A DNA stretch of 64,000 bases from positions 186,001-250,000 of the forward strand of contig ML978140.1 in assembly GCA_010015805.1 (NCBI GenBank), given 5' to 3'. The stretch is from Rhizodiscina lignyota (taxonomy: Eukaryota). A program made the translations under genes and the position numbers. Shown piece after piece: positions 1 through 64,000 of the stretch. Each line of letters starts with the position of its first letter. Within the stretch, counting starts at the first letter, position 1. The notes beneath the pieces are model-generated. The model saw nothing but the letters and a program-made list of their open reading frames with translations, did not search any database and was not told where the DNA came from.

Positions 1-1200
1 ATCGAGCAATTCAAGTCGATACGCGAAGCCTCTAGCTCGAAGTTTCCCCGACGCAAGTATGTCCGTACGATCGACTTTCGCGTCATTCCTCGTATCGTCG
101 ACGTTGCATCGTTCGACCGCTTCAAAATAGACCTCACAGATCTGACACCCGCGGATGCCCTCGTGACCGCGCTCTACAACTTCGATCCCAGGGAGCTTCG
201 GCGCCTGATGAATAACTGGGAATTGAAGGGCGGCCGTACACAGTACGAGTTTATCAGGCGCTCTCTTAGAGAGGGTGTCTTTGCCGTAGAGATGTGGGAT
301 GCTGCTGGCTAAGCTAGACTTTCGGTAACATGAATTCCTCTTTGATTTATAGCAGTTTACTCTCACAGCATTGAAAGATACGTATGGATCTGGACAGCCG
401 TCCAGAATCTCAAGACGGATTCAAGATGCTGTTCGAGCCTCAGGATGATGGAGAGTGGAGAGTGACAGAGTGTTTGATGCTCCGCACCGACACGCGCCAG
501 GGTATCTCGGAAAGGAAAGAAATCTCCCTCTACCACGGCGGAACCATGGTGTCGGGCTCTGGAAAAGAGGAGCTGAGTGTGGAAGATGCTCGAGCCCGGC
601 TGCGAGAATGGTCGTTTCCTGCCGGCTATGTGATCATCAAACAGCCATGGAAGTGTGAAGAGTGGGATGTGCTTAATGTGGTAGAGGCTCGCTCGCGAGA
701 AATCAAAAGGCAGGCTTAAATTCAAAGGTATAAATGAAGATGGCCAGCTAGCGAGAGGATATCATAGAGCCGTTCTCCTTGTCGCCGTCTTGAAACTGCC
801 TCTTATCGGAATGTAGTGGCGGAAGACCATCGTGGGGATGTAGATACATCTTGGACTCAGCCCAAGAGAATGATCGAAGATGAATGCAATGAGGTCTTTC
901 CCCTGAAGAGTGCGTACGAGCAGCGAGTCGACGTCTGGCGAAGCTCTTCTGCTTGGAGTATCGTGCGCTTGCCGCTTTATCGGCAGGCGTCTTTTCGTGT
1001 CGCGTCTTCACGTCTCCCTTTGGAGTCTTTCAACGCCAAACGCGCCATTCATCTGTCCGGTACCAATGATTCCGCGTGAGACGGAGCTTCGGATCTCAAG
1101 TAAATGATTCAAACCGCGTTGTTTCACAAGAGCTCCAAAGAGCACAAGGCCTGCACAACATCCTGAAGCTTCCGTCGGAGGAGCGACGGCCACCGCACGG
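1..1200 (+). pseudogene. Possible decayed gene or 3' part of an unidentified gene (frameshifted coding-like segments)
   Basis: Open frame 1-312 (IEQFKSIR...EMWDAAG*), ORF 384-719, then protein-like segments in shifted frames (KGRLKFKGINEDGQLARGYHRAV; ORF 816-1079). I could not join them with clean introns and recognised no family. Confidence 0.3.
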
Positions 1201-2268
1201 GTTACGTATGTACCTGGTGGTGCACGATACTTGGATTCTTCCTCCGAGCATCAGTATTGTCATCACTAGGCTTTCCTTATTTATTTACTTTTTTCTCCTT
1301 CACTTTTATTTAATTTTCATGGCATTGTCATGCACGCCATGAGGTGTATTGTGCAATTCTCGGATCGAGTATTGTCTTCACAAGAGAGCTGATAAATATA
1401 GTTCTCATGCTTTGATTAAACCCAAGCGTACGAGGAAGAAGCTATGCGGGAGGAACACACACATCAAATTTCTAGGTGAGGCTGAGCGCGATATGTTTGA
1501 AGGAGCTTCTGCACGCTGACAGATTCTGCAAGCCTACGCAGAGGCCGGCCACAGGCCGCCAACACCATTACCTCAAAGCTTGTCCACTTGTCTAACAACG
1601 GGAGCGCTGCATGCGAAAATAATGGGGCTGAGCACTATTCAACTGTCTGGGTGCTCAGAATGGTGTGGTTGGATATGAGGAAGCTGTCGCAGGTTAGCCG
1701 CCGTTCGCGTTTCAGATGGCTCGCGATGCACCCGACCGACGGCAAACCGCACCCAATCCTCGCCATTGCAACGAAACAACGAGAAAAGGCTTGTGTGAGC
1801 TTGGCACAACCGCTTCTGGATGTTTCTCGATCCGAGCGACTCAGGCATGCCGGTGAAACGCACTGCGCCCACCGGATGTTGATGTACCTCGTGGAAGACG
1901 AGCGTGATCTCTGTAAAGCTTCTTCATAAAGAGCCTCTTTGCTTCCTGCGCTTGCTCTCCTGCAAAATTAGCACATCAATCGACGTTCCTGTCTTAGATT
2001 CCATTTGCTGTGCATCATATTTCTTTGACTCTTTGCTTGCCACATCAGCCTGTTCACAAGCCACACCAAACTATAACCTCTTGGCAAGAAACATATTTGT
2101 CCAAGTTAATTTCTTTCATGTGAGTATGCACTACAGAAGGCTATAAAATGGTATAGTCTTAAAGCCACCATCGTGATACAGCAGAACTAACAGTTTTACG
2201 CAGTAGTCTCTCCTTCCGAATACCTTCGCGCATTCTCCATCCTTGCCATTACATTTCAGCAACGCAAC

Positions 2269-3213
2269 ATGCTCGTACAAACAATCTTCAGTGCATTAGC
2301 AGCCGCAACGATTGCAACAGCCGCCAATCAGAATCATACCGCTTCCATCGCCAACGACAACCCCGCGGGTGCGGCCTACATGGCAAGGCTCCCAGACAGA
2401 CCAGACACCACCATTCGCGGCAACATCACAGCAGTAACAGACCCAGACGGCAATGGTGTTCTATTCGCGGTGGATTTGGAAGGCTTGCCAATGGAAGGTG
2501 GCCCATTTCGTACGTCTTGACTCGGGTTCCAACCCTCCGAAGACCACGTGCTCATCTGCCAGCAGCGTACCACATCCACGACCACCCCGTTCCGTCAGAC
2601 GGGAACTGCACCGGCACTCTCGCTCATTTAGACCCCTGGCAACGAGGTGAAACACCTCCATGCGATGCAAACGCGCCCGCGACGTGTCAGGTTGGCGATC
2701 TGGCGGGAAAGCACGGCAAGGCGAAGGCGCCAACCTTTGCAGACAGGTATATTTCACCATATCCTCTCACACACTAAAATCAATGTTAACTGACAATCTT
2801 CCAGCTACACCGACCTGTACACATCTCTCCAGCAAGGCAAAGGCGCCTTCTTCGGCAACCGCAGCATCACAATCCACTTCGCCAACACGACGCGCATCAC
2901 GTGCGCCAACTTCACGCTAATCGCATCGGGCGAGCAGGGCGTGATTGGTGATAAGCCGAAGGCATCGGGAACACCACTTCCTCCTGGAGGTGTACCCGGT
3001 GCTGGAGGTTTCAATGGCACGTCCGCTTCTACGACGGGAGTTACACCTAGCACTACGGTATCGATGACAACACACGCTTCAACATTGTCTTCACCGTCCG
3101 GAACGAGCTCTGCAGCACCGCAGCAGTTCACAGGAGCAGCTGGTAGAGAAACGGTCGGCTTACTGGGCGTTGGCGTTGGCGCTCTTGCTGCTGTTGCGGT
3201 TGGCTTGGTATGA
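2269..3213 (+). CDS. Secreted GPI-anchored Cu-only superoxide dismutase (SOD5-like), 3 exons
   Basis: Signal peptide MLVQTIFSALAAATIATA. Spliced core GGPFPYHIHDHPV..GNC..TLAHLDP..CQVGDLAGKHG..FFGNRSITIHFANTTRITCANF, followed by a Ser/Thr-rich stalk and hydrophobic GPI-type C-terminus. Introns ~2510-2565 and ~2747-2803. Confidence 0.9.
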
Positions 3214-3522
3214 GAGCCAAGGTTTCTTGGAAGAAACGAGACTATAAGATAATGTATATTACTCATGTGCCGGGACAATGATTCATGGCGTTGGGGAAGC
3301 GCGGGTTAATGTACTGGTACGGACCTGCTGCTGTTGCTCACTGCTTCTGCAGAAGATTGTACGATTCCGCCGACGTTGGATGCCCCTCTTAACGAGATAG
3401 ACGAGGAGTTGTTGGACCTTTTGCAGATAGACTTAACTAGTGTCTAAATTTTAGATTTGCGTATCTAGAGCGCCTTGCTCCAATCTCAGTAAACATGAAC
3501 TGAGACTCCTGCTGAGTTCCGC

Positions 3523-5298
3523 TCAAAGTCGCGCAAGTTTGCCGCCATTAGCAGTACTGAACTCAAACCCTTCATAGCCAGACTCTTTCTCCTTCCCAAT
3601 CTCCTTAATATACAGCGGAATACCGCCAGCGTAGTTCAACGCCTCCCTAGGCTTACCCGGTATGTTTGCGCCATTGTACCACGAATTCGTGTGGCCTCGC
3701 ACTCCCCTCAAGCTCAACTCATTCACTGTCGCCTTCCATTCCTGCTCCTTCTCAACCTTTGGATTGACCCTCGTCTTGCCGTCTTTCCGCATCTTATCGA
3801 ATAGATCAATCATCCAATCTCCCTGCAACTCAACGCACGACGGCCCATTGCTAAACGCCGTAGGGCCCTGCGGCCCATACGTGAAGTAGAAATTCGGGAA
3901 GCGGTTCGTCATCATCCCCAGATACGTATACGTGCCATCCTTCCACTTCTCCGTCAGCAACTCACCACCAAGGCCTTTAACCTCAATGTCCTTCAGTCCG
4001 CCCGTGATTGAATCAAAGCCCGTCGCTAGCGCAATGATGTCCAGCTCGTGGAACGTTCCGTCCTGCTGCCGGATCCCATTGGCTTCGAACCGCACGATCG
4101 GGTTCGTCTTGATGTCTATCACGTCGACATTCGGCCGGTTGAAGTGGTCGTAGAAGTCCTGCTCAAGAGACAACCGTTTGCCGCCAAAGGGATGTGGCGG
4201 TGTGGCAGGCGCGAGGAGCTCGGCTTTCCGTGGGTTGCCGACACGCTCGTGCACGCGGTTGCGCCAGTATTTGTAGGCTTCGTTGTTGGCTTTGAGTTCG
4301 CGGGTCATGTCGTAGTAGTTGTTCATTAGGAAGCGGAATCCTCCCTGGGCGTGAATTAGCACATATATTTGTGGAGGGGCCTGAGAGTCGGTTCAGCGTA
4401 CCATGTTCCAAAGCATGTTGAACATCTCTTGCCTCTGCTCCGGGGTATGATCAAACATCAGCTCGGGCCGGTACTGGTAGAGGAATCCATTGTAGTTGTT
4501 CCATCGCTGATTGAACAGCTCGGGATACTTCAGCTTGTCCTTCTCCTGCTCTTCTTTCGTAAGATATACTTGACGCATGGGACAGGCCAAGTTTGGCGTG
4601 CGCTGGAACATTTTCAAGCTCCCATTGTCCCCAATTTCTCGCGCCCATTCTTGGGTGATCTGCACGCCTGTGGCACCGGTGCCTACGACACCGCACTTCT
4701 TGCCCCGGACATCGACGCCCTCGTGCGGCCAGAAGGATGAGTGATGAATGATGCCTTTGAAAGAGTCGAGGCCTTCCCAGTCTGGAAAATACCGCTTCGC
4801 CGCAAAGCCCAAACTAGCAATGAAGTGGCGGGTGCGGAAAGTCCGCCCAGTGTCACAATAGATGGTCCACATGTCATCTGTCTCGTCGAAATGAGCTTTG
4901 GTCACCTTAGAGTTGAAGACAGTGTCTTTCTTAATGCCCAGTTTGCGGTCGACATGATTAAAGTACTTGCGCAGCTCGTAGTGGTCAGGGTAGTGCGAAC
5001 TCCACGTCCAGTCCTCGTACACTTCAGGCAGGGAATACGCGTAGATTGGATACTGGCTGTCAACGCGGGCCCCAGGATATGCATTCCAGTGCCAGATACC
5101 TCCAAGGCCAGAACCTGCCTCGATAATTTTGGCAGTGAAGCCTTTCTTGCGGAGCTTGTGGAGTAGGTAGCAGCCCGCAAAGCCTGCGCCCACGACGATG
5201 GCGTCCAGCGTTTCGACATTCGGATTTATGATATCTGCCCCATTGAATTGGCCGGTGGCAGAATCATGTTCGCCTAGATCCCGCTGCATTGATGCCAT
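3523..5298 (-). CDS. Baeyer-Villiger monooxygenase (cyclohexanone monooxygenase-like flavoprotein), 2 exons
   Basis: GAGFAG FAD motif, GGIWHWNAYPGARVDS, BVMO fingerprint FKGIIHHSSFWP (FxGxxxHxxxWP), GTGATG NADPH motif, ALATGFD. Intron 4345-4401 (GTACGC...GCTAAT...CAG). Confidence 0.93.
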
Positions 5299-6418
5299 GT
5301 CGATGGGTTTTGAACCTCTTGTACTGTAGATGAATTGTCGAAAGAAATGGAGTGTAATGCCGAAAAGAAACAGAAACTCCTTCACATTGCTTCTACATTG
5401 CCGGGTATAAGATCTAGATGGACATGCAGAGATATATGGAGCTGGAACGTTATTGCTTGTTGCATGTCCCGCTCCAATTGGGAGCTTCCAAGACCGAGGT
5501 CAGTGGTGACGAGAAGAGGAGAAGGAGGAAAGTGGCGTGCCTTTCACCGTTACTCCAATACATTACCTCTAGCTCCAGACAGCTCGACACAGGTACCATT
5601 TGAATCGTTCTGCCGTGCCTTCCGAGATATTCGTTTTCCGTAGGGCTTCTCGGTCTTGCATTCATGTCGACCTCTTGCGAAAACCCGGCGACTGGGGACT
5701 CGAAGATCAAGCTATGTATGTCACGCAGGTCTAGATAAGCAGCGCGCGTCTGCTGCGCTTCCTTTCGACCGAAATCCCATCGTTAGCCGCTGGAACTCAC
5801 ATTATTGTGCCGAAAGCTGTGTTGCTCAATGTTCGGCCGGTGAAGGCAAATCACGGCTGTATTTTGTAGAAGGCTTTGAGAAAAGAACTGTAAGCAACGA
5901 TTCCAAGGAAATGAAAGTGCATCCAGAAATGCAATTGTGAGATGACCCACATAAGTATCTCAATACCGACATCGTCTTAAGGAGACACACAAACAAACAC
6001 AAAGTAAATATGTGCGATATGAAGATGAGATGTGGAAAGTAAACTCTCTGGATAACGGCCGAGGATAACCCTAACCCTACGCACGCCCTGTAAAGCTCGG
6101 AGTGGTATCCTTAGTATATGAATCGGTTGAGAGGAATTCAAATTAGAAGACGAGACATTTCTGCACTGCGTTTAGAATACGCTTAGATATTTTTCATTTC
6201 ACGGGAACCGACGTGTATATACAGTTCTCTGGCCCAAGCAAGGTTTTCATGTCGCTCGTAAGCAATTGTCTGACACGCACATTGGCCCTCTCATCAATAA
6301 ACTGATGTCCGTGTGCTTAATGCCACAATCATATAACTAAGCAGGCAATCCTCACAGGGCCTCAGCATTGTCGACGGAAACCCCCAAACCCCCACGCTAT
6401 GCAAAAATCCTATCACTG

Positions 6419-9244
6419 CTATGCAATATCATTATCATCATTCCATCCGAGTGCATCGTAAATCGAGCCTTCTTGCGCCTTCGCTGGCCCCTTAGCATTG
6501 CCATTCGATAGAGGAAGTGAAGGCATTTTGTTTGGAGGAGTTGCAAAGACATTATCATGCCCAGACTCTACGGGTCCCATTGACGGCCCCTTCGACTTGC
6601 GTGACGGAGTGCTCGGGATACCATCAGCCCCACTTCTCAGATGAGAAGATTGTGGTCCAGTCTTCATCGCCGAGTCTGGAATTTGATACTCCAAGATCGA
6701 GGTTGTTCTTCCAGGTCCCCGCGAGGGCGTGCTTTGCACAAATGGTGGGCGAGGATCAACATTAGTGTCATGTCGCGGTCGAATCGCAGAAGACGGAACG
6801 AAAGAACTGCCGGGCGCTCCGGCAAAGTCGTGGCCGAGAATGGCCTTGGAGGTGCGATTCGGCGTGGCAGCGACGCTAGAAAACTTGTTCGCACGCTTCG
6901 GCGTGGCACCAACTTGAACGCTTTGCAAGCTCTTGGCAGCTATACTAGAGTCAGCGTAGTGCATGGTAGGCGAGTCACAATGCTCACCACCTATTTTGCT
7001 TCCAGAAGTAGTCCTCTTTTGCGCAAAGTCAACATTTTCTTTAACAGCAGCGCCTCTGTTCGGCTTCTTCAGAGTACTGATGGCATCTCTAAGCTGCTCC
7101 TGGACGCTTGCCTTCTTGCGTAATTTCGCTTCGCTCGCCGCCGAAAGTGCTGAAAGGTCGACTTCACGCTTGCTCAAACGCTTAAAGTGGGCAAATGAGC
7201 CACGAGCAGATCCTTGGGAACTGCTCTCTGTGAGAGGAATGGACAGCATCGCGGGCGTTTGACTTCGTTCGCGCTTCATCCCAGGAATGGCAGCCGAGTC
7301 TGATGCAAATCGTACAAGGGATGGGGTCCTGGATGGCTTCTGTGCAGACGTCTCGGTTTTGACTCGATGGAGGGGCTTTCGGGAATGGCTATCGTCTTTA
7401 TTCACACTTGTCGATGCGGGCTGTGGTGGTTTGCGTATCACAGACGATCCTGGCTTCACAGTGGAAGTCTTCGAAGGAGAAGGACCCGGAACTGCTCCTA
7501 GCTTTTTGCCTAGGGATGAAACCAGCTGAGGAAGGCGGGACATGTAACTAAAGCTCCGTCAATATGGAAAGCAAACAAGATAGCTGTGAGTCTCACAATG
7601 GGAGAACGACTTCGCTGTAGAAGTCGGGCAAGACATCGTTTCCTGTTCCGCGCAGAGGTGTCGACCTCGAGGCATCCAATTTGCCATTCCTTTTGGGTGT
7701 AAATATTGACGAAGAGTCGCCGTCCTCATCAATCGATTGCCAGATGCATAACTTATCGACCAAAAGATCAAGAGCAAGACTGAGATCCTGCGGCGGCTTT
7801 TTTGTTGTCTTTGGCTTTTTGTCTGATGTCTCTGTGGACCTGCCTTCTGCCTCGCGGTGCGCTTCGTCGGGGTCCACGGTGTTCTGTGAGAAGCCAGGAG
7901 ATGCTTCCAAAGCCAAGGTCTCTAGCATCAGTATAATCTGGATCAACGTCTCTCTCAGTCGCAGACAAGTCAGCCGCCTCCTCATAAAGGCTTCAGCAGA
8001 TTCATCTGCGCGACGTCGAGCTGGGCTGGAATCGTCTGATTTCCACCACCTCTTGACGAAATCTTCCTCCAGCGGAAACATGCCAGCTTTTGTTGGATGT
8101 AATCGCTTTGCAGGTTTCCTCTTCGCAGGTGTATTTGATGGTAGTTCCTCATCAGAAAGATCCAGGACCGGCGTATTTTTGACGATTTCAGGGAGCTTTT
8201 CACGGTATTTTTTGTCCACTGCAGAGGAAGACAGGCATACGGACCGGAGGAACTGGGCGAGTTCTGACACGTTCAATGTTTGGTCTACTGATGTGAAAGC
8301 AGCTCTGGCCTTGGACAGTGGACCCTTGGCAAAGAAAGCCAGGGATGTCTTTGAAAGGTAGAGTGTTTCCATGTATTGACATATCAGTCGTTCGAAGATT
8401 TGCCGTGCCGTGAGTCGCAGGTCAACCGGCTCGTCAGCAACAGGAGGCTCTTCTGGCATGGATTTGGGATTGCCGATCTCCATTTGTGAGTCGTCCGCAT
8501 TCATGTCTTGTAAATGACCCGTAGCTGAGGGCTGCTGTGCAGGCTTGGGAGTGAATGAGCGACCGTCGATCGACGTTCTCCTCGAAATGGCTCGTTCCGA
8601 GTTTGTGTCTTTCTCGTCTGTTTCAGTCCTCTTGCGCTTCGAATTTGCATTCTGCGATATGGGAAGCAGCGGTACCCTCCCAGCAATCCTCCCAGCAGTC
8701 TCTCCATGCAAGTCCTTCGCCTTGACCCAATGTGCCAGCTTGCAAAGTGCATACGTGTCTTTCTGTACTCGCTCAATGGCATACATGGACTTGTCCATAT
8801 CCATCTTGGCGATGAGAACGACTGGTGGTTCTGACGCTGCATTCTCTTGCAATTGGCTTGAGCACTCGAGCTCGTCAATGTGTGCGGAAAAGAACCGCGA
8901 TTGTGAGACGGGAGAGGAATTTGAGGCCGTATCGAGGTAGCATAGAGGCAATTTGGATCGTTCGAGGAGGTGCAGAGGCTTCATGGTGTATGGTTTTCCA
9001 TACATTGACGGAGGGTGTGGCTATGTAGTATTAGCTATCGCGTTGGCGAGTGAGTGGGAAAGCGTCTGCATACTCGAAGAGTGAAGGATTTCTTGTCGAC
9101 ATGTCCTGCAAGCTCGGCCTCTGCCTTTCGCTTCTTCGAGATTTTTTTCTCTTCATCGCGCTTTGCTGATGATAGCGTGTCGCGTTGGGTTTGCGACTCT
9201 TCCGTGGCCAGCTCAGGGAGTGATCCATCATGAATATCGGTCAT
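6419..9244 (-). CDS. SLD3: DNA replication initiation factor Sld3
   Basis: Motifs QYMETLYLSKTSLAFFAKGPLSKARA, LRLRETLIQIILMLETLALE, LDLLVDKLCIWQS and spliced FYSEVVLPFYMSRLP. C-terminus rich in S/T-P CDK sites. Introns near 9023-9073, 7548-7597 and a likely in-frame 48-nt intron near 6940-6987. Confidence 0.85.
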
Positions 9245-9286
9245 AATAATTCGTAAATGGGTGATTGATGTAGCACATAGCTCATA

Positions 9287-9385
9287 ACGCGTCAATCTTG
9301 GACCAGACGTTATGAAGATGTGCGTAGGTTTGTTCGTGTTGAAGAGGAGATGCGGCGTGGAGTCGCGTCTCGTTGGACGCGCCCA
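9287..9385. promoter_or_regulatory. MCB-like (ACGCGT/CGCG) elements upstream of SLD3
   Basis: ACGCGT at 9287-9292, plus TCGCGT and ACGCGC within 100 bp. MBF-bound MCB boxes are typical of G1/S replication gene promoters. Confidence 0.45.
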
Positions 9386-10008
9386 TCTCGGATCTAGCCG
9401 AGCTTCCGAACGCCTCCACCATCACCCTCTCAAGTCAATCTTTCCAAGAGCTACAGAGTAGGCCAAACTTGAATAAATCACTTGGAGTTTCGACTCAGGC
9501 ATGGTGGACGAGTTTTGCTTGGATGGCTGAGAAAGTCTGACTTTTGTCTGTGTCCATACTATACAGGTGTGAAGCTAAGCAGAAAAGAAGTGTATGTCCA
9601 CCGTCCCGCACCATACTCCATCGATACGGAGAACAGTATCTCCACTGTTATTACAGGGTATAATCCAATTGAGACCCCCAGTTGTTAAACGTGCCTTTTT
9701 GAAACTCAGCAGAAGATGCTTCTGAGATGTCGAAATTGACGCCTCATTCAGCAATGTGTCCATGCATGGCAAAATCCGGTATGCGCCTTTCCATGCAATA
9801 ACATGTCTCTAATCGCCCACTGGTGGAAGAGACGTTTGACGTAGATTCATGATTCGTTCTAGTCGTTCGGTTGGTCGACTCTCGTTGCCACTTGCTCATG
9901 GAGCTGGCATAGGTGCGTAGCCGGAATCCGAGCGTTCACGAGGGTCCGCCAAGAATTCTTCTCCTTCTATTGGGGAATAAGTTTTAGTAAAGTCAATTCT
10001 TGAAATGC

Positions 10009-11175
10009 TTAATGCAGACCTTGAGTGATTGCACCAGCATTAAAGTCCATCTGGTTGTCAGAAAGGTTGATCAGTAGCTGCGCGAGGCAACGTTTCGTTG
10101 CCGCATCATCGCGGAGGACGGACGAGAAGGTTGCGTCGCGAAGAGGCTCCGGGAGACACTGGCGGAGGGCCTCTCTGGCGCGCGCATTGTCGCTCAGCCT
10201 CAAGAAGCAGCGAACGACATGCTTCAGAAGTCGAACAGTCTGTTGCTCGACTAATTGCTGGACCATGTTGCTGAGGACCGTGCCAACGGCATAGAAGCGC
10301 TCGTAAGTCTGGCAGATGTATGCTAGGCCAACATCGTCCATCAGAATCTTCTGCACAATGAAGATGGCGACAGTCTTGCTCAGCTCTGATCCAGTCTCCA
10401 TGATGCGCAAGCAGAGAGGGATGATCTCGGTGGTGAGGAGGAAGTTGATCACGTCGGAAGAGTCATTCTTGACCAGAGCGCCGATGACACCCAGTGAAGT
10501 GAGGCGAAGGTACTCGAAGGGTCGCGACTTGGAGGTGGTGTTGAGGAACGGGTACAGGAAGAGGGGAATGTGAGCTGCTCCCAATCAGACATAACCGAGC
10601 CAACATGACATCGGCGAGCACGACACATACCATTCAGAAAGAGCTGCCTGGTATCCGTGTGAGACGCGATGCACTGAAGAAGTGCGAGCGCGTTGCAGAC
10701 TCTGTTAGACGCGGCGGCGGTAAGCTGCGAGGGATTCAAGAGCGGGTACACCGAGATGATCTCCTGGAGGAGCGAAGTCATGACGCCTGTTGAAAATGAG
10801 CAAAATAGCAGGGCGCATTGAGTAGAGCATACCGAAGGAGTGCCACAGAATCAACGCCAGCTCAGGAACCTGCTCGCGCTTCTTGCTCAACTCGAGCAGC
10901 GCGGTCTCGCGGGTCGTTGGGTTCATGAGCTGCGCGATCCACTCCAGCATGCGGCGATTCTCATCGCTGATGCCTTGCTCGACGTTTGACATGTTCGCGA
11001 CGTGGTCGCCGCCCGTCAAACCGGCGAGACTGGGCGTCGTCGAGGCGTTGCTTGTTGCGGCCATTCTGTTGTAGTGCTGCGGATTGACGTGCTGCTGGGC
11101 GCCGTGGTGAGTGTTCTGGTGGTTCCAGTCGGAGAACTGCTGGTGAGAGAAGACATGTTGCTGCTGGCCCAGCAT
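10009..11175 (-). CDS. RCD1: CCR4-NOT subunit Rcd1/Caf40 (CNOT9), 3 exons
   Basis: [81 protein letters not shown] match the highly conserved Rcd1 armadillo protein. Confidence 0.96.
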
Positions 11176-11573
11176 CTTGGCGGGCGATATCGCGGGCTGC
11201 GCGGCTGGTTGCAGTGAATGGGCGTGGTGAAGTGAAAATGGGTGGGTGATGTGCAGGTCTGTTGGCGGATGTCTCGCTCGCCCAGCCTTGCCTGGAGCTA
11301 CCGCTGACCCCTGCACCACCCCTGCCAGCCTCCCCGCTGCGGCTCTGCGCTAACGAAGTTTAAGTTAGCGAATCGCCACAGTCTTCCGCTGGCTACTTCG
11401 ACGGCGGGCATCCTGGCATCTGATATGCATCTATGTATTTTCTCTCTGTCTCTTATCTATTTTGGTCTATTTATTCTATGTTCTTCCTCAGGAGTGGCTT
11501 TCACAACGGAACAGTAACCGGAGCCTGGAGAACTTCCATGTCGCTTCTCTCTCCTTAGTCAAAGACGGCCATC

Positions 11574-13886
11574 ATGGCGCAAGAGCTGTTCAGTGAGACA
11601 TCTGCCAGTGGCAGTCTCGGTCTCAGTGAGCAGGCGTGCAATGAATGTAGACGAAGGAAGGCGAAATGCGATCGAACTTTGCCGGAATGCGGCCTTTGTG
11701 TGAAGCATCGAAGACATTGCCTGTATGAGCAGCACAGCAGGACCCCATTGACGCGAAAGCACCTTACAGAAGTGGAGGAGAGACTACGCCGAGCAGAGAT
11801 CAGGGCGAGAGAGGCCGAGAGACGTATCGCATTTCTTGTCGCTGAAGCAAGGACGAGAAATGAAGCGTCAACTCATGGGCCCACTGCAATTCCTCAAGCC
11901 TCACCTGTTCCTGTGACTACGTCAGCTACGGACACATTTGATTTCAACCAGCCTCTTGTCCCAGAAGAGCCTGCCAAATCAAGCATAGGCTTGAAGCAAG
12001 AAGACACTGAAGGGGCAGTTGAGCCACCACCAACTGCCACGGATGACTTCAGTTGGGACGAGCAGTCTCCACAAACATCAGCATACCAAGACCAAGTTGG
12101 TACCAGCTTAGGTTCAGATGATGCTGATGATGGAAGAATGGCGGACGGTATGGCGGCATTAACAGTTGAAGACGAGGGAGGCTATCTTGGTAGCGCCTCG
12201 GGTGCCGCTCTTCTACGGCTTCTATTGCCTGACGCAGAAATACGCAGACGCGGTAAACTGAGACGAGGTGTATCTTCAACACAGCAACCAAACTTCCCCG
12301 ATACTGATTCCGAGGGCTGGATTCCAACGCCTCTGTATGAGCGTCTGAACATTTCAAGGATCGATTTGGATTCCGCTATCGATGCGTACTTTAGTACATA
12401 CCACGTCAGCTACCCGATTGTCCATGAGCCTTCTTTTCGTGCTCAGTATAGCCATCTCATTCCCAGGCCTGCTGGGCCGGCTTGGAATGCCTTGGCATAT
12501 ATGATTGCTGCAATCGGTGCGTGGACAAGTACAAGTGGGGCCGATTCGACAGACTTTGACCTTTTTATGGCTGCTAAATCAAACCTCACTGTTGACTTCT
12601 TGGAGACGGGCAATATCACTCTCGTTCAGGTACTCACCCTCATGTCGAATTATTTGCAAAAGCGGAATAAACCCAACTCTGGTTACAATTACCTTGGACT
12701 TGCTCTCCATATAGCGATGGGACTTGGCCTCCACAAGGGCTTCAAGAACTGGAATCTCCCTTTACTCGCTCTCGAAACCAGAAGGAGAGTTTGGTGGTGT
12801 CTCTTTATATTCTATACAGGTGCGGCCATAACATTTGGGAGACCGCTTGTTCTGCCTCATCGAGAAGCACCGCTTCCGCTCAATGTTCATGATCGAGTGA
12901 GATAATCGAACTATATCAAGAGGCCGCAAGCTAATGATGCCCCGCAGGAACTAACCAATGCGTCGAAACGTCTGCCAGCCGAATCTGCCTCCCCAACAAC
13001 ACATACCTCAGTCGCAACACAAGCTCGCTTCCATCTCGCGACGAATGAAATATATAGTCGTGTAATCAGCACCCCCCATATCCCTGCCGGTGAGCTGATA
13101 CGGTTGGACGATGCCCATATTGGCGGCTGGTTGGCCGCTCTACCTCTTTGGTACACCGAGACCGCCGCACTGCCCCCGAGATATCAATTTTCGCACAGTG
13201 TGATGATGTGGCGCTATCGAAACTTTCGCATCATCATGTACAGACCGTTCGTCATACAAAGAGCATTCCAAGCTCAAGGAAACCTGCATGGTCACGCTCC
13301 GACGCCGGAGGAACAAGAAGCGTATGATAGATGCTTGAATGAAGCAAGGGCAACGATTGTGTCAATACACAATTTCTGGTTCACCAACGTTCGAAATCGA
13401 CTGAGCGCTTGGTATGCACTGTAAGTACAAATGGAATAGCTTGACGAACATGAACAGCTCACTCTACTATTCAGATACTTCCTCTTCCAAGCGTCCCTGA
13501 TACCCTGCGTCTGCTTGCGTAACGTGCCAAGCGCACCACAAGCAGAAGACTGGAGAGTCCAGATCAAATCTGCGCTCGACGTGATCACCAACATGGGTAG
13601 TTGGAATTCCGGCAGCCAAGATTGCTTCGAAGTCATTAATCAACTGGTCGGTCGTTTTCTGAATGCTGAGACTACCACTGGGTCTTCAAGTGTGTCGATG
13701 CCAGATCCTACGCATGAGTCTCCACAGACGCAAATCAGCAATGTGTATTCGATGCTCTGGCCTAACGTCAATGCCAATGAGATGGATCTCATGTTGCAGG
13801 ATGGCGCGTGGGATTCGTTCATTGGTGACGACCTGGATCTGCAAATGGATCCGTTCGTCGGCACACCTGGGACGTCTGGCACTTGA
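11574..13886 (+). CDS. Zn(II)2Cys6 transcription factor with fungal-specific TF (middle homology) domain, Gal4-like, 3 exons
   Basis: ACNECRRRKAKCDRTLPECGLCVKHRRHC cluster, coiled coil, LMSNYLQKRNKPNSGYNYLGLALHIAMGLGLH and ETRRRVWW, acidic C-terminus. Introns ~12897-12947 and ~13421-13475. Confidence 0.93.
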
Positions 13887-14537
13887 AATACATTCATGTA
13901 TTCGCGTCAATCATCGTACATGCGAGAGGTTTCCGGCCACATACTGGACTCATTTTCGATTGTACACATCTTGCGAGGTTCGCGGTGACTGTCGCCCTTG
14001 TGCTGGTGCGCCGTGCAATCCCGGCCTCAGCCTCGGGTCTCTGTCACCCTCACTGATTTGCGGTGTTCGGGCCGATGATCTCGGGCCGTCTCCTGCACAG
14101 CACGTGAGCTTGGCCTGCGACGGGAAAACGACGACTTGCGAATTATTCTTCCTGTCCATGTCGCACTTGAACAAATTTGACTAGGTTAAGGGTGATGGTC
14201 ACTAGACCGAGTTATTTGGCAGTTTGCTTCGTTGCCTTATTCGACAAAACCGCGCATGGCATCTGCACAGCCCGCACATCAACTCTCCAAGTCGAAGCAC
14301 TTGCTTCTATGGTTGCGGACGATGTGTTCGATTACCACAGGGGTGTGCTCACTTTGTTTTACGCCAACTTGTGACGATGGCCGAGTCCTCTCTTATCACT
14401 GCGTTCCATGCACATTTTACATGACCTCAAATGGCGTAAAGCCCGAGTGCTATGTCTATTGCATTTATCGATCCTATTACAACTTCAAGTTCTTCGTAGC
14501 TTCTCTATACTCACTCGGCTCAAACTAGGACTAGAGT

Positions 14538-15717
14538 CTATTCGACTCCCGCTATCATGACTTTAAAAACGCCTTCCTTTGATGCTTTAACTAACTCGAA
14601 TGCCTGCTCGGCCTCTTCGAATCTGAAGCGGTTCGTAATCAAACGCTTGACGTCAATTTTGCCAGACGCAATAAGATCCACGGCGGAGGGATAACATCCT
14701 GTAGTGTATCGTATGGATCCCTTGATTGTTAAAGCTCGAATGCAAGCAGTCGTTATTGGGAAGACAATGTTCTGTTATTGTTGTCAGCATCCAGCCGGAG
14801 GTCCCAGGAAATATGAATACATACTTCCTTGCCCATTCCGGCTTGTACGTATGTGCCACCTTTCCGGGCCGCGAAGACTCCTGCTTGAATGCAAGGCTCT
14901 GCACCAGTGCATTCAAGCACAACATCCGCACCGTCACCGAGCCCACATTTCTCCTTTATCATCGCTGCGATCTTCTCCGAAGCCTCGACGGGATCGCCTT
15001 CTAACCGCGGCGGAAGGAAGATTTCGTCTGCACCGTAGCTTTTCGCAAACTCAAGCCGCGACTGCGAAATGTCTACACCAACGACCTTTTTCGCCCCGTA
15101 CACTTTCGCAACAGCTTGGCAGAGTACTCCGATCGGCCCTGCTCCAAAAACGAGGACAGTTTGGTTTGCTCTTAGATCAGCGACCTTGCAGATCTGGACG
15201 GCGACCGCAGTAGGCTCAACCATGGCTCCCTCCTCGAAGTCCATTTGATCCGGCAACTTGTAGCAATAGTCAGATGCAACAGGGTAAAACTTCTGCAACG
15301 TGCCATCCCATGGAGGTGTAGCGGCGAAGACTGTGTCCGCACAGAGGTTGTATGCACCCTGTCTGCAATAGTCGCAGCGTCTGCATGGGACGCCAGGCTC
15401 GATCGTTACACGATCTCCTACCTTCAAGTTCTTGACAGCAGGCCCAACTTCCGCAACTGTGCCAGAGCTTTCATGACCCAGAATAATGGGGGAGTTGAGA
15501 ATGAAGTCGCCGATTCTGCCGCGCTGCCAGTAGTGTACGTCGCTCCCGCAGATGCCGGTTTGGGCGACGTGAACTAGAACATCATGATCCGAGCGTAATT
15601 TCGGAACGCCTCGTTGTTCGATAGCAACGTCTTTTACTTTGCGCAATACGAATGCAGGGTTCTGTGGGTGGATTAGCTCTGCATATAATGTGTGTTTGAG
15701 ACTGTCCTCACTGCCAT
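14538..15717 (-). CDS. Zn-dependent polyol dehydrogenase (sorbitol/xylitol dehydrogenase, SdhA/XdhA-like), 3 exons
   Basis: Spliced MA|NPAFVLRKVKDVAIE, TGICGSDVHYW, GHESSG, structural Zn CRRCDYC..YNLC, GAGPIG. Last exon NIVFPITTACIRALTIKGSIRYTTGCYPSAVDLIASGKIDVKRLITNRF...VMIAGVE*. 6-nt first exon; intron 15662-15711. Confidence 0.92.
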
Positions 15718-16071
15718 GTTGAGATCCTGTATAGTAGCTGAAGAGGTACGGTATGTAATGATTGAAATTGAAATGATATCATGAGCAAAAAGGTTTATTT
15801 GGTTCTTGTACGGAATAGAGGAGAAATATTGATAGTTGTTACTACTGGGTCGATGGACTCCTACCGCCGCTCGTGCCCGGATTTTGGACCCCTCACTCCG
15901 TGGGCGGAAGCTCCACACCTCGACCTCCCAGCTGTCAAGAACATTAGGAAGCAGGCCAAATTTTAAAGTTGAGCGGAGGGAGCCCGTTAGCATCAACCAT
16001 TTGCCATTGGAGATTCTGAAGAAGCTCTGCATGGAACATTCATATCACGCAAGTCGTTGAAACGCAAAGCC

Positions 16072-16770
16072 ATGGACTCTGCATGTCGAATGCTGGCTTC
16101 ACGTGCCATTGACAGATACAACGCACTCCAGCAGATCTCAGAAAAACCGCGGCGGCTCCTCATCGCATTAGCAGGAGTTCCAGGATCTGGAAAGACCACA
16201 ATTGCGAAAAAGATTGCTGCCATCATCGCTACTCAAAACGCCTCATCTCGCTCGCCGCGCGTTGTGGTTGTTGGCATGGATGGCTTTCACTTATCCCGCG
16301 CTGTCCTCGACAAGATGCCGAACCGAGAAGAAGCATATATCAGAAGAGGTGCACCATGGACATTTGACGCGGAAGCCGCAGTTGCGCTAGTCAGGAGGTG
16401 CAGGAGCAGCATTGACGAAGAAATCCTCGCCCCAAGCTTCGATCATGCGGTGAAGGATCCGGTGGACGGAGGAGTGGTTATTCCAGCAGGAACGGAGATC
16501 GTATTATTTGAAGGCCTCTATCTGCTGCTTGACACGGGACCATGGTCTCCCATTGGGGATCTCGTTGATGAGAGATGGTTCGTGGACGTAGATCCCGCGA
16601 TAGCAAAGGAGCGCGTCGCTGCAAGACACGTTGCCTCAGGAATCGAACCCGATCTGGAGAGTGGAAGACGGAGGGTTGAGACCAACGATGAAATAAATGG
16701 GAGATTCATCACCGAGCACAGCAAGAAACGGGACGCTATGATTAAGAGCGTTGAGGAGTATGTCCGATAA
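16072..16770 (+). CDS. P-loop kinase of the phosphoribulokinase/uridine kinase family (Yfh7/YggC/FrcK-like)
   Basis: Walker A AGVPGSGKTT, MDGFHLSR, RRGAPWTFD, PSFDHAVKDP, EGLYLLL, VAARHVASGI. Confidence 0.88.
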   Translation: MDSACRMLASRAIDRYNALQQISEKPRRLLIALAGVPGSGKTTIAKKIAAIIATQNASSRSPRVVVVGMDGFHLSRAVLDKMPNREEAYIRRGAPWTFDAEAAVALVRRCRSSIDEEILAPSFDHAVKDPVDGGVVIPAGTEIVLFEGLYLLLDTGPWSPIGDLVDERWFVDVDPAIAKERVAARHVASGIEPDLESGRRRVETNDEINGRFITEHSKKRDAMIKSVEEYVR

Positions 16771-16997
16771 GTATCTCATGAACGACACGTATACTGGGAT
16801 ATTGGCATCTCTGTGCTCCTGAGCCGCATTTCTCTTCCGCGCTTCCGCCGCCATGCTCGATCCTGTGAAGGAAGGATGGGAATCACGTTATGAACGGCGG
16901 CGCTCTCTTGCGGATGAGTCTCGACTTTCAACAGCTTTGGCCCGCAAAACCATACCCTCGGGCATAGTCTGTATTGCAAACGGATGTTTCCTTTTAT

Positions 16998-18604
16998 TCA
17001 TACATATCCTTGAGACCTATTGTACGAGTCCAAATCGAACGCTTGGTCGACACGAATGCCCGGTCTCGGCGGAGCCTTAGTGTTGCTATCGAAATCTTGC
17101 AACGGAAGAAAGTTGTCCTTCCCCATTATTGACAGTCGCGATGCGGAAGTGCTAACTCCGCTCGACTTTGTTCGGTTCTTACTCGAATATGCCTTTGTTG
17201 ATGCTATTGTAAAATTTGGGAAGAAGTATATGACGAGAGCGCGAAGGGAGGGACAGCATGCTATGATTATAGATAGTTGCACTTCAATGGTACTCCAATA
17301 ACCGATCGGAACGTAATCCCCTGCGAAGTGTCAGTCCTGGCAGAGCGCTTCGTGGAAAAGCACGTACATGTCACGTTCTGCGTGTTAGCGAACTGCGCGA
17401 TGTACTTGATTCGCAAGCAGCTGATGATGGTCACACTGTGAAATGGTCAGCGAAGCGCCGATGGAGCGGATTGTGGTACCGACAAGAATCCAAGTGCGAA
17501 AACGAGAAGGAGCGGTATCTTCTTTCCCCATGACAGCTGCAGCTTCGCGATCTGGGGCAGAGGCAGGATGATTGTCAAAAGGTCCAGCGCAATGTTGCAA
17601 GCAGCAGCGCTCCAGCCAATCGCGTTGGCATCGACACAGGTCCCTGAATGCTCACCATCCCATTTCTTCCATGCGAAGTTAATGGGTTTACACTGGAATA
17701 TAAGGGCGAAATCGAAACCGATAATATAGGCGGCGTCGCAAGCCATCAACATATATACCATATACCGAAAGTTTCGTGTGCTGAAGATCCTCAGGTAGAA
17801 GAACAAGATCGAGATCTTCGTCAACGCCAATGAACTGATATACATCGGTTCATCAAAATAGTATATCTGCATTGTGTCAGGGCACAAGAGTTGAAAGGTC
17901 CGAATATCCTACTCACGTAGAGAATGTCTGTTATCTTGTCAAACGGCACAGTCCAAATATCTTTTCCGAGGCCGTCTCGTGCCACTGCGTGTTCATAAGC
18001 GTTCCGAGGCCCCCGTTTCAATAAGGACCAATCGACTTACAGAATTCTGACAGGACAGACAGCGGGATCATTACCGCCTGAGCATGTTAGCAATCATTCT
18101 TGACAAGAGAACAAAATATCGTACCGTAGAGGCAATGATCATGACATCATCCATACCAAACTTTCCCCCGAAATGTGGTAGTCGTTGTATAAGCCTCAAC
18201 AGTACGGCGGTGAGAGCGAGGATGGCACCTCCGATTGCTGTCCAGTTGATCGCACGTGTCATGTCTCGGATGGGTGCCATGCAAGCTGTTGTGGTGAAGT
18301 TCTGAGTAGTCAGAGCTTCCTTTATGGTGCAGTTCGTAGAGACACAGAATTCCATTTGCTTGAGGAAAGGTTGATCAGTGCAAATGCACGCCAAATCATC
18401 TGGTTTACAACTGGATTCGGAAAGCGCTGTTGCAAGGCATTCGATCTGAATACGTCAACCATGACCCTTAATGCCTGATGAATGATAACTTACAGCACAA
18501 GAAGGGAGCGCTCGTTCGGGTGTTTCAACGAGACCTGCAAAGACTCCATTGAGAGCCTGAATAGCTACAAGAGCTCCAAACAGTAACCCAATCCCGAACC
18601 TCAT
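16998..18604 (-). CDS. CFEM-domain PTH11-like integral membrane receptor, multi-exon
   Basis: Signal peptide MRFGIGLLFGALVAIQALNGVFA; 8-Cys CFEM (PSCA|IECL..SSC..DLACICTD..FCVSTNC..TTAC); PTH11 motifs FGMDD, GLGKDIW, TKISILFFYLRIF, FQCKPINFAW, IACCPSLR. Confidence 0.9.
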
Positions 18605-21194
18605 GACGACAGACTTGTTGAGAAACTCTCATGAGCGTTTTCTTCCGAAATCAACCTTAGAAGCCGTAGTGAACAGGAACACCTTGCGAGGCCGTCTAAA
18701 CATTCGCAAAAAGAGCAAATTCTGACATGATAGAATTAAATTGACATATATCGGAACGTGCCAAGGAAAGCTGGGGAATCATTCGGAGACTTCAACCTTA
18801 GTTCCAGTCCTAGGTGCATATCCACCATCAAGGATTGGCATGCTCAAGGTCACGACCCACAAAAGGCAAGCACAGCGGGACGAGAAAACGACATTGACAA
18901 CGTCCCCAGTGCATCAGCCAGTCGCATATGGCTGCCGACATCGCTTGAGGAACCAGTCTGGCTAACAACATCATACGGCGATTCCAAATTCGGATGAATA
19001 GTACGGCTTGACAGGTGGTAAGGGGGCTGACTCAAGACTATCGGTTTATCCGAAAGGTCACTGCCTAAGGAAAGCAAGAATTTGCGAAGCCATCATTTTA
19101 CCTAGCTGCAACTCTTGAAGGCCCAGTATCGTACTCTTCTGTGACAAAGGCCAATTAAAGACTCGGGGGTATCTGTTCTTCCGCGGTTGGCGGCACGGGA
19201 GCAGTGCCTTTCTGAGAAAGAAAAGCTTCCTGATCGCGGAGATGGGTCAAAGCTGGCGTTCCGATTCAGAAAAGATCTGTCCAACCAAGCTGATCGAGTC
19301 ATTGCGCCGTACAACAACAAAGAAAATTGAACCTGCGCGTTTCAAAATGGCCAGCATAGACCTTGGCATAGACCTGGTGTCGCGTGAAACCACGATCTGT
19401 CGGGTAAAGCTCCCGCACTTGCAGAAGCGACCGTTGGGCTGGCGCGAGTCTCCACAATGCTTATCGTCAAACTCCATATTGCCGGGACTAGAGTTTGAGT
19501 CGAATAGTAATTGTTTCAGACATTTCCGGCGTGTGATGTTGGAATCCAGGTGGTCAGCAAGACGGCAAGGGCAAGACGGCAAGACTCCTGCTCGTCAGCG
19601 TCGCAAGTCTGGGCGTTCGGAACAATCATTGTTCCTTGCTGTTCTTGCTCTTTGCGGCTATCCTAGAGGTTGAGAGAGGAGGATCGAATAAGTTCTCATT
19701 ATCAACTGCCCGTGCTGCCCTACGGAGTACGTAGCAACAATTCTTTGTATACGAATTCCACTGAGCAGCTACCTTTGATCTTTACTACCTCAACAAGTCG
19801 TATCAAAGGCCTGCAAGGCAAATGAATGATATGAGCATAGAGGCCGCCCCGTCAACAGGGAGCGCTGCAAGGCTCGCGGTACCTGACAGCTCATTGCCTG
19901 TTCCTGGAAGGTATTCCCAGTCCTGGATTGGAATCATGCAGACTTCAAAATTTCCGTCGTGTTTTTCATTTGTGTCCATAATTGTCTCCAGTGTGGCCAT
20001 CACGGGATTGATCGACTCTTAATTCTCTCCGGTGCTTCTAGATTCCTTCCCACGCAACCTCTGACGCTCTCAGCGTCTCCTCGCTTAACCAAATTACCAG
20101 GAATACTGGTAGAGACGAGTCTAGTTGTACTCACTCACAGTCTCGGCTCTGCAATGGGCTCATTGAGTGATCGCTTAATAGTCACGTAAAGGTGGCTTGC
20201 ATTTCGGTTGCGTACATTCTACTCTTGTGTCCTCCTGCATGCCCCATTTCGCGTGTCATCCGCATCGCGGTTCATAGGGCGAAGAGGCCCTTGCCAGTCA
20301 TATCGATTGCAAATCCACGATTTTCAGCATCCGATCAACAAGACAGCAGCTTGCTCTTTCTTGTTCCCTAACTCAGTGAAAACCCAATGCGGACAATTCA
20401 ATTCAAGTTCTCGTGTATGCCATTTGTTGAAGCGCCTTTCACACCCAGTACGGGTAATGATGACACTTCCTTCAACCATGTTATAAATATAATGATAGCA
20501 ATGCCTCACTTCGCGGCTTGCCGACCCTCTTATATGTAAAGCCCTAGTGAGAAACACTAACTTCATTGGTAACAGTTGCGAATATCATTGTTCGTTTCGC
20601 TTATGTACGGTGAGAAAACGTGGCGTTCGTATCGACCAAATATCTGGATAATCGCCCCCTTCGCAGCAGACGTTGATTCTAGCCCAAATGTCGGAATCCA
20701 AAACACCCTGGTTGTGTCAATATGAATTCAGGTGAGCAAATGGCTTAATATGCTTCCATCCTTGATATTGATACAACATAAACGAAGCCCGTTCTCTTCA
20801 CTAATCTGAAATTGAGAGGATAAGCGAATATTTAAGTGCGTTCTATACGCTAACTCCTGTGAACGACAATATTCGCCATTTCTCTAGATACCTTTGCGAG
20901 ATTGGACTGCTTTTGAATTACTTCTATTCGCCGCCGCACTCGGATGTACTGCGGAACCAGGATTTAGAAGCGAGGTCGGAAGAGCAAGAGTAAGCTCACG
21001 CCAACTGCACTCCATTAACGCACGTAATTCGAGTGAAATCTTACAAACAGGAAAGCTAGGGGAACAGAAGTGGGACAGAAGGTATAGTCTCACACGTCAC
21101 AGGAAGAATGGTCGAGGGTTTGGAATTCAACAGTTGGATTTCGGGGGTTTATTACCCGATTCGGACGACTCGCTCCGCAACCGCTGAAATTTGA

Positions 21195-22539
21195 TCAACC
21201 AGAAGTAGCGTCAATCAAAATCTTGACATGTTTGTCTTTTTGCATAAGTAGCGTCTCAAATCCATCAATCACTGCATCTTTGAGCGACACCTTCCCAGTA
21301 ATCATCTTTTCAGGATTTTTGATCTTTCCTATTAAGCGCAAATCAGCACTGATCAGAGGCGACTTTTTAGTGCACAGGATCATCCTTACCTGATGCAATG
21401 GCATCAATGACTTCCTGAAACTCGCCTCTCGTATAGATGTTGGAGCCAACATATGTGATCGACCTTCTGTTGATTATATTTGGTGTCTTGATTACCAGCG
21501 GAGTCTCGAATATGGCAATGTTTACGATCTTCCCTTTGCCTCGGACACATGCAAGTGCCGTATCAAAAGCAACCTGTACGCCGGCACAGTCGAAGACGGC
21601 GTGGAAACCTCGTCCATCACCGATTTGCTTGCTCAATTCAAGAACGTCTTCGGTCATGGGGTTCAGCACATGCGCTGCGCCTGCATTCTTCGCATGTTCG
21701 GCCCTTGAAGGCGACGGCTCAGTGACTGTAACGGAGGTTATGCCATGAGCTAAGAGGCAGTGAACGACTGCTATGCCGATGGGACCTATATCGAATCAGA
21801 AACAAACTCTCCTTGACTGAGCATTGAGGCCTACCTGCGCCAACAACCAACGCATCCGCATCGGGACCCAAGTCGGCCACCTTCACTGCATGCCATGCAA
21901 CTGCTAAGGGCTCTACTAGTGCAGCGACGTCGAGAGGCATGTTGTCCGGAATTATGTGGATAGCTTCGCGCTCAACGCAGACATACTCTGCCATTCCGCC
22001 GCCGTATCCACTGTACCCAAGGAATCCCCATTTTGGGCAAAGTCCATATGTGTCTTGAGAGCACCAGTAACAACTGCCGTCAGTGAGGACTGGGAAGACT
22101 GCTACTTTTTGGCCAACTTTGAGATCTGTGACACCTGGGCCTAGTTCAGCAATCGTACCAGAGAATTCGTGGCCTGCAAGACTGTTAATCGACATTTGAT
22201 TGTGTCTCGCTTCATCCGTAGAGCGGAGATTTTGACTCACCCAAGACCGACGGAACAGTTTCCTTAGTGAGGGCGTGAGGTTCTATTGGCACATTCTTTG
22301 GGCCAACAGTGTATTCGTGTAAATCTGTCCCGAACATGACGGATCAACGGTTAGCCATTAATGGATATTCTTGACCTTAGGGAGAAATTGAAGAGCTGGG
22401 AGAAGTTGCATGCTCACTCACCAGAGCCGCATATGCCAGCCCAAGCGTTTTTGACCTTCACCCATCCGGGCCTCAATTCGGGCTCGGGTATCTCATCAAT
22501 GCGAAGGTCTTTGTTGCCGTGCCAGCGTAAGGCGCGCAT
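21195..22539 (-). CDS. Zn-dependent MDR dehydrogenase, (R,R)-2,3-butanediol dehydrogenase-like, multi-exon
   Basis: MRALRWHGNKDLRIDEIPEP..AWAGICGS|DLHEY, GHEFSG, DGSCYWC..GLC, ALVEPLAVAWHAV, GAGPIG, FDCAGV, KHVKILID. Confidence 0.88.
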
Positions 22540-23596
22540 CGTGAATTCAAACTCAGGGCGTGTGGAAAGCGATTTCGAGATTCGCTTCCAGAAATGGTGA
22601 GGATTAATCAAAGAAAACGATGAAAAGGGACTATGAGAGGCGTCTACTATTCCTTGTCTCTCAAATGCAAGACCATCGCTCCAGAAAGCACGTAAAGGTT
22701 CTCAACTTGATGTTTGCTAAGAGAATCATCCTCGGGTCTGCCCCGCCGGGATGTGTCGGCCGTTAACTTTGGGATATTCTTTCACGGAAGTCAATCCCAC
22801 CGCAGGAGAACCGAAAGTCGTCACAATATCCTCTTGGATACCATGCCGTCGCAACTGATGACGTTGAACGCATTAATTGACTTTCACGGAGTTCGGTTTA
22901 CTCCTTCTCCTTCTCGTTATGTACGCAAGACGCTCCCTGAGTCACAAACCTGTTCCAGGGCTGTGCAAGTGGCTGCCAGGGCTGCTTCACAGCAGCAACG
23001 CACGACATGTTGGATACGGCCGGAGGGTGTCCAAATTTGCAGCGATCGAGGAATGGAGTGCATACGGGCTTTGTGGTCCTCCAGATCAGTGGGAATTTTA
23101 AGGTTGTGAGTGAGAAGAGTTGGTCCTTTTCAATCACGTCAAAGAGAGTCGGCCAGGATTTCTGCCGCGCGTGCAAGGGCTCGGGCCCGACAGGGTTATT
23201 TGTGTCAAGCCACCAATTTCTTTCTATCGCACACCTCTGGATTGATTTGCTCGTGGTACTGTACCTCTTCCCCATGAAGAATCCATCCTATCCTTCAAGA
23301 ATCCTCCACCGGAGGCGGTCCAATTGATGATTAGGAGCAAACAAGGACATGATGCAGCCTGACTCGAGCACACCATCGAGAAGCAGAGGGCGATATTAAT
23401 AATTGTTCCGAAATGAGAGGATCCTATATATGTTCTTGAAGTATTTATTTGGTGGTTCAATATGGCATTTCTTTGCGTTTCGATTCATCTCAACTCAAGC
23501 AATTCATATCCAAATCGGAAATCACACCGTGTCTCTAGACTGCAACGAATATCGTATCCTTAAAAACTCGGGAGTCACGATCAGTCCATCTTCAAA

Positions 23597-24706
23597 ATGC
23601 CTTCAAACAAAGCCGCATATCTAGAAAAGGTGCATGTGTCGCCTTTCCAAGTGAGGGACGCGCCATATACTTCTCCAGGCCCAAAGGAAATTGTCATTCG
23701 AAATCGAGCCGTGGCCATCAACCCTATCGACTGGATTCTGCAAGACAAGGGCGACTTGACGTTCACATGGATCAAACACCCATTTGTGCTCGGGAGCGAC
23801 ACGGCCGGTGAAGTCGTTGAAGTCGGTTCTGGAATCACTCGTTTCCAGGTCGGCGACCGCGTCTGCGGGCTTGCGCTTGCAACGGACAAGCACTACAATC
23901 GTAGTGCCGAAGGGGCCTTCCAACTTTACACCATACTTCAAGATAACATGGCATCGCCCGTCCCGGCTACCATGTCTTATGAAGAGGCCAGCGTGATTCC
24001 ATTGGGCTTGTCTACTGCCGCGTGCGCACTCTTCCAGCGCGATGTGCTCGGACTACAGCACCCCAAGGTCCCAACACCGCAGCCCACTGGAAAGACCCTT
24101 CTCGTCTGGGGTGGTTCGACCAGTGTAGGCTGTAATGCAATTCAGCTCGCAGTCGCCGCTGGGTACGACGTCATAACCACTTCATCGCCACGGAATTTCG
24201 AGCTGGTCAAGAAGCTAGGTGCCACCGAGGCGTTCGATTACAACAGCCCAACCGTGGTAAACGACATTGTAAAGGCATTTGAGGGCAGAACTTCAGCGGG
24301 TGCCCTTGCGCTCGGCAAAGGATCGGCAGATGCTTGTATCGACATCCTGAGCAGGTGTAAGGGAGACAAGTTTGTCGCTATGGCCACCTTTCCGCTACCT
24401 GATCCGGAACCAACACGATTAGTCCTTTTGCAGACCATCATTTACTTCGTCTCGGCGAACATTCGGCTGAGCATCAAGTCCGCTCTCAAGGGGATCAAGA
24501 CGAAATTCATCAACGGGAGCGATCTCGCGCAGAATGAGGTTGGAAAGGCGATGTTCGAGGACTTTTTGCCGCACGCTTTGGCCAACAACTCTTATATCTG
24601 CGCTCCGGAGCCACAGGTATTCGGAAGCGGTCTTGAAATGCTCCAGGCTGCCTGCGATCTGCAGAAGAAGGGTGTGTCAGCCAAGAAGATTGTCGTCACT
24701 TTATAA
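23597..24706 (+). CDS. Zn-independent MDR oxidoreductase (CipB/ToxD/trans-enoyl-reductase-like), intronless
   Basis: AVAINPIDW, LGSDTAGEVVEVG, EGAFQLY, LVWGGSTSVGCNAIQLA, FDYNS, GVSAKKIVVTL. Confidence 0.88.
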   Translation: MPSNKAAYLEKVHVSPFQVRDAPYTSPGPKEIVIRNRAVAINPIDWILQDKGDLTFTWIKHPFVLGSDTAGEVVEVGSGITRFQVGDRVCGLALATDKHYNRSAEGAFQLYTILQDNMASPVPATMSYEEASVIPLGLSTAACALFQRDVLGLQHPKVPTPQPTGKTLLVWGGSTSVGCNAIQLAVAAGYDVITTSSPRNFELVKKLGATEAFDYNSPTVVNDIVKAFEGRTSAGALALGKGSADACIDILSRCKGDKFVAMATFPLPDPEPTRLVLLQTIIYFVSANIRLSIKSALKGIKTKFINGSDLAQNEVGKAMFEDFLPHALANNSYICAPEPQVFGSGLEMLQAACDLQKKGVSAKKIVVTL

Positions 24707-25358
24707 GGCGATACACTTTGTAGGGGATTGAATCTTTTTTTTTTCCACATTTCAAGCACTGGCAGTTTCTCTGTACAACATTGTAGCACTCCAGGATAGA
24801 TGGCTAGTTAATGATAATGTCCGCTTTGCGTAGCTCAACACTTGGTCAGTCGCTTATTTGAATTGAGACGGTGAGACTGAGATCAACACTGTCACACCGC
24901 CGGAGAGGCAAGCGCTTATGAGCGGCCTAGACGTGGTTCCGTAGTGCTGGATACGATGCTTGCCGTTGAGGAGAATGCGCGATTTTTTGACAATGACATG
25001 TGAAGCTAAACCAATTTCACCATCGTTCGCACGTGCTCGCTATCGGTAGGCGTGTGGCGCATTCCAACCCAGCCAACCACCTTCTTTCCCATCAGCACAT
25101 CACCGGCCCATAATCATGTCACGTCCTCTCGCGTGGTCGAGACTTATCGCTGCCTTGCAGTTGCATATAGTTAATTACTTCTCTGGACACTCATGCTCTT
25201 TCTTTGTTCAATTCAACCTCCAACTTCTTCCTGCGTCCAATTCAACTTTCCCAATGTTCGCCCTGACGATCGACTGCTAACATTTGTGGGCTTTGTTCCG
25301 CAGGCTCGGAGCTCTCAATTGACAATTTTACATTCCGATCGACCTGACAAACACCATC

Positions 25359-28044
25359 ATGGCGGGGATTTCGCAGACAATTCAATTTGCTGAGGACTTG
25401 AAGCCCACCAAGTCCAGAGAGACCAACTATGGCAAGGGCGAGAGCAGCAGTCTTGCGGGCGGCATCTACCCGATGCGCTCGCGCTCATCTCATCGAGGAA
25501 GACGTTCTTCTTTGTCCAATGAAGAGCGTGCTGCTACGGAGCCAGAGGACGAAGATCCAGGACTGCGCACAGAGGGTGATTACAAGAAGAGACAGGTGAG
25601 ACAATTGCTCCAAATCTTTAAATTTGATCAAATCAATGTCTAACATGCAGTAGATCTTCAGTACGAAACAGCTCTTCTTGCTCGCTTACCAGTCGACGGG
25701 CGTGATCTATGGAGATATTGGCACCAGTCCGCTTTATGTGTACTCCTCCACATTTTCCAGCGTGCCCGATTACAAGGATCTCGTCGGATGCCTCTCCATT
25801 ATCATCTGGTCGCTGTTCATGATGGTAACGGTCAAATACGTTCTCGTCATTCTGCGCGCAGATAATGAAGGCGAGGGTGGAACATTCAGCACGTATGCTC
25901 TGCTGTCGCGATATGTAGGTTCTAAAATCACAGATTAGCTCGTTGAACGTTTCTGATATTGATCCAATAAGGCCAACATCTCCAACCGAGACCCTCGCGA
26001 GGCTTCCATCATTCGCATGGAGAGGTATCTTTCTGGCGAGATGGGTCAGGCTGGCAAATCTGTCCGTAACACGATGGAAAATAGCCGCTTCATTCGTGGG
26101 CTTCTGAAGATAATTGGCGTCCTCGCCGTCTCCATGGTTATTTCAGATGGTGTTCTGACTCCGGCTCAATCCGTCCTCGGTGCAGTTCAAGGTCTCAATG
26201 TAGTTGTCCCCGACATCTCTAAATCGACGGTTGTCGGAACGACTTGCGGAATTCTCATCCTTCTTTTCCTGCTCCAGCCTATTGGTCTCCACCGCATCGC
26301 GTACATGTTCGCTCCGATCGTTATCATCTGGCTCGCCTTCAATGCCGTATTTGGCATTTACAACCTCGCTCGCTATGATCATTCAGTCTTGAAAGCCTTC
26401 AATCCTGGGTACGCCTTCGAATACCTGATCCGCAACGGCGAGCACGGCTGGCGCAGCCTCGGTGGTATTTTGCTGGCATTCACAGGCGTCGAAGCGCTCT
26501 TTGCGGACGTTGGCGCCTTTAGTCGTCAAGCAGTTCAACTCAGCTGGCTGTGCTATGTCTTTCCTTGCCTCCTTCTGGCATACATTGGCCAGGCCGCCTT
26601 CATCAGCGTCCATCCAGAGGCTTATTCAAACCCGTTCTTTAACTCTGCACCGCATGGAACAGTCATTCCTGCTCTGATCATTGCAATCCTGGCTGCAATT
26701 GTCGCTTCGCAGGCGATCATTACCGCGACATTCCAGGTATGTGTACCATCTCGAGCGTTCGAGCGTTCGAAATCTATGTTCTAGAAAGCTCCGTGTCATG
26801 ACCAGCATACTGACTGATCTCAGCTCTTGACGATTATCATGAAATTGTCCTACTTTCCGCAGATCAAAGTTGTGCATACTTCCAGAGTCTACCACGGCCA
26901 GGTCTATGTGCCCATGATCAATTGGCTTTTAATGATAGGAACGGTGCTGGTCGCCGCCATTTACAACAACACGACGTCTCTGGGCAACGCGTACGGAGTT
27001 TGCGTGTGTTTCGTTACTTTCTTCGATACGTGCATGGTCACACTTGCAGCCATGATCGTGTGGCGATTCAGTCCTTACCTTGTCATATTACCTTGGCTCA
27101 TCATTGCCTGTCTGGATGGAACGTACCTGTCTTCTGCTCTGACCAAGGTCCCAGATGGTGCTTGGTTTACCTTGGCGCTTGCAATCATTCTCACGAGCTT
27201 TTTCATCCTCTGGCGCTTCGGCAAGGAGCAACAATGGAATGCGGAAGCCGAAGACCGATTCCCCACAAGCCACTTCGTTCGTACGCGGGATGACGGCAAG
27301 CTTGAGCTCAGCCCTAGGTTTGGGGGCACTTCCCTCAGCCGAATTCAAGGCTTTGGCATCTTCTTTGACAAGGCTGGCGAGACAACGCCAATCATATTCA
27401 GTCAATTCGTTCGGAAGCTTGTCACAGTGCCTGAAATTATGGTATTTTTCCATCTTCGCCCCTTGGAGATGCCAACGGTCCCTCCTGAGCAGCGCTATAG
27501 TGTCTCCAGACTCGCGATTCCGAATTGCTATCGTTTAATTGTGCGTCATGGGTTTATGGACGAGGTTATCAGTCCGGACTTGGCGTCCTTGATCTTTGAA
27601 CAAATCCGCGACCACATCATTCGCCGAGCAATTGAACAGGAACCGACAATCTCTCTCAACATGGGAGTCAATACTTCTGAAAGCGTGTCCCGCGACGAAA
27701 GTGGCGATACCGATGAAAAGAAGATTGTTGAAGGCCTCGATCCGGTTGCAAATGGGAAGAAGATTGTTGTCCAAAATCACTCTGCCACCACACTGGATGA
27801 AAAGCGCACCAGCATCGAGCAGTCCATCTCCGAAAGCCTAGATACCTTACAGCGAGCATACGATCACGAAGTGCTCTACATCATTGGCAAAGAGCAGATG
27901 CGCATCAAACATGGTACAAACATCTTCCGCAGGGTCTTACTAGCCACGTTCTTGTTCTTGCGTGATAACACGAGGACCAAGATTGCCAATCTGAGGGTTC
28001 AGATGGATCGCGTACTGGAAGTAGGCTTCGTGAAAGACATCTGA
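25359..28044 (+). CDS. HAK1: HAK/KUP/KT high-affinity potassium transporter, 4 exons
   Basis: Signature GVIYGDIGTSPLYVY, ADNEGEGGTFSTY, SDGVLTPAQSVLGAVQGL, TGVEALFAD, ASQAIITATFQ, GQVYVPMINW, LGNAYG and many TM helices. Confidence 0.94.
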
Positions 28045-28378
28045 TGGCTCATATGGACTTAACGGAGTTATCGTCAAGTCTGCTCGAGTCGGTGACTTTC
28101 TCGCTTCGCTACAGTGGCTATGGATACGAAGATAAGGTTCTTTTCACATTATAGAGGGTGGAATCGGAAACTACATGATTCAACGACACATTTCACAGCC
28201 CAGATAGAATAGATTGAATGATGCAGAGCTCACAACGGATCTCTTTAGCTGAAATCAAAAGTAGTATATCGGGTATATTCTCGATTGGGTCTCTCAAATA
28301 CACGATCGAGATAGTAATCGAGAGTTGATAAATACGTTTCCGAATGCTGACCTCAATGAGGCCGAAGGCGCGGAGTTA

Positions 28379-28751
28379 GGCTATGTTCGGTCGCAAAAGT
28401 TTCCAATAGAAGATGAGGCGCCCAGATTCAGTGTGATTAAGCGCGCTGGAGCTGGAACTGAAATTTAGGGGGTTGTTCGGTTTAGATTTCAGATCTGGAA
28501 AAAACGGTGGAAAACGGGCTAAAACGCCGGACTGGAAGCGGCTAGAAGCATTTGAAAGTAGGCCTTCTAGCCCGAAATTTCTAGTCCTAGCCTACATCTT
28601 ACCCTTTTTAGCACTAAGCGCGGTCTTGGCAACTAGAAGCTCCTAGGCTAGAAAATATTTCAGATACGACTGAATACCCCTCTACTTTCCAGCCCTAGAA
28701 TCGAAAAGTGGGCCTTTCCAATAATGGAAACTGAGTCGACCGAACATAGCC
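28379..28751. mobile_element. 373-bp non-autonomous DNA transposon (MITE), Tourist/PIF-Harbinger type
   Basis: Perfect 15-bp terminal inverted repeats GGCTATGTTCGGTCG (28379-28393) and CGACCGAACATAGCC (28737-28751), extending imperfectly inward (AGTTTCCA). Flanked on both sides by TTA (28376-28378, 28752-28754). No ORF. Confidence 0.85.
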
Positions 28752-28915
28752 TTAAGCGTGCTGACAAGGTCCGGGGGTAGCTAAGCCTGAATCGACGTCG
28801 ACATCAACTCAATCTGGTATATATATTTCAAAATGTTTCCTTCCATGGCGTGTAAGCTATCGCGCAAGTCATTGTTTCAGCAAGTTCCTCAGCAAAAACA
28901 CAGAACACGTCCGTA

Positions 28916-30406
28916 ATGGGTTCAAGGATCGATCCGTCAAAGACAATCGTGACCAAATGGTCATCATCCGACGCTTCCAAGGACTTTCAAGTCCACAATC
29001 CAGCCACCGGAGCTGTTATTGCGACAATTCGCGCTGGGGATAAATCCACAGCAGCAAAGGCTGTTGAGACTGCCCAAGCTGCTTTCGAAGAATGGCGGAA
29101 GACGACACTGGCTGCTCGCTCACAGGTTCTCTTCCAATGCGCCGCCGTGCTTGAAGAGCATAAGCAAGAGCTTGCGGAGCTTCTCTGCTCGGAGAATGGC
29201 AAACCCGTCGCTGATGCCCTCGCGTTCGATGTCAACTTTGTAGTCACCATATTCCGATACTTTGGCTCGCTCGTGGACAAGCTACCAGGAGAGTTCTACG
29301 ATTCCGGTCCCGTGTATCGGACCGTCGTTCGAGAACCCCACGGCGTTTGTGTGGGAATCCTGCCGTTCAACTGGCCACCTATCCACACAGGCGGCAAGGC
29401 AGCGCCTTGTCTTGCGATGGGAAACACAATGATCTTGAAGCCCGGAGAGCAGGCGCCACTTACTTCCATGCGGATCGTCGACTTGCTGCAGACGGTCCTG
29501 CCGCCAGGAGTCTTACAATACGTGCCTGGATGGGGACCTGAGGTTCCTCAAGCTCTCACAGAGCATCCACTCGTCAAGATGATATCGCTCACTGGATCCA
29601 CAGCTGCGGGCGCAGCCATGGCCAAGACCGCGTCTGCGTTGGTCAAACCTACGGTGCTCGAGCTAGGTGGCAAGAACGCCATTGTAGTTTTCGGCGACGC
29701 GGACGTTGAACGCGCTGTGCACGATTCCATCGAAGGCGCTTTCTTCAACAAGGGCGAAGCTTGCACGGCATCTTCCCGTCTGCTCGTCCACAAGGACATC
29801 TACGACACATTTGTCACCAAGCTCAGCGCCGCGGTGCGCAAGGTCCAAGCCGGCAATGGTATGGATAAGAGCACACACGTTGGACCCTGTGTCACAAAAG
29901 CGCAGAGGGACCGAGTTATGGAATATATCCGCATCGGCAAAGAAGAGGGCGCCAAAATTGAGGCTCAAGGCCTTTTACCGCAGGGCGAAGACACCAAGGA
30001 GGGATACTTCGTGCCTCCGACGCTCTTTACTAACGTCTCACGAGGCATGCGCATCGCGCAGGAGGAGATGTTTGGGCCTGTCGTGACAGTCATGCCGTTC
30101 TCGACGGAAGATGAAGCGGTCTCCATCGTGAATGAAGTGCGCTACGGTCTCCTCTGCGGAGTGTATTCTCGTGACATGGAGCTCGCGTTGCGCGTCAGCA
30201 GGAATGTTCAGATAGGTATGGTCTTCATCAACAACTATTTCCGCAACGTGATGGGCATACCTTTCGGCGGTGTGAAGGAAACGGGGTACGGACGTGAGCA
30301 TTGCATCGAGACACTGAAGGACTGGTCCACGGCGAAGGTGATTCAGATACCTTCCGGTATGAGCGCGATTCCATCCTGGAGAGCTGTTCCAGATGTTTTC
30401 TCTTAG
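28916..30406 (+). CDS. NAD(P)+-dependent aldehyde dehydrogenase, intronless
   Basis: ILPFNWP, LKPGEQAP, LTGSTAAG, LELGGKNA (catalytic Glu), FFNKGEACTA (catalytic Cys), EEMFGPV, PFGGVKETGYGRE. Confidence 0.95.
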   Translation: MGSRIDPSKTIVTKWSSSDASKDFQVHNPATGAVIATIRAGDKSTAAKAVETAQAAFEEWRKTTLAARSQVLFQCAAVLEEHKQELAELLCSENGKPVADALAFDVNFVVTIFRYFGSLVDKLPGEFYDSGPVYRTVVREPHGVCVGILPFNWPPIHTGGKAAPCLAMGNTMILKPGEQAPLTSMRIVDLLQTVLPPGVLQYVPGWGPEVPQALTEHPLVKMISLTGSTAAGAAMAKTASALVKPTVLELGGKNAIVVFGDADVERAVHDSIEGAFFNKGEACTASSRLLVHKDIYDTFVTKLSAAVRKVQAGNGMDKSTHVGPCVTKAQRDRVMEYIRIGKEEGAKIEAQGLLPQGEDTKEGYFVPPTLFTNVSRGMRIAQEEMFGPVVTVMPFSTEDEAVSIVNEVRYGLLCGVYSRDMELALRVSRNVQIGMVFINNYFRNVMGIPFGGVKETGYGREHCIETLKDWSTAKVIQIPSGMSAIPSWRAVPDVFS

Positions 30407-31913
30407 AAAAATTTCAACCCAAAAATGAATACTCAGAAATTAACTTAAATAGAACCCCTAGACTATTTTAAACTTTCAATGCATGTGGGCGCAAAACTTA
30501 ACGTACCGAAGAACGCAGGACATCTTGCAACCCTAATCGACAATTAAAGTTCTGGCTCATATGATACTCTACGCGGATGACGAATAGTTGGCGGTAAGGC
30601 AGGCTGTAACGCTTAAGTGCAGCAGGCTCTCCAGCTTCAAGGTAATCGGGACTATCTCTAAATGCCCAGTGTCGGAGCACGAATGATTAATGAGAGTTGA
30701 TTGAGGGAGGAAGCTCTGAAGGAGAAGTGATCGCTTATATACAGGAGAGCGCTAAGGCGCACTGAGCACCTCCTGACACTTAGTTACATATTCCCGGAGT
30801 GTACTAAACAGTAGCAGGCTATTAAAAAGTTGCACCTTGTGTTATCTACAGAGGCTATATACTGATTCTATTCAGTATTTTAAAAGCTGCAGGCAACCCT
30901 GTTCCCATTCTCTTGACTCCACCCCGTCCCGTACATAGCTGCAAGTTAATAATGTCAGTGATGGACGGATGGATCACATAAGTCGCCGAGCTTCTCTTAA
31001 CGAATCAAGGCTCGAGGGTATCAAAATCGCTGGCGGCAATTGACACCGAAAGAGTGTCGCAAACATAAAGTTTGCTCTTCCGCTCTTAATCGAGAGCATC
31101 ATTGAAAGCTCAGTATAGTATATGCTGGTCGGTGTTTATTAAGACTGCACAGTCACAATAAATTCAATTGCTTTTGGCTAAAGACGTTGTTCGTCCTAAT
31201 CACTTGCCATCCTTAACTTAGGGCGCAACTTTTCTGTCATCCTCTACCTATGGAAGTAAGATACATGTGGGATTTAAATCCCTGCTCTGGCCAATCGACG
31301 CGTCTGTCGCGTCGTCATCTCCGATTGACATCCGACCTCTCATTATAAACGACGCGTCGAAACTCAATTGAGTCTGTTCTCTACCTAGTCTGAACTGCAA
31401 CTACAGCCAAACATGAACACCTCCTCTAGGCCCTTCTCATTACATTCAACTCCTAGGTCGCTCGTGTGGAGAAAACCACATTATGGACTTGTTGAGAGCA
31501 ATCGTCACGCAAAGACGAGAGATGAGATATGAGAGACGAGGTCAACTTCAACCGACACCGAAGAATCTCAAGAGAGCCAGCTCTGTGTTCACGCGCTATC
31601 CTTCACATCACCTCCAAAATTAACCTTGGCAGTCGTATAGAAGTCGTACATAGTAAAGGCTTAGCTAGAAGTCATGACTGTTAAACAAGTTAACGCATAG
31701 AACAGACTCCGAGCAACAGTGCACTGGGCGGCAGCGATCGATCTACTCGCGGCAAAGGCGACTTCGACTCTAACGCACCCTGTGGGAAAGCGCGAACACA
31801 GTCTCTACTTATTCCTGTTCCACTTTCTCGAGCTTCCCCTTCACATCTCTCTCTCTCTCATACGCTTTCCTTCATTCCTACACATCAAACAGTTACCTGC
31901 GCTCCAACTTGAT

Positions 31914-32571
31914 ATGATGCAGAGAGTCAAACGCTTCTTCCGCAGCAGGCGTACGCACACAGATACCGCCTCACCAGCACCTCCAGCCGAGGAGCGACGC
32001 AGCTGCACGGAGAGGGACGCTCAACTCACAGCGCCTGTTCCCATACCGGGAGTCGATGCGACAGGCAAGTATACCTCGGATCAATGATCACCGCCGCTAA
32101 TTGGTGCGTGACTCAACAGTTCCAGCTGGCTACGATGATCTCGACCAGCCAATCTCCGATTTCGAGATTCGCATGACCCCATCGGATCTCATATCGCATA
32201 TCGCCAAGGTTACCGCAAAGGAGACTGCCGACCTGATTACTCGCCAACGGCTTATCGCAGAAGAAGGGGATTTTGCCCGGTTTATGCGTGGCGACCGGTA
32301 TCTGAAGCCGGATGCTGCTTCACTTGATCCACTTGCCTCTCATGTCAATTCTCGTCACGCACCAGAGAGAAGCTCGACGCAATACGGGTCATGGCCTGGA
32401 GACAAATTCACCGACAAGAATAGTCCGAGCTTGAAGAGTAGACGTTCAACAGATCGCGGCCGACACGCCATCGCGGGGGGCGGCGCCACAACTCGGCCAA
32501 ACGGGTCCAAGGCAAGCTCCACCAGGTCCAGAGCAAGCAGTATGCATGTGAGGGAACACGCTGAGTTTTGA
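31914..32571 (+). CDS. Hypothetical low-complexity protein, 2 exons (GC-AG intron)
   Basis: MMQRVKRFFRSRR... joins ORF 32101-32571 in frame only through intron 32065-32119 (GCAAGT...GCTAAT...CAG). Pyrimidine-rich 5' leader. Confidence 0.5.
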
Positions 32572-33925
32572 TGCGGAGACCTTAATTGCGGATGACTCCT
32601 TGTCACTTCAAGCACACCTTTGTCTTCATAGTCTTCGTGTTAGAACTTAGCACTACGAGAAGTATCTAACATTTTCCAATCTTCAAATCGTATCCTAACG
32701 TGAGTGTTTCATGAGCAGGTGGGAATCAAGTAGTCAAGGAAGACAAAACCGTGCTTCAACTCTTACGTCAGTAGTTGATGCCGTACCGCGGCCATGAATT
32801 CCCTACCGCTAATCCCCCACAGATGCTATCATGCTACAAATTGTCATTAATTCTTCGAGGCTTCTCCCTTCTTTCATCTGCAACGGCGTCCCTTCCCTGT
32901 CCCGCGCGTGTCTCTTTCCCTCCCATTTCACCCGCATAAACGGTCGCTTTCTCACCCAGTTAGTACAATCTTTCCGTCCCCTTGGCTTTCCCCATCGCTG
33001 TTTCGTTGTTGCCGTAGTGTTCAGCAGAGGTCTGATAAAGGTCAATCACACTCTAGGAGATCATGAGGCATATCCTTGGTCTACACACTCTTGCTCTCTG
33101 CGGTAGCGATATATTACAGGAGTGCACGCTACGTTCGATGGCTGTCTCTTCATGCTCTTGGGAGCGCTAGAAGAAGACTATAGACTTCGTCGCTGAGCCT
33201 CCTATTCTATTCGAATACGAACTTGGAGAACAGTTTGGCGGGGGGCTGTCCTTTACTCAAGCTCCATGCTGATAATGTATCCATCAATGGCCAAGACGAA
33301 CAAGGCTGTGAAAATGGATGGCATTCATATCTCCAATACTGAAGGCATGCCGTAGGACCGGCGTGACGCGGATGCTCCCGCTTCGAATGTGGCTATTCCA
33401 CCGGGACAGTTGACCATGTCGATATCTACGATCATTGTCAACAGTCACAACTATCACCCCGAGCACGATACCAGAAGACTTCAAAACGCCCGAAAACGTC
33501 GAGAAATGGTCAATTCGCGCACCTGCAACGTGGAACGATCGAGACATACAACCTGAGATCGTGATCTCATCCCACGGCTTTGACACAAGAAATTAGGTAA
33601 AAGCGCCGTGATATCCGACCTCCTATTATTGGTTAATGAGAGCTAAGTCACAGACAGAATCGTTATTTCGTTCTTGGCCTTGAACCTTCAGAAACGCCTG
33701 CAAACAAAACCGGGATCGAAGACATTCTGCCAGGATACCTATTGGACCACGTTTCCATTCCCACAGGCCTCACATGGCCGAGATCCCCCTCGTCTCGAGG
33801 GCGCTCCCGAGATTGTTTCTTGCCGTTTTACCTGGGTGGATCCGTGGCGGAACAAGCCATTGAAATGACTGAAATGACTGGCGTATTGTAAGTTTCACAA
33901 CAAATGGTAATTTACCCCAAGGATT

Positions 33926-35775
33926 TCATACCCTCAATTTGACAAAGACCGTCTTCCACCTTCTATGATGCCTAGCTGCACTCCGACCTTTTTCTTCGAA
34001 ATCTTTGACGGCAGACACGGAATCCTTGGCCACAGTCGGGCTTCCGAAGACGGTACTTCCATCAAAGGTCGAAGCACGCGGCGAAAGAGCATATTTGGTG
34101 TTCAGTGTCTCGTCTGGAAGACCATTTGGCGTATTCATGGTCTCTTGGCGCTGGCCTCCTGGTAATACTAGCGCCGGTATCATACTCTCGTTGGCGTTAC
34201 GTGGAACGTCTATATTGAGCCCGCCATTAAGCTGCTCGGGATTTGCCATATTTACCACCATGTTCTCTCCTTTGGGCTCTGACAAAGGCTTCTGCTTTTC
34301 ATTCTGGCCTAAGTATTCGTTCGATGACTCCTGCAAATGCTCGATTGGACGCTCGCCCTCATCCTTATCTAAGGTTTCAGCGTTCAAGTGACCGATGCTC
34401 TTCGGTGGTGATTCGATCGCTAGTGGGATAGTGATCGATGGGAAAAACTCTCGCATAATGTGCTGGTCTTTGGGCGACAGTTTCTGCAAGACACCCTGGA
34501 CCTTCTTGACCTGTTCGCTCGAAAACGCGTTTGATTCCGATTCTTGGATGCCGCGGTCTCCTGGAAAAAGAGTGGGTGCCAGGGAGAATGTTTCGGAACT
34601 GAGTGAGGGCGCAGACGACATTGCCATTTCATTCTGATATGGCATTAAATGCATGCCGTTCCGGTTTCTCCTTTGGTTGGCCCGCCGGTTTCTACGGAAG
34701 CCATCTTCCATATCCGCTCTTTCGTCTCTCTCGTGCCTTCGCTGCTCCTCCCTTTCGGCACACGAAAGATCAGCCATTGCAACCGAGAGTGGTTCATCCA
34801 CGTAATGTTTTGGCTCTGTAGGAGTTTGGAGAATCAGAATCTTGTACTCGAACATCAACTCTCGGCCAAGCAGGAGATCGAAACAGTCCAGGCCCCTCTC
34901 AACGAGATAGCATCGGATTGGAAGCCTTGGCGACTTATTGCTGAAAGTCCAGTTAAGCGTGATTTCCTCTTTTGAAACGATGGAGCCACCTCCAAGGCCG
35001 GCAATGAGTCTTGGAGACGCCAAAGGAGATACCAAGTACATGAGTCCGGCCTTTTCGACGAAATGTTTCGAAATGAATTCAACATCAGATCCAGAATCGA
35101 ATAGAGTGAATACCAAGTGCCCTCGAGGAATGGATGGGTCTGGCGCCGCAACCATTGTTTGGCGAGCATAAGGAGAGTTTTCCTTTGCCCATCGTCCGGC
35201 CGATGTGCCCGGAGCACTTTGGCTCGTTTCACTTCTGTGATTACTTAGCTCGGTGCCTTAATTAATTCGAACCTTTAACTTACCTTACGGAGCCTTGTTC
35301 GTTATGAAAAGCTACACTGCAGCAGGGTTAGAGTTGTGTAGTAATAAGTCGATTCATTGCAGTCTTACTTGGCGAGAAGCTGATTCAAGGAGAGCAGCCC
35401 TTCTTGAGAGGACGACTGGAGACCGCGGCGTCTTTGTGGCTGTGATCGACTTCGGACACCCAACTGTCCCCCTTTGGATGTTGGAAAGGCACAATCCAAA
35501 GCGTACTGATGGGTAGAATCTCGAGACCCTGATAGGCTGCTGGATACGAGAGGCGAATCTATCAACCCAGCTTGCTGAAGAGGGCTGATAAGAGCAAGGA
35601 TATCCCCAAGAGAACCTTCCTGCCTTTCAGTAATTGATAATATGCTGCTCGAAGCCATTGTTCCAAAGCCAAAAGCGGTACGAGTACCAACTAAGGTCTC
35701 CAAGTTGACCACAGTCCAGCTTAGGACGCAAGTCTCAAGGCCCAAGGTGGAGACGGGGCCGATACATATAGCCAT
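33926..35775 (-). CDS. Retropepsin-like (clan AA, single-lobe) aspartic protease domain protein, at least 3 exons; 5' end uncertain
   Basis: HLVFTLFDSGSDVEFISKHFV (D-S-G catalytic motif), flap IAGLGGG, CFDLLLGRE (hhG-R motif), then a charged helix and disordered tail. Canonical introns 35317-35368 and 35235-35283 around a 33-nt exon join ORF 35365-35775 in frame to ORF 33926-35155. Confidence 0.75.
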
Positions 35776-36861
35776 TCAGGAATTCTCACCGGTCTAGCCA
35801 AGCTCCTTGAGCCTCCTCATTGAAGAGGCCAATCCTACGGCTCACTACAGTGGGTGCTGCAAGTCGGCAGTCGTGTGGAATAAGGCTAATGCCAGACTAT
35901 TCCGAGGAGACTGTTAGTTTTCACAGAATTGGGAAGTTTTGCCTGATCACGTTTACCGCATGATTTCAAGTATTGAAACGATTCTGATCAAAACCGCCAT
36001 CACATTACACAACACCTTGAACACCTTGACCCATGGGTCATGGAGCGACATCAGAAGCTAACCACGCAACATTTCCTTTTTAGAAGTATCAGGGTCTGGT
36101 AAATTCCATTAAGCCTAAATCATCTAGAAGTGAATGCATAGCGAGGATTTCAGCATTTCCATCCAATTCGATACCATCATAGTTTGTCTTGCTCCGATGG
36201 TTACCCTTAGCTCTAAGGCTTTCTCCAAACTTCATTCAGATATTGACATCCGTAAACTCTTCAAACTGTTCAAGAGCCAAAATGCCCACCTCCTCAGCCA
36301 GATGGCTGAAAGCCGATGCAAAATCAGCTCTTTTATGCTGACCCCTTTTCAGTATACACCTTGAGGCGGTCCCGTGACTTATATATTTCATTAAATTATT
36401 TTGTTACTTCCTAAGAAGACAGAACTTATCGAAAACTATTCAGATGACTGAGTTGTAACATTCGAACCATTTCCGGATGAGCTGACCGGTACTTCCACAA
36501 CAGGAGGTGGAGTACATATGCAACCACACCAAAACGTGAAGTCTTGCAGCTCGGTTGTGAATGATATCCGCCTTGAGATTTGAGATGTTCTAAGTAGGCT
36601 TCTTATTTGTTCTCGCTTACCCTAGCGTTCAGCTTGATCCAAGGATTGAGGTTGCAAGGCTGCGAGGCTGCGATAGCAGTGGCACGGTAGTGGTACTACA
36701 CTGAGATCCCAAGCTTCAGAGCGATTGAACAAGCTCTTCTCAATAAGTCAGATAATATCCCGCACCATCTATCTCTTCAACTTCATCAAAAGTCGCCATT
36801 CCCCCAATTAGCATCTCAAACTTCACAATCACAGAGCGCACGATCAGGCTCAATCTGGAGG

Positions 36862-38362
36862 ATGAGTAACAGGAACTCAGCATTCGAGGAGCTGGAGGCC
36901 CTCTCAGAAGAGGGATTTGCAAAATTGGCATGGATTATGTCAAGAAGCGATACTAGAAACTTAGCAATCTTCAGGAAGTTTGGTGAACTGAACATGTTTA
37001 ACCTGTTACGTCTCCAGAGCGAGCTAATGGAGCTTCACGAAGAATTCCGGTTCTTATATAAACAGGACGAATTTGAAAAATGCCGATTCGACTTCAAAGA
37101 GCTGCGCAAGTCTGATTCTGCGCAGACGAAGCGAAGAGCTTCCAATGGGGCAGGTGCGCTGAAAGGCCCATCTGCTCCCAATGACATTGGTTTGTCTCCT
37201 GGCCTCTATCCAACTGGACAGTTCAATCCTCGAGAGGCACTCGCTCCAAACAGGACAAATTATTCACACGGGCCATTTATTCATTCCGGATCATCGGCTA
37301 GTGGATCGAATACTCTAAAAGGATCAAGCCTCCTCGATTCGCCAGCCTTCCCCAGTGAGCCATACTCGCCCACTGCTTCATACCTTCCGTTTGTACCGGA
37401 TCCGTCCAATGCGGCAGTTAGTCAAAACGAAGAAGCCTCTGATTCTGAAGACGACTATTGCAACTCGGAAGATGGAAGCTCGTACAACCCAAATGATCTC
37501 CAACGGCTATCCAAAAGAATCCAGGGAAAGCTCAGAGAATACAGTAAGTGTTTATCCCCCTATCGCCAACACCAGCTAACCCTTGAAACCAGATGAAGCG
37601 CTCTGGCAGGTCTCCCGGCTCGAGAGTATCGAGACCCCACACCTGGGAAGTCTCGAATGTCTGGAAAACTGGCTTTATCAGCACAGAACAGAAGTTGAAA
37701 GAAAGAAGAATCAAAAGTTTCTCGTCAAGGCTGACGAATTCATGTACCATGAGAGCATAAAGCTGAATGACTTCATTGCGGTCCGCGCTCCGCGGACAGA
37801 TAGGGATCCATTCCAGGAGACTCTGAGTCCAAAGATTGTAAGGATCTTAATATTCTTCCGAAATATCTTTGAACACAGGTTTCGGACCAAGGTAAATGCA
37901 GCCTGCAGGCAATCCAGGTTGACTTCAAACGCTAACCTTGAGAGAGCCTTCCAAGTCTAAAGAAGACGTCGAAGCTACGAATAGTAACTCACAAGATGCA
38001 AATGCGAAGGATAAAAAAACTCCGGAAAAGGCCGAACTCGACTACCTCCGCATCCACAAGCTGGCACGGCGAGCTTCTAAGTTCAGCGCATTTTTCATCG
38101 CCATCACTGCGGCCCTGTTTCCCGTCCTCTCCATGGTTGCACTCTATTTCATAAACCGTACAATCATTAGATTGTGGGCCCTCATAGGCCTCACTTTGGC
38201 CTTCGCCCTTGCCATAAAGCTTTTCACGGCGGCAAGGAGTTCTGACATATTTGCAATAGCTGCTGGGTAAGTACCCGCCTTTCCCCTCGAGGTCTTGCTA
38301 ACATGAACTTTAGATTTGTGGCGGTCGAAGCGATTTTCATTGGAAGCCCTGGGAAGTCATAA
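36862..38362 (+). CDS. DUF6594-family fungal membrane protein, 4 exons
   Basis: N-terminal GFAKLAWIMS..LAIFRKFGELNMFNLLRLQSELMEL; spliced KLREY|NEALWQVSRLESIETP..LENWL; C-terminal hydrophobic helices FFIAITAALFPVLSMVALYFI..LWALIGLTLAFALAIKLFT..DIFAIAAG|FVAVEAIFIGS. This is the typical DUF6594 pattern. Confidence 0.8.
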
Positions 38363-39606
38363 GCGCGCATCCGGCATCGCGTGGTCGGAGAGAATGCGCT
38401 TGGATTGAGAGAATTGATGTTGAGGTTGGATTATATAACGGCATACGAACGCCTGGCGTCTGGTTAGGCCACAATAGGAGGACCGCCCAAACTCGAGGAG
38501 GGTTTCCCTGCCCGTTGCTATTTGCGCTATCAGTAGTTTTACTGACTACAACAAAGAAATCAGAGATCTCTGCGGCAACCACAGCGTAAGCGGATACTTA
38601 TGTGCCTCTTTGCAATAACTGGTAGTTGAAAATGCAAACATGCTGCAGTTCCAGTCGTCTTTGCGACTCTTTGAATGGTAGTTTTAGATGATTATCTCTA
38701 TTCCTCGATTGGTCTTGAACAGCTGATTTGAAATAGATTAGTGTGTCGAGTCAGCCCTTAGTTAAAACAACCAATTCATCAAATTGGCTTGAGGAGAATA
38801 ATCAGATTCGAGGTAATTTCTGACAGAGAGTGAGTCATGTACTACACCATCACTTCCCTCAGAGAGCTTCCTTCCTCAATCATCGCTCCGCTCAATCATC
38901 GCTCCCGCAGCCGTGATCTATCACGAGCTGAAGAAGTACCGAAGAAGTATGAAAGGAGCCTAGTCCGCTGTATTTAGATTGCCGTCTTGGAGAAGGATGA
39001 GGCGTTAATAGAGAAGAGTTGGGGAAAAGCCGAGAACGAGATCAGGAGAATATGATGCTTCATGCTCAGGTTGAGAGCGGCATGCAGAACTGTTTTGAGA
39101 AGTGATATTGAAATTTTGCAAAGCAGCGTCTCTAGTTTGAAGGGGGTTGTTCACCCAAGTATGCCAATTTTTCAAAATCAAAGCGAATGCTTCGAGAGGA
39201 GCCCGCGAATAATCGAACAGGTACTCATTCTAGAGGGCTGGCTTAGACGTATACGGGGAACAAAGGAATTTGTGCAGCTCCCACACACTCTATGTAGTCC
39301 AGTATGTCTAGCATTCAGTTACCTCGAATGGAAGTTCAGCCGACAGTAGGACTTGACATGCGCAGCGACGCATTCAAAGTAAATGTCTTTTCGCAAGTTG
39401 GCGTGAGAAGAACAAGTAGACCCCGCGACTGACCAGGCCAACCCTTCAACATGAAGAACGAAAATGCCATCGATGAAAGATAGGGGTAGAGATGCGGAAC
39501 ACGTCGGCGCGTCAAAGTTGCCCCACGTCGACGCGAACTTCTTCCCCACTACCCACCTTTCGAATGCCTTCTATTCATCTGCTTGTTCCTATACATTACT
39601 TTCAAC

Positions 39607-40629
39607 ATGTCAGATCTAAAGCAAGACTCAAAGTACGCCATCCACGAAGCCGCTCGCGAAGGCAAAAGTGAGCATATCTCCTCTCCCTCAACTTCCCATA
39701 TTTTCTAACAATCTTTCCACCCAGCCAGCATAGTCGAAAGTCTTCTGAACGTACGTCTCTCCTCGGGCGCATCTCCTCCTGTTCCACCAGACTCCTAATT
39801 CCCATCTCCAGGCAAATCCACGCCTCGCAAACCGCCGTGATGAAGACGAGCGCCTGCCACTCCACTGGGCCGTGTCCTACAACCGCCTCCCGATCGTACA
39901 GCTCCTCGTGCAGACCAAAGACTTCCATGTTGACGCACCAGACGGCATGGGCTGGACGCCGCTCATGATGGCGGCGAGTCTGAAGGACGCGGATGACGTG
40001 GTGGATTTATTGTTAAGCAGGGACGCGGATGTGAATATAAAAAGTGAGCGGTTCCCTTAGAATTCCTGTAGACAGGAACTCGAGGAAAGACCCAAAGCAT
40101 GGATGGGATAAGACGATAGCTGACAGCAATACGGATGTACAGACAACGCCGGCCAGACTGCGCTGCACTTCACAGCCTCCAAGGCGAACCTCGACACTGC
40201 CCGAAAACTCATCGCTCACAAAGCCACGGCGCGCCAGAAAGACCGCCGGGGCCAACTACCACTGCATCGTGCGGCAGCGGTTGGATCCGTACCCATGATC
40301 AAGCTGCTGCTGGACAACAAGAGCCCGCTGAATGCCACTGATGTCGACGGCATGACTGCTCTGCACCACGCAATATCAGAAGGACATGGCGATGCGGCAG
40401 TGGCACTGCTCAAGGCGGGCGCGGAGAGCGACAAGCAGAGCATGGATGGGATGCTTGCGATCGAGCTGGCGCCGGATGCAAAGGTCTGCCAGCTCTCCTT
40501 GATTAATTTGAGGTAGTTTGCAAGTTTGACTTGAATTGTGTTGCTAATACCTATGCATTTTAGATTCGAAGTTTCATTCTCCAAAACGCGGAGCTCGAGG
40601 GTATCGATGTGGCGATGCCAGAATCATGA
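39607..40629 (+). CDS. NAS6: Ankyrin-repeat proteasome assembly chaperone Nas6 (gankyrin/PSMD10), 5 exons
   Basis: KYAIHEAAREGK, DEDERLPLHWAVS, GWTPLMMAAS, GQTALHFTASK, GQLPLHRAAAVGS, GMTALHHAISEGH, APDAK|IRSFILQNAELEGI. Confidence 0.88.
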
Positions 40630-40841
40630 GAAAATGAAAATGGCTCGAAAGTCGCCCCATGATAACCGCTAGCAATGCCCTTGTCCATCGAAAGCCAAAG
40701 ATACCCTACCCGCCAAATAAGAACCCCGAATCATACGACGAAGATGTAAAATGTCTAGCAGACTGCTCTGAAGGCATGTATGCATGCATATCAAGAAAAG
40801 AATTTAAAGAGCATGGCATGGCCGGATGAAGAAGAGCGGGA

Positions 40842-43743
40842 TCACTTCTGCGCCCTCTCCTCCGCCATCTGCCTAATAATCCCCTTCAAATCGCTCACAT
40901 CTTGCTTTAACTCCTCACACTCCTCCTGCCTCTCCCCCAGCATCTCTAGCGCCTTCTCCCACCGGTCCTTCAACTCCCCAAGCTCCTTCTCCGTGCCCTT
41001 CAGCCTGTTATCCAGGCCCCTACTCTTCTCCTCATCGGCCTCGCGCATGAGCTTCACAACCTCCGATCGCGCCTCATCCCGCTGCCCCGAAAGCCGCGAC
41101 ATCTCCTCCTTGAGCGATGCCTTCTCGGACTCAAGGCGCCGCACGGCGGCGGACATGCGCTCGACGAGCTGCACACTCGGACCGGCGTTGACTGTCGACA
41201 CGCTCATGAGGTCGGCGACGGGTGTGCCAACGCCCGCGTTGCTGCCTCTATGCTGCGGGCTTGATGTGCCTGTGGGCGGCATTTCGGATCCTAGGTCGTC
41301 GTCTGCAATAGCATCGATGCTTGGTGCCTGTAGATTCGAAGGGGAGAAGAAGCTTGAGCCATTCATCTGATGTAGGCTTATGGCACTCAGTTGCCGCGGT
41401 GACAAAATACCTGGGCTCTGGAGGTTTGACGCGGAGAGCGAGCTGGCAGAGAAAGGATGGGCGGAAGTGCGGCGCGATACAGGACGTTCGGCACCTGCCG
41501 TCGACGTGTTGACGTTCAAGCCGATATGGCTAGAATCCGGACCAGAAGACAGAGCGCGACCGCTTGGGCTGCGACGCGCATGGAGGTTGTTCAGCATGTG
41601 CAGATCTTGACCGGATGATTTACGCTGTGTGACGGAGATGGTAGGGGAGTCTGTACGGTAGCCAGGCGGCTCCATGGGCGTCTGAGCCGATGAGAACTCC
41701 AAGCGCCACTTCGTCTTCTCTTCCTCGAGCCTCTGCTGAAACTCTGCCTCCCAAACCTTCTTGTCGCTCTCGAACTGTTCACGCGCCGTGTTGAGAGTAG
41801 TCTCGGTCTGCGAAAGCCGCAGCTGAAATTTTGTGAGCTGCGCCGTCTGTTCCGCCACATCTTGTTCGAGCGTTCGCGTCCGCTCCTGCGCGCTTTCCAG
41901 TTCCTCTTCTAATCGTCGTGATTTGGAGTTGACCTCGCGGGCCTTCTTGCGCACGTCAGCCTCCCGCTTGCTGATGTCGTCGCGTTCCTTTTCGAGAGCT
42001 GCGACGCGAGCATTGAGTGTGCCTTCGATGCCCTGCCAATTCTCGCTCGCAAGGGCGTATTGTGTCTGCAGGGTCTCAATTTGGCGGAGGAGCTTCGCTT
42101 GTGAGTCGCCTGTGGCGCCGGAGGAGGCCTCTTCGGTGCGGGAGCGGAGGAGTTCCAGCTTGGTCTCTAGATTCTGCATGACTAAAAGTTAGAATAGATA
42201 TTCGAACCACTTGTGTATTACGGCGCCCCAAATGATAACATAACGTACCGTGACTTCACTTCTCAACTCAATCTCCACCATCTTCGCCCGCTCTTCTTTC
42301 CTAATGGCATCTGCTTTCGCATCTTTCACCTCGGTCTTGGCCCTGTCCTCGGCAAGCTTCTTTTCTATTCTCAGGTTCTCCAGCTCCTCTCTCAGATCAG
42401 CAACGGTCCGCTTTTCTTGCTCCAACTGTTCCTCCTTCGCCTTCTTCTCAGCATCCTCCGCGCGCCCTATCGCATCCGCAAGCTGTCGTCTCAGATCCCT
42501 AATCAGCTCTAGACTCTGCTCCTTCTCTCTCTTCAGCTCATCCACATCCTTCTCAATACGGCTTACAATCCTAATCTTCTCCTCTGCCTCCTTAATCCTC
42601 GCCTCAGCCTTCCTCCTCCCCTCCTTCTCCTCATTATATCCTTTCTCCAACCTCTCCAACCTCCTCTTCACCTCCGCCTCGCCCTTCTCCCGTGCCGCGT
42701 TCTGCGTCCGCACCTTCTTCAGCGTCTCGCTGAATTGGAACGCCTCTTTGCTCCGCGCCTCAGCCTCGCGCATCAGATCCACGATGCTCTGGTCCTTTTC
42801 TGCGAGCTTCTTCTCTAGACTGCCGGGCTCGGCATCCTCTTTCGCCTGCTTCGCCGCCTCTTCGGCATATTTCGCTAGTGCTTTGAGCTTTGCCTGTAGT
42901 GCGTCTATTCGCTCGAGGTGCGTGAGCATTTCCTCGCGGCGCTGCTTGTCTTCATCTTCACGTTCTTTTGTTATGCGTTCGAGTTCGGCTTCGAGAGTGG
43001 AGGGGGTGCGGCGGAGGGGTGTCGGCGCAGGAGGTGGTTCTGGTTCGGCAGCGGTGGAGGATTGGGATATGGCTTCGAGAGAGGGGCGGGAGGGTAAGGA
43101 GTCTTGTGAGGGTCGTGGTGATGCGGCTTCTGGTAGTTCTAATGTAGGTATGCTGGGGGCTGCTGGAGTTTCTTCGCTGGGTTGCGCTTGGCCCGTCAAA
43201 GGTTCGGCCTGAGTATCAGGCGTGTCCAGTGATTGAGTGTCCTTTTCGCGTTCTTGCTGCTCAGCTGGCGCCTCAGATATTGATATCGCATCCGATGTTT
43301 TCGAATCAATACTCATTCGCGGCGCAGCAGTTGGCTTCAGCGTTGGGCTCTGGCCTGGCGTTCCCTTCTCCGACCCTGGTGGTCTACTGCCAGCTCTTGA
43401 TCCTTCAGCGCCCTTATTCACAGCCTTTGCCAATCGCTCTTGCAGTCTGCCATTTGTCCGGCTTCGTGATGATGCTCGAGAATCTACGCTTCCAGTATTA
43501 GACGCTATACCTTGGCGTGCTTGATTACGCTCCTGAATACATACCGTCATCTCCCTTGTTCTGCGGTTCTGTTGCCTTCAATTTAGCATCTAACTTTGTC
43601 GCGGCCAGTGCCCTGGAGCGTGCTCTCGACTGATCCTCTTCAGAGAGGATGTTGTCGAGTCGCGACTCCAGGCCAGCGACTGCACCGGATAGAAACGAGC
43701 CCCATCCTCCAGCAGGCTTGTTCGACTTCTGCGGTCCGCTCAT
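40842..43743 (-). CDS. SGM1: Golgin Sgm1 / TMF1 (TATA element modulatory factor) homologue, 3 exons
   Basis: N-terminal GWGSFLSGAVAGLESRLDNIL, long coiled coils, KLLRQIETLQTQYALASENWQGIE, C-terminal GPSVQLVERMSAAVRRLESE and ALEMLGERQEECEELKQDVSDLK. Confidence 0.88.
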
Positions 43744-44243
43744 CGTTGCGGCACGGGGCGCCTCGCAAGTCCAATGGCTAGGAAACTATCTCACACGTTG
43801 TCGTCGGTGGAGGTATAAGGAGCCGCGTGGCATGGCTGCAGATGGAATCCTACTTTTCGACTGGAATGTCAGTCTTATGACATTGTTTCGGCGGTGGGTA
43901 CCAGCATGAACGGTTCGTCAACGTTCCGAGGAAACAATCGAGGGATCTCAGCAGGGTGCGGAATATCCAAGCTGCGGGGAGGCACTTCTTCCAGAAGTTG
44001 ATTGAAACTTTTGGCAACGTTTCGATTGCGTGTATATCTGCGGAGCAAGCAAGGATGGTAGGATGGGGTCTAGTTCCCTGTGTGCCTCACGCCGCGTCTA
44101 GTGAATGACACGATTGACACCTGGTGGCTGCCGGCTTGGCACGCCGCCCCGAATATCCTGATCTTGAGGGATTGGACGACCGCTCCTTGAATGCAGAATA
44201 CAACATTCTCTGTGAATTGATTCTAAGAGAGCTGAAATCCAAG

Positions 44244-45386
44244 ATGGCTGTCGCGGTAAGCACTATCTTCCATTCCACTCAGGTCTCGTCACGAGGCGAA
44301 TCAATATCTGCCAGTTGGTTGATAAAGCGGTTCAGCCTCAAATTTCGGGAAGACCAGGATTCTCAAAATAGTCATGAGAGATTCAATCAATTTCCGAAAC
44401 ACGACCAGAATGGTCCTTTTTCAATTACTACCATCTAACAGGCCTTTTACCAAAAGAGCTGGTAGCTAACCATGCCTTTCCCATACAGGCCGTAGGGCAG
44501 ATATGCTCTACCGGGAACATGCTCCACAACCTCAAGCAATGCCGAACACTTGTCCAAAAGGCTGCAGCCAAAGGCGCCAAGGTCAGTTCATTCCTGCTCT
44601 CCAAACTTCGTACGTAGCGCCAACATCTCTCCTCAGTAGGCTCTCTTCCTCCCAGAAGCGTCTGACTACATAGCTTCTTCTCCGGCGGAAACCGTGTCTT
44701 TGGTCAAGTCTGTCCAGGAGTCCGAATTCGTGCGTGGCCTCCAAGAAGAGGCTCGATCCAAATCAATCGCCATCAATGTCGGCGTGCATGAGCCGGCGGA
44801 GGGCGGGAAGAAGGTGAAGAACACATTGCTTTGGATCGATGAGAAAGGTGAAATCGTGCAGCGGTATCAGAAGTTACATCTCTTCGACGTCGAACTCCCA
44901 GGAGGGCCAGTTATCAGGGAAAGCGACAGTGTCGAAAAAGGATCGAGCATATTGCCACCTTTTGACTCGGCCCTGGGCAGGATTGGCATGACGATATGCT
45001 TCGACTTGCGCTTCCCGGAAATTTCATTGGCCCTGAAGAGGCAGAATGCCCAGGTAATAACCTATCCCTCAGCATTTACCGTCCCGACTGGTAAGGCGCA
45101 TTGGGCTCCTCTGCTGCGCGCTCGAGCGATTGAAACACAGGCATATGTAATCGCTGCCGCCCAAGTCGGGTTTCATAATGTGAAGCGTCGAAGTTATGGC
45201 CATAGCGTGATCATTAGTCCATGGGGAGAGATGCTTGCGGAGCTTGGATATGAGGAGTTGAAACGAGATGGCAATGGCGATCCGATCCCGGAAATAGCGT
45301 TTGCCGACATTGATCTAAAAGAGGTTGAGAGAATAAGGAAAGAGATGCCGCTTCTGAGGAGGACGGACATGTATCCTGAAGTGTGA
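44244..45386 (+). CDS. Carbon-nitrogen hydrolase, Nit family (deaminated-glutathione amidase-like), 3 exons
   Basis: Spliced MAVA|AVGQICST..GAK|ALFLPEASDY; catalytic triad E / YQKLHLFD / ICFDLRFPE; YPSAFTVPTG, LLRARAIETQ, SYGHS. Confidence 0.92.
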
Positions 45387-46034
45387 GAATGAGTTGATAC
45401 CGTTTGAACTCAATGGTGGGTAAGAGCAGGCTTGGCTAGAAGGCACCCATGATGGATGCCATGTGCAGTTAGCCACCTCTCAGAGACTGAATAGATAGGA
45501 CAGACTTATCAAAAAGGGGGCATCCCCCCACAAGCCCCTCCGCCATTCTCAGATCACCGCATAGACAGCTAAATACATCGCACATAGTGACACCCCAATT
45601 GACACGCTGAGCCTCGCATGTACGTCTTGTCCTCACCAACATCGCAAAGACACCAGTATAACAGAGACACCATCGCGCAACTCAACGGAAGAACCACTGT
45701 CTGGCAAAACACGACGAACAGACAAGCACTAAGCTTTGAGCCTCACTCTAGAGAGGTCCCGTTCCAGTGTTTCGTTGACCCAGACAGCGGCCGATCAGTC
45801 CAAGTCTTGCCAGATGAATCAGGCTGTGAAGTCCGTGTGACTGGCTGAAGAAGTGCACACAGCCAGCTCTCAAAATGCGTGGCTCTGAGAATGCCATCTA
45901 TGACGAAGATCCAAGTGCCGATATGATGACTTTGAACTTAGGAAGAACTTTAACGACTTCATGGTGTCGCTGCTTATTCATACCATTGCCAGGACCGTCT
46001 TCCCACCCATTCGTATCTAGGCCAGTTGACAAAC

Positions 46035-47607
46035 TCAGTCGGGTATCCAGATCAGACTCGTCGCTGCTACTTTCTCACTCTCCAAACCCAGAGTATGATT
46101 TCTCACACTACCGGAAGGTTGTCTCTCCGTTTGAATTCGCACGTCTCTCATAGACAAGTATTTGTTATCTCTCCCGCGCAACAATGGTTGTACGGGACGA
46201 CATTGAGAAACGGACAAAAGGCATCTGTGAAAACCGCTTCCTTCTCCTGAAGATGGAGGGATGGTATGTCTGCTCAAGCCAAGAAGACTCAGGGTAGGCA
46301 TGAAAAGTTCGGCGTTCATCAATCGACCTTTGCGCTGGACGCAAAGGGAGATGATTGGCACGGCTGGTCAGACAACACCTAATGGTGACAGTGCCAGGTA
46401 GCTTTTGCTGTGGCAGAGGTCTTGTGTTATTGCTAGCTCCAAAGAGCACTGAAGTGGACGTGAGGTTGGAGATTGGTTGAACATCATTCCACTGATGAGG
46501 TGAGGCGGCAGCCATATCGTACACCGAGCCCGTCTGCCCCACAGTATCTTCAAGCTTGAGAATCGAACCCACTGCCGCTTCGATAGACCGCAAAGACTTT
46601 ACTGCAAGATTCAGTGCATGGAACCGGAGCGTGGCGATGCCGCTTTTGAGAAATTCTCGATTGCTGGCTCCAACAACCTCTGTTTGATGCATATTGACCT
46701 CGCTCATGCATATCCATTGCTGCATGATTCCGGCGAGTGGATCAATGAAGCTTGCGTCGAGTTCATCGGGATCGCAATCCGTATGTAGCTGTGCCCCGTA
46801 AACAGGACAAACATCGCGCTCAATCCATGCACATCCTCAAGCAGTTGCTCCTGGTCTTATCAAAATGACAGGCGCCATGTAAGACGCGTAGAAGACGATG
46901 GCTCAAAGCTTTCCAATACTCACAGATGGACATTAGTGTAACTGGCAAGCAGCATCCTTCAACAGCATCAAGAACCCAAGCTCTCCTCGCCATTCCGCTT
47001 GGCAACATGGTTCACAAAACTGTCTATTCGTGACCAGAGTCAAAGTCCGCTGAAGAGCTCGACGCGCGTTCTCGCATGAGAAGCTTGACCCGCTTGGGCG
47101 CATGAACTTCTCTCCAGTTGAGCCCAGAAGACCCATTCGGACGCCGACACGCGCTTTCAACCCCATCACATCGCGCATCTACCACAAGCAGCGGCCCATA
47201 AGAGCCATAGCAAGCTTCGACAGCAAGTTCAGCGAGCCTAATCGCAAACACGTCGACAACTATAATCCGCGAGACTGACTTGCAATCTGAAAGGAATGCA
47301 AGGACCGAAGGATGATTAGGGTTAAGTTCCGAATCCCATTCTCTCGAACTCAGACAAACACGGTTCTGCGCAGAACATGACCAAAAGACCGTGCTACGAG
47401 GCTCGGGTGATGCTGCGAGATGACGCGTGAATGTGGGTGAGAAGAGAGGTGCCAAAGCACATTCCAGCCTTTCAGCCAGAAAATGGGAGACGGGGACTGT
47501 GGGGAGAGCACGGTGCGGTGGGTCTGTTTTTGGTCGAGAGACTGTTGGAGGAGGAGAAAGAGCAGAGGACGCGTCGAACCCGTGTCGTCGATTTCATAGT
47601 GTGTCAA
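46035..47607 (-). pseudogene. Possible degenerate gene relic
   Basis: Chain of overlapping or abutting minus-strand ORFs in shifting frames (47350-47607, 47024-47455, 46820-47008, 46165-46725) in a 2.7-kb gap. No family recognised and no clean intron model found. Confidence 0.2.
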
Positions 47608-48126
47608 TCAAGCGGAGACAGCAAGAATTGATGATCAGGTAGTGACAAGAGTAGAAAGAGCAAGGCAAGACCAAAGTTGAAGTCGAATGCGGGGAGAATG
47701 CTTGTGAGAGAGAAGGGAAGTTGGACCAAACATGAGTGGCTGGTAAAATAGCAGCAACGCGTGTGCACGTGCTCTCGGAGTGTGGTGGGGTAATCTCGGG
47801 ACATCTCCGGCAATACTTTCAACCTTTCACGACGGACAGGGGCGGATATGGACGGTGGGCGCGAAGCAATAGACGCTTCCTCGATCTCTCTAAATGTAAA
47901 CCCATATCTGTACCCCGGGATCTGTGGGAATGGTCTCGCTTATATTGAACTGTAAATTCCCCGACCCTCGTGATTTATCGAGGTCTCCTTCCTAGCAAAG
48001 TGAAATACTCTGTACGTGTGGCAATCGATCCAAATTGCCTTAAGAAACACGAGAAAGGCTCAAAATACGTTCCGACGATCCTCAGATTTTCTTAGTCTCT
48101 TCACACTCTTAACTTCAACTACAAAC

Positions 48127-51100
48127 ATGGAGGCTGTAGATCAGGCGGCCGCGGCAGCAGAGGCTTTCTTGAAGCCTGTCCGGGATGACAGTATTACTTT
48201 TCACACCCTACTTCATTGCAAGAGCTGAGGAATGAAATAGTTCAAAACAAGAACCGGCTCGAACAAAATCTCTTGGACAAGATAGCCAGCGCTGACGGTG
48301 AAACTTCATCTCGCGAAGCGAGGACACAAGTGCTGAAAGATGCGCTTCGATTGCTCACGAGGCTTCATCAAGCCATCATGTTACAAGAGGCAAAGCGAGA
48401 GCAACGCGGTTCGAGTGATGACCCAGTGGAGATTGAATATACGACATTGCCGACCATAAATGGTATAATGGATCTCGTCTTCGTCGAGGGCGTGTATCCG
48501 GAATTATCTCCGGGGGTCGGCTATCCAGAAATCTGCCGGTCAAGGTCGCTCTTATATCGAAGCCTTCCCGAAGACTATGGGGTCAGCCACGATCTAAATA
48601 TGTGCGTCGAAATTGTGGATGATCTCGGCCGCATATTCGATGATCTTGGCAAAGGTCTTGGGCCCTTTATCGTGGACCAGTATCTTCCAGACTTTGTCGC
48701 CGCTGCCGCACAAGTTGCATTTGCAGATAACTGGGATGGCAATTCAGCTCTGCGTGAGCGAGAGATCTTCAAAATTCGAATTATCGGGTAAGAAACCTCA
48801 TTGCAAATTCCTTCCTACCAAACTCGTTGTATCTTTCAGTGATTTAATTGATACATGCGTCTTTAAACTAATTCAGCGATGTCTCTTAACGTATCTAATC
48901 AGGATGCCTACGCGTACTGTCCTCGAAACATTGACAGTGCTCAACCAACCAAACGCACCGGAGTGGCTCCGAGCGGTCCTCACAGAGAACCTCTCCCTGG
49001 TGCCTCTCCGTCAAGGAGGCCTTCAGGAGACCATTCGATTCATCACTTCGCTTTACGTAGACCCCAATGAAAATACACCTATTCCGAAGGAAGCGATGGA
49101 TCAGATTTCAAAGCTCTTCGCCACTGCTCCGCAGTCTGTCTCCGAAACGGAATTCTTCTCCAGACTTGGCCCACAGCTTCTGGATCTGCTAGATGGCAAA
49201 GCTGGGCCGCACCTTGCCACAGCGTCAGGCGTCATAATTGGCCAACGTATCCTGGGAAAGAAATCTTGGGGAGCTCCGGGCTCGATTGGATGGAAACTAT
49301 ACGTCGAGCCAATCCACCAAGCCATGGATCCACAAAATACTGCGGCGGACATACTTACGGACGAGGGAACACTTCGTGTGGCTTTGCAAAGGCTTGCAGT
49401 ACTTGTGGCAGCTCATCCCAATCCGGGTCTCTTTGGGCGACTATTGAGCCCTGTGCTCCTGCCCTTGTGGGGACTCTGCACATACTCTGACTCCCGACCT
49501 GTTGACAGCTTCTGGTCAGAGACAACGCGGCAGCTTCTCGTCGGTTTCTTCAAACTCACCTCTTCTCCGAGCGCTTTGCAGACTGTGGCGAAGAATATTC
49601 TTTTTGACGGCCGGACGCATTGGCAATATGGTCCAGGAAGTCATGGCGGTGTCGAGATACGCCGTCGAAAGTCCACGAACGATCCGCCGAACATCATCGA
49701 ATTGGTCTCCGGAGTTGATTCTCGAGTTAAAATGTTTATCGACATTGTAAAAGCCAGTTCGGTAACAGACAAGACAGCCTTTGAGGTGCTCGCCGAATTA
49801 ACAAAGACGTGGCTGGCCGGATCACAATCGTCAAAGAAATCACACAACAGCGCACAGTTAGGAACAGATACCGATCCAGCACATTCTCTAGCCTCCGTCA
49901 AACTTCTAGAGGCAATGCTTACGTCTTTCAAAGAGCAAATCACACGCCAGCCGCAAGCAGTTCTGTTTCTCGTCAAGCAGCTGCTAGAGGACCAATTGAA
50001 CGCCATCAAGGCAGATGCGCAACGCAAGCAAAACCTCAAGAAGCCAACAGTCAGCAGCTTGGGCCAAATCGTTCAACGACCTGAGTCTACGAACGATGGG
50101 CCAACAGCCGAAGGTGAGCACGAAACCATATCAATAGCACTCAGTTTGATCGACGTCACCCTCTCTGCGGACAATGGCATAGAGCTATCCAACGACATCC
50201 AAAGTACCCTCAACGCAATAATAGACTCTCTGCAACGTCTCAAGAACTCGCCAATTCCGCCTGCAATGCAAAGCTCAATCACTGCCACTATTTCCCTCAT
50301 CCAGCCCTACCTCTCCTTCTCACAACAAAACCCCCAAACATCTCAGACAGCATCTCCTACAACACCCCACCTCCAACAAGACCGCGCCCTTCTCTCCGAA
50401 ATCCGCGCCGACCTAACCTCCCCGGTCCCGCCCATCCGCGCAGAAGCCCTCGCAAACCTCTCAACTTTAATATCAACGCACTCCCTAGCAATCGACGTCC
50501 CGTCTACCACACTCCTCGTCTTGCACGCCATAACGGCCGACACCGAGGAGTTCGTGTACCTCAAAGCGATCAGGACGCTTACAGTACTCACGGCTAACGC
50601 GGATCCGAGGCTCGTGTCCAGATTTGTGATCGAGGCCTTTGTGGATGCGGAGGAGAAGGAGGAGCTGGATGCGCGGTTGAGAGTTGGCGAGGGGATTGTG
50701 CAGATTGTTGGGGGGTTGGAGGAGATTAGGGAGTCACCTGAGATGGCAGATACGATTAGACGGATTGGCCGAGCGGTCTTGGGTGTCGCGGGGCGGCGTG
50801 GAGAGAGGCCGAAGCAGGCGAGGCAGCAGAAGTTGGAGGCGAAGAGGCAGGCACAGAGTCAGTCAGTCAGTTTGGGAAATATCGTGTCGATCCATGATGA
50901 AGACGAGAAGAAGTCAAGGGAAGAGGAGGCAATTGCGAAGATTGTAGGCGGCTGGTCGAACACGGGTAACGAAGAAGACGTGCGCATTCGCACTTCTGCG
51001 TTGAGCATTGTGGGCAAGATAGTGTCGAGTCCGCGAGGGCTTGCTGCGCTGGGTGATGAGATGCTTAGGGAGGCGGTGCATCTTGCGCTCGCAATGTTGG

Positions 51101-51537
51101 CGTTGGAGTTTGCGCCTGAGAAAGCGATTCTGAGGCGCGCTGCGGTGCTTGTGTTCTTGGAAGTACTAAGGGCTTTAGATGCTGGATTGGAGGATGTTGG
51201 GAGTCATCTTGGTCGGGGGAAGATGGGAGACGGAAGGGGGAGCATAGAGTTGGATGCGCAGAAGTGGGCGGAGGTGGAGAGGGTGCTGAGCTGGGTTAAG
51301 GACGTGGATGAGGATGAGATTGTGAGAGGCCATGCTGAAGCTGTACTGGAGAGTTTGGAGGCGTGGAGAATGAAGAACTTGCTCGCAGTTGGGAGAAGCA
51401 GTCGAGATGAGGGAGGACTTGGAGTTAGTATTGGAGGAGAGGGGGCTCATTTAGGAGTTGAGGCGGGATTGAGAGGACTGGCTGTGAATCCAGAAAGCCA
51501 AGCTGGAGGAATGCGACGGATCGAAGAGATTGACTAG
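48127..51537 (+). CDS. RTP1: RNA polymerase II nuclear import/assembly factor Rtp1 (TANGO6-like HEAT-repeat protein)
   Basis: LSLVPLRQGGLQETIRFI, HPNPGLFGRLLSPVLLPLWGL, PPIRAEAL, DTEEFVYLKAI, RLRVGEGI, EEDVRIRTSALSI, LRRAAVLV, terminal RRIEEID. Intron ~48788-48902; frame change near 48190-48225 (see findings). Confidence 0.85.
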
Positions 51538-51825
51538 GCATGAATTCAACTTCGTACTTGATTCCAATCACAACACTTCTCCCCATAAGCACATGGACAA
51601 ATGCCAGAATGCATCATCTGGATTTCGGCCGCTACGGTGTCTGTTGCTCTTTCTCATCCATATCCTGAATGTAACTCCAAGCCTTCGCATAAGTTCGCAA
51701 TGACGTCCTACGCGACTAAGTTGGCCGACACACCCACCCCAGTCGCCGTCGATGATAGAAGCAGTTTTCCGATGTCGTCCTATGTGTTCGGTCCCACAAA
51801 ACACTGCGCATGCACTTTGGCTTGC

Positions 51826-52261
51826 TCAGCTCTTCATTTCGTCGCCATTCTCAGTCTTACCCTCCGAGGCCGACACCCACAGCACGTTGTTGCATCGAAT
51901 CAGCACGCTTCCCAGATACTGTGGCTCAGGGTTCTTTTCCACGCTGCTATTTTTGTCTATGTATTCGGTTGTCTTCTCGAGCTGGAGGTTCATGTATGGG
52001 TCGGTGGTGATGAGGATGCCTTTGTACTCCTGGGTGCCGCCTCCAGAAGGTGTCCACTTCAGACGCACGATGATTTCTTTGCCGATCCTATGGCCGGGAT
52101 ATATGTTAGCAATGGCTCCAGGTTAAGTAAAGAGAGGCGCATTTGTTTTCCAGAGGGTGACCACGTACAAGGCGTTCAGCATAGGCCGGGGGTTGAGAGG
52201 AACGACCTAGTTGCTCATTAGAATAGATTCGCATACAGCAATCATGGCTACTTACGCTCAT
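51826..52261 (-). CDS. SMX3: Small nuclear ribonucleoprotein Sm F, 3 exons
   Basis: Spliced MS|VVPLNPRPMLNAL|IGKEIIVRLKW..EYKG..DPYMNLQL..EYID..LGSVLIRCNNVLW, covering the Sm1 and Sm2 motifs of SmF. Confidence 0.88.
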
Positions 52262-53415
52262 GGTGAGTTTGGCGCGCGGAGTGGATTGAGAGGGGTGGTT
52301 GTGTTCAGGTGTGGCGCGTGAGGTTGCAGTTAGCTTTGCGATTGAGCTCTGAGGCTCAAAAAAGTTGCTCGCTTACCACTCCTGGTGCGGCATAGCGCAT
52401 TCCACGCGACCGGCCTGCCTTTGTGTGGGGGAGCTGGGGCTTGGCAGGGTTCAGGCGCGCAGGCAGCATTCAGGCCGCAGCCCGAAGAGCCTCATCGACG
52501 ACCGTCCTCTTCCACAGCCGCACACCGATGCAATTACACGCCGCAATGCTCCAAGATCCCTCGAATCTGCAGGAAACATGCCTAGCCGCCTGGCCAAGCG
52601 TTGCTGTCTAAAACACCCTTTCTCCGGGCTCGAGTCTGGGCTTCCACCCGTCGCGACGCGCTTCATTGGCTAGCTCGAGCCGCTGCCCCTGAGGCCTGAA
52701 ACTTCGCACGCAGGTACACCTCGCCCTCCGCGAAGGACTGGCCGACGTCTTCGCGGCCGCAGTTTCACGAGCAGCTTGCTTCCGCGCTTCTTAGATTCGG
52801 CTGTCAATCCGAGATGAACGAGGATTCTCTCATCGCTGCTCCCGCCACGTTTCCCATGCTCGACTTGTTTCTGCGAACGCCGCCTGCTATCCAGTGGAAA
52901 AGGCTGCCTCACTCAAGCTCAAGAACTCACCCGCTGATCGAGTTTCACGACTTTGCGATTGAAACGCCGCCCGCACCAATAGTGGCCGTTGTACAGAGAA
53001 CAATGACGCTCGTCAATTGCGGCGAGCATTGTGACGGCCTTGTTCTCCACAATAACGTGCATTGTCTGTGGCAGAACAATGCAACACTGACCATTGTGTC
53101 TGTCGCTGTTTCGAGAACATCTAAACGTTGCCGTGTGCCGAATTGCACAGTCACCCCTTTCCACACTGTAGGTAGCTGGATATTTATTCATTGGAGCTTT
53201 CTTACTTTCCTTCTTCTCTCCATCGCATCTTCCGCGTTCACCTTTCAAGTCGTACACTTTCACATCTGCTGAGCAGACACCTTTTCACGACAACAGCAGG
53301 CCTGACCTCACGCTCTCTAAGCAACACTCACGCAGTCGACCTGCCTATTTCTACGACCAGCAAGCTGAACGTTCTCACCATCTTCATCATACTCTTCGAC
53401 ATCTCCACAGCGATC

Positions 53416-54960
53416 ATGCTCTCCACCACCGCCTCTCTCGCCCTTATGGGCCTCCTCACTCCGGCCCTCGGCCACATGATGATCGGCGAGCCCGTGCCGT
53501 ACGGCCAGGCTACGCTGGACAACTCTCCTCTGGAAGCCACTGGCGGTGACTTCCCTTGCAAACAGCGTGCTGGCGTTTACGACATTACTACGGAGAATGA
53601 GTACAAGCCCGGCACCGACAACCCTCTTAGCTTCATCGGTTCTGCAGTCCACGGAGGCGGTTCCTGCCAGCTGTCCCTCACCACGGACCGCGAGCCTACT
53701 GCGAAGAGCGACTTCCGCGTCATTTGGTCAGCGATCGGTGGCTGCCCTGGCACAGACTCTGGACCCGCCAACTTCACCTTCCAGATCCCCTCTTCCATTC
53801 CTAATGGAAAGTACGCCCTTGCCTGGACTTGGTTCAACCGCATCGGTAACCGCGAAATGTACATGAACTGCGCCCCTGTCACCGTCTCCGGAAGCTCTGC
53901 GAAGGGCAACTCTGCCATGGAGGCGCTCCCCAAGATGATGGTTGCCAATGTTGGCAATGGCTGCACTGATACTGAAGGCACCGACCCTCAGTTCCCCGAT
54001 CCAGGAAAGGTGGTTGTGAAAGGCGCTGAAGCCTCACCTGCTCCCTTCGTTGGCAGCTGTGCTGGAGGCGGCGCGTCACCTTCTGGTGCGTCCGCCGTCC
54101 CAGCATCCCAGGCTACAGCTAGTGCTGGCGGTTCTTCCGGTGGTGACGCTGGGACAGGCTCTTCTGGCTCTGGCTCTGGGTCCGACTCTTCTGGACAGTG
54201 CACCGGCTCTTGTCTGGGCGGTGGTGCTAGCGGTTCATCTGGAAGCGCCGATGGTAGCTCAGGCGGAGCTGCAGCTGGAGCTTCTCCTGCTGCAACCTCT
54301 GCTGCTGCTGCCACATCGGCAGCCGCCTCCGCCGCTCCGGCTGATGCTGGTGCCTCATCTGCTCCGGCAGACGCTGGTGCCTCATCCGCCCCCGCAGCAA
54401 CATCGGCAGCTGCTGGTGGTTCTTCAGGTGGTGTCTTTGCCCCTGGAGCTTCCTCTGCCGCTGCTACGACTGCCGCCCCTGCTGCTTCCGATTCAGCGAC
54501 GTCTACGTCAACCTTCACTACTCTTCAAACCGTAACCGGTTCACCTGACGGCTCTGCCTCCGGCAACCTCTCGTCTTCGGCAGCCGCCCCAGCCGGCACC
54601 GGCGCCTCTTCTGCTCCTGCGGCCTCGCCGGCCTCTCCAGATGCTGGCAGCGGTAGCTCCGGCACCGCCCCATCTAGCGCCGCTCCAGCTGCCCCAGCAG
54701 GCACTGGCTCTTCTTCTGGTTCTTCTAGCAGCGGTTCTGGTACGACCGGCTCAACCTGCACAACCAACGGCGCCATCGTCTGTAACGGCCCCACTCAGTT
54801 CGGCCTCTGCAACAACGGCAACGTCGTCTGGCAGGCTGTGGCGGCGGGTACGACTTGCACCAACGGGCAGATCTCCAAGCGCTCTACCGGCGAGGTCCTC
54901 GTTGGGCGAGCGGCTCGCTATCAGCGCCACCGTAGATCGTCGCGTTGGTTGAAGTTCTAG
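53416..54960 (+). CDS. AA11 lytic polysaccharide monooxygenase (chitin-active family) with Ser/Ala/Gly linker and C-terminal Cys-rich X278-like module
   Basis: Signal peptide ending PALG|H (N-terminal His brace); HMMIGEPVPYG..NSPL..DFPCK, GSAVHGGGSCQ, YALAWTWFNRIGNREMYMNCA; C-terminal CTTNGAIVCNGPTQFGLCNNG..WQAVAAGTTC. Confidence 0.92.
   Translation: MLSTTASLALMGLLTPALGHMMIGEPVPYGQATLDNSPLEATGGDFPCKQRAGVYDITTENEYKPGTDNPLSFIGSAVHGGGSCQLSLTTDREPTAKSDFRVIWSAIGGCPGTDSGPANFTFQIPSSIPNGKYALAWTWFNRIGNREMYMNCAPVTVSGSSAKGNSAMEALPKMMVANVGNGCTDTEGTDPQFPDPGKVVVKGAEASPAPFVGSCAGGGASPSGASAVPASQATASAGGSSGGDAGTGSSGSGSGSDSSGQCTGSCLGGGASGSSGSADGSSGGAAAGASPAATSAAAATSAAASAAPADAGASSAPADAGASSAPAATSAAAGGSSGGVFAPGASSAAATTAAPAASDSATSTSTFTTLQTVTGSPDGSASGNLSSSAAAPAGTGASSAPAASPASPDAGSGSSGTAPSSAAPAAPAGTGSSSGSSSSGSGTTGSTCTTNGAIVCNGPTQFGLCNNGNVVWQAVAAGTTCTNGQISKRSTGEVLVGRAARYQRHRRSSRWLKF
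54337..54392 (+). repeat. 27-bp imperfect tandem repeat encoding PADAGASSA x2 in the AA11 linker
   Basis: CCGGCTGATGCTGGTGCCTCATCTGCT / CCGGCAGACGCTGGTGCCTCATCCGCC. Confidence 0.7.
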
Positions 54961-55611
54961 ACGCGATCGTCTGAGAGACAGACTCTTCTGATTGCATTGC
55001 ATTTCGGGTTCTGAGATATCCACATTGCTATTCGCATTTTCCGGGATGAGATACACAACAACTAGCCTTTGAAGGTAGTGACCGCATAGCATGGATTTGG
55101 ATTCTGGATATTCTTATCTGTTTCTTCTTTTGCATTGCGACGGCGTTTTGCTTTGGATTTTGCTTTGGATTTTATTAGAGATTTAGGGAAAAGTTAGAAC
55201 AATAAAACAAGTTCTACAAATATTCCATCATGTTTATTCATCTTGACTGTGTTATTCGTGTAAACCAATCGTGTTCTCAGACCCCAGAAGGCGTGTATTG
55301 GTCCATGTGTTACCCTCCTTCCTCGACGCAATTTGCCCGAGCACGCCCAGTCCGCGGGAAACATAGCTGACTTTGATTGTATTTTCTGTTTCTACCCATC
55401 CTATATGTCGTCTTTTGCTAAATCGAAATACTTGGAACGTAACTCAGAAACCCGGATTTCCTTGTTTGTGTTGCATTGTTATGCGACTATATATTGTGTT
55501 CCGCGGTTACGGTAAAGGTAAGGAAAGGAATCCACCTTATGGAAGTGCTGGAGTGTTTCGGGAAGGTATTTCTACCACAAAGCACCCCCGCCTCAATACC
55601 ATACATCCTCG

Positions 55612-57540
55612 TCAAGAAAACAATCTACCAAGCAAATACCTCCCAAACTCCTCCTCACCCGGACTTCCCACAGCCCTCTTAACTCTATTCCCCGCCCTGC
55701 TACTCAACCAATTACCCGCGTCGCCAGGTACTTCCTCCAACACGTCACCATCCACCTCCAACTCCCGATCCATCTTCTTCCTATTCCTTCGATCAACAAC
55801 CATCATGCCCCGCGTCCACTGCCCCGCAGTCTCGACTCTGATATCCTCCTCTTCGCCCTCAGGCGTCGCGAATCGCCATTTGGAAGCCAATTCAGATGAG
55901 GATGAAGGATGGGTTAGCACGTACCATATCGTGAGCGGATCATGCAGAGCGAGTGAGACCGCATCGCCGGAGGCGTCACGGTCGAGTGTCTCGATCTTGG
56001 CGAAGGTGGAAGATATGAATGCGGCGACCCATTCGGCTATGGGGCTGCCGGTAGATAAGTGTTCGGAGACAAACGCATTGAACGTCCCTCGAGTCAAGGG
56101 GTGATGAGATGTGATGTCTACTCATTGTCAGTTCTTAATGCGTTACTGATGAACGGGATGGAGAGAGGTATAGATTACGGACCTAGAGGGAAAAGAGTAA
56201 GCTTCAGTTGCTTTCCCAGCTTCTTCGGGTATGGGCCCAGAAATGGGGGCGGCGGTTCGCTCCCTTCAATTTTAGCCATCTCAGCAGGCTTCGGCGGCAC
56301 TGGCGGCATCGTCGATATCGGATTGGGTGAGGTAAGAGCAAAGACTCGCGCAGCGGCGATGGTATCGGCGTAGGTATTGAACTCGGCGACCGGAGTCATC
56401 TGGTTTCTAAGGTTCAGCGATATACGAAGTGGTGTGGTGGGCTGCTTGATGAGACGGTGGGGAGGCGGACGAGGGCTGTATGGCGGTGTCGTTGAGTATA
56501 GGGGTGGTGGTTTGGGAGGAGGCTGGCTCAGACGCTCAGCTAAAAGAGTTGGCGTTTACATTGGGGTGGAAGGCAGTGACAGAGTAATGTTGCTGAAACG
56601 AGATGCCGAACATACATTGCCAGGTTCGTCCAAGACGCCGCCCATAACGACAACTTCTTTTACTCTCAGGAAAGTCTGGGTGTCTGTGGCCGCGGCTAGG
56701 GCAACGTTCGTCAATGGACCAATGGCTACAATAGTGATCGTATCGGCCTCGTTGTCCCGAAGTAATTGCAGCATCTGCTCGTGCGCCGAGAGTTTAGATG
56801 CCGTGAAGAGATGCTTTGATTGCAGGATCTCCTGGGCATCTGGAGAGTTTGGTGTCGTTGCAAATAGGTCTTTCCATGTCTCCTCGGGGGAGAGATGCGG
56901 GTGCTATACTCAGAAGTCAGATACTGCGTGGCATGCATGGGAGAAAATAGCAGCGAAGGTACCGATGCATGAATACCTCCCAAGCCGTCCCTTCCATCTG
57001 GTCGATATATTAGGTGTTTGATCTTCAATCTGAACAACGATACACATACGGAAGAAATCTGCCATCATGACCTGATCCGCAAGCGGCCCATCTGCGCCAA
57101 TTGCAACTATAAAGACCGTTAGCGTTGATATTTAATGAATTTGAAGCCTGGCACGGGCATTACCAAGCGGTTTATGTTTCTTCAATGTCTCGAATCCCTC
57201 GGGCTTGCCCATTTTGCTCCGCCATTCCCATTCTTTGTCGATGTGATGGAAAAGTGAGACGACATTGCGGAGGCAACTGATGGATTACAGAGGTAAGTAT
57301 GGACAAAGAGATGCTATATAGCCCGAGAGATTTTGAAGCACTTAACAATAAGAATGATTGAATGGAATCGACATGAAACTGGTGATCATACTTTTGCACA
57401 TCCACATTACCAAACGTGACCGATATCAGCGAAATCTCAATCTCTTCGGGTGTGGCCGCAAAGGCCAAGAGCATTGCAAGGACATCATCCACACCGGGAT
57501 CGGTGTCAATGATGACCTTGTTCTTCCCTGAGGATGCCAT
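55612..57540 (-). CDS. Inosine-uridine preferring nucleoside hydrolase, multi-exon
   Basis: IIDTDPGVDD Ca2+-binding motif, SVTFGNV, GRDGLGG, IVAIGPLTNVALA, VVMGG..PGN|MTPVAEFNTYAD, LHDPL, GQWTRGM. Confidence 0.92.
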
Positions 57541-58068
57541 CTTGACGACTATGGTTTACTTCAGTGGAAACATCTGCTTGGGATTCCAATTTCCCAATAA
57601 TACGGAGTTTCGTATAGCCGACAGTAGGGTTGCATTATAATGTCGGAGCTATAAAAAAAGAGTGGAGGTTGTCAAGATTGTTTGTTCTCATCAGACTCCA
57701 CTCATAGGTACCGACGAAGTTGCCAAGGTGGCAAATAATCCAATATCACTGAGCGCTAAGCCTGGGACTGCATATTCATTGTACGCAGAAGTTCGAATTT
57801 CATGCTGAATTTCAACCGTCGTTCCAATGTCCGCAGCGCAAGTCAAGCGACTGGATATCCTGCGGCCATCTAATGATAGTGGAATACAAAAGCCATGCAA
57901 GACTAACACCTCATTATCATTTGTACTCCATGAACACACTAGGCTCATCCCGCAACATCCAGCTTTGCGCGGCCCGATAACCACAGCAATACGACACTGC
58001 ACCATACCTGGTCAGCACCCGCCCAGTTCGTGGCATTGTCGACATTGCCGATCCTTATTGGGTCTCCT

Positions 58069-59031
58069 TTATTGGGTCTCCTTCTGCTTGATGAACAATT
58101 CAGGAGCGCCCTCTGGACAAAAATGGGGTGTCATCAGCAGTCTCAATGCTGTCTCCCTATTCAAGATGGCTGGTCGAATGAACAGTGGAATGGTTCCGTC
58201 GTCGCGCGTCGCCAGTGTGGCGATTGCACACTTGAGCGTCTCCTCCTCGTGAACCACAAGGCACTCGTTATCGTCGTTGTGCAATCCCTTCATATCGATA
58301 CCAGTGTTCGGCTGCATATTGAGATCATTGAGGTCGTACTCGTAGTATATTTCCTCACGAGGTGTTAAGTAACCTCCCGCTTGAAGTGTTCTCTTGAGCA
58401 GGCCCCAGTCGAATTCTGTGTCCATGATCTCTTCGGTTGACTCGAATTGTTTCTTGGAATCAGCCAAACTGAGCAGGAAGCGGATCTGGATGGCGTAGAG
58501 TGGTACTAGAGATTTCAGCTCTGGTGTTCGAGACCTCCTTCTTATGCATGGATCTCGGAAGAAGATGAGACGATATTCAGAAAGAGGCTGGGACTCCTTG
58601 AATTGCCAAGAGCGTGCTTTAAATACCATCAGTGCGAGACCACGAGTCTTAGCAGCGAGGAGCCGGCAGGTGCGATAAGTGATCCACCTTGGTAGCGCAT
58701 CCCGTAACCACTCGGAGTCCGGGATATAGCGGTCAAGTTCGAACTCTTCTCGAAGGATTATTTGGAGCTTCTCTATGGCTCTCGCAAGTCTTGACATGTC
58801 CCCGGTGTAGGTCCAGTTGTAACTCATGTGCTCGATAAGGTATTCATCAACCAGGGCAGTAGCTCGTATCAGACTGTTTCGGCTCCAACGCATGCCTTTC
58901 TTAACGATTGCTTGCGTCATGTATTTGGGACGGCGGTATTCGGAGTACCATTCGTTTGTAGGCGCATACATTCCACACAGTCTGGTAAAAGAAGGTGCAA
59001 GTGTCCTGTATCTGGGGTTTAATGAAGACAT
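58069..59031 (-). CDS. Hypothetical protein (~320 aa), intronless, no recognised domain
   Basis: Long ORF with globular-looking composition; first ATG at 59031. Confidence 0.55.
   Translation of the reverse strand: MSSLNPRYRTLAPSFTRLCGMYAPTNEWYSEYRRPKYMTQAIVKKGMRWSRNSLIRATALVDEYLIEHMSYNWTYTGDMSRLARAIEKLQIILREEFELDRYIPDSEWLRDALPRWITYRTCRLLAAKTRGLALMVFKARSWQFKESQPLSEYRLIFFRDPCIRRRSRTPELKSLVPLYAIQIRFLLSLADSKKQFESTEEIMDTEFDWGLLKRTLQAGGYLTPREEIYYEYDLNDLNMQPNTGIDMKGLHNDDNECLVVHEEETLKCAIATLATRDDGTIPLFIRPAILNRETALRLLMTPHFCPEGAPELFIKQKETQ

Positions 59032-64000: not shown

What the first reader, a model, noticed from the sequence alone, without database searches (positions are those of the whole stretch)
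33926..38362. Head-to-head retropepsin-like protease and DUF6594 membrane protein: candidate protease-activated two-gene system
Seen: a spliced gene with an intact retropepsin D-S-G site and a DUF6594 gene with C-terminal TM helices are divergently transcribed about 1.1 kb apart, in a tract lacking housekeeping genes. Known: fungal regulated-cell-death and allorecognition loci pair a membrane-targeting effector with an adjacent protease (e.g. gasdermin HET-Q1 with subtilisin HET-Q2 in Podospora), and DUF6594 has no assigned function to my knowledge. Inference: this may be an undescribed protease/membrane-effector module in which the aspartic protease processes or regulates the DUF6594 protein. 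One instance of adjacency is weak evidence by itself.
Basis: partly seen in the sequence, partly recalled or inferred. Interest (0 to 1): 0.75.

Follow-up and report, generated by a model that had tools for sequence, protein, structure and literature searches.

The report
Recurrent fungal protease–membrane protein gene pair
A fungal gene for a retrovirus-type protease sits head-to-head with a gene for a membrane protein of unknown function, and the same pairing recurs at many places in this genome and in another fungus, so the two probably work together, most likely as a protease-controlled membrane switch whose job is untested.

Summary
The minus gene (582 aa, identical to a public hypothetical protein) has a retropepsin domain (D193-S-G; model pLDDT 86, nearest solved fold Ddi1) and a long disordered tail. 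The plus gene, starting 1,086 bases away, is DUF6594: helical hairpin plus three membrane helices. A profile built without these loci finds a retropepsin gene within about 2 kb at 7 of the 20 other DUF6594 loci of the genome and in 0 of 60 random stretches (p=2e-5); 7 of 8 pairs are head-to-head; another fungus has the same pair. All retropepsin-linked DUF6594 fall in one clade (support 97); two loci outside it face caspase-like genes instead. This swap of protease class mirrors gasdermin-protease clusters and favours protease control of DUF6594 (0.6). Cleavage, binding, expression and cell death are not shown; the model is not gasdermin-like; 3 of 9 linked proteases lack the motif's glycine. 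No held paper names DUF6594. This scan has noted the pair before on other DNA (two notes in this genome, two in others).

The parts
35369..35775 (-). Protease gene exon 1 (no known domain; not conserved with the N-termini of close relatives P0146/P0147)
35284..35316 (-). Protease gene exon 2 (33 bases), between introns 35317-35368 and 35235-35283
   Evidence: spliced product equals P0001
33926..35234 (-). Protease gene exon 3: retropepsin domain, charged helix, long low-complexity tail
34808..35140 (-). Retropepsin (Ddi1-like) domain
35090..35098 (-). Catalytic-type motif D193-S-G
   Evidence: read from the sequence; Asp invariant in alignments
33932..33970 (-). Basic amphipathic motif (RRWK..V..L type) at the end of the tail, shared with several relatives; resembles a calmodulin-binding helix (recalled pattern)
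   Evidence: weak, see full report
33770..33931 (-). Possible further intron (donor 33931, acceptor 33878 or 33869) and short last exon; not in the public model
   Evidence: inference only
35776..36861 (.). Shared upstream region, 1,086 bases; candidate bidirectional promoter
   Evidence: function inferred
36862..37543 (+). DUF6594 exon 1: first hairpin helix, long acidic/low-complexity insertion, start of second helix
37111..37500 (+). Insertion of about 130 residues at the tip of the helical hairpin (about 25-35 residues in most paralogues); candidate cleavage or sensing loop
   Evidence: role inferred
37593..37891 (+). DUF6594 exon 2
37947..38266 (+). DUF6594 exon 3 (may start at 37956): first two membrane helices
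38314..38362 (+). DUF6594 exon 4: end of third membrane helix and stop

Best explanation
A two-gene module inherited as a unit. The cytosolic retropepsin dimerises (inferred from family knowledge), is held off or switched on through variable accessory parts (here a disordered tail with two conserved short motifs; elsewhere DUF6590, ubiquitin-like or helical domains), and cuts or engages the cytosolic helical hairpin of its own DUF6594 partner, which is anchored by three C-terminal membrane helices. The cut, most plausibly in the loop at the hairpin tip, changes the state of the membrane protein (oligomerisation, conductance or release of the cytosolic part). Shown: both genes, their domains, the linkage, its orientation, its restriction to one DUF6594 clade. 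Inferred: co-expression, cleavage, site, output.
For: Linkage 7 of 20 other DUF6594 loci against 0 of 60 random 9.9-kb stretches, Fisher p=2.4e-5, with a profile from the window domain plus 23 public relatives; the same 7 with the window left out of the profile. 7 of 8 pairs head-to-head, 0.8-2.2 kb apart. Whole-genome searches with outside queries hit only DUF6594-adjacent copies (4 of 4; 3 of 3; 1 of 1); Pfam searches add only Ddi1 and one retropepsin-hydrolase fusion. A second species has the pair (L114-L117, four near-identical assemblies counted as one). The closest public relatives of both genes (P0002 59%, P0033 61%) are each on a JGI contig of 15,625 bases. All 9 linked DUF6594 lie in one clade of 13, support 97; 8 of 11 in-clade against 0 of 7 out-of-clade loci of this genome are linked. 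Two out-of-clade loci face caspase-like genes (Peptidase_C14 only E 0.088). Linked proteases are mostly 10-25% identical and on different contigs, so the linkage is old. Precedent for swappable protease classes beside a membrane effector: PMC8851545.
Against: No cleavage, binding or expression data. 2 of 8 linked proteases in this genome (L039 DSQS, L040 DTQA) and the second species' copy (DTAA) lack the motif glycine, and second, more decayed copies occur at L038 and L114. 3 of 11 in-clade loci have no clear retropepsin within about 5 kb (L042 may hold half of one). Rank correlation of protease and DUF6594 distances is not significant (Spearman 0.11-0.23, p 0.15-0.35); the Pearson signal (0.42-0.65) rests on two close pairs. 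The 8 loci share ancestry, so p-values overstate independence. The hairpin loop varies greatly in length and I saw no shared cleavage motif.
Confidence: 0.6

Rival explanations
1. Functional pair without cleavage of DUF6594: the retropepsin fold binds the membrane protein as a sensor or adaptor, or DUF6594 tethers the protease to a membrane where it cuts a third protein.
For: Non-canonical motifs in 3 of 9 linked copies and extra decayed copies; varied accessory domains; one DUF6594 faces a patatin gene rather than a protease.
Against: The Asp is kept in all 8 aligned copies and the full D-S/T-G in 6 of 8; replacement by an unrelated protease class in another branch points to proteolysis as the shared need.
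Confidence: 0.27
2. Linkage kept only by a shared bidirectional promoter or by co-duplication of an ancestral segment, with no interaction between the products.
For: All linked loci descend from one clade; head-to-head orientation suits a shared promoter; weak co-divergence.
Against: Flanking genes differ at every locus scanned while the pair persists at 10-25% protease identity; L038 keeps the pair in tandem orientation; a second protease class fills the same position.
Confidence: 0.1
3. Chance adjacency or a retrotransposon relic.
For: The domain scores closest to retroviral/Ty3 protease families in Pfam and the Atlas; DUF6594 has about 21 copies in the genome.
Against: 0 of 60 random stretches; spliced gene with intact frame; no gag, reverse transcriptase or integrase hit among the flanking frames scanned; nearest solved fold is Ddi1.
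Confidence: 0.03

Closest known systems
Fungal gasdermin / HET-Q2-like protease clusters (Podospora het-Q; PMC8851545, passages read)
   Same: Membrane-directed protein in a two-gene cluster with a protease; several copies per genome; more than one protease class fills the slot (there S8 63% and CHAT 19% of 1,884 gasdermins; here retropepsin and caspase-like).
   Different: Partner is an all-helical protein with three predicted membrane helices, not a gasdermin; the protease is aspartic; no cleavage or toxicity shown.
Ddi1/DDI2 retroviral-protease-like proteins (and DDI2 acting on membrane-tethered NRF1; biology recalled, also named in earlier notes)
   Same: Nearest solved fold (Foldseek E 9e-5, TM about 0.5); a stand-alone cellular retropepsin; one paralogue carries a ubiquitin-like domain.
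   Different: No ubiquitin-like or UBA domain here; the genome's true Ddi1 lies elsewhere (L118); DUF6594 shows no transcription-factor domain.
LTR-retrotransposon (Ty3/gypsy) and retroviral proteases
   Same: Fold and D-S/T-G motif.
   Different: Spliced single-domain host gene with no gag, reverse transcriptase or integrase hit nearby.

Membership tests
Retropepsin-like aspartic protease | Single D-S/T-G motif after a hydrophobic strand | tested here: met
   LFDSGS, Asp193
Retropepsin-like aspartic protease | Downstream D-hydrophobic-hydrophobic-hydrophobic-G motif followed by a helix | tested here: met
   DLLLG, D94/G98 of the domain nearly invariant; helix 99-104
Retropepsin-like aspartic protease | Fold | tested here: met
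   Model pLDDT 85.6; top ten Foldseek rows are Ddi1 protease domains, E 9e-5 to 6e-4
Retropepsin-like aspartic protease | Score above a Pfam cut-off | tested here: not met
   13.4 and 13.1 bits against 21.2 and 20.3; full protein no hit
Retropepsin-like aspartic protease | Homodimer with proteolytic activity | not testable with these tools
   needs bench work
Ddi1 | Ubiquitin-like plus protease plus UBA architecture | tested here: not met
   none in P0001; present at L118
LTR-retrotransposon protease | Part of an intronless gag-pol with reverse transcriptase and integrase | tested here: not met
   two introns; no such Pfam hit in the flanking frames scanned; only selected frames were scanned
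DUF6594 (PF20237) | Pfam score above cut-off and C-terminal membrane helices | tested here: met
   38 and 45.5 bits on single exons against 30; three hydrophobic segments
Gasdermin / het-Q cluster | Clustered with a protease gene across loci | tested here: met
   10 of 21 loci: 8 retropepsin, 2 caspase-like
Gasdermin / het-Q cluster | Strand-rich soluble pore-forming domain (recalled) | tested here: not met
   model of paralogue P0038 has helices only, three of them hydrophobic
Gasdermin or other solved pore-former | Structural match in fold libraries | tested here: inconclusive
   model pTM 0.49 and the hairpin filled the list
Gasdermin / het-Q cluster | Cleavage by the linked protease causes cell death | not testable with these tools
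   needs bench work
Allorecognition (het) locus | Balanced polymorphism or idiomorphs among strains | not testable with these tools
   one genome only; four assemblies of the second species are near-identical over the pair

The most novel reading that the evidence does not exclude
DUF6594 is an undescribed family of protease-gated membrane executioners or channels in filamentous fungi, a parallel to gasdermins: one branch is switched by retropepsins, another by caspase-like proteases, each pair with its own sensor domains, acting in regulated cell death, defence or wound response. It would be the first cell-death switch run by a host retropepsin in fungi as far as my searches reach.
Probability: 0.3. 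Interest if true: 0.9.

Novelty: new variant of a known kind. Interest (0 to 1): 0.66.

Why it matters
DUF6594 is a large fungal family (about 21 loci in this genome) that no held paper names. The linkage gives it a first functional handle and a cheap test with built-in controls: eight cognate pairs from one genome, two with altered catalytic motifs, and two caspase-linked pairs. It also exposes a family of stand-alone fungal retropepsins that Pfam mostly misses.

Tried and rejected
Complex prediction of two protease domains with DUF6594 for the L037 pair: no verdict, not used either way. Fold searches of the DUF6594 model: no Foldseek row at E<=0.001; VIA-align gave only generic helical hairpins over residues 22-141, best Z 9.8, rmsd 3.0, 76 aligned, under the tool's noise level for helical proteins; the membrane part was barely tested; the Atlas gave only a DUF6594 cluster above TM 0.5. 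No RNA holder listed. Metagenome scan with the protease alignment confirmed 0 of 80 pattern matches. L113 (contig 1,667 bases) is too short to score linkage. Whether P0002 and P0033 share one contig could not be seen: no accessions. Mantel-type co-divergence test mostly negative. Calmodulin-type pattern: present near the C-terminal motif in 7 of 11 relatives, but 6-42% of shuffled tails also give a hit somewhere, so kept as a lead only. PDB sequence search with a caspase-like exon gave no caspase. Literature: 'DUF6594', 'PF20237', 'DUF6590' 0 papers each; multi-term searches listed nothing on this pair (listings and abstract starts only). A septal-pore role was considered from recall and not tested. 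A whole-genome profile scan was not done, so the count of unlinked retropepsins is a lower bound.

Full report
Observation. The window lies on contig C20 of a 33.4-Mb fungal genome. The minus gene splices to 582 residues, letter for letter a public hypothetical protein that the source assigns to Rhizodiscina lignyota. It has a retropepsin domain with D193-S-G, then a charged helix and about 280 residues of low complexity. Pfam misses it (E 0.06-0.09), but the Atlas places it with retroviral aspartyl proteases (0.95) and a model of pLDDT 85.6 matches Ddi1 protease domains best. The plus gene starts 1,086 bases away, has four exons (446-449 residues), hits DUF6594 on three of them and ends in three hydrophobic helices. 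Its third intron needs a non-YAG acceptor; paralogues break at the same place, so I take the gene as probably intact.

Is the adjacency chance? The genome gave 36 DUF6594 matches, which I grouped into 21 loci (a lower bound). I took 9.9 kb around each of the 20 others and 60 random stretches of equal size from 12 contigs. A profile from the window domain and 23 public relatives found a retropepsin frame at 7 of 20 against 0 of 60 (p=2.4e-5); leaving the window out gave the same 7. With the window, 8 of 21 loci are paired, 7 of 8 head-to-head, about 0.8-2.2 kb from DUF6594 start to catalytic motif. From the other side, whole-genome searches with outside proteins hit only DUF6594-adjacent copies, as did the window domain itself; Pfam families added two unlinked genes, Ddi1 and a retropepsin fused to a longer protein. 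These searches are of limited sensitivity, so 8 linked against 2 unlinked is a count of what was found. At L037 the two public locus tags are consecutive.

Other fungi. A metagenome-collection scan with the DUF6594 N-terminus returned 5 loci: four near-identical assemblies of one species, each with a head-to-head retropepsin and a second decayed copy beyond it, and one contig too short to score. The nearest public relatives of the window's two proteins are each recorded on a JGI contig of 15,625 bases, probably the same contig, but I did not see it. My own cross-species evidence is therefore one locus seen and one inferred. Earlier notes of this scan claim wide conservation; I treat them as leads.

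History of the pair. In a tree of 20 DUF6594 sequences (247 columns; 4 rows with under 75 columns dropped: P0033, L050, L051, L052), all 9 retropepsin-linked ones fall in a clade of 13 with support 97; 8 of 11 in-clade and 0 of 7 out-of-clade loci of this genome are linked. The pairs thus share one origin and are not independent, but they have stayed together on different contigs, among different neighbours (150 of 154 and 102 of 102 frames of 125 residues or more scanned), while most proteases fell to 10-25% identity. Prompted by earlier notes, I looked at the unlinked loci: L034 and L035 face genes with caspase-type His-Gly and Asp-Cys motifs (motif reading from family knowledge; Pfam E 0.088 for one exon), and L041 faces a patatin gene. 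Co-divergence inside the clade is weak (Spearman not significant; Pearson carried by two close pairs).

Anatomy. The model of paralogue P0038 (pLDDT 77.6, pTM 0.49) is all-helical: a long hairpin (19-59 and 110-139) with a flexible loop at its tip, short helices, then three membrane helices. The window's protein and its four nearest relatives have a long insertion in that loop, and the window's protease subfamily has a long tail with two recurring short motifs, S/T-T-x-x-G-S-P-like and a basic K/R-W-K helix. The second resembles calmodulin-binding helices (recalled); the shuffle control is not convincing. Other linked proteases carry DUF6590, ubiquitin-like or helical N-terminal parts. Six of 8 keep D-S/T-G; all keep the Asp.

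Mechanism. A constant membrane protein beside a protease of two unrelated classes with variable accessory domains is the logic reported for fungal gasdermins, 80% of which have a protease gene within 10 kb (PMC8851545, passages). I therefore put 0.6 on protease control of DUF6594, 0.27 on a functional pair without that cut, 0.1 on passive linkage and 0.03 on chance or a transposon relic. The output is open. For defence or cell death (about 0.3): the gasdermin parallel, copy number, fast divergence, a HET-domain gene beside L037, patatin at L041, a NACHT-like gene beside L116; none of these neighbours was controlled against background. Against: no gasdermin-type structure and no sign of polymorphism.

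Literature. No held paper contains DUF6594, PF20237 or DUF6590. A 2025 review of fungal cell death has no occurrence of 'aspartic', 'aspartyl' or 'retro' (PMC12881547, term search and passages). The library lacks most subscription papers, older work would use locus names, and I did not read supplements, where gene lists could name these proteins.

Verdict. A real, old, recurrent two-gene module, undescribed in the literature I could search but already noted by this scan on other DNA. It works like a protease-effector cluster in layout; it is not a gasdermin cluster, not Ddi1 and not a transposon protease. New here: a controlled enrichment count, the clade split by protease class, and the matched long insertions in this pair's subfamily.

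Noticed in passing
L034:6281-8196 and L035:7089-8730 (G000 C18 and C3): Caspase-like genes head-to-head with DUF6594, missed by Pfam at E 0.001
   Followed up: partly
L041:1530-3619 (G000 C15): Patatin-like gene head-to-head with a DUF6594 gene
   Followed up: no
L119:4688-7120 (G000 C6): Retropepsin domain at the N-terminus of an 811-residue frame, followed by a stretch that looks like an alpha/beta-hydrolase (recalled, no Pfam hit); no DUF6594 within the 9.9 kb
   Followed up: partly
L036:3127-5472 (G000 C3): DUF6594 as the C-terminal part of a 782-residue frame, next to the frq clock gene
   Followed up: no
L038:6357-7052, L114:4977-5408, L042:6606-7040: Second or partial, decayed retropepsin-like frames beside DUF6594; possible inactive partners
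   Followed up: partly
L037:2-1438: HET-domain gene next to the L037 pair
   Followed up: no
L048:1866-4187: Linked protease gene also holds ubiquitin-like and zinc-finger-like parts
   Followed up: no
L116:10100-12163: NACHT-like gene with hydrolase N-terminus just downstream of DUF6594 in one of four assemblies; the other three have a different gene there
   Followed up: partly
window 31772-32571: Small spliced gene without Pfam hit between the aldehyde dehydrogenase and the protease gene
   Followed up: no
window 39609-45386: Ankyrin-repeat gene (resembles proteasome chaperone Nas6), TMF1-like golgin and nitrilase: ordinary neighbours
   Followed up: partly
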